64,000 nucleotides of DNA, from NCBI GenBank assembly GCA_038316145.1, contig JBBQAH010000001.1:10322-74321 (forward strand), in the 5' to 3' direction. The position numbers were made by a program, and so were the translations under genes. The stretch is from Burkholderiales bacterium (GTDB lineage: Bacteria; Pseudomonadota; Gammaproteobacteria; Burkholderiales; Burkholderiaceae_C). Positions 1 through 64,000 of the stretch are shown one piece after another (position 1 is the stretch's first letter; every line of letters begins with the position of its first letter). The notes under the pieces are model-generated. The model ran no database searches. It was not told the origin of the DNA and was given only the letters and a program-made list of their open reading frames with translations.

Positions 1-940
1 CGCTGGCTTGCAGCAAGTTTTGTAGCCGACTCATGTCGTGCCGCTCCTGGCGCAGCTGCAGCCGGTCTGCGAGGTCGCTGAAGACGGCGACGCTGCCTTC
101 GACGCGGTGATCGACGATGATCGGCATCGCGACGCAGCGCAGGACCACGTCGGCGTCGCTGCCGGCATGTCTGGCCCACAGGTCCTGCACGTGGTTATGG
201 CCGGCCAGCGCTGCTTGCATCGGCGTGTCTTCGGCAGCCAGCGGCAGGCCATCGCGTTCAACGCGAAGCCCGATGCGCCTGTACCACCGGTGGCCGTCCA
301 TCTGCAACTCGTCAAGCGAGTCCGCGCCGAGCATTGCCAGCGCGGCGGCGTTGCAGCGTTGCACACCCTGCCCGTCACTGAGGACGACGCCGTCGCTGAC
401 TGCCTCCATCACCGCCGCTAGTGCAACGGCCTGCCGCTCGATTTCGGCTTGCGATCGACCGAGCTGGAGCAGCGAGCGCGACATTTCGGCATCGAGTTGC
501 TGCTGCTGGCTGTTGTCTCGCAGCGCCTTGAGGTAGCCGACCGTCTGGCCCTGTGCGTCCTGCAGCAGAGTGAGTGCGCCTTGGGCGAAGAAGCGGCTGC
601 CGTCTTTGCGCTGCATCCAGCGCGTGTCGTCGCTGCAGCCGGTGGCCGCGGCGCGCCCCAGTTCCATCTGCGGCACGCCGCTTTGCACGTCCTCGGGCGT
701 GAAGGCGACCTGCAGCGGTTGCCCGATCCAGTCCTCGCGCTCCCAGCCGAGGATGCGCCGCACCCCCTCGTTCCAGCTGGCGATTCTGCCGTTGCGGTCG
801 ATCATGAACAGCGCAGTGTGGCGCACCGGCTCGAGGGCGCGCGCCGCGTCCGTATCGATGGCGGCAGGCTCGCCGCGGATGTGGGCCAAGGTCTCCATGG
901 CAGGGTCCGGGCAATCGGTGTTCCCCGAGCATGGGTGCAT
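1..940 (-). CDS. PAS-domain sensor protein (probably a histidine kinase), runs off the left edge
   Basis: Absent from the ORF track because it has no stop in the window. Manual translation gives ...ALFMIDRNGRIASWNEGVRRILGW...RWMQRKDGSRFFA...GYLKALRD (PAS/PAC), then a second PAS. In-frame ATGs at 988, 940 and 898. Confidence 0.85.
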   Translation of the reverse strand, partial: MHPCSGNTDCPDPAMETLAHIRGEPAAIDTDAARALEPVRHTALFMIDRNGRIASWNEGVRRILGWEREDWIGQPLQVAFTPEDVQSGVPQMELGRAAATGCSDDTRWMQRKDGSRFFAQGALTLLQDAQGQTVGYLKALRDNSQQQQLDAEMSRSLLQLGRSQAEIERQAVALAAVMEAVSDGVVLSDGQGVQRCNAAALAMLGADSLDELQMDGHRWYRRIGLRVERDGLPLAAEDTPMQAALAGHNHVQDLWARHAGSDADVVLRCVAMPIIVDHRVEGSVAVFSDLADRLQLRQERHDMSRLQNLLQAS

Positions 941-1253
941 GGGGCGGCTCGACGATGGTGGACGGACCGACAGTGGGTGCCGTCGCATGCGTTTTTGTGC
1001 GCCTGGGTGATGTGCGGGTTGACGGGAAGCTGGTGGAGGTTGGGCCCAACCAGCGGGCTGATCGGTGTCCGGGTCGCTGTGGATGCGGCCCCTGGTCCCA
1101 GGGACACGGCACGGGTTGGCGTTGAACCGGTAAATCTTGCCGAAAATACGTCCACTGAGCGTCAGGGGCGCCTGGGCCGCGCCCATGGTCAGCAGGGCAG
1201 TGGCGGGTGGCAGCGGACGGGACAGGCCAACCGCGCGCCAGCGCCTGATCGTG

Positions 1254-2984
1254 TCAGTCGGCGGCAGCAGGCACGCCGACACGGCGCAATTCGTCACGCA
1301 TCAACTCGAGCCGAAGCGGCTTGCAGAGATAGCCGCTGACGCCGGCTTCAAATGATCGCGCCTTCGTCTCGTGGGCGTCGTCGGCGGTAGCCACAATGAT
1401 CGCGAATGGCGCCACCCGGCCGGTCTTCTGCAGCTCGACGATGCGACGGCTGGCGTCGATGCCGCCGAGCACGGGCATGTTGATATCCATCAGCACCACG
1501 TCGGGCGGTGCGTGTTTGCAATGCTCGATGGCATCGAGCCCGTCGCACACGGCCGCCACCTCGTAGCCCAGCACCTCCAGCAGTCCGCACGCGATGATAC
1601 GGTTGACCTCGTTATCGTCCACCACCAGAACCTTCGGGCGGCCGCGCAGGCTGTGCGAGACGGTCGCGGGGCCGCCGTCGGCAAACTCGGCGTCGAGTGC
1701 GAGCAACGACGCCTGCGCCAGGTCGCCTGGGCTCAACGGCTCGACACGCAAGTCCCAGCCAAGCAAGGTGCCGGGCTTGGCCAACGCAGCGGAGCCTGCG
1801 CTCACGAGCAGCAGGCAGCGCGTTCGATCCGGCAGACAGCTTTGCAGAGCGGCCAGCGCCGACCTCGAGGCCAGCGGATCGTCGCGGATCAGAAAAAGGT
1901 CCGGGCAGTCGTCTGGCGCCAAGGCGTTGATGTGCCTTGAGGCGTCGAGCGGAGAATCAAAACGCCAGACGCGCCACCCCAGACGCTGTAGGCGGCGCTC
2001 CAGCACAGCCGGCTCGACGCTGCGCCCATCGACGATCCACGCCCGCGCGCCCTCGGCGCTGGGCGGTGGCTCGCACTCGACCGGTCGAACGCTCAATTCG
2101 AGCCGCAGCAGGACGCCTTCGCTCGGGTGGCTGGCAAAGCTCACTGCGCCGCCTGAATTGGGGCAGACACCGCGGGCCAGTTCGAAGCCGCTGGCGACGC
2201 GCTGTGACGCCGCGGATGTGTCGATGTCGAGTCCCAACCGTTGCAGAACATCGACCCTGCGCTGGGGCGGGTCAAGCAGCACGTTGCCTGCGACGTTGAC
2301 GGTGAGCGCCTGCATGCCACTCTCGCCGGCAACTGATCGGGCGGCGACCATGACGATGCCGTTGTCCATCAGGTCGACTGCGCCACACATCAATCGGTAA
2401 AAAGCCGAATGCAACGCCACTTCGTCATCGAACAGCAAGAGCTCGGGGCCTTCAGCGTCAAACGACAAGGGCTGACGCTTGACAGTCATCAAAGGCAGCA
2501 CCTCGCGGGCTGCCCGCGTAAAGGTTTCGAGGACCCTGAATTCCACTGCCTGCCTGGCGGTGCTGGCGCCCTGCCAGTGGGTTCGCAACGTCGCAAAAAG
2601 CGTTGCGTGGTCCACCGGCTTGGCGAATGCCCGGTCGAAGCGCACGTCGACGGCAGCCAGTTCGTCAGCAAGATCGCTGCGCCCGGTCATGGCCAACAAC
2701 AGAGGCGGTTTGAGATGGCCAACTCTCGATTTGACGATGCTGGCGACTTCCAGACCGCTCAGGCCCGGCATCTGCAGGTCGAGTATCAGCACGTCGTAGG
2801 GCGCAGAAAGCGACTGTTCCGATGCTTGCTGGCCGTCATAGGCTGTGACGACCTGGCAGCCCAGTTCCAACCTGATCAGCTCGGCCAGCATGTCCGCGCT
2901 GTCCCGGTTGTCGTCTGCAATCAAGACTTGCATGTTGGCGATCGGGCGATTGGCGACGAGGTCGCTCGGCGGTGCGATCGTCAT
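1254..2984 (-). CDS. Multi-receiver protein: REC - degenerate HATPase-like - pseudo-REC - REC
   Basis: N-terminal VLIADDN..LDLQMPG..AKP and C-terminal VLVVDDN..MDINMP..CKP are intact receivers. The centre resembles a degenerate kinase ATPase. Start is 2984 or 2933. Confidence 0.85.
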   Translation of the reverse strand: MTIAPPSDLVANRPIANMQVLIADDNRDSADMLAELIRLELGCQVVTAYDGQQASEQSLSAPYDVLILDLQMPGLSGLEVASIVKSRVGHLKPPLLLAMTGRSDLADELAAVDVRFDRAFAKPVDHATLFATLRTHWQGASTARQAVEFRVLETFTRAAREVLPLMTVKRQPLSFDAEGPELLLFDDEVALHSAFYRLMCGAVDLMDNGIVMVAARSVAGESGMQALTVNVAGNVLLDPPQRRVDVLQRLGLDIDTSAASQRVASGFELARGVCPNSGGAVSFASHPSEGVLLRLELSVRPVECEPPPSAEGARAWIVDGRSVEPAVLERRLQRLGWRVWRFDSPLDASRHINALAPDDCPDLFLIRDDPLASRSALAALQSCLPDRTRCLLLVSAGSAALAKPGTLLGWDLRVEPLSPGDLAQASLLALDAEFADGGPATVSHSLRGRPKVLVVDDNEVNRIIACGLLEVLGYEVAAVCDGLDAIEHCKHAPPDVVLMDINMPVLGGIDASRRIVELQKTGRVAPFAIIVATADDAHETKARSFEAGVSGYLCKPLRLELMRDELRRVGVPAAAD

Positions 2985-3184
2985 CGCGCGACAACTGATG
3001 CAGTGCGCCCTGAGCCACCACGCCCACAAGCAGCGATGATCGTGCGAGGAATGACACAAGTCTTGCGGAACAGCATGGTGTTGTTGACAGTGCGGCTCAA
3101 AAGGGGCGCTGCCAGGCTTGTACCCGGCAAACACCGCCCGCTACCGCGCCGCCGGCGTGATCGTCCGGTGCGCGAACAACCGTG

Positions 3185-3550
3185 GCGCGGTGACGCTGGA
3201 GCGCAGCCTTGTAGTCCAGCGGCTCGGCGCCAAAAAGCGCGCGAAACGGCGGCATCCAGCGCCCCGCCGGGACGCCCTGGCGGGCTTCGTCCTCAGCCAC
3301 CAATCCGTTGCACGACGCGGCGCTGTCCGGACTGCTGCAACGCCAGAAGCGCTGGGCTCCATGGCCTGAATCCGCCCGGCGCCAGCGGCCAGACGTCGGG
3401 CGCAGAGCGCGTGCACTGCCGTCGGCAGCGGGCCTGAGTGGCAGCAACTCTCGGCTGGCTGGCCCGTAGCCCAGCGGTGTGCCGCAAGCCAGGCACTGGC
3501 GGGTTCCGACGAGCACCGGCCGCCCGCAGCGACAACTGAAGGTGCGTGGC
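3185..3550 (-). pseudogene. Internally deleted zinc-ribbon / putative zinc-binding metallopeptidase
   Basis: RTFSCRCGRPV...CLACGTPLGY zinc ribbon joined almost directly to the late-domain motif FRALFGAEPLDYKAALQRH. The catalytic middle is missing. Confidence 0.65.
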
Positions 3551-3903
3551 TTGATGGGCGCAGGCAGGTTGAAGGCAGTTGTTTCAGCGCCAGGATTTGT
3601 CGTCTGCGGCGGCGCAGTGGGGGCCAGGGGTTGCGGCAGTTGTGAACTTTGCAACGTATCGTTCGTTGCCGCTGCGTCCACGATCTGACCGGTCTCCGCC
3701 AAGCCGCTCGAATCCGCGCACGAAGCCTGTGGCGGGCGTTCGGTGGGTCTGGCGGTCAAGGTGAACGACATGGCGCGTTTTGGCAAGTGCTGGCAATCGG
3801 CGATCCCGTAACTTGGCATTTGTCATGCCCGAAACGACCTGCACAGGCGCCCGCCCGGTGTGGCTGTCTGCCGTCCAGGCGCTGTCTGGGCCGTCTCAGG
3901 CGC

Positions 3904-4315
3904 TCAGGCGGGCGGTGGCGTGATGACCTTTTTCTGGCCCATCCCGATCTCGCGCCCGGCAATCACCGAAGCGGCCATGGCAAAGGTGCGTGAAATCGAG
4001 CCACTCGGGCCATCCCAAAATTCAATCCGGGTAGGCGTCAGTTTCAACAGCAGAAGGTCTGGATCTTCAGGCCCGCTCCACCAGGCGCGGGCCACGACAG
4101 TCCACAACGCTTTCTTCCGCTCGTCGTCGTCGACAATTTCAACGTGACCGGCGATGGAGACATAGTCGCCATCGTCCGGCATTGCAAACGCAAGGTTCGC
4201 CGGTGCGTTGTCGGCGTGTGCGATCCACGGCGCTCCGCGCGAGACCATCATCCAGACTGCTTCCCCGGCATCCAGATCTTGCGCGGTCATCGGCCGGCAA
4301 GACAGTGTTCCCTGG
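3904..4315 (-). pseudogene. General stress protein 26 / pyridoxamine-5'-phosphate-oxidase-like FMN-binding protein, 5'-truncated
   Basis: GTLSCRPMTAQ...YVSIAG...AWWSGPEDPDLLLLKLTPTRIEFWDG. The N-terminal part present in the paralog at 49754 is missing. Confidence 0.75.
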
Positions 4316-4580
4316 TGAGCACGACGCGCCGCGCAGGCAGGCTGGAATTCAGCGCAGCGCGCAGCACGCCCAGCCCCGACCCTGATTTGAGGAAGATGTC
4401 GACGATGACGAGTTCAAGTTCGCCGCGGCGCGCTGTGAGTTGGGCCAGAGCGGTCGCCTCGTCGGCAGCGTGACCCACGACCCGCACCGGCGTCATTTCT
4501 TCGAGCGTCGCCACCAGGTCGTCGAGGATGACCGGGTTGTCTTCCACGACAAAAGTCTGAAGGACGCGGCAAGGCGCCAT
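4287..4580 (-). pseudogene. Single-domain response regulator, 3'-truncated
   Basis: FVVEDNPVI...VIVDIFLKSGSGLGVL...RRVVLT, then unrelated sequence. Alpha4/beta5 and the conserved Lys are absent. Confidence 0.75.
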
Positions 4581-4875
4581 CCACCCGCCGGGATGGGGCT
4601 TTGAAGCTTGCGCTCCCGGGGTCACCGAAACGCCCCGGTTTCTGCAGACACAGCCGAAGTCGGTGGCGACCGGATGTAGTCCACGACTTGACGCCGTGAC
4701 TCGCGGTCCATGACCTCACGGCGGCGCAGCGCCTGGCCGGCGCGCACGGCATGCCTATCCGTCTCGACCGCTGTGGAGCGGGCGTCAGGGTCCAGGCGTT
4801 TTGCGTACCGACGGCGCGCAGTCGACTGGGTTGGCCCTTGCAAACTGTTCAGCATCGCGCTGTTCTGGGGCGCAC

Positions 4876-5328
4876 TCAAGGTTTGGCTTGCACGCTCAGG
4901 TCGTTTTCTACAGTGGCCACGCCCTCGACGCTGCGCGCCAGTTCGCTGGCGCGGCTTTGTGCCGCGCTGTCGGGCGCGCTGCCCCGCAGCACGACGCGAC
5001 CGCCCGAGGTGTCGACATTGATGGCCAGAGCGCTCAGCCGCGAGTCGCCCGCCAGCTTGGCTTTGACGGCTGCGGTGATGGCGAGGTCGTTCGATGCGTT
5101 GACCATGCGGTCGGCGGCATTGCCCACCGTCTGGTTGGCGTCACGGCCTGCTTGCATGATCCCGTCTTTGGCCTGCTCGGCCTTGATTTTGCTGGTGGCG
5201 ACGGCCGAGTCCAGCATTTGTCCGGCGCTGCGGTTGTCGTCGGTGCGGTTGCAGCCGGCGATCGCAAAGAGGGCCAGGGCTGCCAGCACGGCGATGGCGC
5301 TGGGCCTCGCGGTGGAAATGGGATTCAT
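4876..5328 (-). CDS. BON-domain (OsmY-like) lipoprotein
   Basis: Lipobox IAGC; DLAITAAVKAKLAGD..LSALAINVDT..GRVVLRG..VEGVATVENDL. Confidence 0.92.
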   Translation of the reverse strand: MNPISTARPSAIAVLAALALFAIAGCNRTDDNRSAGQMLDSAVATSKIKAEQAKDGIMQAGRDANQTVGNAADRMVNASNDLAITAAVKAKLAGDSRLSALAINVDTSGGRVVLRGSAPDSAAQSRASELARSVEGVATVENDLSVQAKP

Positions 5329-5468
5329 GGTTGGGGACCTCGGCCAAGCCCAGGGCGGGCGGATTGCAAACCTTAAGTCCGCACTTGGCAGTGAACGATC
5401 AGCAACTGCCTTGACCTGGTGTCGGACGATGCCCACACCTGATCGGTTGACGCCCGCGTGCAATCCTC

Positions 5469-5484
5469 AGGCACGCGCTTTGCC
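5469..5484 (+). promoter_or_regulatory. Putative sigma-54 -24/-12 promoter of the Crp-family gene
   Basis: AGGCACGCGCTTTGCC (GG-N10-GC with CACG and TT), ~80 nt upstream of ATG 5564. Confidence 0.6.
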
Positions 5485-5563
5485 ATCAGGTCTTGGCAGG
5501 ACCTCACCGCGGCCATGACCGTGCAGGCCCCGGTTTCCCGAACTGCCACCCGAGAGGTTCACG

Positions 5564-6334
5564 ATGTGCAATCCCCTGGATCCGCTGGCCAACACCTTGC
5601 TTGCAGCGTTTGCAGACGCGGGCTGCAGCAGCCTTCTGACAGCGCTGCAGCCCGTCGACCTGCGCTCGGGCCAGACCTTGGTCGATTTCGCTCGCCCGGT
5701 GCAAGAGGTTTACTTCCCCACCAACGCCATCGTGTCGCTGTGGTGTCTCACTCGAGACGGCGATTCTGCAGAAGTTGCCTCAGTGGGCCGCGAAGGTTTG
5801 GTCGGTATTTCAGTGTTCATGGGCGGTGGCCACGGCACTTGCGGCGCCGTGGTGCAAAGTGCCGGCCAGGGGTTTCGCCTGAGCGCAGGCTTCATGAAAG
5901 AAGGCTTTGAGCGCGGAGGCCCGATGAGGCACATCGTGCTGCGGTACATCCTGGCGGTCATGGCGCAAGTGACGCAGACGGCCGTATGCAACCGGCACCA
6001 CAGCGTAGACAGCCAGCTCAGCCGATGGTTGCTGCAAACGCTCGACCGCCTGTCCGGCAATGACATCCCCATGACCCATGAGGTGATCGCCCGCGCCCTG
6101 GGTGTACGCCGCGAAGGCGTGAGCGAAGGCGCGGGCAGGCTGCAACATGCCGGACTCATTCGCTGTGGCCGCGGTCGGATCACGGTACTGAATCGCCGCG
6201 GCCTCGAAGGCCACGCCTGCGACTGCTACCCGTTGGTCAGCAATGGGTGCGACCGTTTGCGTCCGCAGGCACTTGTGCATGGCTCTCCTGCCCAGCCCGC
6301 TCTCGCCGTGGCCCCGCCCCATGTCGGTGCGTAG
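5564..6334 (+). CDS. Crp/Fnr family transcriptional regulator
   Basis: VYFPTNAIVSL...EVASVGREGLVG...QTAVCNRHHS...LSRWLL...MTHEVIARALGVRREGVSE HTH. Confidence 0.93.
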   Translation: MCNPLDPLANTLLAAFADAGCSSLLTALQPVDLRSGQTLVDFARPVQEVYFPTNAIVSLWCLTRDGDSAEVASVGREGLVGISVFMGGGHGTCGAVVQSAGQGFRLSAGFMKEGFERGGPMRHIVLRYILAVMAQVTQTAVCNRHHSVDSQLSRWLLQTLDRLSGNDIPMTHEVIARALGVRREGVSEGAGRLQHAGLIRCGRGRITVLNRRGLEGHACDCYPLVSNGCDRLRPQALVHGSPAQPALAVAPPHVGA

Positions 6335-6614
6335 CGTTCACTCGCAGCCCCCGGGTGGTGAAAACCTGTCAAGCGCGGCAGATGGTCGGAACATTCCGGT
6401 GGATGGGTGGGCCAGCTGTGCAGAACGTGCGGCTGCATGAGGATGCCGATAGCGTCGTGGCAGTGGTACCCATAGCCGCCGATGTGCGACAGCATGTTGA
6501 CGGCCAATAGCCGAGAACCCAATCCGGTTGCGAGGCGTTCGGCCATGCCGCTACCGGCACGCTGGTCGGGGCACCTGGGCAACAGCACGGTAGGTTTGGG
6601 TCATGGGCTTATTG

Positions 6615-6660
6615 CCTGCAGCCCCTGCAGCTCCTGCAGCCGCTGCAGCCCGTGCAGGCA
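6615..6660. repeat. Five imperfect tandem 9-mers (CTGCAGCNN)
   Basis: CTGCAGCCC CTGCAGCTC CTGCAGCCG CTGCAGCCC GTGCAGGCA. Confidence 0.8.
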
Positions 6661-6694
6661 CGCCCCGTTCCCGCCACTGCGAACTGCCGTCGTT

Positions 6695-9337
6695 TCAGGT
6701 CGGGGTGTCGGCGAGCAGGGCCATCAAGGCGGCCGGTTCAACGGGCTTGGTCAGATGGTGCACGAAGCCGGCGGCCTGCGAGCGGCTGCGGTCGGCATCG
6801 CTGCCCCAGCCGGTGACGGCGACGCGGCGCGCGCGGCTCAGTCGGGGGTCCGCGGCCAGCGCCCGTGCCACTTCGTGGCCATCCATGTCAGGCAGTCCGA
6901 TGTCCAGCAGCACCCAGTCGGGGTCGAAGTCGAGCGCTGCGGCCAGTGCGGCCTGGCCGCTGTAGGCCGTGCGCGTGCTGTGCCTTATGGTGGCCAGCAG
7001 CGCAGCCAGCGAGTCGGCGGCGTCCCGGTTGTCGTCAATCACCAAGATGCGACATGTAGAGCCAGTTTGGGCGAGCGCAGGCGCCGGGTCACGGCGTGCG
7101 GGTGCCTCGCCGTTGCCCAGCAGTGGCAGGGTCACGGTGAATACACTGCCGTGGCTTTCGCCTTCGCTGGCCGCCACCACGGATCCGCCGTGCATCTGCA
7201 CCAGGGCCTTCACCAGCGCCAGGCCGATGCCCAACCCGCCTTGTGCGCGGTCGAGCGTTCGGTTGACTTGGGTGAACATGCCAAACACCTCGTCGAGCAT
7301 GGCCGGCGGAATGCCCAGGCCGTTGTCGCTGACGCTGATCACGGCCTGGTCGTCGCGCGCCTGCAGCCTCAGCGTGATGTGGCCGCGCGCCGGCAGATCC
7401 CGTGGTGTGTACTTGGCAGCGTTGGTCAGCAAGTTGCCCACCACCTGGGCCAGCCGGTTGAGGTCGCCGAGCACCCAGAGGTCCTCCCCCGGGAAGTCGC
7501 ACACCAGCGTGTGTCCGGCGGCCTCGATCAGCGGCCGCGCCGACTCGACTGCCAGGTCGGCAGCCACACGCAGCGACAACCGCTCCAGCCGCAGCACCAC
7601 CTTGTCGCTGGTGATGCGCGATACGTCGAGCAGGTCGTCAACCAACCGCACCATGTGCACGAGCTGCCGCGTCATCATCTCCCGCACCCGGGTGGCCACA
7701 GCAGGGTCGCTCGTTTGCTGCAGCAGCTGCAGTCCGTTGCTCAACGGCGCCAACGGGTTGCGCAACTCATGCGCCAGCATGGCCAGGAACTCGTCTTTGC
7801 GCCGGTCGGCTTCCCGCAGTTGCAGATCACGCAGGCGCAGCTGTTCCTGGGTGCGGCGGAAATCAGTGATCTCGACGAAGGCAGCGATGGCGCCCCGCAC
7901 CCTGCCGTCAGCGTCGCGCAGTGGTCGTGCGCTGCCCAGCACATGTTTGACCTCTCCATCGGCAAAGACGAAGCTGATCTCCTCAAGGGTCACGTCGACG
8001 GCTTCGCGCGCAGCACGTTGCATCGGCAGGTCGTGGCTGTCGAGCAGCCGGCCATCGCGAAACTCCTGGAACGGCCGGCGTTGCGGCAGGCCGCCGGGTG
8101 CGTTGGCCGAGACGTTGGCGTCCTGTTGCATACCCAGCAGCTCGTAGGAGTAGGGGTTGCCAAAGATTTCTTTGCACAGCGGATCACGCGCGGTCCACAC
8201 AGCCACCGGTACCGCCGCCATCAGCGCCTGCATTTCCTCGGCGCGCTCGCGCGCCCGGCTCTCGCTGCCGCGCAGAGCCTGCTCGGCCTGAACGCGCTCA
8301 CTGATGTTGACGGCCGAGGGCACCAACATCGTCAGTACCCCGTCCGAGAACACGGGGTACAGCGTGTAGTCGATGACGGCCCGTGCATCCTGACCGTCCG
8401 CGTCCTTGACGCGAATGGTCTCATCGAAACGCACGGTCTCGCCTGCGCAGGCGCGCTCGAAGGCCTGGCGTTGGCGGTGCTGCACGGCCGGGTCGTGTGT
8501 CCACCATGGGCAGTCCCAGAATTTGCGGCCGATGACGTCGCCGCGCTGCAGCCCGACGGCACGCAGCGGCGCGTCGTTGGCCTCGATCAAGGTGCCGTCG
8601 GGTGCCAAAACACCGACAAACGCCTGCATCGAATCGACGACCAATCGCAGCCGCGCGCGTTCGGCAGCAACCTGGGCGGCAACGCGCCGGTTGCGCCTGG
8701 CAAACACGACCATCCCCAGCGTGGCGCCCAATGCCAGCGCGGCGGTGGCCCATCCAGCAACTGCAGCGCGGCGTTGCAGTGCATGGGTATTGTCCAGCGC
8801 AGCGGATGCGCGCGACCCGGCCAAGGCCGTCAGCGCGGCGACCTGCTCGCGCATTTCATCCATCGTCTGCTTGCTCAAATCGGACGCGACTGTGGCGCGC
8901 GCCACCTCAAAGCCGTGTTCAAGACGCTGCGTGACAGTCCGGCGCAGCCCGTCCCGTCTGGTGGCTGCCGCCGCCGCCAGCGCGGCAACGCGCGGGGCGG
9001 TGATCACATCGACGTCGCTCATTTGCAGCAATTCCTGGATGGCAGTTTCTAGCCGCGCTTCGGCTGCTTCGTAGGACTGCAGATACCGGCTGTCACCGGT
9101 GATGACGAAGCCGCGCTGGTCGGTCTCGGCATCGGTGGCCAGTGTCAGCACGCGCTTGCTGGCCGATTCCAGGGCGTGCGCCCTGCGCATCGCTTGCAGT
9201 GCGGCGTCGACTTCACCGCCGGCCTGCCAGCTGAGCCAGCCGCTGGCCAACAGCAGGGTTGTCGAAACGCCGACGGCCAACAAAATGTCGCGCGGTCCTG
9301 CCGGCATGCGGCGGGCCGGCCGTGGGGGTGGGGTCAT
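6695..9337 (-). CDS. Hybrid sensor histidine kinase CHASE3-PAS-PAS-HisKA-HATPase-REC
   Basis: TM helix; DAETDQRGFVITGD (CHASE3); KDEFLAMLAHELRNPLAP; NLLTNAAKY; GGLGIGL; C-terminal LLDIGLP..TKP. Confidence 0.95.
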   Translation of the reverse strand: MTPPPRPARRMPAGPRDILLAVGVSTTLLLASGWLSWQAGGEVDAALQAMRRAHALESASKRVLTLATDAETDQRGFVITGDSRYLQSYEAAEARLETAIQELLQMSDVDVITAPRVAALAAAAATRRDGLRRTVTQRLEHGFEVARATVASDLSKQTMDEMREQVAALTALAGSRASAALDNTHALQRRAAVAGWATAALALGATLGMVVFARRNRRVAAQVAAERARLRLVVDSMQAFVGVLAPDGTLIEANDAPLRAVGLQRGDVIGRKFWDCPWWTHDPAVQHRQRQAFERACAGETVRFDETIRVKDADGQDARAVIDYTLYPVFSDGVLTMLVPSAVNISERVQAEQALRGSESRARERAEEMQALMAAVPVAVWTARDPLCKEIFGNPYSYELLGMQQDANVSANAPGGLPQRRPFQEFRDGRLLDSHDLPMQRAAREAVDVTLEEISFVFADGEVKHVLGSARPLRDADGRVRGAIAAFVEITDFRRTQEQLRLRDLQLREADRRKDEFLAMLAHELRNPLAPLSNGLQLLQQTSDPAVATRVREMMTRQLVHMVRLVDDLLDVSRITSDKVVLRLERLSLRVAADLAVESARPLIEAAGHTLVCDFPGEDLWVLGDLNRLAQVVGNLLTNAAKYTPRDLPARGHITLRLQARDDQAVISVSDNGLGIPPAMLDEVFGMFTQVNRTLDRAQGGLGIGLALVKALVQMHGGSVVAASEGESHGSVFTVTLPLLGNGEAPARRDPAPALAQTGSTCRILVIDDNRDAADSLAALLATIRHSTRTAYSGQAALAAALDFDPDWVLLDIGLPDMDGHEVARALAADPRLSRARRVAVTGWGSDADRSRSQAAGFVHHLTKPVEPAALMALLADTPT

Positions 9338-9433
9338 GGTCGATGCGTGGTGGCGCCGTTGCCCGAGTTTGGGTTTCGCCTGCGTAGGGTATAGCAAGCA
9401 GAACCCAGACGCACCCTTCCCAGACGCACCGCG

Positions 9434-10369
9434 TCAGTGGCGCGCTGGGGCGGGCACCTGCCCGGCGGTGGCTCGCCGGGGCAGCGGCGGAGCCGGCGCG
9501 GCTGGCGACGCCGAGTCCAGCACCTGGCTGCGCAGCGAGCCGTGGCGTCGCGTGTAGACCCAGGTCAGCTCGGCGCCCAGAAGGAAAATCTGTGCCGAGT
9601 AATACACCCAGAGCAGCAGCGCCACCAGTGAGCCCGCAGCACCAAAGGGCGAGGCGACGCCACTGCGCCCGATATACAGGCCAATCAGCGTCTTGCCGAT
9701 GGTAAACAGCAGCGCCGTTGCCGCCGCGCCCACCGCCACATCGCTCCAGGCTACACGCTGGCGCGGCATCCATTTGTAGATCATCCCGAACATCGCGGCC
9801 ACGAGCATGAAGCTCAGCCCGAAGTTGATCCCCTGCGCCAGCATCGCCCAGCCGCCAAACCACGGCGCCGTCCTCTGGTCCAGCGCCGCCAGTGCCGCGC
9901 TGAGCACCAGCGAGACCAGCAGCAGGAAGCCTATGCCCAGCACCAGGCCCAGTGAAAGCAGCCGCGCCCTTAAAAGGGCCCAAAGGCCGTTGCCGGTTCG
10001 TTTGGGCGCGCGCCAGATGCGGTCCAAGGCGTCCTGCAGTTCACCGAAGACGGTGGTTGCGCCCACCAACAGCGTGACCACACCGACCAGGGTGCCGGTG
10101 AGACCTGCCGCCGGCCGGTTCAAACTGGCCAGCAGCGACTCGATGGTCGCCGCGCTTTGCTCACCGACCAGCCCCGACAACTGGCCGAGGATGGCGCCAC
10201 GCGCGGCCTGCTCGCCAAAAGCCAGTCCGGCCACCGAAATCACGATCAACAACAACGGGGCCAGCGAGAACAGGGTGTAGAAGGCCAGCGCCGCGCCCAT
10301 GCTCGGTGCGTAGTCATCGACCCACGCCGACACCGCGTCGCGCAGCAGCCGCCATGCGGCGCCCATCAT
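9434..10369 (-). CDS. YihY/virulence factor BrkB family membrane protein
   Basis: [22 protein letters not shown]...[26 protein letters not shown]; alternative start 10489. Confidence 0.92.
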
Positions 10370-10794
10370 CGGTGCGCTGCCGCAAAACCGGCGGCGCCAG
10401 CGGCTGGGGCTGGGCGTGCGTGAGGGCGGATTGACGTCATGACGGGCTTTCTGGGTTGATGTTGGATCAATTGGGGCAAGGGCGGTCATGCCATAAACTT
10501 GATAAAGGGTCCTGGCGCGGACTGTGGTGCCGACGGCAGCGCCCGGAAAACCGTGCCGAAAGGATTGCCGATTGGCCGGCCTGCTGTACCTTGTTCGAAT
10601 CTGGTCTGCCCATGCTGCTGGCACGTCAAGCGATGCATGGATAGCGCGACGAGGCGTATGCCGCTCGCCCGTACGGCAATGCGCATGCCCGCTGCAGCGG
10701 CAGCGCGCACCGTACCCATTGCGGTCGCGCACACCCCGGCACCCCGCTTGCCATGTGATTTCGCACAGCCCGTCGGGCCGAAGGAGCACACCGC

Positions 10795-11879
10795 ATGGCC
10801 ATCGAGGACATTTCTGAACTGAAGCCGTCGCGGTGTCGATTTCTTTTGACAACTGCGGCTGGCGCTACTTTGCCCGTCGTCGCCCTGGGCTCGGCCTGCA
10901 CTTCGACAGGTGATCGTCGTACCGACACGGGCGTGCTGCCGGCCCCGGTCGCCAGGCTTTTGGATGGCGCCGGCGCAACCGGGCACCGGGCTCGATGCGC
11001 GAGGGCGATTGGCTGATCGGCCGGGGCTGCGCCACCGCAACCTACCCGACGCAGGTCTCACCCGCGGCGGCGCGGGTGCGCCTGGCTGCCGACAGCACGG
11101 CGCGGGTGGAGATTGCGGTGCACGATGTGGGCACAGGTGCCTACACGGTGGTGGGGCAAATGGCGGCCGAGTGCTTGGCGCTGACGCCCGACCCGGTGAC
11201 GGTGGTCATCGGCGACAGCAGCCCGCCCCCCGACCCGGTGTCGGGCGGGTGGTGCACGACGGCCAGCGCCTGTTCGGCAATCAAGCTGGCTTGTGACCAG
11301 GTCCTGGCGCGTTTGCAGCGGCCTGCGGGTGCTACCGCGCCACAGCGCACGGCGGCCTTCGCCAGGCTGCAAGTGGGCGTGATCGAGGAAACCGGCAACT
11401 GTGTGCCGCCGTCCAGCCGCAGCAAGACCACCGCGGGCCTGTAGAAAGGCAGCGCCGACATCACCGGCGGACTGAACGCCGGGAACGACAGCAAGACCCT
11501 GTTCGCCTTCGGCGCCGAGTTCGTCGAGGTGCGGATCCAGGCGGCATGATCCGGGGGCATCGGCTCGGCACTGCACGAGGCGACCGAGATCGACCGGCGT
11601 GAGGCGCGCTACACCAACGACAACCCGGCCGACTACCAGATTCCCGGCAACGCCGACATCGGCCAAGTCGATGTGATCCTGATGCCCGAGATCGATAGCG
11701 GGGCCAACCCTGCCGGCGTCAAAGGCACCGGCGAGCTGGGCAACGTCGGCACCGCGGCAGCGGTGGCCAATGCGGTGTTCCACGCCACCGGCAAGCGCAT
11801 CCGCGAGTTGCCGATCACGATCGACAAGCTGATCCAGGCCAGAAGGCGGTGGAATCTGGGAAGCCCGGCACATTCATGA
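10795..11879 (+). pseudogene. Collapsed PaoABC/YagTSR-like molybdo-aldehyde oxidoreductase operon (xanthine dehydrogenase family)
   Basis: RBS AAGGAG and a Tat-like SRCRFLL leader, joined to the Moco-subunit C-terminus (FGWRRRN..SMREGDWLIG, GTGAYT, GVKGTGELG..AAAVANAVFHATGKRIRELPIT). In-frame TAG at 11442 plus frameshifts and deletions. Confidence 0.85.
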
Positions 11880-12050
11880 AAGCCCGAGCGGATGAAAAAC
11901 GTCTCGATGGGTTGCCAGTGCCGCCGGCGGCAGTCCGAAAAAGTTCGCTGAGCCTTCACGCCTGCAGCCCAACCTGGGTTGCGCTGAAGATGCGGCCGGC
12001 GCAGACACGCGATGATGGGCATCGTCATCATCTTTGCGGGGAGTCCCGAA

Positions 12051-12296
12051 TTGGACGCGTTCATAGGTATTTTGCAGTGGCCCGCAATGGTTGTGACGGT
12101 CGTTGCGTCCTGGCTGGTAGCCTCCGGCGACGTCAAGCGGCGCAATCTGGGGTTCTGGTTGTTTTTGGCCAGCAATGCGCTGTGGATGGTCTGGGGCTGG
12201 TCGGCCCAGGCCTGGGCCCTCGTGCTGCTGCAGGTGGCGCTGGCGGCGATGAATATCCGCGGTGCGCACAAGACAGACAAGGCCGAAAGCGGCTAG
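12051..12296 (+). CDS. Small conserved membrane protein
   Basis: LQWPAMVVTVVASWLVAS..RRNLGFWLFLASNALWMVWG..LQVALAAMNIRG. TTG start after GGGAG; alternative start 12012. Confidence 0.75.
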   Translation: MDAFIGILQWPAMVVTVVASWLVASGDVKRRNLGFWLFLASNALWMVWGWSAQAWALVLLQVALAAMNIRGAHKTDKAESG

Positions 12297-12371
12297 CCGG
12301 GGATGCAAAGCACATCCCGATGCTTGCCTTCGTTACCGCAGTCGAGACTGGCACAATCGGCTGAGGCATTG

Positions 12372-14789
12372 ATGGCAGTTCAGGGAGATCGACCTGTGCA
12401 AACCACGGACAAGGCGCCTCAGCATGCCTACGAGCGCGCCATGCAAAAAGTGCTCGAGCGGGGGTCATCGATGCTCGCCTACTGGGACAGCGACCAGCGC
12501 TGCTGCTTCGCCAGCAAAGCCTACGCGCGCTGGTTCGGCGTCGACCCGCAAGGGCTGATCGGGGCTTCAATCAAGGATGTGCTCGGGCCGACACTGTTTG
12601 CACTCGACGAGCTGCAAATTCTTGCTGCACTGCGCGGAGAGGAGCAAATCTCCCAGCGCACCATCCTGTGCCCGGACGGCGTGCAGCGCCAGAGCCTTGC
12701 CCACTACCTGCCCGACATCGTGGACGGCGACGTCCTGGGATTCGTGGCCCAGGTCACCGACGTCACGTCTCTGAAGGAAGCGGAGACTGCATTGCACGCC
12801 GAGGCGGTGGACCCCGGGCGACCCGGTGATAGGTTGCGCAAGAGTGAGGCGACCCTCAGGCAAGCACAACGTCTGGTGCGTATCGGTAGCTGGCATTGGG
12901 AGGCCAGCCCCGACATCTCGACGTGGTCCGAAGAACTCTACCGAATCTTCGGTCGCGACCCGGCGCGGCTGCCGCCCGCTTATGCGGAGCATGGTCAGCT
13001 CTACACCGCGCAGAGCTGGCCGGTCCTGCAGGCCGCCGTCGCCCAAACGCTCGTACACGGCGACCCCTTCATCCTGGCGTGGCACACGCTGGCCTCCGGT
13101 GAACGCTACGTATCTCCGCGTTTCTCCCACCAGCGTTTGGACCTCGCCGCGGAACAGGCTTTTGACTGGGAAACACAACGCGTGTTGCTGCCGGACGGGC
13201 GGTACGGGGTGGTCTGCTACTTCCACGAGATCACGGCGCGCCAGCAGGCCGAGCGAGCATTGCGTGAGAGCGAAGAGCACTTGCGGCTGGCCACCGCGAC
13301 GACCGGCGTCGGCATCTGGGAGTGGGATGCCGCCGGCGGTCAGATCCGCTGGGATGCGCAAATGTTTCGCATCTTTGGCATAGAACCGACGTTCGATGGA
13401 GGTGTCCCTGCTGAGACATGGGTCGACTGCGTGGTGATGGAGGACCGGGCCCGGCTGGATGAATCGCTGCAGGGCACCGTGCGCAAGCTTGGCGCGGCCA
13501 GCCGCGAGTTCCGCATCCGGCGCTTGAACGACGGGCAACTCCGCACCATCGAATCGGTCGAAACCGTGCGTGCCGACGCTCAAGGGAAGGTTCAGTGGGT
13601 GGTGGGAACAAATCTCGACGTGACCGCGCAGCGGCAGATGGAGGCTGAACTGAACCTGTCCGCGCGCCGCAAGGACGAGTTTCTGGCGACGCTGGCACAT
13701 GAGCTGCGCAACCCGCTGGCGCCGGTCAAAAACTCGCTGGCTTTGATGAAGCGGGCCAACGGAGACGCTGGCTTGCTCGAGCAGGCCCGCGCGACGATGG
13801 AGCGGCAGGTGGCGCAGATGGTGCGCCTGATCGACGATCTGGTCGACGTCAGCCGAATCACCCTTGACAAGCTGACGCTGACGCTGGAACGCATTGATCT
13901 GGCGTCGGTCGTTCACCTCGCCGTCGAGACCTGCCAGCCGCACTGCGAGCGAGAAGGTCAGGCGTTGCGTGTCGTGCTGCCACCCCAGCCCGTCCATCTG
14001 CATGCCGATCAGGCGCGCCTGGCCCAGGTGTTGGGCAATCTGCTGAACAACGCGTCCAAGTACACCCCGGCGGGCGGCTGCATCGAGCTGATCGCCGAAA
14101 CGCACGGCGATGCGGTCGTGGTGACAGTCCGGGACACCGGCATCGGCATCCCGGCCGACATGCAGTCCCGGGTATTCGATCTGTTTACCCAGATCGACGC
14201 GTCGCGCAATCTGTCCAAAGGCGGGCTGGGCATCGGTCTGGCGCTTGCCAAGCGGCTGACTGAACTGCACGGCGGCAGCATTGCGGTTCGCAGTGAAGGC
14301 CGGGACCGGGGCAGTGAGTTTGTGGTGAACCTGCCCCTCGCGGATGAAGACCGTGGTCTTGCACCGCCTGAGGTCGCAGCAGACACGATGTCAGCCCCGC
14401 CAGCCCGCCGTATCCTGGTGGTCGACGACAACCTGGACAGCGCCGAGAGCCTGGCGGCTCTGCTGGGCCTGGATGGCCACGAGACGCGGATGGCGCACGA
14501 CGGATTGCAGGCGGTCGAAATGGCGGCGACGTTCCGACCCGATGTCATCTTGCTCGACATCGGCTTGCCCAGCTTGGACGGCTATGAAGCTTGCCGCCGC
14601 ATCCGTGCTCAAACGTGGAGCGAGCACATCGTGATCATTGCCATGACGGGTTGGGGACAGGCCGACGATCGCCGCAAGTCCAGTGAGGCCGGCTTCGACA
14701 TCCACTGCGTGAAGCCTGTCGATCACGCGGTGCTTGCACAGCTTCTGACCTGCTCGCGCGCGCGGATCGCCTCAGCGCGGTTCAGTTGA
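12372..14789 (+). CDS. Hybrid sensor histidine kinase with multiple PAS domains, HisKA-HATPase-REC
   Basis: PAS repeats; KDEFLATLAHELRNPLAP; NLLNNASKY; GGLGIGL; REC LLDIGLP..VKP. Start is 12303 or 12372. Confidence 0.93.
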   Translation: MAVQGDRPVQTTDKAPQHAYERAMQKVLERGSSMLAYWDSDQRCCFASKAYARWFGVDPQGLIGASIKDVLGPTLFALDELQILAALRGEEQISQRTILCPDGVQRQSLAHYLPDIVDGDVLGFVAQVTDVTSLKEAETALHAEAVDPGRPGDRLRKSEATLRQAQRLVRIGSWHWEASPDISTWSEELYRIFGRDPARLPPAYAEHGQLYTAQSWPVLQAAVAQTLVHGDPFILAWHTLASGERYVSPRFSHQRLDLAAEQAFDWETQRVLLPDGRYGVVCYFHEITARQQAERALRESEEHLRLATATTGVGIWEWDAAGGQIRWDAQMFRIFGIEPTFDGGVPAETWVDCVVMEDRARLDESLQGTVRKLGAASREFRIRRLNDGQLRTIESVETVRADAQGKVQWVVGTNLDVTAQRQMEAELNLSARRKDEFLATLAHELRNPLAPVKNSLALMKRANGDAGLLEQARATMERQVAQMVRLIDDLVDVSRITLDKLTLTLERIDLASVVHLAVETCQPHCEREGQALRVVLPPQPVHLHADQARLAQVLGNLLNNASKYTPAGGCIELIAETHGDAVVVTVRDTGIGIPADMQSRVFDLFTQIDASRNLSKGGLGIGLALAKRLTELHGGSIAVRSEGRDRGSEFVVNLPLADEDRGLAPPEVAADTMSAPPARRILVVDDNLDSAESLAALLGLDGHETRMAHDGLQAVEMAATFRPDVILLDIGLPSLDGYEACRRIRAQTWSEHIVIIAMTGWGQADDRRKSSEAGFDIHCVKPVDHAVLAQLLTCSRARIASARFS

Positions 14790-15147
14790 GCGAGGGCAGG
14801 GCGATCTGAAGCGTGGCGATGCTGATGGGCTTTTGAAGGTAGTAATCCACCCGGGCGAATGTTTCGACCACCTGCGTATCGTCGTCAGGCGCGCCGGTGA
14901 TCGCGATCAACACCATGTGGTTGCCGTAGCGCGCGCGCAATCGCTTCGAGAGTTCAGCGCCATCGATCCCGGGCATCTTGATGTCGAAGAGAACGCACAG
15001 CGGTTGAAATGCTTCAATCAGCGCCCAGGCCTGGGCGCCATCGTGGGCTGTCTTCACACAATACCCATTGAGCGTCAGCAGCTGTGCCAGCGACTCGGCA
15101 CCGTCAACATGGTCATCGACCACCACCACCCGAACGTCATCTGACAT
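14782..15147 (-). CDS. Single-domain response regulator
   Basis: RBS GGAGG; VVVVDDH..LFDIKMPG..AITG..LQKP. Overlaps the convergent kinase by 8 nt. Confidence 0.9.
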   Translation of the reverse strand: MSDDVRVVVVDDHVDGAESLAQLLTLNGYCVKTAHDGAQAWALIEAFQPLCVLFDIKMPGIDGAELSKRLRARYGNHMVLIAITGAPDDDTQVVETFARVDYYLQKPISIATLQIALPSLN

Positions 15148-15193
15148 ACGACCTCCAACCGAAGCCAAGGGCTTTCGCTTGAAAACCGGATTT

Positions 15194-16651
15194 TCAGACT
15201 ATCTCGATACGCCGCCGCCTCCCGGCCTGGATCTCGAGGGCGCAAACAGCTCCAGCGGCATAAGCGCCGCCTTCGCCCCAAGTGGCGCGCGCGGGCGGGT
15301 CGCTTCGTCCGCCCGTCGGCTGCAGCGTGGCCTCGATGCATGTGCCTTGACCGGGCGTGGACAGTACGCGCATGGTGCCGCCTGCTGATTCGACGCGGTA
15401 GCGCATGCCCAGCAGGCCATGGTGACCCACCGGGACGCGCTGGGGATCGAAACCATGCCCATCGTCTTCGACCCGCACTTGAATGACGCCTTCATGTTGC
15501 CGGACCGTGACGCGAACCTGTTGTGCGGCCGCGTACTTGGCGATGTTGGTCAGCGACTCTTGCACCAGCCGGTAGACGGTGAGCTCGCCTTCGGGCGTGA
15601 GACCGGAGGGCGTGCCATGGGCCGCAAGGGCCAGGTCTTCGTGCACCGGGATGCCCATCGACTGCGACGCGTCGCGGCACAGCAGACCCAGGCTGGAGAT
15701 CAGGCCAAAATGTTCCAGCGCCGACGGTCGCAGGTTTTCGATCACCCGGCGCTTGAACGCGATGCCGTCGTTCAGGCGGTCTTCGACCGCACGCAGCCCG
15801 GTCAGCAAAATTTCGCTGCCCTGGCTCTGTCGGCGAAGCCGGATGATCTGCAGCTTCATCGCGGTGAACAGCCCCCCCAGCTCGTCGTGCAGGTCACGCG
15901 CCAGGCGGCCCCGCTCGTCTTCGCGCGCCGTCACCAGATGGCCGGCCAGCTGGCGCAACTCGAGCGTGCGTTCATCGACCTGGCCGGACAGTTGCTCCTG
16001 TGCATGCTGGCGCAGCTTGTCCGCGGCATGCAGATGGCGGGTGTGGATGAAAATGCCACAAACCGTCAGCAGCGTGAGCAGGTGAACCGTCCAGCGTGAC
16101 AACGACATTGCGCCATACAGCGAGTCGCGCGCGCCCTGCTGCAGCGTGGCTGCCCGGTCGAGAAGCTCGGTAAAAGCCTGGCGCAGCGCGGCAGTGGCTT
16201 GGTGGCGGGCGTCTGCAGTGGAGGCGGCCAGCGCCAAAGTCCGCTCGCGCTCCGTCAGCTCGACGACGACCGCCAAGGCCGCAAGCCGGTCGTCCAGCAA
16301 CCGCTGCAGCCGCGCCACGGCCAACTCCTGGTCGGGGTTGACGCTGCGCATCAATGCGAAAGCTCGGTCCCGCACTGCCGGCAGTTGCACCAGAGCCTGT
16401 CGGTAAGGCGCCAGCTGAAGGCGATCACCGGTCAGGACATGGCCGCGCACGGCCATCTCGGCGTCGGTCAGCCACTGCAGGGTCTGGGCGGCCTGAATGC
16501 GCGCATCGGTCAGCGCGATACCGCTCGCCAGACGCTCGTGCGAGTGCTGGTATGCGCCCTCGTTCATGAGCATCAGCAACATTGCCCCGCCGATGGCGGT
16601 GACAAAGCCGTACCGGGTATGCAGGAACCTTTCGAGCAATCGGCTGTTCAT
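15194..16651 (-). CDS. CHASE3 sensor kinase of HisKA_3 (NarX/UhpB) type
   Basis: EDERGRLARDLHDELG; LRPSAL; YRLVQESLTNIAKYA; DDGHGF; GLLGMRYR. Confidence 0.92.
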   Translation of the reverse strand: MNSRLLERFLHTRYGFVTAIGGAMLLMLMNEGAYQHSHERLASGIALTDARIQAAQTLQWLTDAEMAVRGHVLTGDRLQLAPYRQALVQLPAVRDRAFALMRSVNPDQELAVARLQRLLDDRLAALAVVVELTERERTLALAASTADARHQATAALRQAFTELLDRAATLQQGARDSLYGAMSLSRWTVHLLTLLTVCGIFIHTRHLHAADKLRQHAQEQLSGQVDERTLELRQLAGHLVTAREDERGRLARDLHDELGGLFTAMKLQIIRLRRQSQGSEILLTGLRAVEDRLNDGIAFKRRVIENLRPSALEHFGLISSLGLLCRDASQSMGIPVHEDLALAAHGTPSGLTPEGELTVYRLVQESLTNIAKYAAAQQVRVTVRQHEGVIQVRVEDDGHGFDPQRVPVGHHGLLGMRYRVESAGGTMRVLSTPGQGTCIEATLQPTGGRSDPPARATWGEGGAYAAGAVCALEIQAGRRRRIEIV

Positions 16652-17196
16652 GCCGATCACCCGGCAATCGGCGTGCCAGTTGTGCGTCTCACCACCGAGC
16701 TGCCTCGCACCCTCAGCGTGTCTGACTTGCTTGGGCGCTGGGGCGCGCAGCACCGGCAGATTGATCGACACGGCCACCGCGGACAGCGCGTGTCTCGATC
16801 AGCGCCAAGGCCAGGCCAGCAGGCCTGCATCGACGCCGACGGCCAGGAGGCAGTCGTCTGCTGGCGACAGCGGCAGCCCAGGCAGTGGCTTTTCGATCAT
16901 GGTCAGCGCCGACAGCACGGCGTAGAACAGCAGGGCCCAGGTGCTCAGCATCGCCCTGGGAAGGGTGCCACACGCGGGGGGTGCCCGGCACCAGCGCCGC
17001 CGCCGGTACTGCGGTGAGCACCGACCCGCCACGTGAAAAGCTGGCGGGTTGCGCCGCTGATCAGGTCGTCGTTCAAGCAGCGCACGCCTTTTTCACTGTC
17101 GTTGACGGTCTCGGTCAGGGTGTTCAGCGGTCCGATGCTCTGTCGATATCCAGGGTGTTGACCTTCAGTGTCGGCCACCTCGGGAGGTCGATGCGG

Positions 17197-19509
17197 TCAG
17201 GCGCTGCCGCCAGCCGCGGTGCTGATCGCGTCATTCAGCGCCAGCAACAGTTCATCCTCGGTACAGGGCTTGGTCAGCACCTTGAACCCGTCGCCGCTGC
17301 CGGTCACAGACTGCCTGTAGGCCGTGATCAGGACCACTGGCAGCTGGGGACGCAGCGCACGCAGCCGACGGGCCAGCGCCAGGCCGTCCATCGCGCCGGG
17401 CATCATCACGTCGGAAAGCACGACGTCGAAGGTCGCCCCGGCCTCGATCAGCCCCAGCGCCTGCGTCGAGTCATCGGCCCGCTGCACGCGCGCGCCGTGC
17501 GCCGCCAGCAGCGCGGCGGTGATGTCGCCCAACGCTTGGTTGTCTTCGACCAACAGCAGGTGTGCGCCGGTGATGTGGCGCTCGGTCCGCGGCTGGGCCT
17601 CAGCGACTCGCGGCTCTGGGGCATCAGTGATTGGCTGCGTTTGCTCACGGGACAGCGCCAATGCCAGGTCCAGCGGCTCATCGGCTGCGGGCAACATCAG
17701 CAGCACGGTGGTGCCCAGTCCGGGCGTGCTGTGCAGCCGCGCAGTGCCGCCGGCCTGGGTGCAGAAGCCGTGCACCTGGCTCAGCCCAAGGCCACTGCCA
17801 TGGACCGAGCCTTTGGTTGTGAAGAACGGCTCGAAGGCATGCGCGGCAAGCTCGGGCTCGATGCCCATGCCGTCGTCGCCGACGCTGATGAGCACGTAGC
17901 GACCTGGCGCCAGGCCTGGGCTGTCGGCCAGGTCTTGTGCATCGGCATTGCGCGTGCGCAGGCGCAGCTCGCCGCCGTCGGGCATGGCGTCGCGGGCGTT
18001 CAACGCCAGACTGATCAACGCCAGTTCCAGTTCGCTCGAATCGACGTGCACCGCGGCGGTGCCGGGTGCCACTTGCACCGCCACCGTCACGCGCCGCCCC
18101 AGCACGCTTTGCAACAACTCTTGTAGCTCGGGCAGGGCCTGCCCCAGCCCGATCTGCTGGGGCCGCAGCGGGCGTCGGCCGGCAAAGCGCAACAGGTGCT
18201 GGGTGAGCTGGCTGCCCATCTGGACCGCCCGTTGCGTGGCGGCCAGCGGCGCCTTCAGGTCGGCCGCGGCGGGGTGGCGCTGCATCAGGTGGGCGCTGTT
18301 GCTGATCACGCCGAGCAGGTTGTTGAAGTCGTGCGCCAACCCGGCGGTCAGCCGCCCCACCGCGGCAACGCGTTGGCCTTGGGCGGCTCGCTGCTCGGCC
18401 AGCCGGGTTTGCTCTACCGCGTCGGCCACGTCGCGCTCGAGGTCGGCGCGAGCATGGCGGATGGTCTCGCCAGCTGCCGCCAGCGCGGTTGTGACCTCGT
18501 CGCACTCGGCGAGGCCCGTGGCCCGGACTTGCACCGGCTCGCCGTTCTGCAGCTGGACGACGGCCTGCTTGAGGCTTTGCACCGGCCGCACGATGCGCCG
18601 CGCCAGCCACAGCGCCCCGGCCACGGCCATCGCCAACAGCAGCAGCGCGCCCAGGCCGACGCGCAGGACCGTGTCAGGCAGCCGGCCCGCAAAAACCTCA
18701 GTGGGCATGCCGAGCACATAAGTCCAACCCATCGGCGCACGGCTGAAGTAGACGGTGGTCGGCTGTCCGTCCAGCGACACAGACTGGAACAACGCCTCTG
18801 ATTTTTCTTGCAAGTTGCGGCGCAGGTCGGCGGTGGCCAATCGGCCTATGTAGTCCGCACCCCCGGGATACCGAGCGACAACCTTGCCCTGGCTGTCCAG
18901 CACCGCACCGACCGAACCCGGCCTCAACGTCTGGGCATCGACGATGCGCTGCATTTCCACCGGCAGCACGGTGATGACCAGTTCATAAAGCGTGCGGCCG
19001 TCGCGCAGCACCGGCTGCACAAGCAAGGCATGGGCAGGATTGGCCGGTTCGGCCTCGGGGTTCGTATCACCCGGTCGTGGCAGCCACAGGGGCTCGATGC
19101 GCGGCTCGTGCGTCAGGGTGCGCGGCGCCAACTTGCGGCCAGAGAAGGCGGGGCCGCGCGTGTCGAGCAGCACGCGGTCGGCGCTGCGCAGCTCGATCCA
19201 GCCGTTCAGACCTGCCAGCGCGCGCCGTGCCTGCTGCTCGAAATTGACCAGATGCTGGCCGTTGCCCAGCGCCGGCGCGTCGAGCCAACTCGACTGGGAC
19301 AAGACGCTGGCCATCGTTGCGCGGCGCAGCAGTTCGCTATCGATGACTTGCGAAACGGCCCTCGCGGTGTCGCGCAGCGTGCGTTCGTTTGCCTGACGTT
19401 CGGCGTCATACGTGGAGCTGATCAACCAGCCCACACCGAACATGCCCGGCAGCAGCACGGCCAGCACCAAAAACAGGACACGGGAGCGGATCGAGGGGAA
19501 CATCGACAT
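17197..19509 (-). CDS. Membrane hybrid histidine kinase (Cache-like/HAMP, CckA/NtrB-type HisKA, REC)
   Basis: Two TM helices; GRLTAGLAHDFNNLL; NARDAM; FEPFFTTK..GSGLGLS; REC LSDVMMPG..TKP. Confidence 0.93.
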   Translation of the reverse strand: MSMFPSIRSRVLFLVLAVLLPGMFGVGWLISSTYDAERQANERTLRDTARAVSQVIDSELLRRATMASVLSQSSWLDAPALGNGQHLVNFEQQARRALAGLNGWIELRSADRVLLDTRGPAFSGRKLAPRTLTHEPRIEPLWLPRPGDTNPEAEPANPAHALLVQPVLRDGRTLYELVITVLPVEMQRIVDAQTLRPGSVGAVLDSQGKVVARYPGGADYIGRLATADLRRNLQEKSEALFQSVSLDGQPTTVYFSRAPMGWTYVLGMPTEVFAGRLPDTVLRVGLGALLLLAMAVAGALWLARRIVRPVQSLKQAVVQLQNGEPVQVRATGLAECDEVTTALAAAGETIRHARADLERDVADAVEQTRLAEQRAAQGQRVAAVGRLTAGLAHDFNNLLGVISNSAHLMQRHPAAADLKAPLAATQRAVQMGSQLTQHLLRFAGRRPLRPQQIGLGQALPELQELLQSVLGRRVTVAVQVAPGTAAVHVDSSELELALISLALNARDAMPDGGELRLRTRNADAQDLADSPGLAPGRYVLISVGDDGMGIEPELAAHAFEPFFTTKGSVHGSGLGLSQVHGFCTQAGGTARLHSTPGLGTTVLLMLPAADEPLDLALALSREQTQPITDAPEPRVAEAQPRTERHITGAHLLLVEDNQALGDITAALLAAHGARVQRADDSTQALGLIEAGATFDVVLSDVMMPGAMDGLALARRLRALRPQLPVVLITAYRQSVTGSGDGFKVLTKPCTEDELLLALNDAISTAAGGSA

Positions 19510-19819
19510 GGCTTGATCAGGACCGGCGGCGGGCTGCGGTTGCCACTGCGTCAAACGCTTCGACCGGCTTTGCCGCTTCAATCCGCAGGGGTGCACGACC
19601 GAGATGCAACGATAGCCGAAGCAGTGGCTTCGTCGCGTCCCTCGACGGCGGGTCGCCAACCGCGGTCCAGGCCGTGGCGAAGGCCCGGGCGTGCTGGATG
19701 CGGGCGGCGTCAACCGCGCACGATAGGGTTAGGTGCATCGGGCAATTGTGGCGGTTGCGGTCTGCGTCCGCGCCTCAACCTGGATGGCACGCGCAGCAGC
19801 GAGCGCAGCGACGGCGACC

Positions 19820-20000
19820 GCGTGCGCTCTGCAAAGCGTGGATGCACAGGTAGACCGCCGCCGGCGCCGGCATGTCGGGCATGCAGTCGGCGCTGGGCAG
19901 CCCGGCCAGCAGCAGCAGACCGGCGATGGTCAGCGGCCCGATGTAGGGCATGAAGCCCAGCAAAGCGGCGACCAAACCCCACAAACCACTGTGGCGAGCA
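19820..20000 (-). pseudogene. AI-2E family transporter fragment
   Basis: LWGLVAALLGFMPYIGPL...AVYLCIHALQS is typical of AI-2E/PerM; the flanks are unrelated. Confidence 0.6.
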
Positions 20001-20385
20001 TGAACAAGGCGCTCGGTGCCCGGGCAACGCCGGCGGCACTGCGTGAAGCGTCCGCCGCCATGGGCTGAGCTTCCCGCAGCCAAAGGCCGAATACGCACAA
20101 GGATGGCGTTCAGGGCGGCAGTCTGGCGGGGCATGGACACTTCCGAAACTGGCGTGACGGGGTGGCTACCGTGGGCAATCGACGTGCCCGGATCAACTTC
20201 CGCGCTCGCCGAGACCGGTGTCTGCCTCGGTAATGTTTGCGGCAATTCAAGTACAGGCAAGCTCTTGTCGGTAAATCTGGTCGAGCGCCTGTCTGCCCTT
20301 TTCCTCGCGCCCGGCCCGCGCTGGCAAGCCGCGCTCCCAGGGCCGAAGGGCGAATCGCCTGCAAGCAGGGTGAATTGGCCCAGCG

Positions 20386-20401
20386 CGGCACGGGTGTTGC
20401 G
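20386..20401 (+). promoter_or_regulatory. Putative sigma-54 -24/-12 site upstream of rpoN
   Basis: CGGCACGGGTGTTGCG, a near-consensus GGCACG-N4-TTGC, ~85 nt before the ATG. Confidence 0.7.
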
Positions 20402-20484
20402 TTGTGGAGTGCACAAGCCGCCGGAGTTCTGGGCGGCCACTGGGCCAAAGAACCCCAACACACCCACGAACGAGGAGTTGCCGA

Positions 20485-22056
20485 ATGACCGTGATGGACA
20501 TGCGCGCCGAGCACCGGCAGGGCCAGACACTCTCACCCCGCCTGCAGCACGCCGTCCGGCTGCTGCAGATGTCGTCGCTTGACTTCTCCGCCCTGGTTCG
20601 GGACACGCTGGACAAGAACCCGTTTCTGGAGGCCGACGAGGGCGGCGACGGCTCTGGCGGCGTCGGCGCTGACAGCCCGGGGCAATCTGCAGCCAGCGCG
20701 CCAGTGCTGCCTTACGACGGGTCGGACATCAGCGCGACGCATGCGCCCGTCGATGGTGGCCCGGGTGGGGATTCGGCAAGCGCGTTTGACGACCTGGGGC
20801 GCGACGCTGCCGATGACGCAACGCAGGGGGACGATGGTGGTATGGCCGATGACCGGTCCTGCGGCGCCGACGCCAGCGACCGCGATTTGTGGTCCGCCGA
20901 TGGCGGCGGCGCGGCGCGGCGCGGTGAGGCGGACGGGCTATCGGCGCTGGACAGGATGGCGGTGGAGACGTCGCTGACCACGCAGCTGCACGGGCAGTTG
21001 AACCTGCTGCCGCTGCCGCCGCGCGACCTGATGCTGGCCCGCACCATCGTCGAGTCACTCGACGATGACGGTTACCTGCGTACGCCGCTTGAAGAGCTCA
21101 TCGAGGTTGCCGAGCTCGATCCGCCTGCCGCGGCAGAGGAAATGCAGATTGCATTGCGGCGCGTCCAGTCGCTGGAACCTGATGGTGTGGCCGCACGCAG
21201 TGTCTGCGAGTGCCTGCAACTGCAGCTGCATGCCATCGCCTGCCCGGACACCCGTGCGCTGGCCAGGTCCATCGTGTGCGCCCACCTGCCATTGATGGCG
21301 GCGCGCGATGTCGCTGGTCTGGCCCGCAGGCTGAAACAGACGCCGGCGCGCAACGAGGAGGTGTGCGACAGGATCCGCCGACTCGATCCCAGGCCGGGTT
21401 GGCGCTTTGGCTCGACGCAGGTGTCGTACGTGGTGCCCGACGTGATCGTGCGCAAGGTGCGTGGCCAATGGACCGTGCAGCTCAACCCGGCGGTGGTGCT
21501 CAAGGTCAGGCTGAACCGGGTCTACGAAGCGCTGTTCGAGCGCCACCGCAGCGCGCAAAACACCGAGATGAGCGCCCATCTCAACGACGCCCGGTGGATG
21601 GTGCGCAACGTCGAGCAGCGTTTCTTGACCATCCTGGACGTGGCCAATGTCATCGTCCGCAGGCAAAAAAGCTTTCTGGAGTACGGCGCGATGGCGATGA
21701 AACCGCTGGGCCTGAAGCAGATCGCCGACGAAGTGGGCGTGCACGAAAGCACGGTTTCACGGGTCACCAACAACAAGTACATGGCCACCCCGGTGGGTGT
21801 GTTCGAGTTGAAGTATTTTTTCTCGCGCGCCCTGGCCACGGCCAGCGGCGGGGCCTGTTCGGGCATCGCGATCCGCGGCTTGCTCAAGGACATCATCGAC
21901 GCCGAGAGCCCGGACGACCCGCTGTCTGATGCCGAGATCACGCGCCAGCTCGCGCGGCAGGGGCTGGTGGTTGCCCGCCGCACCGTTACCAAGTACCGCC
22001 AGATGCTGAAGATCGAGGCCGTCGATCGCAGAAAGCGCCACGCCATCGCCGCCTGA
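20485..22056 (+). CDS. rpoN: RNA polymerase sigma-54 factor (probable secondary paralog)
   Basis: RBS GAGGAG; region I LSPRLQHAVRLLQMS; LDDDGYL; HESTVSRVTNNKY..GVFELKYFFS; RpoN box VARRTVTKYR. Not in the usual lptB-rpoN-hpf context. Confidence 0.96.
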   Translation: MTVMDMRAEHRQGQTLSPRLQHAVRLLQMSSLDFSALVRDTLDKNPFLEADEGGDGSGGVGADSPGQSAASAPVLPYDGSDISATHAPVDGGPGGDSASAFDDLGRDAADDATQGDDGGMADDRSCGADASDRDLWSADGGGAARRGEADGLSALDRMAVETSLTTQLHGQLNLLPLPPRDLMLARTIVESLDDDGYLRTPLEELIEVAELDPPAAAEEMQIALRRVQSLEPDGVAARSVCECLQLQLHAIACPDTRALARSIVCAHLPLMAARDVAGLARRLKQTPARNEEVCDRIRRLDPRPGWRFGSTQVSYVVPDVIVRKVRGQWTVQLNPAVVLKVRLNRVYEALFERHRSAQNTEMSAHLNDARWMVRNVEQRFLTILDVANVIVRRQKSFLEYGAMAMKPLGLKQIADEVGVHESTVSRVTNNKYMATPVGVFELKYFFSRALATASGGACSGIAIRGLLKDIIDAESPDDPLSDAEITRQLARQGLVVARRTVTKYRQMLKIEAVDRRKRHAIAA

Positions 22057-22143
22057 AGCACGCCGCATGGGTGCCGGCATTGCCGATGCGTGCGGCAACG
22101 ACGGCAACTGACGCGAGGTGATTCTGACGCCCGCCTGGCTGGC

Positions 22144-22159
22144 GGGAACGGAGTTTGCC
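22144..22159 (+). promoter_or_regulatory. Putative sigma-54 -24/-12 site
   Basis: GGGAACGGAGTTTGCC (GG-N10-GC), ~40 nt upstream of ATG 22200. Confidence 0.5.
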
Positions 22160-22199
22160 CCTGCTTGGGCTCACTGACTTTCTTCAACGGAGATATCCC

Positions 22200-22877
22200 A
22201 TGGCACAAGACAGCACCAACAGCGGCTCGAACTACGGCATGAGCGGCCCGGGTCCAAGGACCGACACCACCGCAGGATCAACCACCGGCATCAACCCAGG
22301 CAGCGGCATCGGCAGCAGCACGACGGCCGGCAGCACGGGCATCACCGAAAACAACGACCGCTACCTGACCGGCCTGTTCCCGGACCGCGACAGCGCCGAA
22401 CGCGCTTACCAGGGCGTGGTCGACCGTGGCTACAAGTCTGACGACATCAACCTGGTGATGTCCGACGACACGCGCAAGCGCCACTTCAGCGGTGACAGCA
22501 CCCTGGGTGGCCGCGAGACCGAGCTCGGCAACAAGGCGGCCGAAGGTGCTGGCATCGGCGCTGGCATCGGTGGTGCGCTCGGCGCCATCGCAGCAGCGGT
22601 TGCTGCGGTCGGTACGAGCCTCGTGTTGCCGGGCCTGGGCCTCGTTATTGCCGGACCGATCGCCGCGGCGTTGGCCGGCGCCGGTGCCGGTGGCGCGGCC
22701 GGCAGTCTGGTGGGGGCGCTGGTTGGCTGGAACATCCCTGAAGAGCGCATCAAGGACTATGAAGACGGCATCAAGAACGGTGGCATCCTGATGGGTTTGC
22801 GCCCAAAGACCGACGTTGACGCGACCGAACTTGAACAGCATTGGCGCGGCGCCAACGGGCAGTCCGTCTCGCGCTGA
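22200..22877 (+). CDS. General-stress-type membrane protein with glycine-zipper region
   Basis: RBS GGAG; GLFPDRDSAERAY..RGY..DDINLVMSD..GNKAAEGAGIG..LVGWNIPEERIKDYEDGIKNGGILM. Confidence 0.85.
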   Translation: MAQDSTNSGSNYGMSGPGPRTDTTAGSTTGINPGSGIGSSTTAGSTGITENNDRYLTGLFPDRDSAERAYQGVVDRGYKSDDINLVMSDDTRKRHFSGDSTLGGRETELGNKAAEGAGIGAGIGGALGAIAAAVAAVGTSLVLPGLGLVIAGPIAAALAGAGAGGAAGSLVGALVGWNIPEERIKDYEDGIKNGGILMGLRPKTDVDATELEQHWRGANGQSVSR

Positions 22878-22946
22878 ACCTGCCAGGTTTGCCACCTTGA
22901 TCGGACCCCGCCAGGCTGTCGGTGTGACGGTCCGGCGGGCACGCCC

Positions 22947-23234
22947 TCAGTACGGACTGATGCATGTGGCCGTGGTTTCAGTTCGCAATACGTTACTTGC
23001 GTCGATGCCCCAAGAGCGGCCGCACCGGACAACGGTGTGTCCGGGGCGTGGGTGGGGCTGTGCTTCGGGTCGGTGGCAGTCATGCCCTCGCGTCGTTGGC
23101 ACGTCCAGCCGCGGGAGCAAGGCCTTCACCCGCCATGCCAGCAGCGCTGTGGCGGCGGCATCGACGAGCAACGCAATCAACAGCGCGCCCCAAAGCGCCA
23201 CGCCAAACTGCAACAACAGGCGCCTCGCGCGCAA
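22947..23234 (-). pseudogene. Possible YqjE/holin-like small membrane protein remnant
   Basis: Hydrophobic segment downstream of a DUF883-like gene; short, with a non-coding-looking tail. Confidence 0.35.
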
Positions 23235-23266
23235 TGGAACTTGCCTGGGACGCGATCAACGCACGC

Positions 23267-23494
23267 TCAGCGTGTGAGTCGCGCCACCAACACGCCCACG
23301 GCAAACGCTGCGACCACTGCGCCCAATGGGTTCTCGCGAACGGTGGCGCGCACGCGCCGGGCCCATTCTTCGCTGGTGTCCAGTGCCTGAACGGCACGTT
23401 CACTGACCATCTCCTCGGCCGACGCGATGCCCTCCCCATGGCGAAGTCCTGGGGATGGATTTGCAGTGGGAGTTTCACGGGTTGCGGCCGTCAT
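23267..23494 (-). CDS. DUF883/ElaB-like tail-anchored small protein
   Basis: C-terminal RATVRENPLGAVVAAFAVGVLVARLTR. Confidence 0.75.
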   Translation of the reverse strand: MTAATRETPTANPSPGLRHGEGIASAEEMVSERAVQALDTSEEWARRVRATVRENPLGAVVAAFAVGVLVARLTR

Positions 23495-23496
23495 GC

Positions 23497-23766
23497 TCAG
23501 CGCGCCGTGCCACGGCGGAACACGTTGACGACGGCCAGCAAAATGATGGCACCCATCAGCGACACAGCGAGTGCGCCGAGGCTGAAGGCATCTTGATTGT
23601 TGGTGGGCACGCCCACCATCGGCGCTATCAGCCAGCCGCCAAGCGCAGCGCCGACAATGCCGACAACGACGTTGAGGATCAAGCCCTGCTGTCCGTCGGT
23701 GCGCATGATCATGCTCGCGACCCAGCCGATGAGGACACCAACCACCCACCGAATAATCATGTTCAT
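23497..23766 (-). CDS. GlsB/YeaQ/YmgE family stress-response membrane protein
   Basis: MNMIIRWVVGVLIGWVASMIMRTDGQQGLILNVVVGIVGAALGG. Confidence 0.92.
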   Translation of the reverse strand: MNMIIRWVVGVLIGWVASMIMRTDGQQGLILNVVVGIVGAALGGWLIAPMVGVPTNNQDAFSLGALAVSLMGAIILLAVVNVFRRGTAR

Positions 23767-23817
23767 GTCCGTCGCCCTTGGGACTGGGCAGGCCTGCGGC
23801 CCCCTGCGCCGTATTGG

Positions 23818-23833
23818 GGCAAACGGTGGGCCA
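23818..23833 (-). promoter_or_regulatory. Putative sigma-54 -24/-12 site for the glsB-DUF883 operon
   Basis: Minus strand TGGCCCACCGTTTGCC, ~50 nt upstream of ATG 23766. Confidence 0.55.
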
Positions 23834-23980
23834 GTCAATACCGAGAAGTCATATGCCCCTATGCCGAGCCCTGTCGCGGCACACGGGAAAAATTTGCCGC
23901 AAGGTTTGCCTGAGTGGGACGCCATCTGGCCACGCGCAGCGCCGCCACCGTCCAACGCCTCGCCACCCTGAAGAGACGCC

Positions 23981-25180
23981 TCATGCAGCGCCAGCGCGAG
24001 GCACCGAGAGGAAGAAGCGCACCATCTCGGCTGAGGCATCCGGCCCGCGTGCATCGGTGTATGAGCCGCTCTCGCTGCCGCCGGCCCATGCATGGCCCGC
24101 ACCGTGCACGGTCCAGGACTCTACGCAGGTCCGTCCGGCCGCGTCTGCGTGCAGCGTTCGGCTGAAGCGTCGGCCGCCCGGGGACGTACCGCACGCCATG
24201 CTGTCGCGCAGGCCCCCACCGGCCTTGGCCGCAGCATGTGCAGTCCTGGCCTGCAGTGCGATTTCGATGCCATTGGCTTGCTGCACAGTGTGATCCCGGT
24301 CGCCGTGGAAGACGATGGTCGGCACGGCCTGCGCGGTCCTTGCCCGCGGTGCGGCGTTTGGGCTTGGCGAGGTCTTGAGGCCAGCGATGCCGCTTCGGCC
24401 GCCCTTCATGGCAGCCATTGCCGACGGTATGTCGTGCGCACTGCGGTAGGGCAGGCCGGAGTGTGCGCCCACGGCGGCGAACAACTCGGGATAGGCCTCG
24501 CCAAGGATCACCGCCATCGCCGCGCCCGCCGAGAGCCCTGCCACAAAGATGCGGCGCGTATCGACGCCGTGGCGTGCGGCAACGTCAGACGCGATCCCGG
24601 CAATCAGCGAAGGCTCGCCGGCGTCCCGCGCCTGGTCCTGGGCCTTGAACCAGTTCCAGCATTTCGAAGGATTTGCGGTGCTGGGCTGCTCGGGATAGAC
24701 CACCAGAAAGCCATGTTCTTCAGCAAGTCGGTTCATCCGCGTGCCGGCGGCGAAGTCGTCCGCCGACTGGGTACAGCCATGGAGCATCACGACCAGCGGT
24801 GGCGGCAAAGCGCCTGCCCGCGCGGGCACATACAGCTTGTAGGCGCGGCTGCCCGAGCGGTTGGCATAGCTGAAGGCGTCAAAAGTTCCGGCGGGCACCT
24901 GGGCTGCATCCATCGAAGGTTGCCGAACAGGTCTGCCGTCGCCGTCCTGCGGAACATCCACGAGGCGCGCCACGACATCGATGACGTCGTCGCGCGCGCC
25001 CGAGGCGTCCTTCGTCGTCGGCAATCCCGCCGCGGCCAATGCGCGGCGAATGGTGTCGGTCACGCCAAGCATCGGGCCCGCCGTCGTGTCGAGCCCTGCG
25101 GAGGCCAGCGCGCTGCGGATTGTCTCGTTGATGGCCTGCGCGTCGAACGACGGCGCTCGGATGTTGAAGGGTGTTTTCAT
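23981..25180 (-). CDS. PHB depolymerase family esterase (LpqC-like)
   Basis: VMLHGCTQ, CWNWF, lipase box GLSAG, FHGDRD, GHAW. Confidence 0.92.
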   Translation of the reverse strand: MKTPFNIRAPSFDAQAINETIRSALASAGLDTTAGPMLGVTDTIRRALAAAGLPTTKDASGARDDVIDVVARLVDVPQDGDGRPVRQPSMDAAQVPAGTFDAFSYANRSGSRAYKLYVPARAGALPPPLVVMLHGCTQSADDFAAGTRMNRLAEEHGFLVVYPEQPSTANPSKCWNWFKAQDQARDAGEPSLIAGIASDVAARHGVDTRRIFVAGLSAGAAMAVILGEAYPELFAAVGAHSGLPYRSAHDIPSAMAAMKGGRSGIAGLKTSPSPNAAPRARTAQAVPTIVFHGDRDHTVQQANGIEIALQARTAHAAAKAGGGLRDSMACGTSPGGRRFSRTLHADAAGRTCVESWTVHGAGHAWAGGSESGSYTDARGPDASAEMVRFFLSVPRAGAA

Positions 25181-25214
25181 GGGGGGATTTCCAGTTGCAG
25201 CGTTACGTGAGTGA

Positions 25215-25637
25215 TCAATGGATTCGGTCGGACAGGGCGAGTCGCACGGCGGCACTGGCCTGGAACGCGCCGAGCACGGTCACGGACTCGATCGCCGCAC
25301 GCGCCAGTTCTGGCGTCACGTCTTCGGCGATACGTGCGAGCCCGACGACCTGCACTTGCAGCCGCTGGCCCGCCGCCACTGCGCGCTCGAGGTCAGCGCG
25401 GCTGTAGTGCTGCAGCCCTACCGTCAGCGTGCGGCGCGCCAGCGTTTGTTTGACGGTGTCGGCGTGCAGTGCCAACTGGTTACGTACGGCTGTCCTGACC
25501 AGGTCGGATCGGTTCGAGTAAAAGCCCTCCTGCACGAGCAGGTCGACATGGCCGAGATCGACCACGCCGACGTTCACGGTCATCTTCTCCGTCTCGCCTG
25601 TGCGCTGCCTCGGTTCCAACCCCTTGCTGTTTGTCAT
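25215..25637 (-). CDS. CopG/ribbon-helix-helix family transcriptional regulator
   Basis: EKMTVNVGVVDLGHVDLLVQEGFYSNRSDLVRTAVRNQL; same strand, directly upstream of the esterase. Confidence 0.88.
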   Translation of the reverse strand: MTNSKGLEPRQRTGETEKMTVNVGVVDLGHVDLLVQEGFYSNRSDLVRTAVRNQLALHADTVKQTLARRTLTVGLQHYSRADLERAVAAGQRLQVQVVGLARIAEDVTPELARAAIESVTVLGAFQASAAVRLALSDRIH

Positions 25638-25641
25638 GACA

Positions 25642-25673
25642 TCCACCTGGAATCCAATTAGATTCCAATTGGA
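25642..25673. promoter_or_regulatory. Triple pseudo-palindromic operator (TCCA-N2-TGGA, 11-bp period)
   Basis: TCCACCTGGA (25642), TCCAATTAGA (25653) and TCCAATTGGA (25664), directly upstream of the copG start. Confidence 0.7.
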
Positions 25674-25976
25674 GCACATTTTCGCTGAGGCAGGGTGAAG
25701 CGATGCAGACCACAGTGATCGAGTCGCGGGTTTGTCGTAGGGCCAGGCCGGTTCTCGAAGATCACCATTGAAGGCCTGTCCCGAGGCGCTGGTCGTCTGT
25801 CAGGCGGTTGAACAATGAACTTCTAGACGTGGTGGGCGCCGTTCTCCTACAGACAAGACCGTACTTCGCTGATCTCGCGCAGAAGGACACCGGTCCATCC
25901 TGATAACAGCTGGACGCCCTGTCCAGCACGCGCCGACCGGCGATCAACCTGACCACTTCACTGAAGGAACTTTCCA

Positions 25977-26354
25977 ATGAACACTTCCCAGATCCTCATC
26001 GCCGTCGCAAGCGTCTCCGCACTTGTGGGTGTTGTCAGTTTTGCTGACGCCCAAACCTCTGACTCGGGGCAGCGCGCGACGACTTCAGGCGCGACGACGA
26101 TGCCCAGCGACACGAGGCCGAACACCAGCCCATCGGCGCCGATGCCTGGCTCGACCATGCCAGCGGCCGGCAACAACACCGCGACCCGGAACAACGGCAA
26201 CATGCCGAACAACGGCTCGATGTCTGACAGGGGGGCGAACGTGAACAGTCGCACCGGGGCTTCGGGCATGGATTCGTCCACCCGCACGCCGACGACCGGT
26301 ACCGACGGCAGCAGCACGCCGACGGAACGCGCGGCGAGGATGGACCGAGGCTGA
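25977..26354 (+). CDS. Small secreted low-complexity protein with C-terminal TERAARMDRG motif
   Basis: RBS AAGGAA; Sec signal ending SFADA; T/S/P/N/M-rich disordered body. Confidence 0.85.
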   Translation: MNTSQILIAVASVSALVGVVSFADAQTSDSGQRATTSGATTMPSDTRPNTSPSAPMPGSTMPAAGNNTATRNNGNMPNNGSMSDRGANVNSRTGASGMDSSTRTPTTGTDGSSTPTERAARMDRG

Positions 26355-26428
26355 CAGACAGGCCACCTGTACTCCGCGCCCGCACCGTTCTGGATAGTCC
26401 CGCGCTATGCCCGAAAAGCGGCTTGGAT

Positions 26429-27106
26429 CTACGCCGGTTGCCTGGTCTTCGCGGCCAGCAGCCGGCCCTGTTGAAAGCCGCCAGACTCGGGCATGATGTA
26501 GACCAGCCCACGATGGCGCCCCAGCAGGGGTGCGACGACGGCGTCGTAAAAGGCCTCGGGTACCACGACGCAGCCCGCCGACAGACGTCGTCCCCGTGCA
26601 TCATCAGACGCGAGGCGGGTGGCGCGCAAAGCTCTCGACGCGCCCGGCCGCAAGCGGTGGATGGCCAGGGCGATTCCATAGTCGATCCAGACGATAGGCT
26701 CGCCATTGCTGTTTCGGCCCGGCTCGGATTCAAATCGGCCAGCAGGTGTTGTGAGGTCCTCTGGGCGCAGGGCTTGATGCTGTGTGCGCCTGCCGACGCC
26801 GGCCGCTGACGTGTCGCCCAGCGTCTTCCCGAGCAGCACCGCTGATGCGCCCACCAAAGTGCCGTCCGCGGCGTACAACACGATCATTGCCGACCGCTTG
26901 TCCACGATGGCGAAGGGCCGGCCCTGGTGGTCAGCATGGCTGCTCACCCAGCGGGCCAATAGACGGGCATCCTGCGGCAAAGCAGCCCCATCGGCAGCCA
27001 TCGCCACCACAGCAGGCCGAGGTTGCGGCGAGGCCTGGACGCCCGATGGCCGAACCCATGCGACTACCAGACACAGTGACAACCGTCCCAGACTCGCAAC
27101 CCGCAT
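26429..27106 (-). CDS. L,D-transpeptidase-like (YkuD-fold) secreted protein
   Basis: Signal peptide; FAIVDK..VLLG..TTPAGRF..VWIDY..AIHRL..RLSAGCVVVP (catalytic His and Cys). Confidence 0.82.
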   Translation of the reverse strand: MRVASLGRLSLCLVVAWVRPSGVQASPQPRPAVVAMAADGAALPQDARLLARWVSSHADHQGRPFAIVDKRSAMIVLYAADGTLVGASAVLLGKTLGDTSAAGVGRRTQHQALRPEDLTTPAGRFESEPGRNSNGEPIVWIDYGIALAIHRLRPGASRALRATRLASDDARGRRLSAGCVVVPEAFYDAVVAPLLGRHRGLVYIMPESGGFQQGRLLAAKTRQPA

Positions 27107-27293
27107 TCCGCACCCGGCCTCTGCCCAACCTGCCTCAACTTGACAGGTGACCAGAGGTCGCTGCCGTCTCGCTCAAGAGCAGCCCGCGACGGGCCGATTG
27201 GCAAAACGATCGTAGTGCCACGCCAAGCGGCCCATCCTGCGATGAGCCGGGCAAAAACGTGTCGGCTCGGGCCGGCGCGTGCCGGCCTGGCTG

Positions 27294-27596
27294 TCAGTTG
27301 CGGTCGGCGCGGGGTGCGCGCTCGGTCATCATGTTGTCGGACATGTTGGCGTTGGAGGATGAAGCCACCACGGTGGACGGTGTTGTCGTCATCACCGGGG
27401 CGCCAGTGGCCATGGGCATGGGTGTGGGCATTGCGGTCGTCACGGGTTCGGGTTGCTGAACGATGGGTGCGGCTGCAACCGGTTTCATGGGTTCCTGCAT
27501 GTGCATGGCGCGATCAGCGCGGTTCGCGGCGCAGCCGGCAGCCAGACCGACGGCGACGAAGGCCGCGGAGAGAAAGGCGATTCTTGGGGTGTTCAT
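27294..27596 (-). CDS. Small lipoprotein, low complexity, with C-terminal TERAPRADRN motif
   Basis: RBS AAGGAA; lipobox LAAGC; P/T/M-rich linker. Confidence 0.85.
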   Translation of the reverse strand: MNTPRIAFLSAAFVAVGLAAGCAANRADRAMHMQEPMKPVAAAPIVQQPEPVTTAMPTPMPMATGAPVMTTTPSTVVASSSNANMSDNMMTERAPRADRN

Positions 27597-27693
27597 GGTC
27601 AAGTTCCTTCGGCAGGTGCCGGGCATTGCAGCGCGGCGGAGGTGGGCCGCAGCAGCGGCAGGACCACCAGACTGCCCCTGTTGGATGTTGGCG

Positions 27694-27712
27694 TCTGTAC
27701 ACCAACGCACGC
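27694..27712. promoter_or_regulatory. Crp-variant palindrome
   Basis: TCTGTAC-ACCAAC-GCACG, ~100 nt upstream of the 27596 start. Confidence 0.55.
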
Positions 27713-27746
27713 TGTGGCGCAAACGGCCCAGGGCCTCTCAGGCCCC

Positions 27747-28523
27747 CTATTTCGAAGCGCTATTGGGCAGACCGGCCAAACCGGGGAAGACCGCAAGCAG
27801 CGGGTGTTCGTCGGGCAAGATGTAGATGATGACCTTGGCCCCATTGGCCACCGGGGGGTAGACCAGCGCGTCGAAGAACGCGGCAGGCACATTGATGCAG
27901 CCGCTAGAGATGCGCTTGTCTTCGACGCTGTCCGAAGCCAGCCTTTCGAGGCGACGCTCGGCAGGGTTGCTGGTCAATACACGGTGCATCGATACGGCGG
28001 CGTCATAGTCGACCCACACCACCCCTTCGCCGCGCAGGTTATGGCCTCGTTCGGCGAGAAAACGGCCTGCTGGCGTGGTGCGTTCTTCGGGCCGGATGTC
28101 GGCCAGCTTGCGTGAGCCGATGCCCGGCGCCGAGACGTCGCCCAGCGCCAAGCCGAGCAGCACCTTGCTGGCCCCTTCCAGCCTGCCCCGGCCGTTGAAC
28201 ACCAGCAGGCGCGCCCGAGGCTTGTCGACGATGAAGAAAGGCGCACCCCCGTGGTCGGACGAGCCGACGATCCAGTTGGCGAGGCGCCGCTGGTCAGGCG
28301 TGGGCTGTTCATGCCCGAAGTCGGCTGGTGGCGCCGCCAGTGGCTGGGCAATGCTGATGGCATCGAGTTGGGGCGGTTTCGGGGTTGGGTAGCCTGAGCG
28401 CCCCATCACTGCCCAAATGGCAGCTGCTGCTCCCACTGTGAGTGCAGCGCCGAGTGCCGCGCTGATCGCCATGCGGGCCACCCGATTTGCAGGCCGCTTC
28501 ATGACGACCGCTCCAGCGGGCAT
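27747..28523 (-). CDS. L,D-transpeptidase-like (YkuD-fold) membrane-anchored protein
   Basis: N-terminal TM helix; FFIVDK..TTPAGRF..VWVDYD..SMHRV..RISSGCINVP; paralog of 26429..27106. Confidence 0.85.
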   Translation of the reverse strand: MPAGAVVMKRPANRVARMAISAALGAALTVGAAAAIWAVMGRSGYPTPKPPQLDAISIAQPLAAPPADFGHEQPTPDQRRLANWIVGSSDHGGAPFFIVDKPRARLLVFNGRGRLEGASKVLLGLALGDVSAPGIGSRKLADIRPEERTTPAGRFLAERGHNLRGEGVVWVDYDAAVSMHRVLTSNPAERRLERLASDSVEDKRISSGCINVPAAFFDALVYPPVANGAKVIIYILPDEHPLLAVFPGLAGLPNSASK

Positions 28524-28633
28524 CTCGCCGGGCTGACACGTGCTGGATCGTCAAGCATGATCGGGTCGGCGGTCAAATCAAGTCGTCCAGTATGTTGGTC
28601 GGCAGATGGTTGGCGGCGCGCAACGCCAATGCA

Positions 28634-29455
28634 CTATTCGCCAAGAAACGTCAGCAGGTCCTTGGTCAGCCGCGCTTTGTGCGTGGCGAACAAACCGTGC
28701 GGCGCATCGTCGTACTCGATCATCATCGAGCCCGCGATGCCCTTGGCCGCAGCCCTGCCGCCGGCATCGATTGGCACCGTCTTGTCAGCCGTGCCATGGA
28801 TGATGAGCGTGGGCACCTCGAATGCAGCCATATCCGGCCGGAAGTCGGTGGTCGCAAACGATTTGGCGCAGGCCAGCGTCGCGTTCAACCCCGCCTGCAT
28901 CGATACGTTGCTAGCCCATTGCAACAATTCGTCGCTCACTGGCTGCGAAAGCATCCCGACGCCGAAGAAGTCCTTGAAAAACCCGCTGAAGAACTTGGCG
29001 CGGTCCTCGGTCATGCCCTGGGCCATGGCGGCGAAGGCCGAGGCGTCCGTGCCGTCGGGGTTGTCGGCGATCTTGAGCATGAAGGGCACGACAGACGACA
29101 CCAGCGCCGCCTTGACCACGCCCTTGCTACCGTGCCGCGACATGTAGCGGGCAATCTCGCCGCCGCCCATCGAGAAGCCGACGAGCGTTGCGTCTTGCGC
29201 GCCGGTCTGCTCGATCACCGATGCCAGATCATCTGCCAGGGTGTCGTAGTCGTAGCCGCTGCCCGGTTGAGATGACCGACCGAAGCCTCGGCGGTCGTAG
29301 GCGATGGTGCGGTAGCCGGCGTCGGCAAGGGCCATCGCCTGATCGTCCCAGCTGTCGGATGACAGGGGCCAGCCGTGCAACAGGATGACCGGCCGTCCCT
29401 GGCCCCAGTCCTTGAAGTAGAGCTCGGTCTTGTCGGTGGTGGTGATGGATGGCAT
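28634..29455 (-). CDS. Alpha/beta hydrolase, non-heme chloroperoxidase/arylesterase family
   Basis: YFKDWGQG..LHGWP..DRRGFGRS..GFSMGG..HGTAD..APHG. Confidence 0.93.
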   Translation of the reverse strand: MPSITTTDKTELYFKDWGQGRPVILLHGWPLSSDSWDDQAMALADAGYRTIAYDRRGFGRSSQPGSGYDYDTLADDLASVIEQTGAQDATLVGFSMGGGEIARYMSRHGSKGVVKAALVSSVVPFMLKIADNPDGTDASAFAAMAQGMTEDRAKFFSGFFKDFFGVGMLSQPVSDELLQWASNVSMQAGLNATLACAKSFATTDFRPDMAAFEVPTLIIHGTADKTVPIDAGGRAAAKGIAGSMMIEYDDAPHGLFATHKARLTKDLLTFLGE

Positions 29456-29506
29456 GGTGTTGATGTTCAGGTGGTTCGGCGCGCGCCGATCAGCGCGCCC
29501 CTTCGA

Positions 29507-29785
29507 TCAGACCAGCGGGGTCGGCTCGGCGCTGTCCTCGGGCGGCACGGAGAACGCATCCTTGATCATCAACGGTTCTGACGTTTCGTCGCTTGCCCCC
29601 AGGGTCAGTATGTAGCTGACAAACGCTGCGGCGCTGACCCCCGCGCTGTCAGGCACTTCCTTGGTGGGCGCGATGCCGGGCGGTTCGACCGCGACCGTAT
29701 CGTCGGTGTCATCGTCCCAGCAGCCAGCCAGGGTCAGCACCAAGGCCGAAGCGCTGGCGGCCAGAAGCATTCTGGTGATCCTCAT
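29507..29785 (-). CDS. Small acidic lipoprotein downstream of DUF4331
   Basis: Lipobox LAGC; repeated DETSEP/EDSAEP motifs. Confidence 0.8.
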   Translation of the reverse strand: MRITRMLLAASASALVLTLAGCWDDDTDDTVAVEPPGIAPTKEVPDSAGVSAAAFVSYILTLGASDETSEPLMIKDAFSVPPEDSAEPTPLV

Positions 29786-29792
29786 CACGGCC

Positions 29793-31358
29793 TCACGGGT
29801 AGACCGTGCCAGCGGCAGCGATCGGGTTCAGGTTGCCCGGGATCGGGGTCGTCAGGTACGGGAAGGTGACACCAAAGTTGGTTGCCGTCTTGCGCACGCC
29901 ATCGGTCAAGGCCAGGCCGCCAGCCGGCGCATCGGTCGGCTTGCACCCTACCTTCAGCGTGTCGGTGGGGCCCGTCAGCACACACAGCGCACCCATGGCC
30001 ACGCGCAGCGACAAGTCCACCACATCGTCGGCCGGACGGCGGCCGTTCGGGAAGCCTGCGTTGTCACCGGCAGCAACGCCCAGCGGGTTTTGCGCAGCCG
30101 CGGCCGTGACCGCGATCCCGGTGTTGAGCCGCAGCATTTCAGCCAGTACTGCCCCCGATGCGGGCGCCGTCGGTTGGTTCACGCCGCTGATGCCCTTGAG
30201 GAACACCGTGACCAGATCGGTCCGCGGGAAGTTGGTCGGCGCGACGGCCGACGGGAACAGGGTCTGGATCAGTGCCGGCAGCACCGGGTTGGTAACGTAG
30301 TCGGCGAACTTGGCGGCATCGTCCTTGGGTTTGGAGGCATTGAACTTGTCCTTGTCGTCGATGCCGATGATCAGCTCGTTGACCAGCGGCATGCCCAGGC
30401 GCGACACCTGCGTCCAGGCGCCGCCATTGCGGGTGACCTTGCCCAGCCCCGTTGCCGGTGAGCCGTCCAGCAGCCGACCTTGCCGCAGGCTGGCCGTGGT
30501 GAAGGCGCCGATCACCGGCTCGGTGCCGGCCGTCAGGCAACTGATCGGCAACTCCATCGCCAGCGTGCTGACGTTTTTGCCCTCCAGGTCGTTGTTGTTG
30601 TTGCCGCCCACCTCGGCGCCCAGCGGGTTGAGGTTGAAGAGGTCGAAGCTTTTGCCAACGGCAATGTAGAACGGCTCCTTGCGCTGACCGACAAAGACCC
30701 GGCCCGGCGTGCTGCAGCCCGGGATCGTCACGTCGTAGACATGCAGGTTGGCGTACGTGGCATAGCCGGTGGCGCTGCCGAAGACCTTGTCGCCGATGTT
30801 GTCCACCGGCTTGTCGAAACTCGACGCCCCGCCGGCGGCGTTGGTCACGCTACTGCGCGCGGTGCGGCGCCCGCCGCGCACGACATCGACCATGAAGGTC
30901 TCGCGCACGTTGAGCGCAGCCGGATTCACCCCCGCGATCACGCCGCTGTTGATCAACGGAATCTTCACTGATTTGCCCCCCACTGTCAGCGCTGTGGCCT
31001 TGGAGGTGTTGGTGAAGCGGAATTGGAAGGTGAGGTCTTCGACGCCATCGCCGTTGTTGTCGATGTGGATCTCGTAAAGGCCTTCGGGGTTGAACATGTA
31101 GAAGTTCGGCCCACCCTGCGGGTCCTGGAACGGCTGGTAGTTGGCCAGAATCGTCACGAAGTTCTGACGGCCCGCCTCGTAGCTGCGGAACATGTACAGG
31201 TCGGTGGCGTCGAGCTTGGCCTGACCGCTGATGAATGGCGCCTCGCGGTGACTGGAGGCAAAAGCCGGCGGTGCGGCGAGCAATACGGCTGCGAGGCCCA
31301 GGCCCAGCGAACCGAAGGTCCGGCTCAAGGGTGTGCGGGCAAAAGGACAGAGCTTCAT
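29793..31358 (-). CDS. DUF4331 domain secreted protein
   Basis: Signal peptide, then ASSHREAP, DATDLYMF, QVSRLGMPLVNE, GFPNGRRPADDVVD. Confidence 0.88.
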   Translation of the reverse strand: MKLCPFARTPLSRTFGSLGLGLAAVLLAAPPAFASSHREAPFISGQAKLDATDLYMFRSYEAGRQNFVTILANYQPFQDPQGGPNFYMFNPEGLYEIHIDNNGDGVEDLTFQFRFTNTSKATALTVGGKSVKIPLINSGVIAGVNPAALNVRETFMVDVVRGGRRTARSSVTNAAGGASSFDKPVDNIGDKVFGSATGYATYANLHVYDVTIPGCSTPGRVFVGQRKEPFYIAVGKSFDLFNLNPLGAEVGGNNNNDLEGKNVSTLAMELPISCLTAGTEPVIGAFTTASLRQGRLLDGSPATGLGKVTRNGGAWTQVSRLGMPLVNELIIGIDDKDKFNASKPKDDAAKFADYVTNPVLPALIQTLFPSAVAPTNFPRTDLVTVFLKGISGVNQPTAPASGAVLAEMLRLNTGIAVTAAAAQNPLGVAAGDNAGFPNGRRPADDVVDLSLRVAMGALCVLTGPTDTLKVGCKPTDAPAGGLALTDGVRKTATNFGVTFPYLTTPIPGNLNPIAAAGTVYP

Positions 31359-31493
31359 GGACATCTCCAGGCAAGGTGGTCGGGTGGCGCCTGGGGTTCA
31401 TCTCCCGCAATGGGCAGAACCTGACACCGTGTGGTTCCGACGCGAATGCGAACGGGTTCCGGTGCAGACCGTAACTTTGCCGTGGGATAGCGT

Positions 31494-31590
31494 TCTGTAC
31501 GGCAACCCACGGATCTGCGCAAACTGCAGCGTCGCAATCCCGATGCGCCTGCTCGCGAATCGGCGCCGTCAATGTGAGGCAACGTACAGA
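31494..31590. promoter_or_regulatory. Two Crp-variant palindromes in the divergent DUF4331 / DUF421-ligD promoter
   Basis: TCTGTAC-GGCAAC-CCACGGA (31494) and TGTGA-GGCAAC-GTACAGA (31573). Confidence 0.65.
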
Positions 31591-31607
31591 CCGCACACAT
31601 CAAGTTC

Positions 31608-32135
31608 GTGATCGTCGCGAACGTGATCAACCTCAGTTTCGACCTGACCAGCGTGTTGTCCTTCACCGTCTCGCCACTCGAGATGGTGCTGCGTGGCACG
31701 CTGATGTACTGGTTTTTGTTCGTGGTGTTTCGCTTCATCCTCCGGCGCGACGTTGGCTCCCTCGGCATCAGCGATTTCCTGTTCGTCGTGATCCTCGGGG
31801 ACGCGGCGCAGAACGGCATGATCGGCAGCGCCACCTCAGCCACGGACAGCATGGTGCTGATAGCCACGCTGGTCTTCTGGAGCTACATGCTCGACTACAT
31901 GAGCTTCCGGTTTCCGGTGATCGAGCGTTTCACTGCGGCACCTCGGCTGTGCCTGGTTCGCGACGGCAAGATCCAGCGGCGAAACATGCGCCGCGAGTTC
32001 ATCACCGATGAGGAACTCAACGCCCAGATTCGGCAGCAGGGCGTGGAGGACATCAGGATGGTGAAACGGATGTACCTCGAGGCCGACGGCGAGATGAGCT
32101 TGATCCAGCAGGAATCGGCCAGGGCCGCCCCGTGA
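31608..32135 (+). CDS. DUF421 (YetF-like) membrane protein
   Basis: EMVLRGTLMY..RRDVGSLGISD..LGDAAQNGM..LVRDG..NMRREFIT..LEADGEMS. Confidence 0.9.
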   Translation: MIVANVINLSFDLTSVLSFTVSPLEMVLRGTLMYWFLFVVFRFILRRDVGSLGISDFLFVVILGDAAQNGMIGSATSATDSMVLIATLVFWSYMLDYMSFRFPVIERFTAAPRLCLVRDGKIQRRNMRREFITDEELNAQIRQQGVEDIRMVKRMYLEADGEMSLIQQESARAAP

Positions 32136-34729
32136 GCAAGCGCCAGACGCCGACGCTGCAGCAAACAGCCGACCCGCTTCAGGCCTACAAGGCAAAGCGC
32201 GACTTTGCCCACACGCCCGAGCCGCAGCACCAGGACGATGCCGGCTCGGGCGGCAACGGGCTTTTGTGCTTTGTGGTCCAGAAGCATTGGGCCAGCAGCC
32301 TGCACTACGACTTCAGGCTGCAACTGGACGGCGCCATGAAGAGCTGGGCGGTGCCCAAAGGCCCCAGCCTGGACCCGAAGGTCAAGCGCATGGCGGTTCA
32401 GGTCGAGGACCATCCGATCAGTTACGCCGCCTTCGAAGGCACCATTCCTGCGCGCCAGTACGGTGCCGGCAAGGTCATCGTGTGGGATGCCGGCACCTGG
32501 ACACCATCGGGCGATCCGTTGCAGAGTTTGGTTGATGGCAACCTGAAGTTCGAATTGCAGGGGCACAAGCTGGCGGGCAAGTGGGTGCTGGTCCGCATGA
32601 AGGGCAAAAGCGACAAACAGACGCCATGGCTGCTGATCAAGGAGCGGGACGCCTGGGCCCGCGCATCGGCCGACTACAGCGTGGTCGATGAACTGCCGGA
32701 CAGCGTGAAGGCGGCGGGTGTGCCGCGGGCCGGGGTTGCCGAACCGTCGCCTTCTGTCCCGCTGGCGCCTGCGGGCATCGCCGCGGCACTGCCTGAAAAA
32801 CTGGCGCCGCAGCTCGCGACGTTGGCCGCCGGCCTGCCCGCACAGCGGGAGGACTGGCTCTGCGAGATCAAGTTCGATGGCTACCGGATGCTTGTACGCG
32901 CGGAGCACGGCAAGGCCAGGCTCTTCACCCGCAACGGACACGACTGGACAGCCAAACTTCGCCCACTGCAGCGGGCCATCGAAGGCCTGAAGTGGCCACC
33001 CGGATGGTTCGACGGCGAAATCGTGGTCCCCAATGAGGCAGGCATCCCCGACTTTGGCGCGCTGCAGCAGGCGTTCGACAGTGGCAACACGGATGATGTC
33101 GTGCTCTATCTGTTCGACCTGCCGTATTTCGATGGCCAGGATTTGCGCGAACTGCCCTTGGAGCGGCGACGCGAGATGCTCAAGCACCTGCTGTTGACAG
33201 CGCCATCGGACCGGGTGCAGCTCAGCGAGGCGTTCGACGCTGCGGCTGACAGCATCGTCGCCTCGGCCTGCAAGCTCGGCCTGGAAGGCATCATCGCCAA
33301 GCGGCGCGCGTCCCGCTACCAATCGTTGCGGTCGGCGGATTGGATCAAGCTGAAGTGCAGCTTGCGTCAGGAGTTCGTCATCGGTGGTTACACCGACCCG
33401 CAGGGCACACGCGCCGGCTTCGGCTCGCTGCTGCTGGGCGTGCACGACGCCCAGGGCGCGCTGCAGTACGCCGGCAACGTTGGCAGTGGGTTCAGCCAAC
33501 GGGCGCTGGCGGCGCTGACGGGAATGCTCGCCGCGCAGGCTCGAGCCACGAGCCCGTTCGGCGGGCACGCCGAGATCGAAGGCAAACCGCACTGGGTCGC
33601 ACCCACGCTGGTCGCCGAGGTCTCCTTCGGGGAGTGGACACGCAGCGCGCATATCCGTCATGCGGTGTTTCGCGGGCTGCGGTGCGACAAGGACGCCAGC
33701 ACCATCGTCAGGGAAAAGGCGTTGCGTGTGATCTCGCCCCCGCGTGTTTTGGCCTCCGGCATGGCCTCGACGCACACGGTGTCCCGCCAGCCGCAGATCA
33801 CGAACCCGCAACGGGTGATCGATGCCAGCACCGGCACCACCAAGCTCGACCTTGTTCGGTACTACGGCGCTGTCGGCACGTTGATGATGAAACACCTCAA
33901 AAGTCGCCCGGTGTCCCTCGTCCGCGCACCTGACGGTGTTGACGGTCAGCTGTTCTTCCAGAAGCATGCCGAGACCGAAAAGCTGCCGGGCATCCGCCAG
34001 ATCAGCCAGCCCGACCCGGCGCTTGCCACCCGGCATCCTGCGCTGCTGGAGATCGTCAGCATCCAGGGGCTGCTGTCCGCCGCGCAGTGGAACGTCGTCG
34101 AGTTCCACACGTTGAACATGGGCGCCGCGGCGTTCGAGCATCCGGACCGCATGGTGTTTGACCTCGATCCCGGCGCGGCCGTGCCCTGGGTGCAGGTGCA
34201 GGAAGCGGCTGAGCTGATGCGCGCCTTTCTGGCGCAACTCGGTCTGCCATCCTTTCTGAAGACCAGCGGCGGCAAGGGTCTGCATGTCGTGGTGCCGGTG
34301 CGCAGGGTGCACGACTGGGACACGGTCAAGGGCTTTTCGCAGGCGATCGTGCTGCACATGGCGGAGACGATTCCGCAACGCTTCGTGGCCAAGAGCGGGC
34401 CGAGCAATCGGGTCGGCAAGATCTTTATCGACACCTTGCGCAACGGCGTAGGCGCCACCACGGTCTGTGCCTGGTCGGCACGGGCCAGGCCGGGGCTGGG
34501 CATCTCGGTGCCGGTTGCGTGGCGCGAGTTGCCGTCGCTGCGCGGTGGAGACCACTGGGCCGTGAGGACCGTGCACGAGCGCCTGGACACCGGCAACGAC
34601 CCCTGGATCGACTACGCCAAGGCGGCGCGCAGTCTGACGGCTGCGATGACGACCCTGGGGTACACCTTGGGCCGAGCCGACTCACCGGCAGCCACGCGCA
34701 GCGCCCGCCGATCCAAGGCGGTTGCGTAA
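32132..34729 (+). CDS. ligD: NHEJ DNA ligase D (phosphoesterase-ligase-polymerase)
   Basis: YKAKRDFAHTPEP, FVVQKH..LHYDFRL, EIKFDGYR, LEGIIAK, FDLDPG, KTSGGKGLH. Confidence 0.97.
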   Translation: MSKRQTPTLQQTADPLQAYKAKRDFAHTPEPQHQDDAGSGGNGLLCFVVQKHWASSLHYDFRLQLDGAMKSWAVPKGPSLDPKVKRMAVQVEDHPISYAAFEGTIPARQYGAGKVIVWDAGTWTPSGDPLQSLVDGNLKFELQGHKLAGKWVLVRMKGKSDKQTPWLLIKERDAWARASADYSVVDELPDSVKAAGVPRAGVAEPSPSVPLAPAGIAAALPEKLAPQLATLAAGLPAQREDWLCEIKFDGYRMLVRAEHGKARLFTRNGHDWTAKLRPLQRAIEGLKWPPGWFDGEIVVPNEAGIPDFGALQQAFDSGNTDDVVLYLFDLPYFDGQDLRELPLERRREMLKHLLLTAPSDRVQLSEAFDAAADSIVASACKLGLEGIIAKRRASRYQSLRSADWIKLKCSLRQEFVIGGYTDPQGTRAGFGSLLLGVHDAQGALQYAGNVGSGFSQRALAALTGMLAAQARATSPFGGHAEIEGKPHWVAPTLVAEVSFGEWTRSAHIRHAVFRGLRCDKDASTIVREKALRVISPPRVLASGMASTHTVSRQPQITNPQRVIDASTGTTKLDLVRYYGAVGTLMMKHLKSRPVSLVRAPDGVDGQLFFQKHAETEKLPGIRQISQPDPALATRHPALLEIVSIQGLLSAAQWNVVEFHTLNMGAAAFEHPDRMVFDLDPGAAVPWVQVQEAAELMRAFLAQLGLPSFLKTSGGKGLHVVVPVRRVHDWDTVKGFSQAIVLHMAETIPQRFVAKSGPSNRVGKIFIDTLRNGVGATTVCAWSARARPGLGISVPVAWRELPSLRGGDHWAVRTVHERLDTGNDPWIDYAKAARSLTAAMTTLGYTLGRADSPAATRSARRSKAVA

Positions 34730-34793
34730 AAGCGGTGCCTCGGCCCTCTCGGCGCTCAACCACTTTCGGCATCCGGCCGACAAAGGAGATTTC

Positions 34794-35681
34794 ATGCCAC
34801 GCGTGATCTGGAAAGGCGCCATTGCCTTTGGCCTGGTGCATGTGCCGGTCGCCTTGTACCCGGCCTCTCAGGAGGTCGGCATCGACTTCGACTGGCTCGA
34901 CAAGCGCTCGATGGACCCGGTGGGCTACAAGCGTGTGAACAAACGCACCGGCAAGGAGATCTTGCGCGACGACATCGTCAAGGGCATCAAGCAGGACGAC
35001 GGCGACTACGTGATCCTGGGCGAGGACGAGATCAAGGCTGCCTATCCGAAGTCGACGCAAACCATCGAGATCGAGGCCTTTGTCAAGGCCAGCGAGATCG
35101 CGTTCACGCTGCTCGAGACGCCGTACTACCTCGAACCCATCGGCAAAGGCGAGAAGGTCTACGCCCTGTTGCGTGAGTCGATGCTCCAGGCTGGCGTCAT
35201 CGGCATCGCTCGCGTGGTGATGCACACCAAGGAGCACCTCGCCGCGCTGGTGCCTACGGGTGCCGCGCTGGTGCTCAACACGATCCGCTGGGCCAGTGAG
35301 ATTCGGGCGCTGGATGAACTCAAACTTCCTGCTGCGGGCAAGACCGCCGCCGGACTGAAGCCCGCTGAGCTGAAGATGGCTGAGCAGCTCATCAGCGACA
35401 TGACAGGGCCATGGGACGCGCAGGCGTACACCGACAAGTTCAGTGCGGCCGTTCAAGCGTTGGTGAGCAAGAAGGTGGCGGCCGGCGAGACCCAAACCGT
35501 CACGCCGATGGAGCAAACGGCCTCTGAGGTGGGCGTCAGCAACGTCGTCGATCTGACCGAACTGCTGGCCGCCAGTCTTGCCAAGCGCAAGCCCGTGAGC
35601 GCTGATGCGCGCGGCGAGGGTGGTGGCGCGGTCGCAGCCCGGAAGTCTGTCGCGAAGTCGACTCCCAGAAAACGGGCGTGA
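34794..35681 (+). CDS. ku: NHEJ Ku protein
   Basis: RBS AAGGAG; MPRVIWKGAIAFGLVHVPVALYPA..PYYLEP..YALLRE..VVDLTELL. Confidence 0.96.
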   Translation: MPRVIWKGAIAFGLVHVPVALYPASQEVGIDFDWLDKRSMDPVGYKRVNKRTGKEILRDDIVKGIKQDDGDYVILGEDEIKAAYPKSTQTIEIEAFVKASEIAFTLLETPYYLEPIGKGEKVYALLRESMLQAGVIGIARVVMHTKEHLAALVPTGAALVLNTIRWASEIRALDELKLPAAGKTAAGLKPAELKMAEQLISDMTGPWDAQAYTDKFSAAVQALVSKKVAAGETQTVTPMEQTASEVGVSNVVDLTELLAASLAKRKPVSADARGEGGGAVAARKSVAKSTPRKRA

Positions 35682-36041
35682 CCAGCCGGCCTGCCCGCAA
35701 CCTTGTTGATCCGCTGTGTGCCACGCACACCGGTCGCCACGTTGCGGCCGTCACACCGTGGACACGTCAACCGAAAGGTCAATGGCGTGGCAGAGCCTCG
35801 GGCGGCCCTTGTCAGTTGTCTCCCGCAATGCGGACGGCACGCAGTCCTACGTCTTTCGGGGGCACTTCCTTATCCCAGCTCGGTTTGCGCTGAACGACGA
35901 TTCGTTCATTCCGTTGCGTGCACAGTCCCATGTGTCACCCCACCAATTTGTCCGGCAACAACTTCCCTGGGGTTCACCACTTCACGGGTGCGCAAGGCTT
36001 CCATGTTCGGCGGCCCGTACGCCTCTCTGTCAGGAGCTTTT

Positions 36042-36785
36042 ATGCCATTTGCCGCCACAGCATCCAGGGATGAATTCAATCGGGCGCGCGTCCCCGCCAG
36101 CACCCCGAGCGTAAACCCGCGCTCACTGCTCAGCGCGGTCTCATGGGGTGTGATCGCAGCGGGCGCCGCTTCGGCCGCTGCGTTGTCTTTGATTCTGCTG
36201 ATTCTGGGCGTCGGGCTGGGGCTGTCGTCTGTCTCGCCTTGGGCAAGCAGCGGTATCAGCGCGGGCTCGTTCGGTGTTTCGACGATCCTGTGGCTGACGC
36301 TGACACAACTGCTCGCATCGGCGATGGGCGGCTACCTTGCCGTCCGGCTGCGGACAAAGTGGACCGAGGTTTACAACGATGAGGTCTATTTCCGCGATAC
36401 CGCGCACGGCTTCCTCGCTTGGGCCGTAGCAACCTTGGCGACAGCGGCACTGCTGACATCGGTGATCGGCTTGATCGTGAGCGGCGGCGTGCAAGCAGGC
36501 GCCGCAGCGGCAGGCGGTGCGGCCGGCACTGCGACTTCAGTGGTGGGCGGCGCCGCTGTGTCCGCAGCCCTGCTGCAGGGCAACGACGCCGGACCCATGG
36601 GCTACTTCGTCGATTCGCTGTTCCGCCGCGATCCAGCATCTGCCACTGCTGCCACTGCTGCCACGCCGGGCGCCGCCGCCACCAGCGATGCCACCGAGCG
36701 TTTGTCCAGCAGGGACGCGGCCGAAGTCAGCCGCATCGTGGCAAGTCTCGCAGCAACCCACGGTGGCAGGCGTCGGGACGCCTGA
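36042..36785 (+). CDS. Conserved membrane protein, probably with an in-frame C-terminal deletion
   Basis: SAVSWG..GLGLSSVSPW..GGYLA..YFRDTAHGFLAWA..YFVDSLFR, jumping to the terminal VASLAATHGGRRRD. Confidence 0.8.
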   Translation: MPFAATASRDEFNRARVPASTPSVNPRSLLSAVSWGVIAAGAASAAALSLILLILGVGLGLSSVSPWASSGISAGSFGVSTILWLTLTQLLASAMGGYLAVRLRTKWTEVYNDEVYFRDTAHGFLAWAVATLATAALLTSVIGLIVSGGVQAGAAAAGGAAGTATSVVGGAAVSAALLQGNDAGPMGYFVDSLFRRDPASATAATAATPGAAATSDATERLSSRDAAEVSRIVASLAATHGGRRRDA

Positions 36786-36831
36786 TCCCTTTGCAGCGCC
36801 GATTCACCCCAACAACCCCACGGAGCCCGCC

Positions 36832-36906
36832 ATGCGTTCACCGCTGCTGCTGTTTCTCGGTATTCCCATCCCGATCATCATCTTGATCGCACTCTTCGTG
36901 CACTGA
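36832..36906 (+). CDS. 24-aa hydrophobic small protein MRSPLLLFLGIPIPIIILIALFVH
   Basis: GGAG RBS just upstream; single-TM peptide lying between two same-strand genes. Confidence 0.7.
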   Translation: MRSPLLLFLGIPIPIIILIALFVH

Positions 36907-36944
36907 CCGCACGTCACCTGCTCCACCCCACTCCAGGAGATTCC

Positions 36945-37430
36945 ATGACCACCACCAAGACCGCTCCGGCATCTAAAGCCCCCGCCATTGCCAAAGACGC
37001 CATAGCACTGCTCAAGGCTGACCACGAGGCTGTCAGCCACCTGTTTACCGAGTTCGAGAGCACGCGCTCGATCGCCAACAAAAAAGCGCTCGTCGGTGAA
37101 ATCTGTACTGCGCTGAGCGTGCATGCACAGATCGAGGAAGAGATCTTCTACCCGGCCTTCAAGGCGACTTTGAAGGACAAGCTGCTCGTCCCGGAGGCAA
37201 CCGTCGAGCATGCCGGTGTCAAACGGCTGATCGCCGAGCTTGAAGGCGCCGAGCCCGACGGTGAGATGTACGACGCCAAAGTCAAGGTGCTGTCCGAGTA
37301 TGTGAAGCATCACGTCAAGGAAGAGCAGAACGACATGTTTCCGAAGGCCAAGGCATCGTCGCTCGACATGGCCGAACTTGGCGCTCGCATGGCCGCACGC
37401 AAGCAAGATTTGCTCGCCAAGAAATTGTGA
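36945..37430 (+). CDS. Hemerythrin (HHE cation-binding) domain protein
   Basis: DAIALLKADH..HAQIEEEIFYP..EATVEH..HHVKEEQ. Confidence 0.93.
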   Translation: MTTTKTAPASKAPAIAKDAIALLKADHEAVSHLFTEFESTRSIANKKALVGEICTALSVHAQIEEEIFYPAFKATLKDKLLVPEATVEHAGVKRLIAELEGAEPDGEMYDAKVKVLSEYVKHHVKEEQNDMFPKAKASSLDMAELGARMAARKQDLLAKKL

Positions 37431-37441
37431 TTCCACAGGCG

Positions 37442-37825
37442 ATGACCATGGTCGAAAGCAAGACTGCTTTGGCGAAGCCCGCGCCGATCTGGCGTGGCGC
37501 AAGTGACGCCATGCCGGCACTCGAATCATCCTGGTTGGCGTCAGCCGACACGCCGACCCAGCTGGGAGACAGACTGACAACGCGCACCGTCGAAGGGGAT
37601 CACACCACCCTCGACAGCCTGGCGGACGGTGTTGCTCCCACAGCGCCAGCGGTGGGCGGGCCTGTCGCCAGCGCCGAAGGTGACTTGCAGGCCAGTGCCG
37701 CCCAACTCAGCGAAACGCGAGACCCGTGGTCAGAGGGCCTTCGCACGGCTGTGCGGAACCGCCCGTTGACCGCCCTCGTGGGCGGATTGGCAGTCGGTGC
37801 GTTGATCGCCCGCATCATTCGCTGA
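37442..37825 (+). CDS. Hypothetical protein with a DUF883-like tail anchor
   Basis: C-terminal RTAVRNRPLTALVGGLAVGALIARIIR. Confidence 0.65.
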   Translation: MTMVESKTALAKPAPIWRGASDAMPALESSWLASADTPTQLGDRLTTRTVEGDHTTLDSLADGVAPTAPAVGGPVASAEGDLQASAAQLSETRDPWSEGLRTAVRNRPLTALVGGLAVGALIARIIR

Positions 37826-37880
37826 AGGCCATCGACGTGCCAGCCATCGAGCTTCACCGCAGCATCCAGCAAGGATCGAC

Positions 37881-38108
37881 ATGAGCAATCCCTGGCTGAA
37901 AAAGAACCCTTTCATGAGCCTGTGGCTCAGCGGCGCGAACAAGGCGATGAGCAATGCGCGCGGCCAGGCCAGCTCCGCAGTGAAACGAGACGCCTGCAAG
38001 GTTGGCGCGGCAGTGAGCGCAGCTGCAGCGCAGCAGGTCACCGAGTTCTGGACCAACACGCTCACCAAGCCACCAGCGGCCGCGCGCAAACGCCGCACAC
38101 CGCGCTGA
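37881..38108 (+). CDS. Small conserved hypothetical protein
   Basis: RBS AAGGA; MSNPWLKKNPFMSLWLSGAN..ARG..FW. Confidence 0.75.
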   Translation: MSNPWLKKNPFMSLWLSGANKAMSNARGQASSAVKRDACKVGAAVSAAAAQQVTEFWTNTLTKPPAAARKRRTPR

Positions 38109-38155
38109 TTCAAAACCCTGGCCCCTGACGGCCAACCCAACCCAAGGAAAACATC

Positions 38156-38581
38156 ATGACATCCAACCGCCACCGCGCTGCACGCTGGACATTCGCCGCC
38201 TCCATGCTCTTCGCCGCACTCCCGTCGCATGCCGCGGTGTCCGAAGGCCTCAAGCTGACCGGCGCGCAGGAGGTTCCACCGGTCAGCACACCCGGAACCG
38301 GATCGGGATCGATCATGGTCGCCGATGACGGCTCGATCAGCGGCAGCGTCAAGACCACGGGCGTCGCTGGCACCGCCGCGCACATTCACACGGGCGCAAC
38401 GGGCGTGAATGGTCCGGTTATCGTTCCGCTGAGCAAGACCGCCGAGGGCGTCTGGTCGGTGCCAGCCGGCGCCAAGCTGAACCCGGAACAGCTCAAGGCC
38501 TATCGTGCGGGTGGGTTGTATGTGAACGTGCACACTGACGCGAACAAAGGCGGTGAAGTTCGTGCGCAGTTGGCGCCTTGA
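38156..38581 (+). CDS. CHRD domain secreted protein
   Basis: LTGAQEVPPV..AAHIH..NGPV..LYVNVHT..GEVRAQL. Confidence 0.93.
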   Translation: MTSNRHRAARWTFAASMLFAALPSHAAVSEGLKLTGAQEVPPVSTPGTGSGSIMVADDGSISGSVKTTGVAGTAAHIHTGATGVNGPVIVPLSKTAEGVWSVPAGAKLNPEQLKAYRAGGLYVNVHTDANKGGEVRAQLAP

Positions 38582-38699
38582 CCGACAGGCTCCGCCTGCG
38601 GCCTGACAGTGAGATCTGCATGCCCGTCGGCTATCTGCCTGGCTGTCGTCCGGCCTGACTGTCATCCTGCCATCCTGAATCAATTCAAGGACATCGAGC

Positions 38700-40811
38700 G
38701 TGAAAAAAGAAATCTCCACACCCGAAGTGAACCCGGACCCGCAGCGACAGCCACGCGAAGTTGGCAGCGGCCGGGTGGTGGCCGGCGGCGAGTTGCACGA
38801 ACAGGCGCAAGGCGCCCATCCGCCACTCACGACGCAGCAAGGACTCATCGTCCCGGACAACCAGAACTCGCTGCGCGTCGGCCCCCGCGGCCCGACCTTG
38901 CTTGAAGACTTCATCCTTCGCGAGAAGATCACCCACTTCGACCATGAGCGCATTCCCGAGCGCATCGTGCACGCCCGCGGCACCGGCGCCCACGGCCACT
39001 TTGAGCTGACACATTCGCTCGCGGCGTACACCACCGCCAAGGTTCTGACCGAGGTGGGTGTGAAGACGCCGGTGTTCAGCCGCATATCCACCGTGGCGGG
39101 CGGGTCGGGCTCGTCCGACACCCCGCGCGACGTGCGCGGCTTCGCCATCAAGTTCTACACATCGCAGGGCAATTGGGACTTGGTGGGCAACAACATCCCG
39201 GTGTTTTTCATCCAGGATGCGATCAAGTTTCCCGACCTGATCCACGCCGTGAAGATGGAGCCCGACAGGGGCTTTCCGCAGGCCGCCACGGCCCACGACA
39301 CTTTCTGGGATTTCATCTCACTGACCCCAGAGTCCATGCACATGGTGATGTGGATCATGTCGGACCGCACGTTACCGCGGTCGCTGCGCATGATCGAAGG
39401 ATTCGGCATCCACAGCTTCAGGCTGGTGAATGCCGATGGCGAATCCACTTTTGTCAAGTTCCACTGGCGTCCAAAGCTCGGCCTGCAGTCGACCCTCTGG
39501 GACGAAGCCTGCAAGATCGCCGGCGCCGATCCGGACTTCCATCGCCGCGATATGTTCGAGGCCCTGAGCGCGGGTGAAACCGCTGAATGGGAGTTTTCGG
39601 TGCAGTTGTTCACGCAGGAGATGGCCGACACCTTCCCTTTCGACCACCTCGACGCCACCAAGTTGATCCCCGAGGAACTGGTGCCGCTGACGGTGATCGG
39701 TCACCTGGTGCTGGACCGTTGGCCAAACAACTTCTTCGCCGAGACAGAGCAAGTCGCGTTCTGCCCGTCGCACCTGGTGCCGGGCATCGACTTCTCGAAC
39801 GACCCGCTGCTGCAGGGTCGGCTTTTTTCCTATCTTGATACCCAGTTGTCGCGTCTTGGCTCGCCCAACTTTGCCCAGTTGCCGATCAACGCACCCAAGT
39901 GTCCGTTTGCTCATCATCAACGCGATGGGCACATGCAGATGGCGCAGCCCGCCGGGCGGGTCGCCTACGAGCCCAGTTCACTGGCGGCCGATTCGCCTCG
40001 CGAGTCGGCAGCGGCCGGGTTTGTCACTGCTGTCACGCCCGAAAGCGGCGCCAAGGGGCGCATCCGCGCCGAGAGTTTTGCGGACCACTACAGCCAGGCG
40101 CGACAGTTCTGGCGCAGCCAGACCGGCTATGAGCAGGCGCACATCGCCTCGGCGCTGGTGTTCGAATTGTCGAAGGTGGAGCATCTGCATGTGAAGCAGG
40201 CCATGGTGGGACATCTGCGCCATGTGGACGGTAGCCTGGCGCAACGCGTGGCGGATGGATTGGGACTGGCAGGCCTGCCGGCTGCGCCCGGTACGGCGCA
40301 ACCTGTGCAGGACCTGCCGCCTTCTGCAGCCCTGCAGATCATCGGCAAGATGAAGGACAGCCTGGCAGGGCGATCTATCGGCATTCTGGTTGCCGACGGC
40401 TCCGATGGTTCGGCCATCGCCACCTTGAAGAAGGCTGCATTGGCGGCGGGCGCCAGTGTGAAACTCGTCGCACCCAAGGTGGGGGGTGTGAAGCTGGCCG
40501 ACGGTTCTGTATTGGCCGCGGACGGACAACTCGCCGGTACACCGTCGGTGATGTTTGACGCTGTCTCAGTCTTGCTGTCAGCGCAGGCTGCCAAGTCGCT
40601 TGCGGCCGAGTCGGCAGCGGTGGACTTCGTCCGTGATGCCTATGGCCACCTCAAGGCCTTCGCTGTCGACGCGGGCGGGCAAGATTTCTTGCAGGCGTGC
40701 GGCGTCCGGCCATGTGCGGGCGTCTTGGCTGTCACGGCGGTTGCCGAGTTCCTCGCTGCCGCGAAGACCAGGCAATGGGATCGGGAACGTTCGGTCCGTG
40801 GCTTGGCCTGA
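38700..40811 (+). CDS. katE: Large-subunit catalase HPII
   Basis: [31 protein letters not shown]-terminal DJ-1/GATase-like domain. Confidence 0.96.
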
Positions 40812-41029
40812 GGGCAAGTGAAGCCAGTCCGCACCAGCGCATCGCGCGCTAGATGCGGTTGGCTCTCAGGCAATGCAAGGCACGACAGGCGTCAACCTGA
40901 CGTGCCCGCGGGCAGGCATGGATCATGCCCACCCCATTCCTCGCCAAACCAGGCTGTCGGCGCCGGGCTTGGCCGCGGGGCGGTCAAGCGGTGAGCGTCA
41001 AAGGCCGACACAGGGCGTTGTCGGATGCT

Positions 41030-41737
41030 TCAGGCTCGACCGTCAAGGAACGCCTTGCCCCAGTTGTCCAGGAATACGGCCTGCATCTGCGCGACCACCG
41101 GGCCGTCGACCTGGAAGTGCGTTTCGCGCCAGTGCTCGGGGTCTTGCGCCGCGCCGGTCCACAACGGCACGATGCCCACACCGCCGGTAAAGCCGAGGCG
41201 GCCATCGACGACCAGCAGCTTGCGGTGCGTGCGGTTGTTCAAGCGGCCGAGATGCGACCAATGCGGCGGGTGGAACTTGTGAATCTGCACGCCCGCAGAC
41301 CTCATCGCCTCGAGCAGGGCGTCGTCCATCTTCGCGCTACCGACCCAATCGAGCAGCACATGCACTTTGACGCCGCTGCGCGCACGGTCGGCAAGTGCCT
41401 GGGTGAACGCGCGTCCGATGTCGCCAGACCAGTAGATGTAGGTCTCGAAAGTGACCGTCGTGGTCGCGCCACGTATCGCGGCCAGCATCGCCGGGAAAAT
41501 CTCGTCGCCGTTCGTCAACACCCGGACCCGGTTGCCGGCGACGAACTGCGGCCCGAGCATCACGCCGAGCTCCTGGTGAAAGCGCGGGTCTTCGAGCGAG
41601 TGCAGGCGCTCGACGTGGCGTTCAATCTTCTTTTCGCCGCCAATAGAATTGAATGCGATCACAGTGCCGATCAACGTCAGCAGGACGGCGGCGGCGGCTA
41701 TCGCGAGCGGGCGTCGTTTTAATGTCGCGAGCTTCAT
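41030..41737 (-). pseudogene. Cardiolipin synthase (ClsB-like), truncated after the first HKD motif
   Basis: NGDEIFPAML..ETYIY..LLDWVGS..RTHRKLLVVDG..GGVG..WRETH..FLDNW, then a stop; the second HKD is absent. Confidence 0.8.
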
Positions 41738-41759
41738 TGTCTCGTTGCACCCAGGGAGT

Positions 41760-41853
41760 CGGCATTCGGGTTGCGCGTCGTGGCATGCGCAAACTCTGCG
41801 AGCAACCGACTGTAGGGTCCCGGCGCAGTTGGTTGAGTGCGCTGCCGTACAGA
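41760..41853. promoter_or_regulatory. Divergent control region with a sigma-54-like site, a TGTAGG box and a Crp-variant palindrome
   Basis: CGGCATTCGGGTTGCG (41760), CTGTAGG (41810) and AGTGC-GCTGCC-GTACAGA (41836). Confidence 0.55.
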
Positions 41854-41977
41854 AGATCTCATCGCTTGTTTGTATGTTTCACCATGGTCGCTGTCGACGT
41901 CCGATCCGGCGTCTGCGCGGCCTCGGCCGGAGCCACGCGCTTCATTCATCCCGCCTCTGCTTTCGGACGCCACGCCC

Positions 41978-43243
41978 ATGAACCATGCCCTGTGCCACGG
42001 TCTTGCCGCGCTCGTATTCGGTGCCGCGTGCGCGGCAGTGCCTGCCGTCCGCGCTGCCGCGCTCGACACGCGCTTGATCGCCAGCGGCCTGAGCGCGCCG
42101 CTGTTCGCCACCGCCCCACTTGCCGACGGGCGCGTGTTCGTCGTCGAGCAAGGCGGCACGATCAAGATCGCGCAAGGCGGCACGGCGACAACCTTCCTCA
42201 CCCTTGCGGTGGCCACCGGCGGCGAGCAGGGCCTGCTCGGCCTGGCCTTCGACCCCGGCTACGCCACGCCGGCATCGGCGGGATACCGACGCTTCTTCGT
42301 CGACTACATCGATGCGACGACCCAAGACTCCGTGATCGCCAGCTACCGCACCAGCGCCAATGCCAGCGTGGCCGACCCCGGCAGCCGGGTGGAGGTACTG
42401 CGCCTGGACCAGCCTGACGGGCGCAGCAACCACAAGGCCGGTTGGCTCGGCTTCAAGCCCGGCGACGCCAACCACCTGTACATCGCCACCGGCGATGGCG
42501 GCGCCGCCAACGACCCCGACAACAACGCACAAAACACCGGGGTGCTGTTGGGCAAGATGCTGCGAATCAATGTCAACCGCGATGATTTTGCCAACCCCGA
42601 CATCAACTACGGCGTGCCTGCCGATAACCCCTTTGTGGGCGCGCCGGGCGCACGCGGCGAGATCTACGCCACCGGCCTGCGCAATCCCTTCCGCAACAGC
42701 TTTGACCGCGCCAACGGCAACCTCTGGATCGCCGATGTGGGCCAGGGTGCGCGCGAGGAGATCGACTTCATTGCCGCGGCCAGCGTCGGCGGCCAGAACT
42801 TCGGCTGGCGCATCCGCGAGGGCAACATCGCCACGCCCGGCATCGGCGACGCCGACCCGGGGGGACTGACTGGCCCGTTGCTGGACTACGACCACAGCGT
42901 TGGCGCCTCGATCACTGGCGGCTACGTTGTTCGTCAGGTTGGCTCGCCGCTGTACGGGCGCTATGTCTTCGGCGACTTCATCAGCGGCCGCATCTGGGCC
43001 ATCGCCGCCGATGGATCGTTGCAAAACCTGGCCAGCGCCCAGGACCTCACGGCGCTGCTCGACGCCGGAGCGGCCGGACCGCTGGGCAACATCTCGTCCT
43101 TCGGCGAAGGCGCGGATGGCGCCCTCTTCATCGTCGACTACGCCGGCAAGGTGGTGCAAGTTGTGCCCGAGCCACCGGCCGCGCTGTTGCTGCTGGGTGG
43201 CACCGCACTGCTGTTGCTGCACCGCAGGCGGCAACCGGCCTGA
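41978..43243 (+). CDS. PQQ-dependent glucose/sorbosone dehydrogenase family protein with PEP-CTERM sorting signal
   Basis: Signal peptide; GEQGLLGLAF, NHKAG, GDGG, GKMLRI, GLRNP, DVGQ..EEID, ISSFGE; C-terminal VPEP-TM-RRR. Confidence 0.92.
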   Translation: MNHALCHGLAALVFGAACAAVPAVRAAALDTRLIASGLSAPLFATAPLADGRVFVVEQGGTIKIAQGGTATTFLTLAVATGGEQGLLGLAFDPGYATPASAGYRRFFVDYIDATTQDSVIASYRTSANASVADPGSRVEVLRLDQPDGRSNHKAGWLGFKPGDANHLYIATGDGGAANDPDNNAQNTGVLLGKMLRINVNRDDFANPDINYGVPADNPFVGAPGARGEIYATGLRNPFRNSFDRANGNLWIADVGQGAREEIDFIAAASVGGQNFGWRIREGNIATPGIGDADPGGLTGPLLDYDHSVGASITGGYVVRQVGSPLYGRYVFGDFISGRIWAIAADGSLQNLASAQDLTALLDAGAAGPLGNISSFGEGADGALFIVDYAGKVVQVVPEPPAALLLLGGTALLLLHRRRQPA

Positions 43244-43568
43244 GGTGGTCGGACGGCCCCGAGCACCGGACGCTGCGCTGAAGTGAACCGGCGCAGTAGC
43301 GCCCGTCGGCAGCGGCCATGCGCTGAGCCTTACCAATCAGCGCCTACGCAACGGCGGGTTCGGTTGGGACCTGGTCAATCAGCTGGTGTCATCGATCACC
43401 TCGGTTGCCACGTAACCCACTGTGCCGTGCACAGCGCAGCAACGGCGCCGTCGCTCCGAAAGCAACAGCGTCCGACGCGGCAGCGGCACAACCGCCTACG
43501 CCTGGCCTGCAGCGCCGGCCCGACAATATTTGGGACGGCGCCAGCATCGCCGCCCACCTGGAGAGCCC

Positions 43569-43913
43569 ATGCCAAGCCCGATTGCCCCAGCATCCGCCCC
43601 TTTGCCAGTTGACCCGGCCAGCGCCGCGCCAGCGCCGCCCAGCGGCCCCGCCACAACGGCCGGCGGCCTGGCGTTGCCACATGAACGTGACCAAGACGGG
43701 GGCCATACCGCTGTTGCGCCTGACCCAGTGATCCAGCAGGCCAAGCGCGATCTTGACGCCGGCCAAGTCGACACCGACATGCATGCCACGCCGGGACTCG
43801 ACGCATTGGAGCGCGAGCGCCTGGTGCCCAAGCGGCAGGCGGAAAAGGCACCCGCACCAGCCAAAACTGACCCGGCTGGCGCGGCACGCGGCGCGGGCCA
43901 TCCTGGCCGATGA
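43569..43913 (+). CDS. Small conserved hypothetical protein
   Basis: RBS GGAGAG; LPHERDQ..PVIQQAKRDLDAGQVDTDM. Confidence 0.7.
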   Translation: MPSPIAPASAPLPVDPASAAPAPPSGPATTAGGLALPHERDQDGGHTAVAPDPVIQQAKRDLDAGQVDTDMHATPGLDALERERLVPKRQAEKAPAPAKTDPAGAARGAGHPGR

Positions 43914-44060
43914 TGTCCGTGACAGCCCTCGGACGGCGCTGCTTGGGCAGCCGTTGCTGCTGCTCCTGCTGAGCCTGACACCCGAGACGAGGTCTTTCAG
44001 CTCGAACACCCCGACCGGCGCGGTCATGCACTGCTTGCTGGTCCTGATCGAGACCGTTTG
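43890..44060 (-). pseudogene. Decayed C-terminal fragment of another rpoN
   Basis: [25 protein letters not shown]..AVRGL / (frameshift) TDIIGQD aligns by eye with the window's RpoN [35 protein letters not shown]. Confidence 0.72.
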
Positions 44061-44159
44061 CCCTTGGCCGGTACCCAGCCGCCGTTCCCAGTCGCTGCAG
44101 ACCAGTCGCGGCGGTGGCGCCGGTGGGCTCGACAGCACATTGCCGGCGCAGCATGACAT

Positions 44160-44909
44160 TCAACGCCAGCGGCGCAGCCAGGGTTCGCGGGCGCCCGCCA
44201 GCGCCTCGTCGCGCGCGGCCGGGTGCGTGCGCAAAATCCGCAATCCGCCCTGCAGATAGGCGCCATTGAGCAGGCGCGCGGCGCGTTCGATCCCCATGCC
44301 AGGCCAGGCAGCGACGTCGTGGAGCGAGGCAATGTCATGGCGCAGGCGCTGCAGACTGAATTTAACGGTGCCGCCGGCAAGACCATCGTCGCTGGTGTCG
44401 GCCGTGATCTTGTACGCGGCGCGTCCACCGATCCCGGCGACCAGGCCGCTGAATGGTGCATACATGGCCATCGCCCACAGCAATGGCTGATTTACCCGAC
44501 AGCCCGGGCCCTCGGACATGCGCTCGACCTGCCCATGCCGCGGCGGATGCAGGCCGGCCGGCTCGACGGCGATCACTGCCAGATCACGGCCGTTCTCTCG
44601 CAGGGACGCGATGATCGAGCGGGGCAGGTGGTGCAGGTTGTGCTGAGGAAACAGCGTCAACGGCCAGACCAGGCCACCCAGTCGCAACAAGATCAGCGCG
44701 TTTTCACGGTGGCGCACACACGCCGCCAGTACCTCAAGTATCGGCAGCGACGTTTGGCGGCTTTCGAGTTGCGACAAGGCGGCAATCAACGCGCTCGGCA
44801 ACATGACGCTACGTACCGGCCCGAAGCCGCTGCCTGTGGTCTCCGCCCGCGGGCGCGGGAAGGCGTTGACCTGCCACAAGGTAGATTCGTCGAAGTCCCG
44901 AAGCGCCAT
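44160..44909 (-). CDS. Conserved hypothetical protein
   Basis: 249-aa ORF, coding-like (EVLAACVRH..VWPLTLFP..PLLWAMA..ERAARLLNGAYLQGGL). Confidence 0.7.
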   Translation of the reverse strand: MALRDFDESTLWQVNAFPRPRAETTGSGFGPVRSVMLPSALIAALSQLESRQTSLPILEVLAACVRHRENALILLRLGGLVWPLTLFPQHNLHHLPRSIIASLRENGRDLAVIAVEPAGLHPPRHGQVERMSEGPGCRVNQPLLWAMAMYAPFSGLVAGIGGRAAYKITADTSDDGLAGGTVKFSLQRLRHDIASLHDVAAWPGMGIERAARLLNGAYLQGGLRILRTHPAARDEALAGAREPWLRRWR

Positions 44910-44921
44910 GGGCCACTGCAG

Positions 44922-44937
44922 GGCAATCGGCGTGCCC
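44922..44937 (-). promoter_or_regulatory. Putative sigma-54 -24/-12 site (leaderless position)
   Basis: Minus strand GGGCACGCCGATTGCC, with the GC about 14 nt from ATG 44909. Confidence 0.6.
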
Positions 44938-44986
44938 GAGACGCTGCCAGTCCAGCGGCACGCCGACCCACCGCCGCTAACTGCCG

Positions 44987-45895
44987 CTAACCGCCGCCGG
45001 CGATCGCCTCCGAAGCCTTGCCGCGCTGGGCCACCTCACGGCTGGCACGCTCGAACTCCGCGATCACCTGGGCGCCGAAGAGTAGCAACGTGGCGGCCAG
45101 TTCCAGACTCAGCAGCACGGCGATCGCGGTGGTCAAGGAGCCGTAAACCGTGCCGATCTGCGACAGTGTCGTGAAGTACCAGACCAGCAGGTGGCGCGTG
45201 ATCTCCCAGCATACTGTTGCCACGACAGCCCCGATCACCGCATGACGCAGTTGCAGCCGGCCAACCGGCATTACCAGGTACACCGAGGTCAGCACAAAGA
45301 CCTCGCCTGCCACGCCAAGCAGATACAGCAGCAGCCCGGACATGCCGCTGAGTGACCAGTCGCGCCCGAAGAGATGTACGCTTTCCTGCCCGATCGCTTG
45401 GAGGCTGCCGGCGACCAGCGTGACCAGCAGCAAGCCGATGCCCAGGCACAGGATGTAGGCGTACGGCAGGGCTGCCGAGACCATGAAGTGCCGCCGCCGA
45501 ATCGAAACCCGGTGGTGGAAGATGACCGCCATCGCGCCTTCGAGCACGGTGAACGCGAGCGAACTGAAAAATAACATGGTGGCCAGCAGCACCCAGCCCA
45601 CCACGTCGCGGTGGCGCAGGAAATCCGCCATCTCCGCCACAATCGCCGCCGCCTGCCCGGGCATCAGCCATTCGAGGTAGCGGCGCAAGGTCTGCAGCAG
45701 ATCGTCCTGGTCGATCACATGGGACAAAGCGACGACGCTCAAGATCAACATCGGCACGATCGACAGCAGCGCGTAATACGCCACCGCTCCGGCCAGCAGC
45801 AGCCCCTGGTTGGCGCGGAACGCGCGCAGCGCACGCAGCATGAACCGCCCCGGTTGGCGGAGCAGGGTGCTGGCATAGGGGCCGGAGTGTGGCAT
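44987..45895 (-). CDS. YihY/BrkB family membrane protein (second copy)
   Basis: NQGLLLAGAVAYYALLSIVP..VYGSLTTAIAVLLSLE..LLLFGAQVIAE. Confidence 0.9.
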   Translation of the reverse strand: MPHSGPYASTLLRQPGRFMLRALRAFRANQGLLLAGAVAYYALLSIVPMLILSVVALSHVIDQDDLLQTLRRYLEWLMPGQAAAIVAEMADFLRHRDVVGWVLLATMLFFSSLAFTVLEGAMAVIFHHRVSIRRRHFMVSAALPYAYILCLGIGLLLVTLVAGSLQAIGQESVHLFGRDWSLSGMSGLLLYLLGVAGEVFVLTSVYLVMPVGRLQLRHAVIGAVVATVCWEITRHLLVWYFTTLSQIGTVYGSLTTAIAVLLSLELAATLLLFGAQVIAEFERASREVAQRGKASEAIAGGG

Positions 45896-46519
45896 CGGAA
45901 GACAGTTCGTCGGTGGTGGCAGTCGTTGATCGGTGTCAGTGGCAATGTGGCGTGGCGGGTGGGACGCGAGCCATTGGGAGACTTGGGTCTGGCAAGGCAG
46001 GTGCCTGGCCGGTTGCGTGACGTGATCCAGGGATGGGTCAGCAAGGGTAGCCCAAGCAGCAAAAAATCGAGGCGACAAGCTCGGCGAGGGTGTATGGCCG
46101 GCCGCCCCGGAGGGCGACTGCAAACAACCTGACGCCCCACAAACACCCGCCTCCGGTCGCCACCCTGCACCGGACACAGAGGCTGTGGCACACCGTGACG
46201 AACCGGCTTGAGTACGTGGCCGGACTGCGTCGGCGCCTCGGCCTGATGCTGTAAATCTTGGAAGCGGCGATCAATGGCGCTGACGCCGATGGCGCTGCCG
46301 CGGAGCAGCCATGCGGTAGTGATCGGCAGCGGGGCGTTGACCGAGGGCCTCAACCCGCGCCAGGCCCTGGTCCAGGTGAGCGTCCGAGTGGCGGGCAAAG
46401 CTCTGGGCATGCGCGTGACGTCTGTCCAGTACGCGTTCTTGCCCTGCGGGGTGCCGGCCGGTCAGCACCGCTTCAGCGCGAGCGCATGAGGCGCCAGCGC
46501 TGGCGCGCCCGGACACGCC

Positions 46520-46640
46520 GGATGTGTACCATCAACCAAGCCATGCCGGCTGCAAAGCCCGCGACCACATCGCTGGCAACGTGCAGCTGCAGAAACACAG
46601 GGTTGCCGCCGACAGTAAAGGCCAGCGCGGTTGCGCCCAG
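46520..46640 (-). pseudogene. PAP2 phosphatase C-terminal remnant
   Basis: VFLQLHVASDVVAGFAAGMAWL resembles the PAP2 SRxxxxxHxxxD motif. Confidence 0.5.
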
Positions 46641-46644
46641 CTGA

Positions 46645-47487
46645 TCAGGCCGGTTGCCGCTGCGGCAGTCGATGCACCGACACACATTCGAAGCGCTGTG
46701 CCGCCGGCACATGATCCCAGCGCTCGATCTGCAGCGGCCGTGCTGCAGCAGCGCCCGAAGGTCCCACGGTGCCGGTACCGGCGTCGATGCGGAAGAGGTT
46801 TACGGAGTTGCCGGCATCGGCCCGCACCCGTTCGCTGACAGCTGTGCCGGCCTGCACCGCCCACATGCGCCGCGGCAGGCCGGCCCATTGATCATGCAGC
46901 GGCAGCACGAAGGGCAGGTGGATGTGGCCGCCCAGCACCAGGTCCACACCCGCTGCCGACCAGCGCCGAACCGCAGCGTCTCGGCCGTGCAGCAGGTTGT
47001 GCACATCCTGCGGCCGTGACACGGCCACCGGCTGGTGCACGACGACGATGCGCCACTGCGTGGCCGGGGCCTGTTCACAGCGCCGCGCCACGCGCTCGAT
47101 CTGCGCTGCGCTGAGCTCACCGTCGACGTGGCGCCAGCGCCGCGTGGTGTTGAGTGCGAGCACCAGCACCTCAGGATTCTCGAATTGGGGTTCAAGCTCA
47201 TGGCCGAAGGCCCGTGCATAGCGTGCATAGGGCCACAGCAGCCGCGCGGCCAGGTTGAACAACGGAATGTCGTGGTTGCCCGGTATCGCCACCAGCGCCG
47301 GCAGCGCCAGCCGGTCTACAAAACGGCGCGCTACGGCAAACTGCGCGCGCGTGGCTCGTTGCGTGATATCGCCCGACAGCAGCAACACGTCGGGCCGCTG
47401 CTCGCGCACCAGGTCCTCCAGCGCTGCGACCACCGGCGCGCGCTCGGTGCCGAAGTGCGGGTCCGAGACCTGCAGCAGCAAGGTCAT
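46645..47487 (-). CDS. Metallophosphoesterase (Icc/CpdA-like)
   Basis: SDPHFG, SGDITQ, PGNHD, VVHQP, GGHIH; translationally coupled (ATGA) to the DAGK gene. Confidence 0.92.
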   Translation of the reverse strand: MTLLLQVSDPHFGTERAPVVAALEDLVREQRPDVLLLSGDITQRATRAQFAVARRFVDRLALPALVAIPGNHDIPLFNLAARLLWPYARYARAFGHELEPQFENPEVLVLALNTTRRWRHVDGELSAAQIERVARRCEQAPATQWRIVVVHQPVAVSRPQDVHNLLHGRDAAVRRWSAAGVDLVLGGHIHLPFVLPLHDQWAGLPRRMWAVQAGTAVSERVRADAGNSVNLFRIDAGTGTVGPSGAAAARPLQIERWDHVPAAQRFECVSVHRLPQRQPA

Positions 47488-48503
47488 GGCGCAGCGCGCT
47501 CCGGTGCCGGTGTGTCCGGGCGGATCAGCCACAAGGGCTCACGGGCCACCGCGAACTCGAGCGGCATCGGCAGCCAGACAATCTCGCCGTCGGTCGCCAC
47601 CTTGACGCGTCGAGCACCGAAGGCCCGCGCCGAGTGCACGTTCAAACGCACACACGGAATGCTGATCACCTGGTCGGTGTCGCCGAGTTTGCCGAAGGCG
47701 CCCCGCAGCAACAGCGCGAGCATCGACAGGCGCGATACCGGGCGCAGCATGATGGCCGCCAGCGCGCCGCCATCGATGTCCTTTGCCAGAGAAAACCCCA
47801 GTTGCTCCATTTGCAGCGCGTTGTTGCCGACAAACAGCGTCGGGGTGCGCACATTGCGCGTTTTGCCCTGAACCTCGATCCGCAGGCGCAGGCTGCGGTA
47901 GCCGCGCAGCAATGTGGCCAGCCCGGCGCCGAAGGCCACCAGCCGGCTGCGCCCGAACTGTTGCTTCCAGCCTTCGCGGTCTTCCAGCAATTTCGGGTAC
48001 AGCCCCAAGCTGGCATTGACCAGGAACACACGCCCGTTCACCAGGCCTACCTGGGCGGGCTGCGCCCTGGCGTGCAACAGGACCTGCATAGCCTCAGCCG
48101 TGTCGGACGGAATGCCGTGGGTCCGGCTGAAGTAGTTGAAAGTGCCTTGCGGCAGCACGCCATAGGCGCAGCCGCTGCCAAGCACGGCCTGCGCAACGGC
48201 GTTCAGCGTGCCGTCACCCCCCGCTGCGACGACCACACCCTGCGCCTGTTGCGCGCGCTGCACGGCCTCGCGCGCCAGCGCAGGCAGCTTGCTGGGATCG
48301 TCCACATCCATCAGCTCGAACGCACGCCCGGCAGCACCGCAGGCCTGCTGGATAGCCGCGCGTACACGGGCTTCGTCACCCGAGCCAGCACCCAGGTTGA
48401 AGACGATGAACAACGGCCCGGTGGTCGGCACCGGCATCGGCACGCGGCCTTCCCTGACGGCCTGACCCTGCGCAGCGCCCGCCGCTGGCTGCAGCGTTTT
48501 CAA
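47484..48503 (-). CDS. Diacylglycerol kinase family lipid kinase
   Basis: AAGGDGT, LPQGTFNYF, FLVNASLG, ATDGE; the start may be 48437-48443. Confidence 0.92.
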   Translation of the reverse strand: MKTLQPAAGAAQGQAVREGRVPMPVPTTGPLFIVFNLGAGSGDEARVRAAIQQACGAAGRAFELMDVDDPSKLPALAREAVQRAQQAQGVVVAAGGDGTLNAVAQAVLGSGCAYGVLPQGTFNYFSRTHGIPSDTAEAMQVLLHARAQPAQVGLVNGRVFLVNASLGLYPKLLEDREGWKQQFGRSRLVAFGAGLATLLRGYRSLRLRIEVQGKTRNVRTPTLFVGNNALQMEQLGFSLAKDIDGGALAAIMLRPVSRLSMLALLLRGAFGKLGDTDQVISIPCVRLNVHSARAFGARRVKVATDGEIVWLPMPLEFAVAREPLWLIRPDTPAPERAAP

Positions 48504-48763
48504 GGCGAGGCGATCCTGGCGCTGCGCCCCGGGTGGCCTGCGGCGCTACGCCGCTTGACATCCAACGCTATGTTCATGCCTGCGCCTCCTGCGGGTGGGT
48601 GCTCGTTGCGAAGTATGCGCGTGGCCGACGGCTGGCGGCGCCGAACGCGGCCAGGGGGGCAACGGCCGGCGGCTTCGTGCTCAGCGCTCGGGGCTTTCAG
48701 AGGCTTCATGTTTTGGCAATTCCGGGGCGCTGCTGCGCTGCGCAGCCTGGCCAGGTATCCCGC

Positions 48764-49273
48764 TCAAGGCACCAGCGGAATCGGCGTGCTGCGGTCTACT
48801 GCCACCGCGGTGATGCTGTTTTGCGGCGAACCTTCAATGACTCGGTCCGAGTAGGTCAGGTAGATCAGCGTGTTGCGCGGCGCATCCACCAGGCGCACCA
48901 CGCGCAGCTTCTTGAACACCAGCGAGATACGTTCGCTGTACATCTCGTCCTGTTTTGGCAGCGCCTTCGGAAAACTGATGGGGCCGGTCTGGCGGCAGGC
49001 GATGGAGGCCTCTGACTTGTCCTCGGCCAGCCCGAGACCGCCCTTGATGCCGCCGGTCTTGGCGCGCGACACGTAGCAGGTGATGCCGCGCACCTTGGGA
49101 TCGTCATAGGCATCGATGACGATCTTGTGGTCAGGGCCAATCAGCTTGAATACCGTGTCCACCTCGCCCACCCGTTCGGCGGCGGCCGGCAGCACAAGTG
49201 CCAGGGCCGCCGCCAAAAGTGCCAGGCTGGCGGTTGGGCGAACGCGGCGGCGTGGTGAGTCAGCAGGGGTCAT
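48764..49273 (-). CDS. creA: CreA family protein
   Basis: [63 protein letters not shown]. Confidence 0.92.
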
Positions 49274-49753
49274 GGGGAGTCCAAAACTGGCGTGCAGAAC
49301 AATTGCCTGTTGGCGCCAGTGCCGAATTGTGCCGCTGATCCGACCTCTGGTTGAGCCACCCAACCTCGGCCAATCGTCAATGCCGACTTGGTTTTGCGTC
49401 TGAATCGCGTTGCTCACTCTCGGCGCGGCAACTGGGTCAAAGCCGGCTCGACCCAGCGTCGGCAGCCAGGCTGCAAAGGTCATGAGATTCGGTTTCATGC
49501 GGTCAACTTTGCGGTGGAAGTGTTTGGCCAGAAACGCCTGCGCGCTGCAAGGACTGGGGAGCGCGGCGATGTGCGCCACTGTCGCGCAGAAACGGGGTAG
49601 CTGTGCGGTCATGGATGGCCGGCGAGCCCATTCGCCTACACGCTCGACGAAATGGCGCTTGTCCTACAGACGCCAGCCCCGCGTTGGCGGAACCTGCGGA
49701 GCTGCGTGTTGCCGGGCAGTGGCCGGGGCGCACACCCACACCGGAGACTTTCA

Positions 49754-50284
49754 ATGACAGCGACCACACATCCTTCCCGGCAATCACTGTGGAACGACAT
49801 CAAGGACTGCAAGTTCGCGATGTTCACCACCCGGCACGTCAACGGTCACCTGCATTCGCGACCGATGACGATGCAGAACACGACGATCGACGCCGACGAT
49901 AGCCTCTGGTTCTTCATGTCCAGGAAGAGCGACCCCGTTGCCGATCTCACCGCCGACCCTTCGGTCAACGTCACCTACGCACCCCAAGGCGACGCCTGCT
50001 GGATCTCGGTCACCGGGACGGCGCTGGTCGTCGAGGGTGGCGACAAGGCGAAGTCCTTGTGGAGCCGGTCCGCCGACGCCTGGTTTTCCGGTGGTCCGAC
50101 CGATCCTGATCTTGCCGTCGTCCAGGTTCGGATCGTCCATGCAAGCGAATGGGAGGCCGGCGCCGACCCCCATTCTCGGCCGGCGTTGCGCAGCGAGGAT
50201 GTCGGCTTCCGCCCGCCCAATCACCTGCCGACTGCGACCACGCCGGCGAGCGAGAACGCGGCCCTGCTGTTCGAACGATCCTGA
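49754..50284 (+). CDS. General stress protein 26 / pyridoxamine-oxidase-like protein; C-terminus possibly replaced
   Basis: RBS GGAG; LWNDIKDCKFAMFTT..LHSRPMT..LWFF..AWFSGGPTDPDL. The tail after HASEW does not resemble the paralog at 3904. Confidence 0.82.
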   Translation: MTATTHPSRQSLWNDIKDCKFAMFTTRHVNGHLHSRPMTMQNTTIDADDSLWFFMSRKSDPVADLTADPSVNVTYAPQGDACWISVTGTALVVEGGDKAKSLWSRSADAWFSGGPTDPDLAVVQVRIVHASEWEAGADPHSRPALRSEDVGFRPPNHLPTATTPASENAALLFERS

Positions 50285-50682
50285 GCCTCCGCTGCAGCAC
50301 CGGTCGCCGGCGCGGCAGTTCGGGGGCCGTGACGACCCGTCGCCCAAGTCTTCGCCAGATATCGCATGGCGCTCGATCCGAACCGCCCGCCTGAAACGTG
50401 GGTTGGGTTGTTGGCCGGACCGGCTTGTTCCAGCGTCGACACCCAAAGTGATTGATCGGGTCGCATGCTGAATCAGGTTTCCGGTCAGGTCGCGGCTTCG
50501 GTAAGCTTTTGGTGCCGGGGAAAATCGATTCGAAGTACTTCTGCATCGGCCCCTTCGGCGAATCAGCTTGACTTGGCGAGAGCGCGATTTCAAGGTTGAT
50601 GTTTCAGCGGCTTGATCACCGGACGCACCTCTTCGGCAGACCAACGGGAGCTCTTGACCAGCACACGACGGCGATTGAATGG

Positions 50683-50700
50683 CTCCTCTCGGGGACGCCA
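50683..50700 (+). mobile_element. Possible att-site remnant (tRNA-Glu 3'-end-like) at the island boundary
   Basis: ...CTCGGGGACGCCA matches the proteobacterial tRNA-Glu 3' end (GGGGACGCCA), with no 5' tRNA half and a terminator following. Confidence 0.45.
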
Positions 50701-50711
50701 AGTCAAGCACG

Positions 50712-50742
50712 GCCCGCAATGCGCAAGCACTGCGGGCGTTTT
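50712..50742 (+). terminator. Intrinsic terminator
   Basis: Stem GCCCGCAATGC, loop GCAA, stem GCACTGCGGGC, then GTTTT. Confidence 0.7.
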
Positions 50743-50788
50743 AAGGTGCGGCTTTGCATCGGGCCGCCAAGTGGCGACCCGCCCCGGC

Positions 50789-51934
50789 TCACATCAAGGC
50801 CACCCCCTTGATCTGGGCAAACAGGGCATCCCCCGGATGCAACGCCAGGGCATCGCAACTGCGGCGGGTGATGCGGGCCAGCAGCAGCACACCCTCCGCG
50901 CCGGTCGCGCCGGTCGCGCCGAGCAAGCCTGGCCGGCCTACCACCAGCCGCAGCAGCGCGGTGCTTCGGTCGGCCACGAGCGACTCCAGCCACACCGGCA
51001 GCACATTGACAACACTCGTCTCGATGGGCAGCTGTCGCGTCACGCTGACGTCGCGCGCGAGCACCCGGGCGCGCACCGTCTGGCCAGGTCGGGCAGCGGT
51101 CTCGCCCACCCACAGCGCGCCACCGCCAAACACCACGCGCGACAGACCGTAAGCGCTGTCGTGCTCGGCCACGGTAGCCTCGATCACCACGCCGGCGTCG
51201 TCCTGGTGTGCCAGTGGCAGGTCGGGCCGGGCCAGCAGTTCGACCAACGGGCCGGCCGCCAGCACACGGCCAGCGTCCAGCAGCACCAGGTGGTCGGCCA
51301 GACGCGCCACCTCGGCCATGGCGTGGGTGACGTAGACGATGGGCAGCGCCAGATCGCGGTGCAGGCGCTCCAGGTAGGGCAGGATTTCGGCCTTGCGCTG
51401 GGCGTCCAGCGCGGCCAGCGGCTCGTCCATCAGCAGCAGGCGCGGCGCGGTGGCCAGGGCCCGGGCGATGGCCACGCGCTGGCGCTCGCCGCCCGACAGG
51501 GTGGCTGTCCTGCGCTGCAGCAGCGGCCCGATGCCCAGCAGATCGACGACGGCGTCGGGAGAAAACGCTGCTGTGTCAGACGCTTCGCTCGTACCGGGCG
51601 CCTTGCCGCAGCGCTGGGCCTCAGCGCTGCGGCGCCGGCCATAGGCCAGGTTGGCTGCTACGTCCAGGTGCGGAAACAGCGCTGCCTCCTGGATCACATA
51701 GCCCAGCGGGCGTTGGTGGGTGGGCAGCCAGCGCCGGGTGGCGTCGTCCTGCCAGATGTCAGTGCCCAACGCCACCCGGCCGCTGGCGCGCTCCAGTCCG
51801 GCAATGGCACGCAGCAGCGTGGTCTTGCCGCAACCCGAAGGGCCGAACAGCGCTGTGACACCACGCTCGGGCAGCTCCAGCGCCACGTCCAGCGTGAAGT
51901 CCCGGCGGTCCAGCTGCAGCCGGGCTTCGATCAT
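50789..51934 (-). CDS. modC: Molybdate ABC transporter ATPase
   Basis: GPSGCGKT, LSGGERQR, LLMDEP, YVTH, TOBE/Mop C-terminus (AQIKGVAL). Confidence 0.96.
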   Translation of the reverse strand: MIEARLQLDRRDFTLDVALELPERGVTALFGPSGCGKTTLLRAIAGLERASGRVALGTDIWQDDATRRWLPTHQRPLGYVIQEAALFPHLDVAANLAYGRRRSAEAQRCGKAPGTSEASDTAAFSPDAVVDLLGIGPLLQRRTATLSGGERQRVAIARALATAPRLLLMDEPLAALDAQRKAEILPYLERLHRDLALPIVYVTHAMAEVARLADHLVLLDAGRVLAAGPLVELLARPDLPLAHQDDAGVVIEATVAEHDSAYGLSRVVFGGGALWVGETAARPGQTVRARVLARDVSVTRQLPIETSVVNVLPVWLESLVADRSTALLRLVVGRPGLLGATGATGAEGVLLLARITRRSCDALALHPGDALFAQIKGVALM

Positions 51935-52617
51935 GGCGCTGGCCCGGCCGCGTCGCGTCTGGGCCGGTTGACGACGTAGAGCGTCACCAGCACCAGCAGC
52001 GCAAAGGCCACCATGGCGGCGGACAGGCGATGCGCGTCGGCGTATTCAGTGGCTTCGACATGTTCGTAGATCGCCACCGACAGCACCCGGGTGGCGCCCG
52101 GAATGTTGCCGCCGATCATCAGCACCACACCGAACTCGCCCACGGTATGGGCAAAACCCAGCACGCTGGCGGTGATCAGCCCCGGTCGGGCCAGTGGCAG
52201 CGCGACGCTGAAAAATCGGTCCAGCGGCCCGGCGCGCAGCGTGGCAGCAGCCTCCAGCGTGCGCTCGGGGATGGCCTCGAAGGCCTGCTGCAGCGGCTGC
52301 ACCACAAAAGGCATCGAGTACAGCACCGAGCCCACCACCAGGCCCGAGAAGGTGAACGGCAGCCGCCCCAGTCCCAGCCACTCGGTGAACTGCCCCACCG
52401 GGCCGTGAGGGCCCATGGCCAGCAGCAGGTAAAAGCCCAGCACCGAGGGCGGCAGCACGATCGGCATGGCCACCAGCGCCGACCACAGTGGCTTGAGCGA
52501 TGACCGGCTGCGCGCCAGCCACCAGGCCAGCGGCGTGCCGACGACCAGCAACAACAGCGTCGTGACGGCGGCAAGCTCGGCCGTGAGACGGATGGCGGTC
52601 CAGTCGGCAGCGGTCAT
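51931..52617 (-). CDS. modB: Molybdate ABC transporter permease
   Basis: PIVLPPSVLGFYLL, EAAATL, FAHTVGEFGVVLMIGGNIPG. Confidence 0.96.
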   Translation of the reverse strand: MTAADWTAIRLTAELAAVTTLLLLVVGTPLAWWLARSRSSLKPLWSALVAMPIVLPPSVLGFYLLLAMGPHGPVGQFTEWLGLGRLPFTFSGLVVGSVLYSMPFVVQPLQQAFEAIPERTLEAAATLRAGPLDRFFSVALPLARPGLITASVLGFAHTVGEFGVVLMIGGNIPGATRVLSVAIYEHVEATEYADAHRLSAAMVAFALLVLVTLYVVNRPRRDAAGPAP

Positions 52618-52657
52618 TCAGGCGTCGATCGCAGCGCTTGATTGCCGCGGCAGGCGG

Positions 52658-53503
52658 TCACAGACCGTAGCCCCAGGCCTGGATCACGGCCTTGGCGGGT
52701 GCACTCTTCAAGTAGGCCAGCAGCGCGGCAGCGGCAACCTTTTTTTCGCCGGCCTTGAGCAGCACGGCGTCCTGTCGGATCTCGCCATACAGCGCCGCCG
52801 GCACGCGCCAGAAGGACCCAACCTCCGCCTTGCCCGGCAGTGCGGCCAGCCCCGCAGGCGCTGTTGGCGCAGGCCCCCCAAGGGGGCGCTTTTGGGCTTG
52901 GGACGGCCCGGCGCCCAAGACCTGGGACAACGCCACAAACCCCAACTCGGCGTTGCCGGTCGCGACAAACTGGTAGGCCTGGCCGATGCTCTCGGCCGTG
53001 ACCAGCTTGGGTGTCACCACGGCTGAAAGGCCCCGGGCCTTGAGCACCTCCATGCCGGCCCGGCCGTAGGGCGCAAGCTTGGGGTTGGCGATGGCCAGCT
53101 TGTTGAACCGGCCCGCCGCCAGCACGGCGCCCTGATCGTCCACATAGCCCGGTGTGGCGCTCCACAGCACCAGTACGCCGATGGCGTAGGTGAAATTGCT
53201 GCCGGCCACGGCCAACCCATCGGCGATCAGCTTTTTGGGTGTCTGGTCGTCGGCGGCGAGCAGCACCTCGAAGGGTGCGCCGGCGGCGATCTGGCTGTAG
53301 AACTTGCCGGTGGCGCCGGCGATGATGGTCAGCCGATGGCCGGTGGTTGCCTGGAAGCCTTCGGCAATCCTGGCCAACGGGCCGACAAAGTTGGCGGCTA
53401 CCGCCACTTGCACCACATCAGCCTGCGCGGCAAGCGGCAAGGCCAGGCCGATGGCGGCGGCCAGCCTGCGCATGGCCTCGGAGCAACGGTTTGGGGCCGT
53501 CAT
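52658..53503 (-). CDS. modA: Molybdate-binding periplasmic protein
   Basis: VAVAANF, GATGKFYSQI, IANPKLAPYG, GFVALSQV; contains a ~25-aa insertion. Start is 53503 or 53473. Confidence 0.95.
   Translation of the reverse strand: MTAPNRCSEAMRRLAAAIGLALPLAAQADVVQVAVAANFVGPLARIAEGFQATTGHRLTIIAGATGKFYSQIAAGAPFEVLLAADDQTPKKLIADGLAVAGSNFTYAIGVLVLWSATPGYVDDQGAVLAAGRFNKLAIANPKLAPYGRAGMEVLKARGLSAVVTPKLVTAESIGQAYQFVATGNAELGFVALSQVLGAGPSQAQKRPLGGPAPTAPAGLAALPGKAEVGSFWRVPAALYGEIRQDAVLLKAGEKKVAAAALLAYLKSAPAKAVIQAWGYGL
52835..52915. repeat. Palindromic REP/MITE-like element inserted in frame in modA
   Basis: Core GCCCCCCAAGGGGGC hairpin with flanking CCCAAG; encodes the extra peptide GPSQAQKRPLGGPAPTAPAG. 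Confidence 0.55.
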
Positions 53504-53530
53504 CGTCCGGCCAGGATGTCTGGGTTCACC

Positions 53531-53550
53531 CGCCTATTCTGATGGATACG
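53531..53550. promoter_or_regulatory. Possible degenerate ModE box
   Basis: CGCCTATTC-TGAT-GGATACG just upstream of modA; only a partial match to the CG.TATA-Nn-TATA.CG pattern. Confidence 0.3.
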
Positions 53551-53633
53551 CTGCAGCGAAGCGGTTGGTGGCCGGAGCGGCCATTGGCAAGCGCTGGAAG
53601 TCGCTTCGACCGCACCGGCCCGACATGGCCTTG

Positions 53634-54497
53634 TCAGGCAAAACCCAGCAGGCGCTTGGCGTTTTCCTTCAGGATCAGCGGCTTGACCTTGTCCTTGAAG
53701 CCGGCCTCATCGAAGTCCTTCATCCAGCGCTCGGGTGTGATCAGCGGGTAGTCGCTGCCAAACAGCATGCGGTCCTTCAGCAAGGTGTTGGCGTACTGCA
53801 CCAACTGCGCCGGAAAGTACTTCGGGCTCCAGCCCGACAGGTCGATCCAGACATTGGGCTTGTGCAGCGCCAGGCTCAGGGCCTCGTCCTGCCAGGGCCA
53901 GCTGGGGTGGGCGATGACGATCTGGATGTCCGGGAAGTCGATCGCCACGTCTTCCAGCAGCATCGGGTTGCTGTTCTGCAGCCGCAGGCCGCCCCCGCAG
54001 CGCATGCCCGAGCCGATGCCCGAATGCCCGCTGTGGAAGATCGCCGGCAGCTTGTACTCGGCAATCACCTCGTAGTGCGGCCAGGCCATGCGGTCGTAGG
54101 GCAAAAAGCCCTGCACCGTGGGGTGGAACTTGAAGCCCTTGACGCCGTGCTGCTCGATCAGCCGGCGGGCCTCGCGCGCGCCCATCTTGCCTTTGTGCGG
54201 GTCGATGCTGGCAAAGGCCACCATCATGTCGCTGTTCTTGCTGGCAGCCTCGCAGATCTCTTCGTTGGGGATGCGGCGCCGACCCAGCTGCGACTCGCTG
54301 TCGACCGTGAACATCACCAGGCCGATCTTCATTTCGCGGTAGTGGGTGATGGTCTCTTCGATCGTCGGCCGTTTGCTGAAACCAAAGTATTTGTCGGCAG
54401 CCCGGTCGTAGGCCTCGCCGTAGTTGTCGAAGGGGTTCCAGCACGACACCTCGGCATGGGTGTGGATGTCGATCGCGATCAGGTCTTCGGTCTTCAT
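53634..54497 (-). CDS. Amidohydrolase-2 family, CouO-like 4-hydroxyphenyl-beta-ketoacyl-CoA hydrolase
   Basis: IDIHTH, GFKFHP, FHSGHSGIG, AHPSWPW, DLSGWSPKY, FGSDYP; divergent from the hydratase-fcs operon. Confidence 0.85.
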   Translation of the reverse strand: MKTEDLIAIDIHTHAEVSCWNPFDNYGEAYDRAADKYFGFSKRPTIEETITHYREMKIGLVMFTVDSESQLGRRRIPNEEICEAASKNSDMMVAFASIDPHKGKMGAREARRLIEQHGVKGFKFHPTVQGFLPYDRMAWPHYEVIAEYKLPAIFHSGHSGIGSGMRCGGGLRLQNSNPMLLEDVAIDFPDIQIVIAHPSWPWQDEALSLALHKPNVWIDLSGWSPKYFPAQLVQYANTLLKDRMLFGSDYPLITPERWMKDFDEAGFKDKVKPLILKENAKRLLGFA

Positions 54498-54658
54498 GGG
54501 ATCCTCTTGATGGTTAAGTATCAGAAGATGTTTTCTGGCGCATCCGGGGAAGATGGTTAGATTTTCAGGTGAATGAGCGGGCTAAAAATTCGGGTTTGCC
54601 CTATGTTTAAAGTTCACGGTCTGAATTAAATTTGCCGCTGTTCGCAAAGGCAATCCTG

Positions 54659-55468
54659 ATGACGACCGTGTTTGAACCTGTCTCCGGCCTGCTGGCCACG
54701 CTGGATTTGCTGCAGATCAGCCAGGCCGACGCGGTGCTGCATTTGCGCTTGAATCGTCCGGCCAAGCGCAACGCGATCAGTGACGCGCTGATCCAGCAGA
54801 TCCATACCGCCTTCATCAACTTGCCCGAGGCCAGCAAGGCGGTGGTGGTCAGTGGCGAGGGCGCCCATTTTTGCGCCGGGCTCGACCTGGCAGAACTGGT
54901 CGAGCGCGACATCCACGGTGCGGTGCTGCATTCCCGCATGTGGCATGCCGCGTTTGACGCCATCCAGTTCGGCAGCGTGCCGGTGGTGGCGGTCCTGCAC
55001 GGCGCGGTGGTGGGCGGCGGGCTGGAGCTGGCCACGGCCTGCCACATCCGGATTGCCGAGGACTCGGCCTACTTTGGCCTGCCCGAGGGCCAGCGCGGTA
55101 TTTTTGTCGGGGGTGGCGGGTCGGCGCGCATCCCGCGCCTGATCGGCGTGGCACGCATGAGCGACCTGATGCTGACCGGCCGGGTGTTTGATGCGGACGA
55201 GGCCGAGCGCATCGGCCTGGTGCAGTACCGCGCCGCTGACAGCGCCGGTCTGGCCAAAGGCATTGCGCTGGCCCAGCGCATTGCCACCAATGCCCCGATG
55301 TCGAACTTTGCGGTGATGCACGCGCTGCCGCGCATCGCTGAACAGGCCCAGTCCGAGGGCCTGTTCACCGAGTCGCTGATGGCCGCGGTGGCCGAGAGCA
55401 CGCCGGATGCGCAGGTCCGGCTGCGTGCTTTTCTGGAAGGGCGCACGGCCAAGGTGACCAAGGCATGA
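54659..55468 (+). CDS. Crotonase/enoyl-CoA hydratase family protein
   Basis: LNRPAKRNA, FCAGLDL, GGGLEL, FGLPE. Confidence 0.93.
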   Translation: MTTVFEPVSGLLATLDLLQISQADAVLHLRLNRPAKRNAISDALIQQIHTAFINLPEASKAVVVSGEGAHFCAGLDLAELVERDIHGAVLHSRMWHAAFDAIQFGSVPVVAVLHGAVVGGGLELATACHIRIAEDSAYFGLPEGQRGIFVGGGGSARIPRLIGVARMSDLMLTGRVFDADEAERIGLVQYRAADSAGLAKGIALAQRIATNAPMSNFAVMHALPRIAEQAQSEGLFTESLMAAVAESTPDAQVRLRAFLEGRTAKVTKA

Positions 55469-57492
55469 GCACCCCCAAGGCCGGGCTGCACCCAGCCCGC
55501 CCCCCGCGGGGGTCAAGAAAAGTGGCCAAGCAACATTTTCTTGAGAGCGGCGCGGGTCGGGGCGATGGGCGCGCCGAGACGCGGGCTGCTGCGAGATACC
55601 GGGACGCCAGCGTCGGTGGCTGCGTCGATGCGGCAATTGAACAGCGCAACGATGGCAGCGTGATCATCCGCTCGACCGAGGCCTTGAGGTGGTACCCCAA
55701 CCGCCTGACCGATTGCCTGCTGCAATGGGCGCAAGAGGCGCCGGACCGCACGCTTGTGGCCCGCCGTGCGCGGGTCGCCGCGGATGACAAAGCCGGCGGC
55801 GGTGACTGGCAACACGTCAGCTACGCCCAGATGCTGCAGCGTGTGCAGGCGGTGGCCCAGGTGTTGGTGGACCTGGAGTTGTCAGTTGACCGGCCGGTCG
55901 CCATCCTGTCGGACAACGACATCGAATCGCTGACGCTGGCGCTGGCGGCGATTTGGGCTGGCGTACCCTATGTGCCGGTGTCGTCGGCCTATTCGCTGAT
56001 CTCGCAGGACCACGGCAAGCTGCGCCACATCCTGGGAACGGTCACGCCCGGCCTGGTGTTTGCCAGCGGGCCGGCCTATGCCAAGGCCATTGCCGCCGTG
56101 GTGCCGGCGGACGTGACGGTGGTCTTGACCGATGGTCTGGCGGCAGCCGCCGCCACCGGCTTGCTGGCCGGCCGTGACGTGCGCGCTTTTGACAGCCTGC
56201 TGTTTGCCCAGCCCGGTCTCAGGCTGGCAGCGGCCAACGCGGCCATCGGCCCCGACACCATTGCCAAGTTCTTGTTCACCTCGGGCTCGACCAAGGCACC
56301 CAAGGGTGTGATCAACACCCACCGCATGCTCTGCGCCAACCAGCAAATGATCCGCCAGTGCATGGGTTTTCTGGCCGACGAGCCGCCGGTGTTGGTGGAT
56401 TGGCTGCCCTGGAACCACACCTTTGGCGGCAACCACAACGTCGGCATCACGCTCTACAACGGCGGCACGCTCTACATCGACGAGGGCAAGCCCACGCCCA
56501 AGGGCATTGCCCAGACCCTGCGTAACCTGCGCGAAATTTCGCCCACGATCTACTTCAACGTGCCCAAGGGCTTCGAGGAGATCGCGTTTGCGATGGACAC
56601 CGACACGGTGCTGCGCGACAGCCTGTTCAAGCGCTGCAAGGCCTTCATGTTTGCCGGTGCGGGCCTGAGCCAGCCGGTCTGGGACAAGCTCGACGCCCAC
56701 GGCGAGGCGGCCACCGGTGAGCGGGTGCGCATCATCACCGGCCTGGGCATGACCGAGACCGCACCGGCGTGCACCTTCGCGGTGGGCACCAATGTGCGCT
56801 CGGGCTGGATCGGCCTGCCGGTTCCGGGTGTCGAGGTGAAATTGGTGCAGGACGCCAGCACTGGCGACAAGGCCGAGATCCGCTTCCGCGGCCCCAATGT
56901 GATGCCGGGCTACTGGCGCGCGCCGGCGCAAACCGCCGACGCGTTTGACGATGAAGGTTTTTACCGCACCGGCGACGCCGGGCGCTGGGTCGATCCGGAC
57001 CAGCACAACCTGGGCCTGATCTATGATGGCCGCACGGCCGAGGACTTCAAGCTCTCGACCGGCACATTTGTCAGCGTCGGCCCGCTGCGCGCCAGGATCA
57101 CGATGGCCGGCGACCCGTACGTGCAGGACGCGGTGATCACCGGGCTGAACCGCGACGACGTGGGTGTGCTGATCATTCCGCGGCCCGACGAGTGTCGCAA
57201 GCTGGCCGGCCTGGGCGCGGGCGCGCCCCTGCCCGAGGTGCTGCACCATCCGATGGTGCGTGCGTTTTTCCAGGCCCTGGCCGACCAGCTCTGGCGCGAG
57301 GCCACCGGCAGTGCCAGCCGGGTGGCGCGCCTGCACGTGCTGGCCGAGCCACCCGCCATCGACCAGGGCGAGATCACCGACAAGGGCTCGATCAACCAGC
57401 GTGCGGTGCTCACATACCGCGCCGCGCTGGTCGAGGCACTGTACGAAGGCAGCGCTGCCGACCCCTTCCTGATCCTGCCCGACCCCGTTTGA
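55465..57492 (+). CDS. fcs: Feruloyl-CoA synthase (hydroxycinnamoyl-CoA ligase)
   Basis: FTSGSTKAPKG, WLPWNHTFGGNHN, GMTET, YRTGD, EITDKGSINQR; N-terminal extension derived from a repeat. Confidence 0.92.
   Translation: MSTPKAGLHPARPPRGSRKVAKQHFLESGAGRGDGRAETRAAARYRDASVGGCVDAAIEQRNDGSVIIRSTEALRWYPNRLTDCLLQWAQEAPDRTLVARRARVAADDKAGGGDWQHVSYAQMLQRVQAVAQVLVDLELSVDRPVAILSDNDIESLTLALAAIWAGVPYVPVSSAYSLISQDHGKLRHILGTVTPGLVFASGPAYAKAIAAVVPADVTVVLTDGLAAAAATGLLAGRDVRAFDSLLFAQPGLRLAAANAAIGPDTIAKFLFTSGSTKAPKGVINTHRMLCANQQMIRQCMGFLADEPPVLVDWLPWNHTFGGNHNVGITLYNGGTLYIDEGKPTPKGIAQTLRNLREISPTIYFNVPKGFEEIAFAMDTDTVLRDSLFKRCKAFMFAGAGLSQPVWDKLDAHGEAATGERVRIITGLGMTETAPACTFAVGTNVRSGWIGLPVPGVEVKLVQDASTGDKAEIRFRGPNVMPGYWRAPAQTADAFDDEGFYRTGDAGRWVDPDQHNLGLIYDGRTAEDFKLSTGTFVSVGPLRARITMAGDPYVQDAVITGLNRDDVGVLIIPRPDECRKLAGLGAGAPLPEVLHHPMVRAFFQALADQLWREATGSASRVARLHVLAEPPAIDQGEITDKGSINQRAVLTYRAALVEALYEGSAADPFLILPDPV
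55468..55560. repeat. Palindromic REP/MITE-like element forming the Fcs N-terminus
   Basis: CCCCCGCGGGGG palindrome plus the inverted repeat TCAAGAAAA..TTTTCTTGA (55513-55544). Confidence 0.55.
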
Positions 57493-57500
57493 CCTCATCC

Positions 57501-57920
57501 ATGGGCAAGGTCCACATCCACCGCGTTGACGTGCATTTTGGTGACTGCGATCCCGCCGGCATTGTCTTTTTCCCCAACTTTTCGCGCTGGATGGACCAGG
57601 CCTCGCTGGCTTTTTTCATGGCTTGCGGCGTGCCGCCCTGGCGTGAACTGGTCAAGACCCGGGGTATCGTCGGCACGCCGCTGCTGGAGATCCACACCAA
57701 GTTCTTGAAAGCCGTGACCTACGGCCAATCGATTGAAGTGCACACCTGCATCGAGCATTGGGAGGCCAAGACCTTCCGCCACCGCCACCGGGTGTTCCGG
57801 GGCGATGAGCTGATGTGCGAAGGCACCGAGGTGCGGGCCTTCATCACCCGCGACCCTGCTGACCCCGACCGCATCAAGGCCATCCCCATCCCCGAAGACA
57901 TCAAGGCCTTGTGCCGCTGA
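57501..57920 (+). CDS. Acyl-CoA thioesterase (4HBT/YbgC family)
   Basis: VHFGDCDPAGIVFFPNF hot-dog motif. Confidence 0.92.
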   Translation: MGKVHIHRVDVHFGDCDPAGIVFFPNFSRWMDQASLAFFMACGVPPWRELVKTRGIVGTPLLEIHTKFLKAVTYGQSIEVHTCIEHWEAKTFRHRHRVFRGDELMCEGTEVRAFITRDPADPDRIKAIPIPEDIKALCR

Positions 57921-57960
57921 GATGTCACTATCCCCAGCCCCTGTTCCCGGAGACACAAAC

Positions 57961-59106
57961 ATGACCCTCATCAAGACCCTGGTGGCCTCGGCCGCCGCCC
58001 TCACCGCGCTGACCGCCGCTGCCCCCGCGCTGGCCGACATCACCGTGGGCGTCTCGCTGCCGCTGACCGGGCCGGCCTCGGGCCTGGGCATCCCGATGCA
58101 GAACTACTTCAAGCTCTGGCCGGCCAGCATCGCCGGCGAGAAGATCAACCTCATCATCCTGGACGATGCCACCGACCCGACCAAGGGCGTGCAGAACGCG
58201 CGCAAGTTTGTGTCCGAGGACAAGGTCGACATCATCATCGGCTCGGCCGCCACGCCGGTGGCGATCCCGATGGCCGATGTGGCGATGGAGTCGGGCACCG
58301 TGCAACTGGCGGCATCGCCGATCGGCCTGCCGCCCGGCAAGGACGCCTGGAGCTTCCGCCTGCCGCAGAGCAACGACGTGATGGCCCATGCGATGGTCGG
58401 CTTGATGAAGAAGCAGGGCGTCAAGACCATCGGCTTCCTGGGCTACACCGACGCCTACGGCGAGCAGTGGCTCAAGTCCATCACCGCTGAGGGCGAGAAA
58501 AGCGGCATCAAGGTCATCGCCACCGAGCGCTTTGCGCGCAGCGACACCGGCGTCACCGCGCAGGCGCTCAAGCTGGTGGCCGCCAACCCTGACGCGATGC
58601 TGGTGGTGGCCTCGGGCTCGGGTGCGGCCATGCCCCAAAAAGCCATCATCGAGCGCGGCTTCAAGGGCAAGGTCTACCAGACCCACGCAGCAGCCACCAA
58701 GGACTTGATGCGCATCGGCGGCAAGGATGTCGAGGGCACGTTTGTTGTCTCCGGCCCGGCGGTGGTGGGCGATTTGCTGCCTGACAGCCATCCCAGCAAG
58801 AAGCTGGCGCAAGACTTTGTTGCCAAGTACGAAAGGGCCTACGGTGCCGGCACCGCCAACCAGTTTGCCGGCCATGCCTATGACGCGCTGATCGTGCTGG
58901 AAAAGGTGGTGCCGGTGGCGCTGAAAAAGGCCAGGCCCGGCACCAAGGAGTTCCGCGCCGCGCTCAAGGGTGCGATCGAGACCATGGGCCGCACCGTGTT
59001 TGCCCACGGCATCATGAACTGGACCGCCACCGACCACTGGGGCTATACGGTGGAAACCGGTGTGATGCTGGTCGTCAAGAACGGCGATTGGGCGCTGGCC
59101 AACTGA
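57961..59106 (+). CDS. ABC transporter substrate-binding protein (Liv-type; aromatic acid, CouP-like)
   Basis: RBS GGAG; signal peptide; LPLTGPASGLG, LDDATDP, DAYGE. Confidence 0.93.
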   Translation: MTLIKTLVASAAALTALTAAAPALADITVGVSLPLTGPASGLGIPMQNYFKLWPASIAGEKINLIILDDATDPTKGVQNARKFVSEDKVDIIIGSAATPVAIPMADVAMESGTVQLAASPIGLPPGKDAWSFRLPQSNDVMAHAMVGLMKKQGVKTIGFLGYTDAYGEQWLKSITAEGEKSGIKVIATERFARSDTGVTAQALKLVAANPDAMLVVASGSGAAMPQKAIIERGFKGKVYQTHAAATKDLMRIGGKDVEGTFVVSGPAVVGDLLPDSHPSKKLAQDFVAKYERAYGAGTANQFAGHAYDALIVLEKVVPVALKKARPGTKEFRAALKGAIETMGRTVFAHGIMNWTATDHWGYTVETGVMLVVKNGDWALAN

Positions 59107-59142
59107 GACCCGGTTCCTAGGGTTTGCCCCAGCCGCGTTGTC

Positions 59143-59188
59143 CTGCGTCAAGCGCTTGGCTCCCCGTATGATCTACCGACCGGTCGGT
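59143..59188 (+). promoter_or_regulatory. Internal sigma-70 promoter with PaaR-type TetR operator
   Basis: CTGCGT-N18-TATGAT followed by the perfect palindrome ACCGACCGGTCGGT (59175-59188). Confidence 0.7.
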
Positions 59189-59269
59189 TGATTAATCGAC
59201 AGGCCGTCTTTCTGAACCGGCTCGGCGGCCTGTTCAGGGTGCGTCCGCCTCACCGCTGTTGGGAATTTC

Positions 59270-60307
59270 ATGGATTTTTCAATCGCAAGCATCCTCGCGC
59301 TCGACGGCGCGACCAACGGCGCGGTGTACGCCCTGCTGGCCCTGGCCACCGTGCTGGTGTTCGCGGTCACCCGCATCATCTTCATACCGCAGGGTGAGTT
59401 TGTCGCCTTCGGCGCGCTGACGCTGGCGCTGTTCCAGATGGGCAAGGTGCCGGGCACGGTCTGGTTTTTGCTGATCCTGGCCGGCTCGGCGGCGATTGCC
59501 GATCTGGTCGACGGCCTCAAGCACCACCAGTCGGCGCAGCGCATTGCCAAGCGCCTGCTGCGCACCTTGGCTTACCCGGTGCTGATCTCGGCAGTGGCGA
59601 TCTGGGCGGCGCCGCGCAACTTCCCGATGCCGGTTCAGGCGGCGCTCACGCTGGCGCTGGTCACGCCGTTTGGCGGGCTGATCTACCGGCTGGCCTATGA
59701 GTCGCTGGCCGACGCCACCTCGCTGGTGCTGCTGATCGTCTCCATCGGGGTGCACTTTGCGCTGACCGGGCTGGGGCTGTTTTTCTTCGGTGCCGAGGGC
59801 TTTCGCAACCCGAGCTTCTGGGATGTGCGCTTTGCCACCGGGCCGTTGCAGTTCTCGGGCCAGACCATCTTCATCTTTGTCGCTTCATTCGCCTTGATCG
59901 TGGCCTTGTGGCTGTTTTTCGAGCGCTCGCTTTACGGCAAGGCGCTGCGCGCCACCGCGATCAACCGGCTGGGGGCGCGGCTGATGGGTATCTCCAGCAA
60001 TGGCGCCGGCCGCACCACGCTGACGGTGGCGGCGTTCATCGGGGCGCTCTCAGGCCTGCTGATCGGCCCCACCACCACGATCTTTTATGACTCGGGCTTC
60101 TTGATCGGCTTGAAAGGCTTCGTGGCGGCGGTATTTGCCGGCCTGTCGAGTTACCCGCTGGCGCTGCTGGGCGCGATGCTGGTGGGCCTGCTGGAGAGCT
60201 TTGGCTCATTCTGGGCCAGCGCCTTCAAGGAGGTGATCGTGTTCGGCTCGATCATCCCGGTGCTGTTGTGGCGGTCGCTGCGCGACCCCCACCACGAGGA
60301 GCATTGA
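59270..60307 (+). CDS. Branched-chain-type ABC permease (LivH-like)
   Basis: [38 protein letters not shown]. Confidence 0.93.
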
Positions 60308-60308
60308 G

Positions 60309-62075
60309 ATGAACTGGCAAAAATTCGGCTTCCCGGTCTTTGCGCTGTTGATGCTGGCGCTGCCGGCGCTGCCCATCCCCGATTTCTGGATCACCCAGCT
60401 CAACTACATCGGCCTGTACGCCATCGTCTCGCTGGGCCTGGTTTTGCTGACCGGCGTGGCGGGCTTGACGTCGTTTGGTCAGGCCGCGTTTGTCGGTGTT
60501 GGGGCCTACACCGCGGCGTTCCTGGCGATCAGGCTGGGCATGTCGCCCTGGCTGACCTTGTTCATAGGCATCGGCTTGAGCGTGTTGGTGGCGCTGGTGC
60601 TGGGCGCGATCACGCTGCGCATGTCGGGCCATTACCTGCCGCTGGCCACCATCGCCTGGGGTCTGACGATCTACTACACCATCTCCAACATGGAGTTCCT
60701 GGGCAAGTACGACGGTTTGCTGGGCGTGCCGCCGATCACGCTGTTCGGCACCAGCCTGGGCTCGGGACGGGGCATCTACGTGCTGATCTGGGTCTTTGCA
60801 CTGGCCTCGGCGCTGGCGGTCACGCGCTTGCTCGACTCGCGCCCCGGCCGCGCCATCCGGGCGTTGAAAAACGGCACGACGATGGCCGAGGCCATGGGCA
60901 TCTCGACCTTCCGCTACAAGGTGATCGCCTTTGTGCTGGCCGCTGTGCTGGCCTCGATCTCGGGCTGGCTGTTTGCGCACTTTCAGCGCACCGTCAACCC
61001 GTCGCCGTTTGGCTTGAACAAGGGCATCGAGTATTTGTTCATGGCGGTGCTGGGCGGAGTCGGCCATGTCTGGGGTGCGTTTTTGGGCGCGGGCGTGCTC
61101 AAGATCGTCGAGGACCAGCTGCAGACCCTGCTGCCCAAGCTGATCGGCAGCAGCGGCAACTTCGAGATCATCGTTTTTGGCCTGGTGCTGATCGCCGTGC
61201 TCAAGTACGCGCCCGACGGGCTGTGGACCTTTGTCGGCAAGTGGTTGCCGGCGCCCAAGCGTGTTCGGGATTGGGGCAACGCTGCCAAATTGCCGCTGCG
61301 CGACAAGCCGGCCGCCGGTGAGCTGGTGCTGGACGTGGAGGCGGTGCGCAAGGAGTTTGGCGGGCTGGTGGCGGTCAACGACATCTCGTTCCAGATCCGT
61401 GCCGGCGACATCGTCGGCCTGATCGGGCCCAACGGTGCCGGCAAGTCCACCACCTTCAACCTGATCACTGGCGTGTTGTCGCTGACTGGCGGCAGGGTTG
61501 CGTTCCGCGGCCAGTCGGTGGCCGGCCTGCCGTCGCGGCTGATCGCCCGGCGCGGCATGTCGCGCACCTTCCAGCACGTCAAGATGATCCCCGAGATGAC
61601 GGTGCTGGAGAACGTGGCGCTGGGCGGCTATTTGCGCACCACCTCGGGCACGCTCAAGGCCATCCTGCGGCTGGACCGGGCCGAAGAGCGCAGCCTGTTT
61701 GCCGAGGCCGAGGCCCAGCTGCAGCGCATCGGCATGGCCGGCCAGATGCACGAGCTGGCCGGCAACCTGGCGCTGGGCCCGCAACGCCTGATGGAGATTG
61801 CCCGTGCGCTGTGCACCGACCCGGCGCTGCTGCTGCTCGACGAGCCCGCCGCCGGCCTGCGCCACAAGGAGAAACAGGCGCTGGCCGATGTGCTGCGGCA
61901 GTTGAAGCGCGAAGGCCTGAGCATCTTGCTGGTGGAGCACGACATGGACTTCGTGATGGGCCTGACCGACCGCATCGTGGTGATGGAGTTCGGCACCCGC
62001 TTGATCGAAGGCACACCCGACGAGGTGCAGGCCAGCCCGGTGGTGCGCGCCGCCTACCTTGGCACGGAGCACTAG
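60309..62075 (+). CDS. Fused ABC permease/ATPase (LivM-LivG-like)
   Basis: GLTSFGQAAF TM domain plus GPNGAGKST and LLLDEPAAG. Confidence 0.93.
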   Translation: MNWQKFGFPVFALLMLALPALPIPDFWITQLNYIGLYAIVSLGLVLLTGVAGLTSFGQAAFVGVGAYTAAFLAIRLGMSPWLTLFIGIGLSVLVALVLGAITLRMSGHYLPLATIAWGLTIYYTISNMEFLGKYDGLLGVPPITLFGTSLGSGRGIYVLIWVFALASALAVTRLLDSRPGRAIRALKNGTTMAEAMGISTFRYKVIAFVLAAVLASISGWLFAHFQRTVNPSPFGLNKGIEYLFMAVLGGVGHVWGAFLGAGVLKIVEDQLQTLLPKLIGSSGNFEIIVFGLVLIAVLKYAPDGLWTFVGKWLPAPKRVRDWGNAAKLPLRDKPAAGELVLDVEAVRKEFGGLVAVNDISFQIRAGDIVGLIGPNGAGKSTTFNLITGVLSLTGGRVAFRGQSVAGLPSRLIARRGMSRTFQHVKMIPEMTVLENVALGGYLRTTSGTLKAILRLDRAEERSLFAEAEAQLQRIGMAGQMHELAGNLALGPQRLMEIARALCTDPALLLLDEPAAGLRHKEKQALADVLRQLKREGLSILLVEHDMDFVMGLTDRIVVMEFGTRLIEGTPDEVQASPVVRAAYLGTEH

Positions 62076-62077
62076 AC

Positions 62078-62818
62078 ATGACGACATCCAACAACCTGCT
62101 CACCGTCAAGGACCTGCACGCCGGCTACGGCCGCGCCGAGGTGCTGACCGGGCTGAACTTCACACTGGCCATTGGCCAGGTGGTGACCGTGATCGGCCCC
62201 AACGGCGCCGGCAAGAGCACCACCTTGAACGCGCTGATGGCGGTGTTGCCGTCCAAGGGACAGGTGGTCTTCGATGGCGTGGACCTGGCCGATGTCTCGC
62301 TGGAAGAGCGCGTGATGCTTGGCATGGCCCTGGTGCCCGAGAAGCGCGAGCTGTTTGGCACCATGCCGGTCGAGGACAACCTGATCCTGGGCGGCTACCG
62401 GGCGATGAAGTTGCGCGTGCCGAACTGGCGCAATGAGATCGAGCGCGTCTACACCCTGTTCCCGCGCCTCAAAGAGCGGCGTTTGCAACTCGCCGGCACC
62501 TTGTCGGGCGGCGAACGCCAGATGCTGGCGGTGGGCCGGGCGCTGATGTCGGGGCCCAAGCTGTTGATGCTCGACGAGCCCAGCCTGGGTCTGGCGCCGT
62601 TGATCGTGCGCGAGATCTTCCGCATCATCGTGCAGCTGCGCGATCAAGGCGTCTCCATCCTGCTGATCGAGCAAAACGCCCGCGCCGCGCTGGAGGTGGC
62701 CGACCACGGCTATGTGCTGGAGACCGGCGCGATTGCGCTGCACGGCCCGGCGTCCGACCTGGCCGGTGACCCGCGCGTGATCGAGACCTACCTCGGCGCG
62801 GCGCGCAAGGCCACCTGA
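62078..62818 (+). CDS. ABC ATPase (LivF-like)
   Basis: GPNGAGKST, LSGGERQM, LDEPSLGLAP. Confidence 0.94.
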   Translation: MTTSNNLLTVKDLHAGYGRAEVLTGLNFTLAIGQVVTVIGPNGAGKSTTLNALMAVLPSKGQVVFDGVDLADVSLEERVMLGMALVPEKRELFGTMPVEDNLILGGYRAMKLRVPNWRNEIERVYTLFPRLKERRLQLAGTLSGGERQMLAVGRALMSGPKLLMLDEPSLGLAPLIVREIFRIIVQLRDQGVSILLIEQNARAALEVADHGYVLETGAIALHGPASDLAGDPRVIETYLGAARKAT

Positions 62819-62927
62819 CCCGCTGCCCGTGGTGACCTGACGATGGGCTTCTACCCGGTACCGGTGGCCGACAGGCTGTTGGCGTTGATCCGGGTGCTGG
62901 CCGCACCCCTGACCTGGGCGGCCCGGC

Positions 62928-63419
62928 ATGGCGCGTGACCGGACGCCGCCGCCGGACGCGTCCGCCGAGCGCGCCCCCGGCGCTGCAGCGGTGCTGTCGC
63001 TCGGCCCCCTGAGCGACGTGCTGGGTTACCACATCGCGCAGGCCTCGGTCACCACCGTCAGCCTGTTCGAGCGCCATGTCGGCCAGCCCTTCGGTCTGCG
63101 CAAGGTCGAGTATTCGCTGCTGATGCTGGTCCTGGCCAACGGCCCGCTGTCACCCAAAAAGCTGGCCCAGGCGCTGGTGCTGTCGGCGCCCAACCTGACC
63201 CTGCTGCTGGACCGGATGCAAGCGCGGGGCCTGCTGCGCCGCGAGCGCAGCCAGGTGGACCGCCGCTCACAAAACGTGGTCCTGACCGACGACGGCCAAC
63301 ACATTGCCCAGGCCGGTGCCGCCGCCGCCTTGCCGATGGCGCAGGGCTTGCACGACCGTCTCAGCCGGGCCGAGCACGCGATGCTGATCGAGTTGCTGCG
63401 CAAGGTGGCGGGGCGCTGA
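62928..63419 (+). CDS. MarR family transcriptional regulator
   Basis: LGYHIAQAS..APNLTLLLDRM..RRERSQVDRRS..LTDDG. Confidence 0.9.
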   Translation: MARDRTPPPDASAERAPGAAAVLSLGPLSDVLGYHIAQASVTTVSLFERHVGQPFGLRKVEYSLLMLVLANGPLSPKKLAQALVLSAPNLTLLLDRMQARGLLRRERSQVDRRSQNVVLTDDGQHIAQAGAAAALPMAQGLHDRLSRAEHAMLIELLRKVAGR

Positions 63420-63502
63420 TCAGGAAGTTGTGGCGGGATGTCTGGTTTTGGGATCGGAACGCCCGCCGGCGCACATCCGGACTTTCCCTGCCCCATAGTT
63501 GC

Positions 63503-63549
63503 TTGCGTCGGGTTTGACGCTGCTCTTAAAATCGACCGACCGGTCGGTC
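63503..63549 (+). promoter_or_regulatory. Sigma-70 promoter with a second PaaR-type operator
   Basis: TTGCGT-N18-TAAAAT followed by GACCGACCGGTCGGTC (63534-63549). Confidence 0.72.
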
Positions 63550-63584
63550 AATGAACCGAACGCCAGACCCTGGAGAACTACCCC

Positions 63585-64000
63585 ATGAAATTGATTCGCA
63601 CCCTGCAAGCCGGGGCCGTCGCCGCCGTGCTGGCCTCGCTGGCCCTGGCGGCGCATGCCGACCTGACGATTGGCGTCACGCTGTCGGCCACCGGCCCGGC
63701 CGCCTCGCTTGGCATCCCCGAGAAAAACACCATCGAGCTGATGCCGCGCACCATGGCCGGCCACAAGGTCAACTACATCGTGCTCGACGACGCCTCGGAC
63801 ACCACCGCGGCGGTGGCCAATGCGCGGCGCTTGATCACCGAGAGCAAGGTCGACGTGATCCTGGGCAGCACCACCACGCCCAACTCGCTGGCGATGCTGG
63901 ACGTGGTGTCCGAGAACCAGACCCCGATGGTCTCGCTGGCGGCTTCGTCCAGGGTGGTCGAGCCGATGGACGCCAAGCGCCGGTGGGTCTTCAAGACGCC
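63585..64000 (+). CDS. Second Liv-type ABC substrate-binding protein (partial, runs off the right edge)
   Basis: RBS GGAG; MKLIRTLQAGAVAAVLASLALAAHADLTIGVTLSATGPAASLGIPEKNT..VLDDASD. Confidence 0.92.
   Translation, partial: MKLIRTLQAGAVAAVLASLALAAHADLTIGVTLSATGPAASLGIPEKNTIELMPRTMAGHKVNYIVLDDASDTTAAVANARRLITESKVDVILGSTTTPNSLAMLDVVSENQTPMVSLAASSRVVEPMDAKRRWVFKT

Follow-up and report, generated by a model that had tools for sequence, protein, structure and literature searches.

An enzyme of the YkuD fold, resembling the L,D-transpeptidases (LDTs), and a short Arg-containing tail at the extreme C-terminus of exported proteins form a pair that is real, widespread and apparently undescribed. The pair was found in a stretch of 64,000 nucleotides from a Burkholderiales genome (assembly GCA_038316145.1, contig JBBQAH010000001.1, positions 10,322 to 74,321 of the forward strand), which is referred to as the window. 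Judged by its sequences, it fails the defining features of Lpp-type tethering as well as those of sortase systems while resembling each in part, and it is at minimum LDT tethering in a new form and probably a new sorting system. Neither the tail nor the enzyme clade was found to be described in the open-access literature, which was searched with the tail strings included (subscription journals lay mostly outside this search). The locus holds four genes, given here with their tails and the catalytic residues of P0004:

25977..26354, plus strand: P0001, exported low-complexity T/S/A/G/N protein of 125 aa with a Sec-type signal and a C-terminal Arg tail
26322..26354, plus strand: tail of P0001, TERAARMDRG, plus stop
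26429..27106, minus strand: P0003, YkuD-like enzyme of 225 aa, His150/Cys179, second-copy subclade
27294..27596, minus strand: P0002, predicted lipoprotein of 100 aa with lipobox LAAG-C22, an A/P/M/T-rich body and an Arg tail
27294..27326, minus strand: tail of P0002, TERAPRADRN, plus stop
27747..28502, minus strand: P0004, YkuD-fold enzyme of 251 aa with an N-terminal hydrophobic export/anchor segment
27984-27986, minus strand: catalytic His173 of P0004
27897-27899, minus strand: catalytic Cys202 of P0004

All four open reading frames reported in the sequence-only reading are present in the window, as are the shared C-terminal ends of P0001 and P0002, the Sec-type signal of the former, the lipoprotein prediction for the latter and the two paralogous enzymes with intact His and Cys (P0003 and P0004 are 46% identical over 164 aa). 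The start of P0004 had been placed at 28523, which is an upstream ATG; the start at 28502 is preferred given that a GGAG lies 8 nt upstream and that this form is the one in the protein collection. On the minus strand the order is P0004, P0002 and P0003, with P0001 converging on the plus strand. The entire P0001 protein has 0 Lys and P0002 a single one (residue 38), and neither obtained a name from Pfam or NCBIfam. In the window's own genome, which is 67% complete, the motif ended 2 of 159,959 stop-terminated frames, namely P0001 and P0002, and the only members of the enzyme family were P0003 and P0004. In contigs from an independent 2017 run, 30 of 30 bins were represented, substitutions across the region were few, and the main, near-identical contigs had zero insertions or deletions.

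The neighbouring genes encode sigma-54, a transglycosylase-associated protein, a PHB-depolymerase-like esterase, an alpha/beta hydrolase, DUF4331 and DUF421 proteins, LigD, Ku and a long catalase. Among these, sigma-54, LigD, Ku, the catalase, the transglycosylase-associated protein and DUF4331 mark what we take, from gene content, to be a general-stress-type island. The small proteins had been read as stress-induced and, to judge from these neighbouring genes, they may be linked to stress; a promoter scan gave nothing informative. An island of this type would also fit the view that the genes merely lie together in a stress island or operon without any molecular link. We consider this extremely unlikely, given that the same terminal residues are found on five unrelated protein classes beside one enzyme clade in two phyla, and that homologous adhesins from genomes in which no enzyme was detected are without the tail (see below).

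Both enzymes matched the Pfam YkuD model PF03734 below threshold (15 bits vs a cut-off of 23.4, E about 0.035), had no match in NCBIfam and no sequence match in the PDB by single-sequence or profile search, and by sequence comparison they belong to an unnamed clade. When an AF2 model of the enzyme (mean pLDDT 85.7, core about 97) was searched against 48,161 chains, the top 20 matches were all LDT/YkuD-type entries (best match Z 12.2, rmsd 2.4 over 125 residues, with Foldseek concordant), and the modelled fold is YkuD, although identity to the matched YkuD-fold proteins was only 12-20%. The Z scores were 12.2 for Csd6, 11.9 for an M. smegmatis LDT, 11.9 for Ldtfm, 11.8 for Pgp2, 9.1 for DpaA and 9.0 for LdtGo2, where differences below 1 are ties and say nothing on function.

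Csd6 and Pgp2 are carboxypeptidases, and the presence of these two and of DpaA among the structural matches would fit an enzyme that processes the tail without placing it onto the wall, by trimming the last residue, by releasing a tethered protein or by transferring it to a lipid amine or another protein. The YkuD family, as described in an excerpt of PMC12729407, includes carboxypeptidases and the Lpp-detaching amidase DpaA, and many genomes carry two enzyme paralogs from different subclades, so that one could attach and the other detach. We regard processing of this kind as quite unlikely, since the tied Z scores show no function and the tail replaces wall-binding modules in OmpA-, Lpp- and TpsA-type proteins, which points to the wall.

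In an alignment of 251 clade sequences the catalytic His was present in 251, the Cys in 250, and the Ser/Thr and the Gly of the (S/T)xGC motif each in 251; Arg147, Arg184, Arg197 and Lys94 were also invariant and Asp93 and Asp122 nearly so. The family comprises 6,208 proteins among 7,997 candidates scored and falls into 491 clusters at 50% identity (E up to 1e-30). Its distribution is patchy: the enzyme was found in 92 of 301 genomes of the window's own family, in 50 of 121 genomes of family f15 (Xanthomonadaceae, from the names of homologs; the count includes G772, which is flagged as unpublished and was counted only), in 25 of 201 genomes of family f48 and, with a looser cut-off, in 16 of 401 genomes across the phylum. 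Named enzyme loci include Burkholderiales, Thiobacillus, Pseudomonas, Syntrophobacteraceae and Desulfuromonadales. In the family tree, which was used for topology only because its group labels are unreliable (many Lpp-like and some TpsA loci are mislabelled), P0003 falls inside a 50-row subclade of mostly second copies (support 98) and P0004 outside it. Seven of 302 enzymes themselves end in R[N/G/H]; one natural enzyme with its own RPARH end was folded, and its tail had a pLDDT of about 67 and formed no strand, which is uninformative.

Across classes, the tail consists of a basic or Pro-rich run followed by [R/K/Q]-x-[D/G/P/A]-R-[N/G/H], rarely with Ser last, and the stop codon. The signal had originally been written as TERA[AP]RxDR[GN]; the shared Arg-containing tail was borne out, whereas its length and fixity were not, the tail being shorter and the penultimate Arg (position -2) its sole fixed residue. 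A motif-blind filter, which retained proteins near the enzyme with a signal-like N-terminus and a low-complexity end, gave 91 neighbours, of which 87 had Arg at -2, 85 had Asp at -3 and 85 had Asn or Gly as the last residue (-1). The own-genome control of this filter had Arg at -2 in 4 of 19, and proteins at a distance from the enzyme in 1 of 5, that one being itself a tail protein. In each of the 128 tails listed, the stop codon directly follows the motif. A rule by which position -3 of the tail varies with the residue next to the catalytic His, Arg or Pro, on its C-terminal side was considered and rejected, given that His-Pro enzymes are also found with DR[N/G] tails; PR[G/N] tails are mostly paired with His-Pro enzymes.

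Lys was present within the last 10 residues of 34 of the 128 tails, and in one genome (G080) the lipoprotein upstream of the enzyme ends in Lys instead of the tail. Both observations would suit conventional LDT chemistry, in which a wall tetrapeptide acylates the enzyme and the tail is the acceptor, via a nearby Lys or via the Arg side chain or an ornithine derived from it. Against this stand the 94 tails with no Lys in the last 10 residues, the poor nucleophilicity of guanidinium and, as far as an unsystematic look could tell, the lack of a modifying gene that recurs next to the pairs. Moreover, P0001 is free of Lys, most Lpp-like tails are likewise, and the N-termini of lipoproteins are acylated, so that an acceptor amine is missing from these. 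All LDT protein tethers described in the excerpt of PMC12729407 use the protein as acceptor, yet on the above grounds we find it very unlikely that the tail does so.

Among the best 29 relative loci, 24 had a signal-bearing protein ending in [RQ]xDR[NG] within 1.5 kb. A further set consisted of the best 80 among 588 confirmed loci, from genomes partly the same as those of the first set; here the core [RKQP]xDR[NG] was found within 1 kb of the enzyme in 58, as compared with 3 of 11,586 distant ORF ends, and near the enzyme there were 0 matches to any of five control endings. When tail variants were included, an exported x-x-R-[N/G/H] protein lay beside the enzyme in 71 of the 80 loci (one ORF in this count, in L145, looks broken), and the enzyme borders a contig end in 4 of the remaining 9. 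Linkage of motif and enzyme across genomes, on which the sequence-only reading had made its proposal depend, holds in several families and two phyla. Upstream of the enzyme in f48, 27 of 28 loci had a gene ending in R[N/H], either Lpp-like or TpsA-like; at second-copy enzyme loci a DR[N/G]-type tail neighbour was found in 1 of 20. No P values are given since related genomes are not independent, and the genome and locus samples overlap.

At the level of genomes, a tail protein was found in 82 of the 92 enzyme-positive genomes of the window's family and not in the other 10, several of which are 99-100% complete; a tail-profile search of 10 genomes gave one new unlinked substrate (in G265) and none in the other nine. 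In 209 enzyme-negative genomes, the DNA pattern [RQH][APST]DRN-stop, which covers this form of the tail and leaves other variants and TAG stops outside, had 37 matches in 33 genomes. None of these was an exported low-complexity protein: 35 were in non-coding or shadow frames, one in an LdtD-like protein and one in what is presumably a TrpF-like protein. Tail proteins located far from any enzyme gene occurred in ten genomes, all of them enzyme-positive, which indicated that the link is not operon proximity alone.

The tail could also be a non-covalent docking or regulatory ligand of the enzyme or the wall, with the enzyme cross-linking the wall or retaining the protein in the periplasm. This would explain the linkage, the fixed Arg and the free C-terminus with no new stereochemistry, and it would fit the 10 of 92 genomes that gave no tail protein, as well as the 7 of 302 enzymes with this ending of their own. 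We consider it unlikely, because an enzyme-independent tail would be expected in enzyme-negative genomes and none was found there among the pattern matches or the TpsA homologs, because large adhesins and barrels would hardly serve as regulators of one small enzyme, and because 250 of 251 sequences retain the Cys/His pair.

Judged from sequence, the tail is portable and is carried by five unrelated classes of exported proteins in Pseudomonadota and Thermodesulfobacteriota; it is not limited to disordered proteins, as had been thought from the window. The first class consists of disordered Sec proteins and lipoproteins such as P0001 and P0002. The second consists of Lpp/OprI-like coiled-coil lipoproteins, which match Pfam LPP and NF040598, both below cut-off. 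All 120 homologs listed (of 963 found) end in R-x-P-R-G with Arg at -2, 81 of the 120 lack Lys within the last 10 residues and 0 of the 120 have one in the last 3. In f15, the Lpp-like gene was present in 46 of 120 scored genomes and lay directly upstream of the enzyme in 45 of the 46, the exception being at a contig end. Five enzyme-positive f15 genomes have no Lpp-like gene, and in three of them its place is taken by a tail gene, either TpsA-type or Pro-rich; no tail gene was seen at the locus of the fourth (G802), and the locus of the fifth (G772) lay outside the reading.

In the third class, OmpA-type barrels are followed by a Pro-rich linker (median Pro fraction 0.44) and the tail. With a barrel-only query, Arg was at -2 in 117 of 120 homologs listed, and conservation of the motif in homologs, the lack of which the sequence-only reading had named as refuting its proposal, was found in both barrels and Lpp-like proteins. 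The tail-bearing barrels match OmpA positions 10-221 of 358, and the OmpA wall-binding domain was listed in 0 of the 120 homologs. The fourth class is that of TpsA adhesins with TPS, ESPR, YDG, MBG or collagen domains, a Pro-rich linker and the Arg tail. Of 41 TpsA proteins compared in 40 loci, 9 ran off the locus and were dropped; the tail was found in 0 of 15 complete homologs from enzyme-negative genomes and in 1 of 17 unlinked homologs from enzyme-positive genomes, and one enzyme-negative homolog ends in an OmpA wall-binding domain. The fifth class, small Pro-rich lipoproteins and Gly/Tyr-rich exported proteins, was found in Thermodesulfobacteriota and one unclassified delta-proteobacterial genome. 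By sequence comparison, the tail sits where the relatives of the Lpp-like, barrel and TpsA proteins carry their wall anchor, i.e. the Lys end of Lpp, the periplasmic domain of OmpA and the periplasmic end of a TPS adhesin (CdrA).

Given that the tail stands in place of a wall anchor in three classes, the wall is the suggested target, and a covalent link of the tail protein to it appears rather probable. A long basic residue fixed at -2, a small variable residue at -1 and a free carboxylate are, by analogy, the pattern of a donor. According to an excerpt of PMC12729407, LDTs cleave the donor bond just before the terminal residue and are defined by the L-D bond that they break, mDAP-D-Ala of wall tetrapeptides. 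We propose that substrate and enzyme would reach the periplasm, where the free C-terminus would mimic the mDAP-D-Ala donor end, with Arg resembling mDAP and the small last residue resembling D-Ala; the Cys would form an acyl-enzyme at Arg with release of Asn, Gly or His, and the side-chain amine of mDAP would resolve it. For this reaction, in which the enzyme would cut after Arg, drop the last residue and transfer the protein to mDAP by a sortase-like logic on an LDT fold, the case for and against is about evenly balanced; such a Lys-free donor signal, one of the options raised in the sequence-only reading, is still the mechanism that we favour. The main objection is that Arg-Asn and Arg-His are L-L bonds, Asn, His and Ser being L-residues; Gly alone among the last residues fits LDT stereochemistry directly. 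The carboxypeptidases Csd6 and Pgp2, tied with transpeptidases among the top structural matches, also speak against the donor model, as do the ten enzyme-positive genomes that gave no tail protein, the Lys-ending lipoprotein of G080 and the scarcity of DR[N/G]-type neighbours at second-copy loci. Under the donor model, P0002 would link membrane and wall as a flexible tether, and P0001 would be a disordered chain grafted onto the wall. The tether role had been proposed for both; it is retained for P0002 as a predicted lipoprotein and abandoned for soluble Sec substrates such as P0001, which have no membrane anchor.

In its widest form, the proposal is that of a widespread Gram-negative sortase equivalent, in which a dedicated YkuD-fold clade would reverse LDT chemistry so that the acyl donor to peptidoglycan is the C-terminal Arg-[Asn/Gly/His] of a protein, and to this we would give an even chance. 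With its penultimate Arg fixed and no Lys, a tail of this kind is poorly suited as an acceptor, which suggests that either LDT chemistry or anchoring logic is wider than described. The pair may explain how the outer membrane and two-partner adhesins are tied to the wall in many Burkholderiales and Xanthomonadaceae and in some Thermodesulfobacteriota. If true, a portable tag of about 5 residues would covalently anchor adhesins, barrels, Lpp-like lipoproteins and disordered periplasmic chains to peptidoglycan, and part of the Xanthomonadaceae would have an equivalent of Braun's lipoprotein. The two-gene unit of an 87-aa lipoprotein and the enzyme makes the system directly testable, and a five-residue tag with a soluble ligase is a possible tool for protein engineering.

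Since the tail cannot supply the known acceptor, the pair is placed outside the known classes. With the tethering of Lpp and OutB (LdtA-C of E. coli, Ldt03/Ldt84 of Dickeya) it has in common a YkuD enzyme with a short C-terminal signal, which in those systems can be common to unrelated proteins (excerpt of PMC12729407), and a substrate class that is Lpp/OprI-like (NF040598, below cut-off). The known signals end in an acceptor Lys, whereas here the penultimate Arg is fixed and most tails are Lys-free, and no solved LDT matches the clade enzymes in sequence; in the known gamma-proteobacterial LDT tethers of the same excerpt, a protein Lys or N-terminal amine is the acceptor. LDT-linked barrels on the wall, as here, are described in that excerpt for Coxiella BbpA/B (N-terminal Gly-Gly) and Legionella Lpg1810 (Lys-Thr). 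In contrast to these, the present signal is C-terminal, follows a Pro-rich linker, requires no Lys and is also found on lipoproteins with a blocked N-terminus. A free N-terminal Gly or Ala of a barrel does not apply as acceptor in the window, whose substrates are not barrels and share a C-terminal signal.

Sortase A, a Cys transpeptidase, cleaves a C-terminal LPXTG signal and transfers the protein to a wall amine (excerpt of PMC13721041), which by analogy is the logic of cleavage and transfer proposed here. Unlike sortase systems, the pair has diderm hosts, and the stop codon follows the motif directly, with no hydrophobic segment or basic tail after it. The enzyme model matches the YkuD fold, and no sortase was among the fold-search matches listed, which carries no exclusion.

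LdtGo2 of Gluconobacter, a 1,3-LD-transpeptidase with homologs in Burkholderiaceae and Comamonadaceae (excerpts of PMC12729407 and bioRxiv 10.1101/2023.10.31.564931), is likewise a divergent YkuD-like enzyme with an overlapping host range. It differs in having no sequence match to the clade by single sequence or profile, a structural Z of 9.0 at 17% identity, below several other LDTs, and no tail-bearing partner described in these excerpts. The enzymes had no match to PF13645 (YkuD_2) at E up to 1, Atlas YkuD_2 clusters scored only 0.82-0.83 against the enzyme, and membership of the clade in the LdtGo2 family is unsupported given the lack of both a PF13645 and a PDB sequence match. Finally, CdrA of the CdrA/CdrB system is a TPS adhesin with MBG repeats that is held in its pore at the C-terminus by a cysteine hook (excerpt of PMC7616799). 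The tail-bearing adhesins have the same domain types; unlike CdrA, they end in a Pro-rich linker and an Arg tail encoded beside a transpeptidase gene.

The sequences just 5' of the start codons of the two small genes in the window, those of the Sec-type low-complexity protein (P0001; 25977, + strand) and of the predicted lipoprotein (P0002; 27596, − strand), have GAAGGAACTT in common. In P0002 a partial copy of the C-terminal motif, NRADR, lies shortly after the lipobox Cys (27510-27524, − strand). The surrounding region (20404-40811), which we take to be a general-stress-type island, encodes sigma-54, a transglycosylase-associated protein, a PHB-depolymerase-like esterase, an RHH regulator, an alpha/beta hydrolase, a predicted lipoprotein together with DUF4331, DUF421, LigD, Ku and a long catalase, and Pfam searches of the ORFs at 22155-22877 and 35703-36785 returned no matches.

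The Arg tail, the C-terminal x-x-R-[N/G/H] proposed as a signal for the neighbouring YkuD-fold enzyme, was also found on Gly/Tyr/His-rich exported proteins without Pfam matches beside the enzyme at three loci in Syntrophobacteraceae and Desulfarculales (L148, L180 and L183). In genome G080 the enzyme gene is immediately preceded by the gene of a small, low-complexity lipoprotein (L131:6532-6804) that ends in Lys and not in an Arg tail, and no Arg tail was found in that genome. A small exported protein not linked to an enzyme gene (L341:1495-2370, G265) ends in RPARADRG; it contains two Cys, has an apparently folded body and had no Pfam match.

Among 251 enzyme sequences the catalytic Cys was replaced by Ser in only one (L334:3463-4251, G183), and no tail protein was found in its genome. 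The enzyme itself ends in R[N/G/H] in 7/302 cases (L126, L257, L262, L265, L177, L201 and L210), four of them from family f15 (Xanthomonadaceae by homolog names), and these enzymes may be self-tethering.

An LdtD/YcbB-type protein with YkuD, Scaffold and PG_binding_1 domains (L050:1501-3018) ends in RPDRN, possibly by chance; the enzyme clade was not found in its host genome, G169. In G085, likewise enzyme-negative, the YDG repeats of a TpsA adhesin (L392:5585-6844) are followed at the C-terminal end by PF00691, the OmpA-family wall-binding domain.
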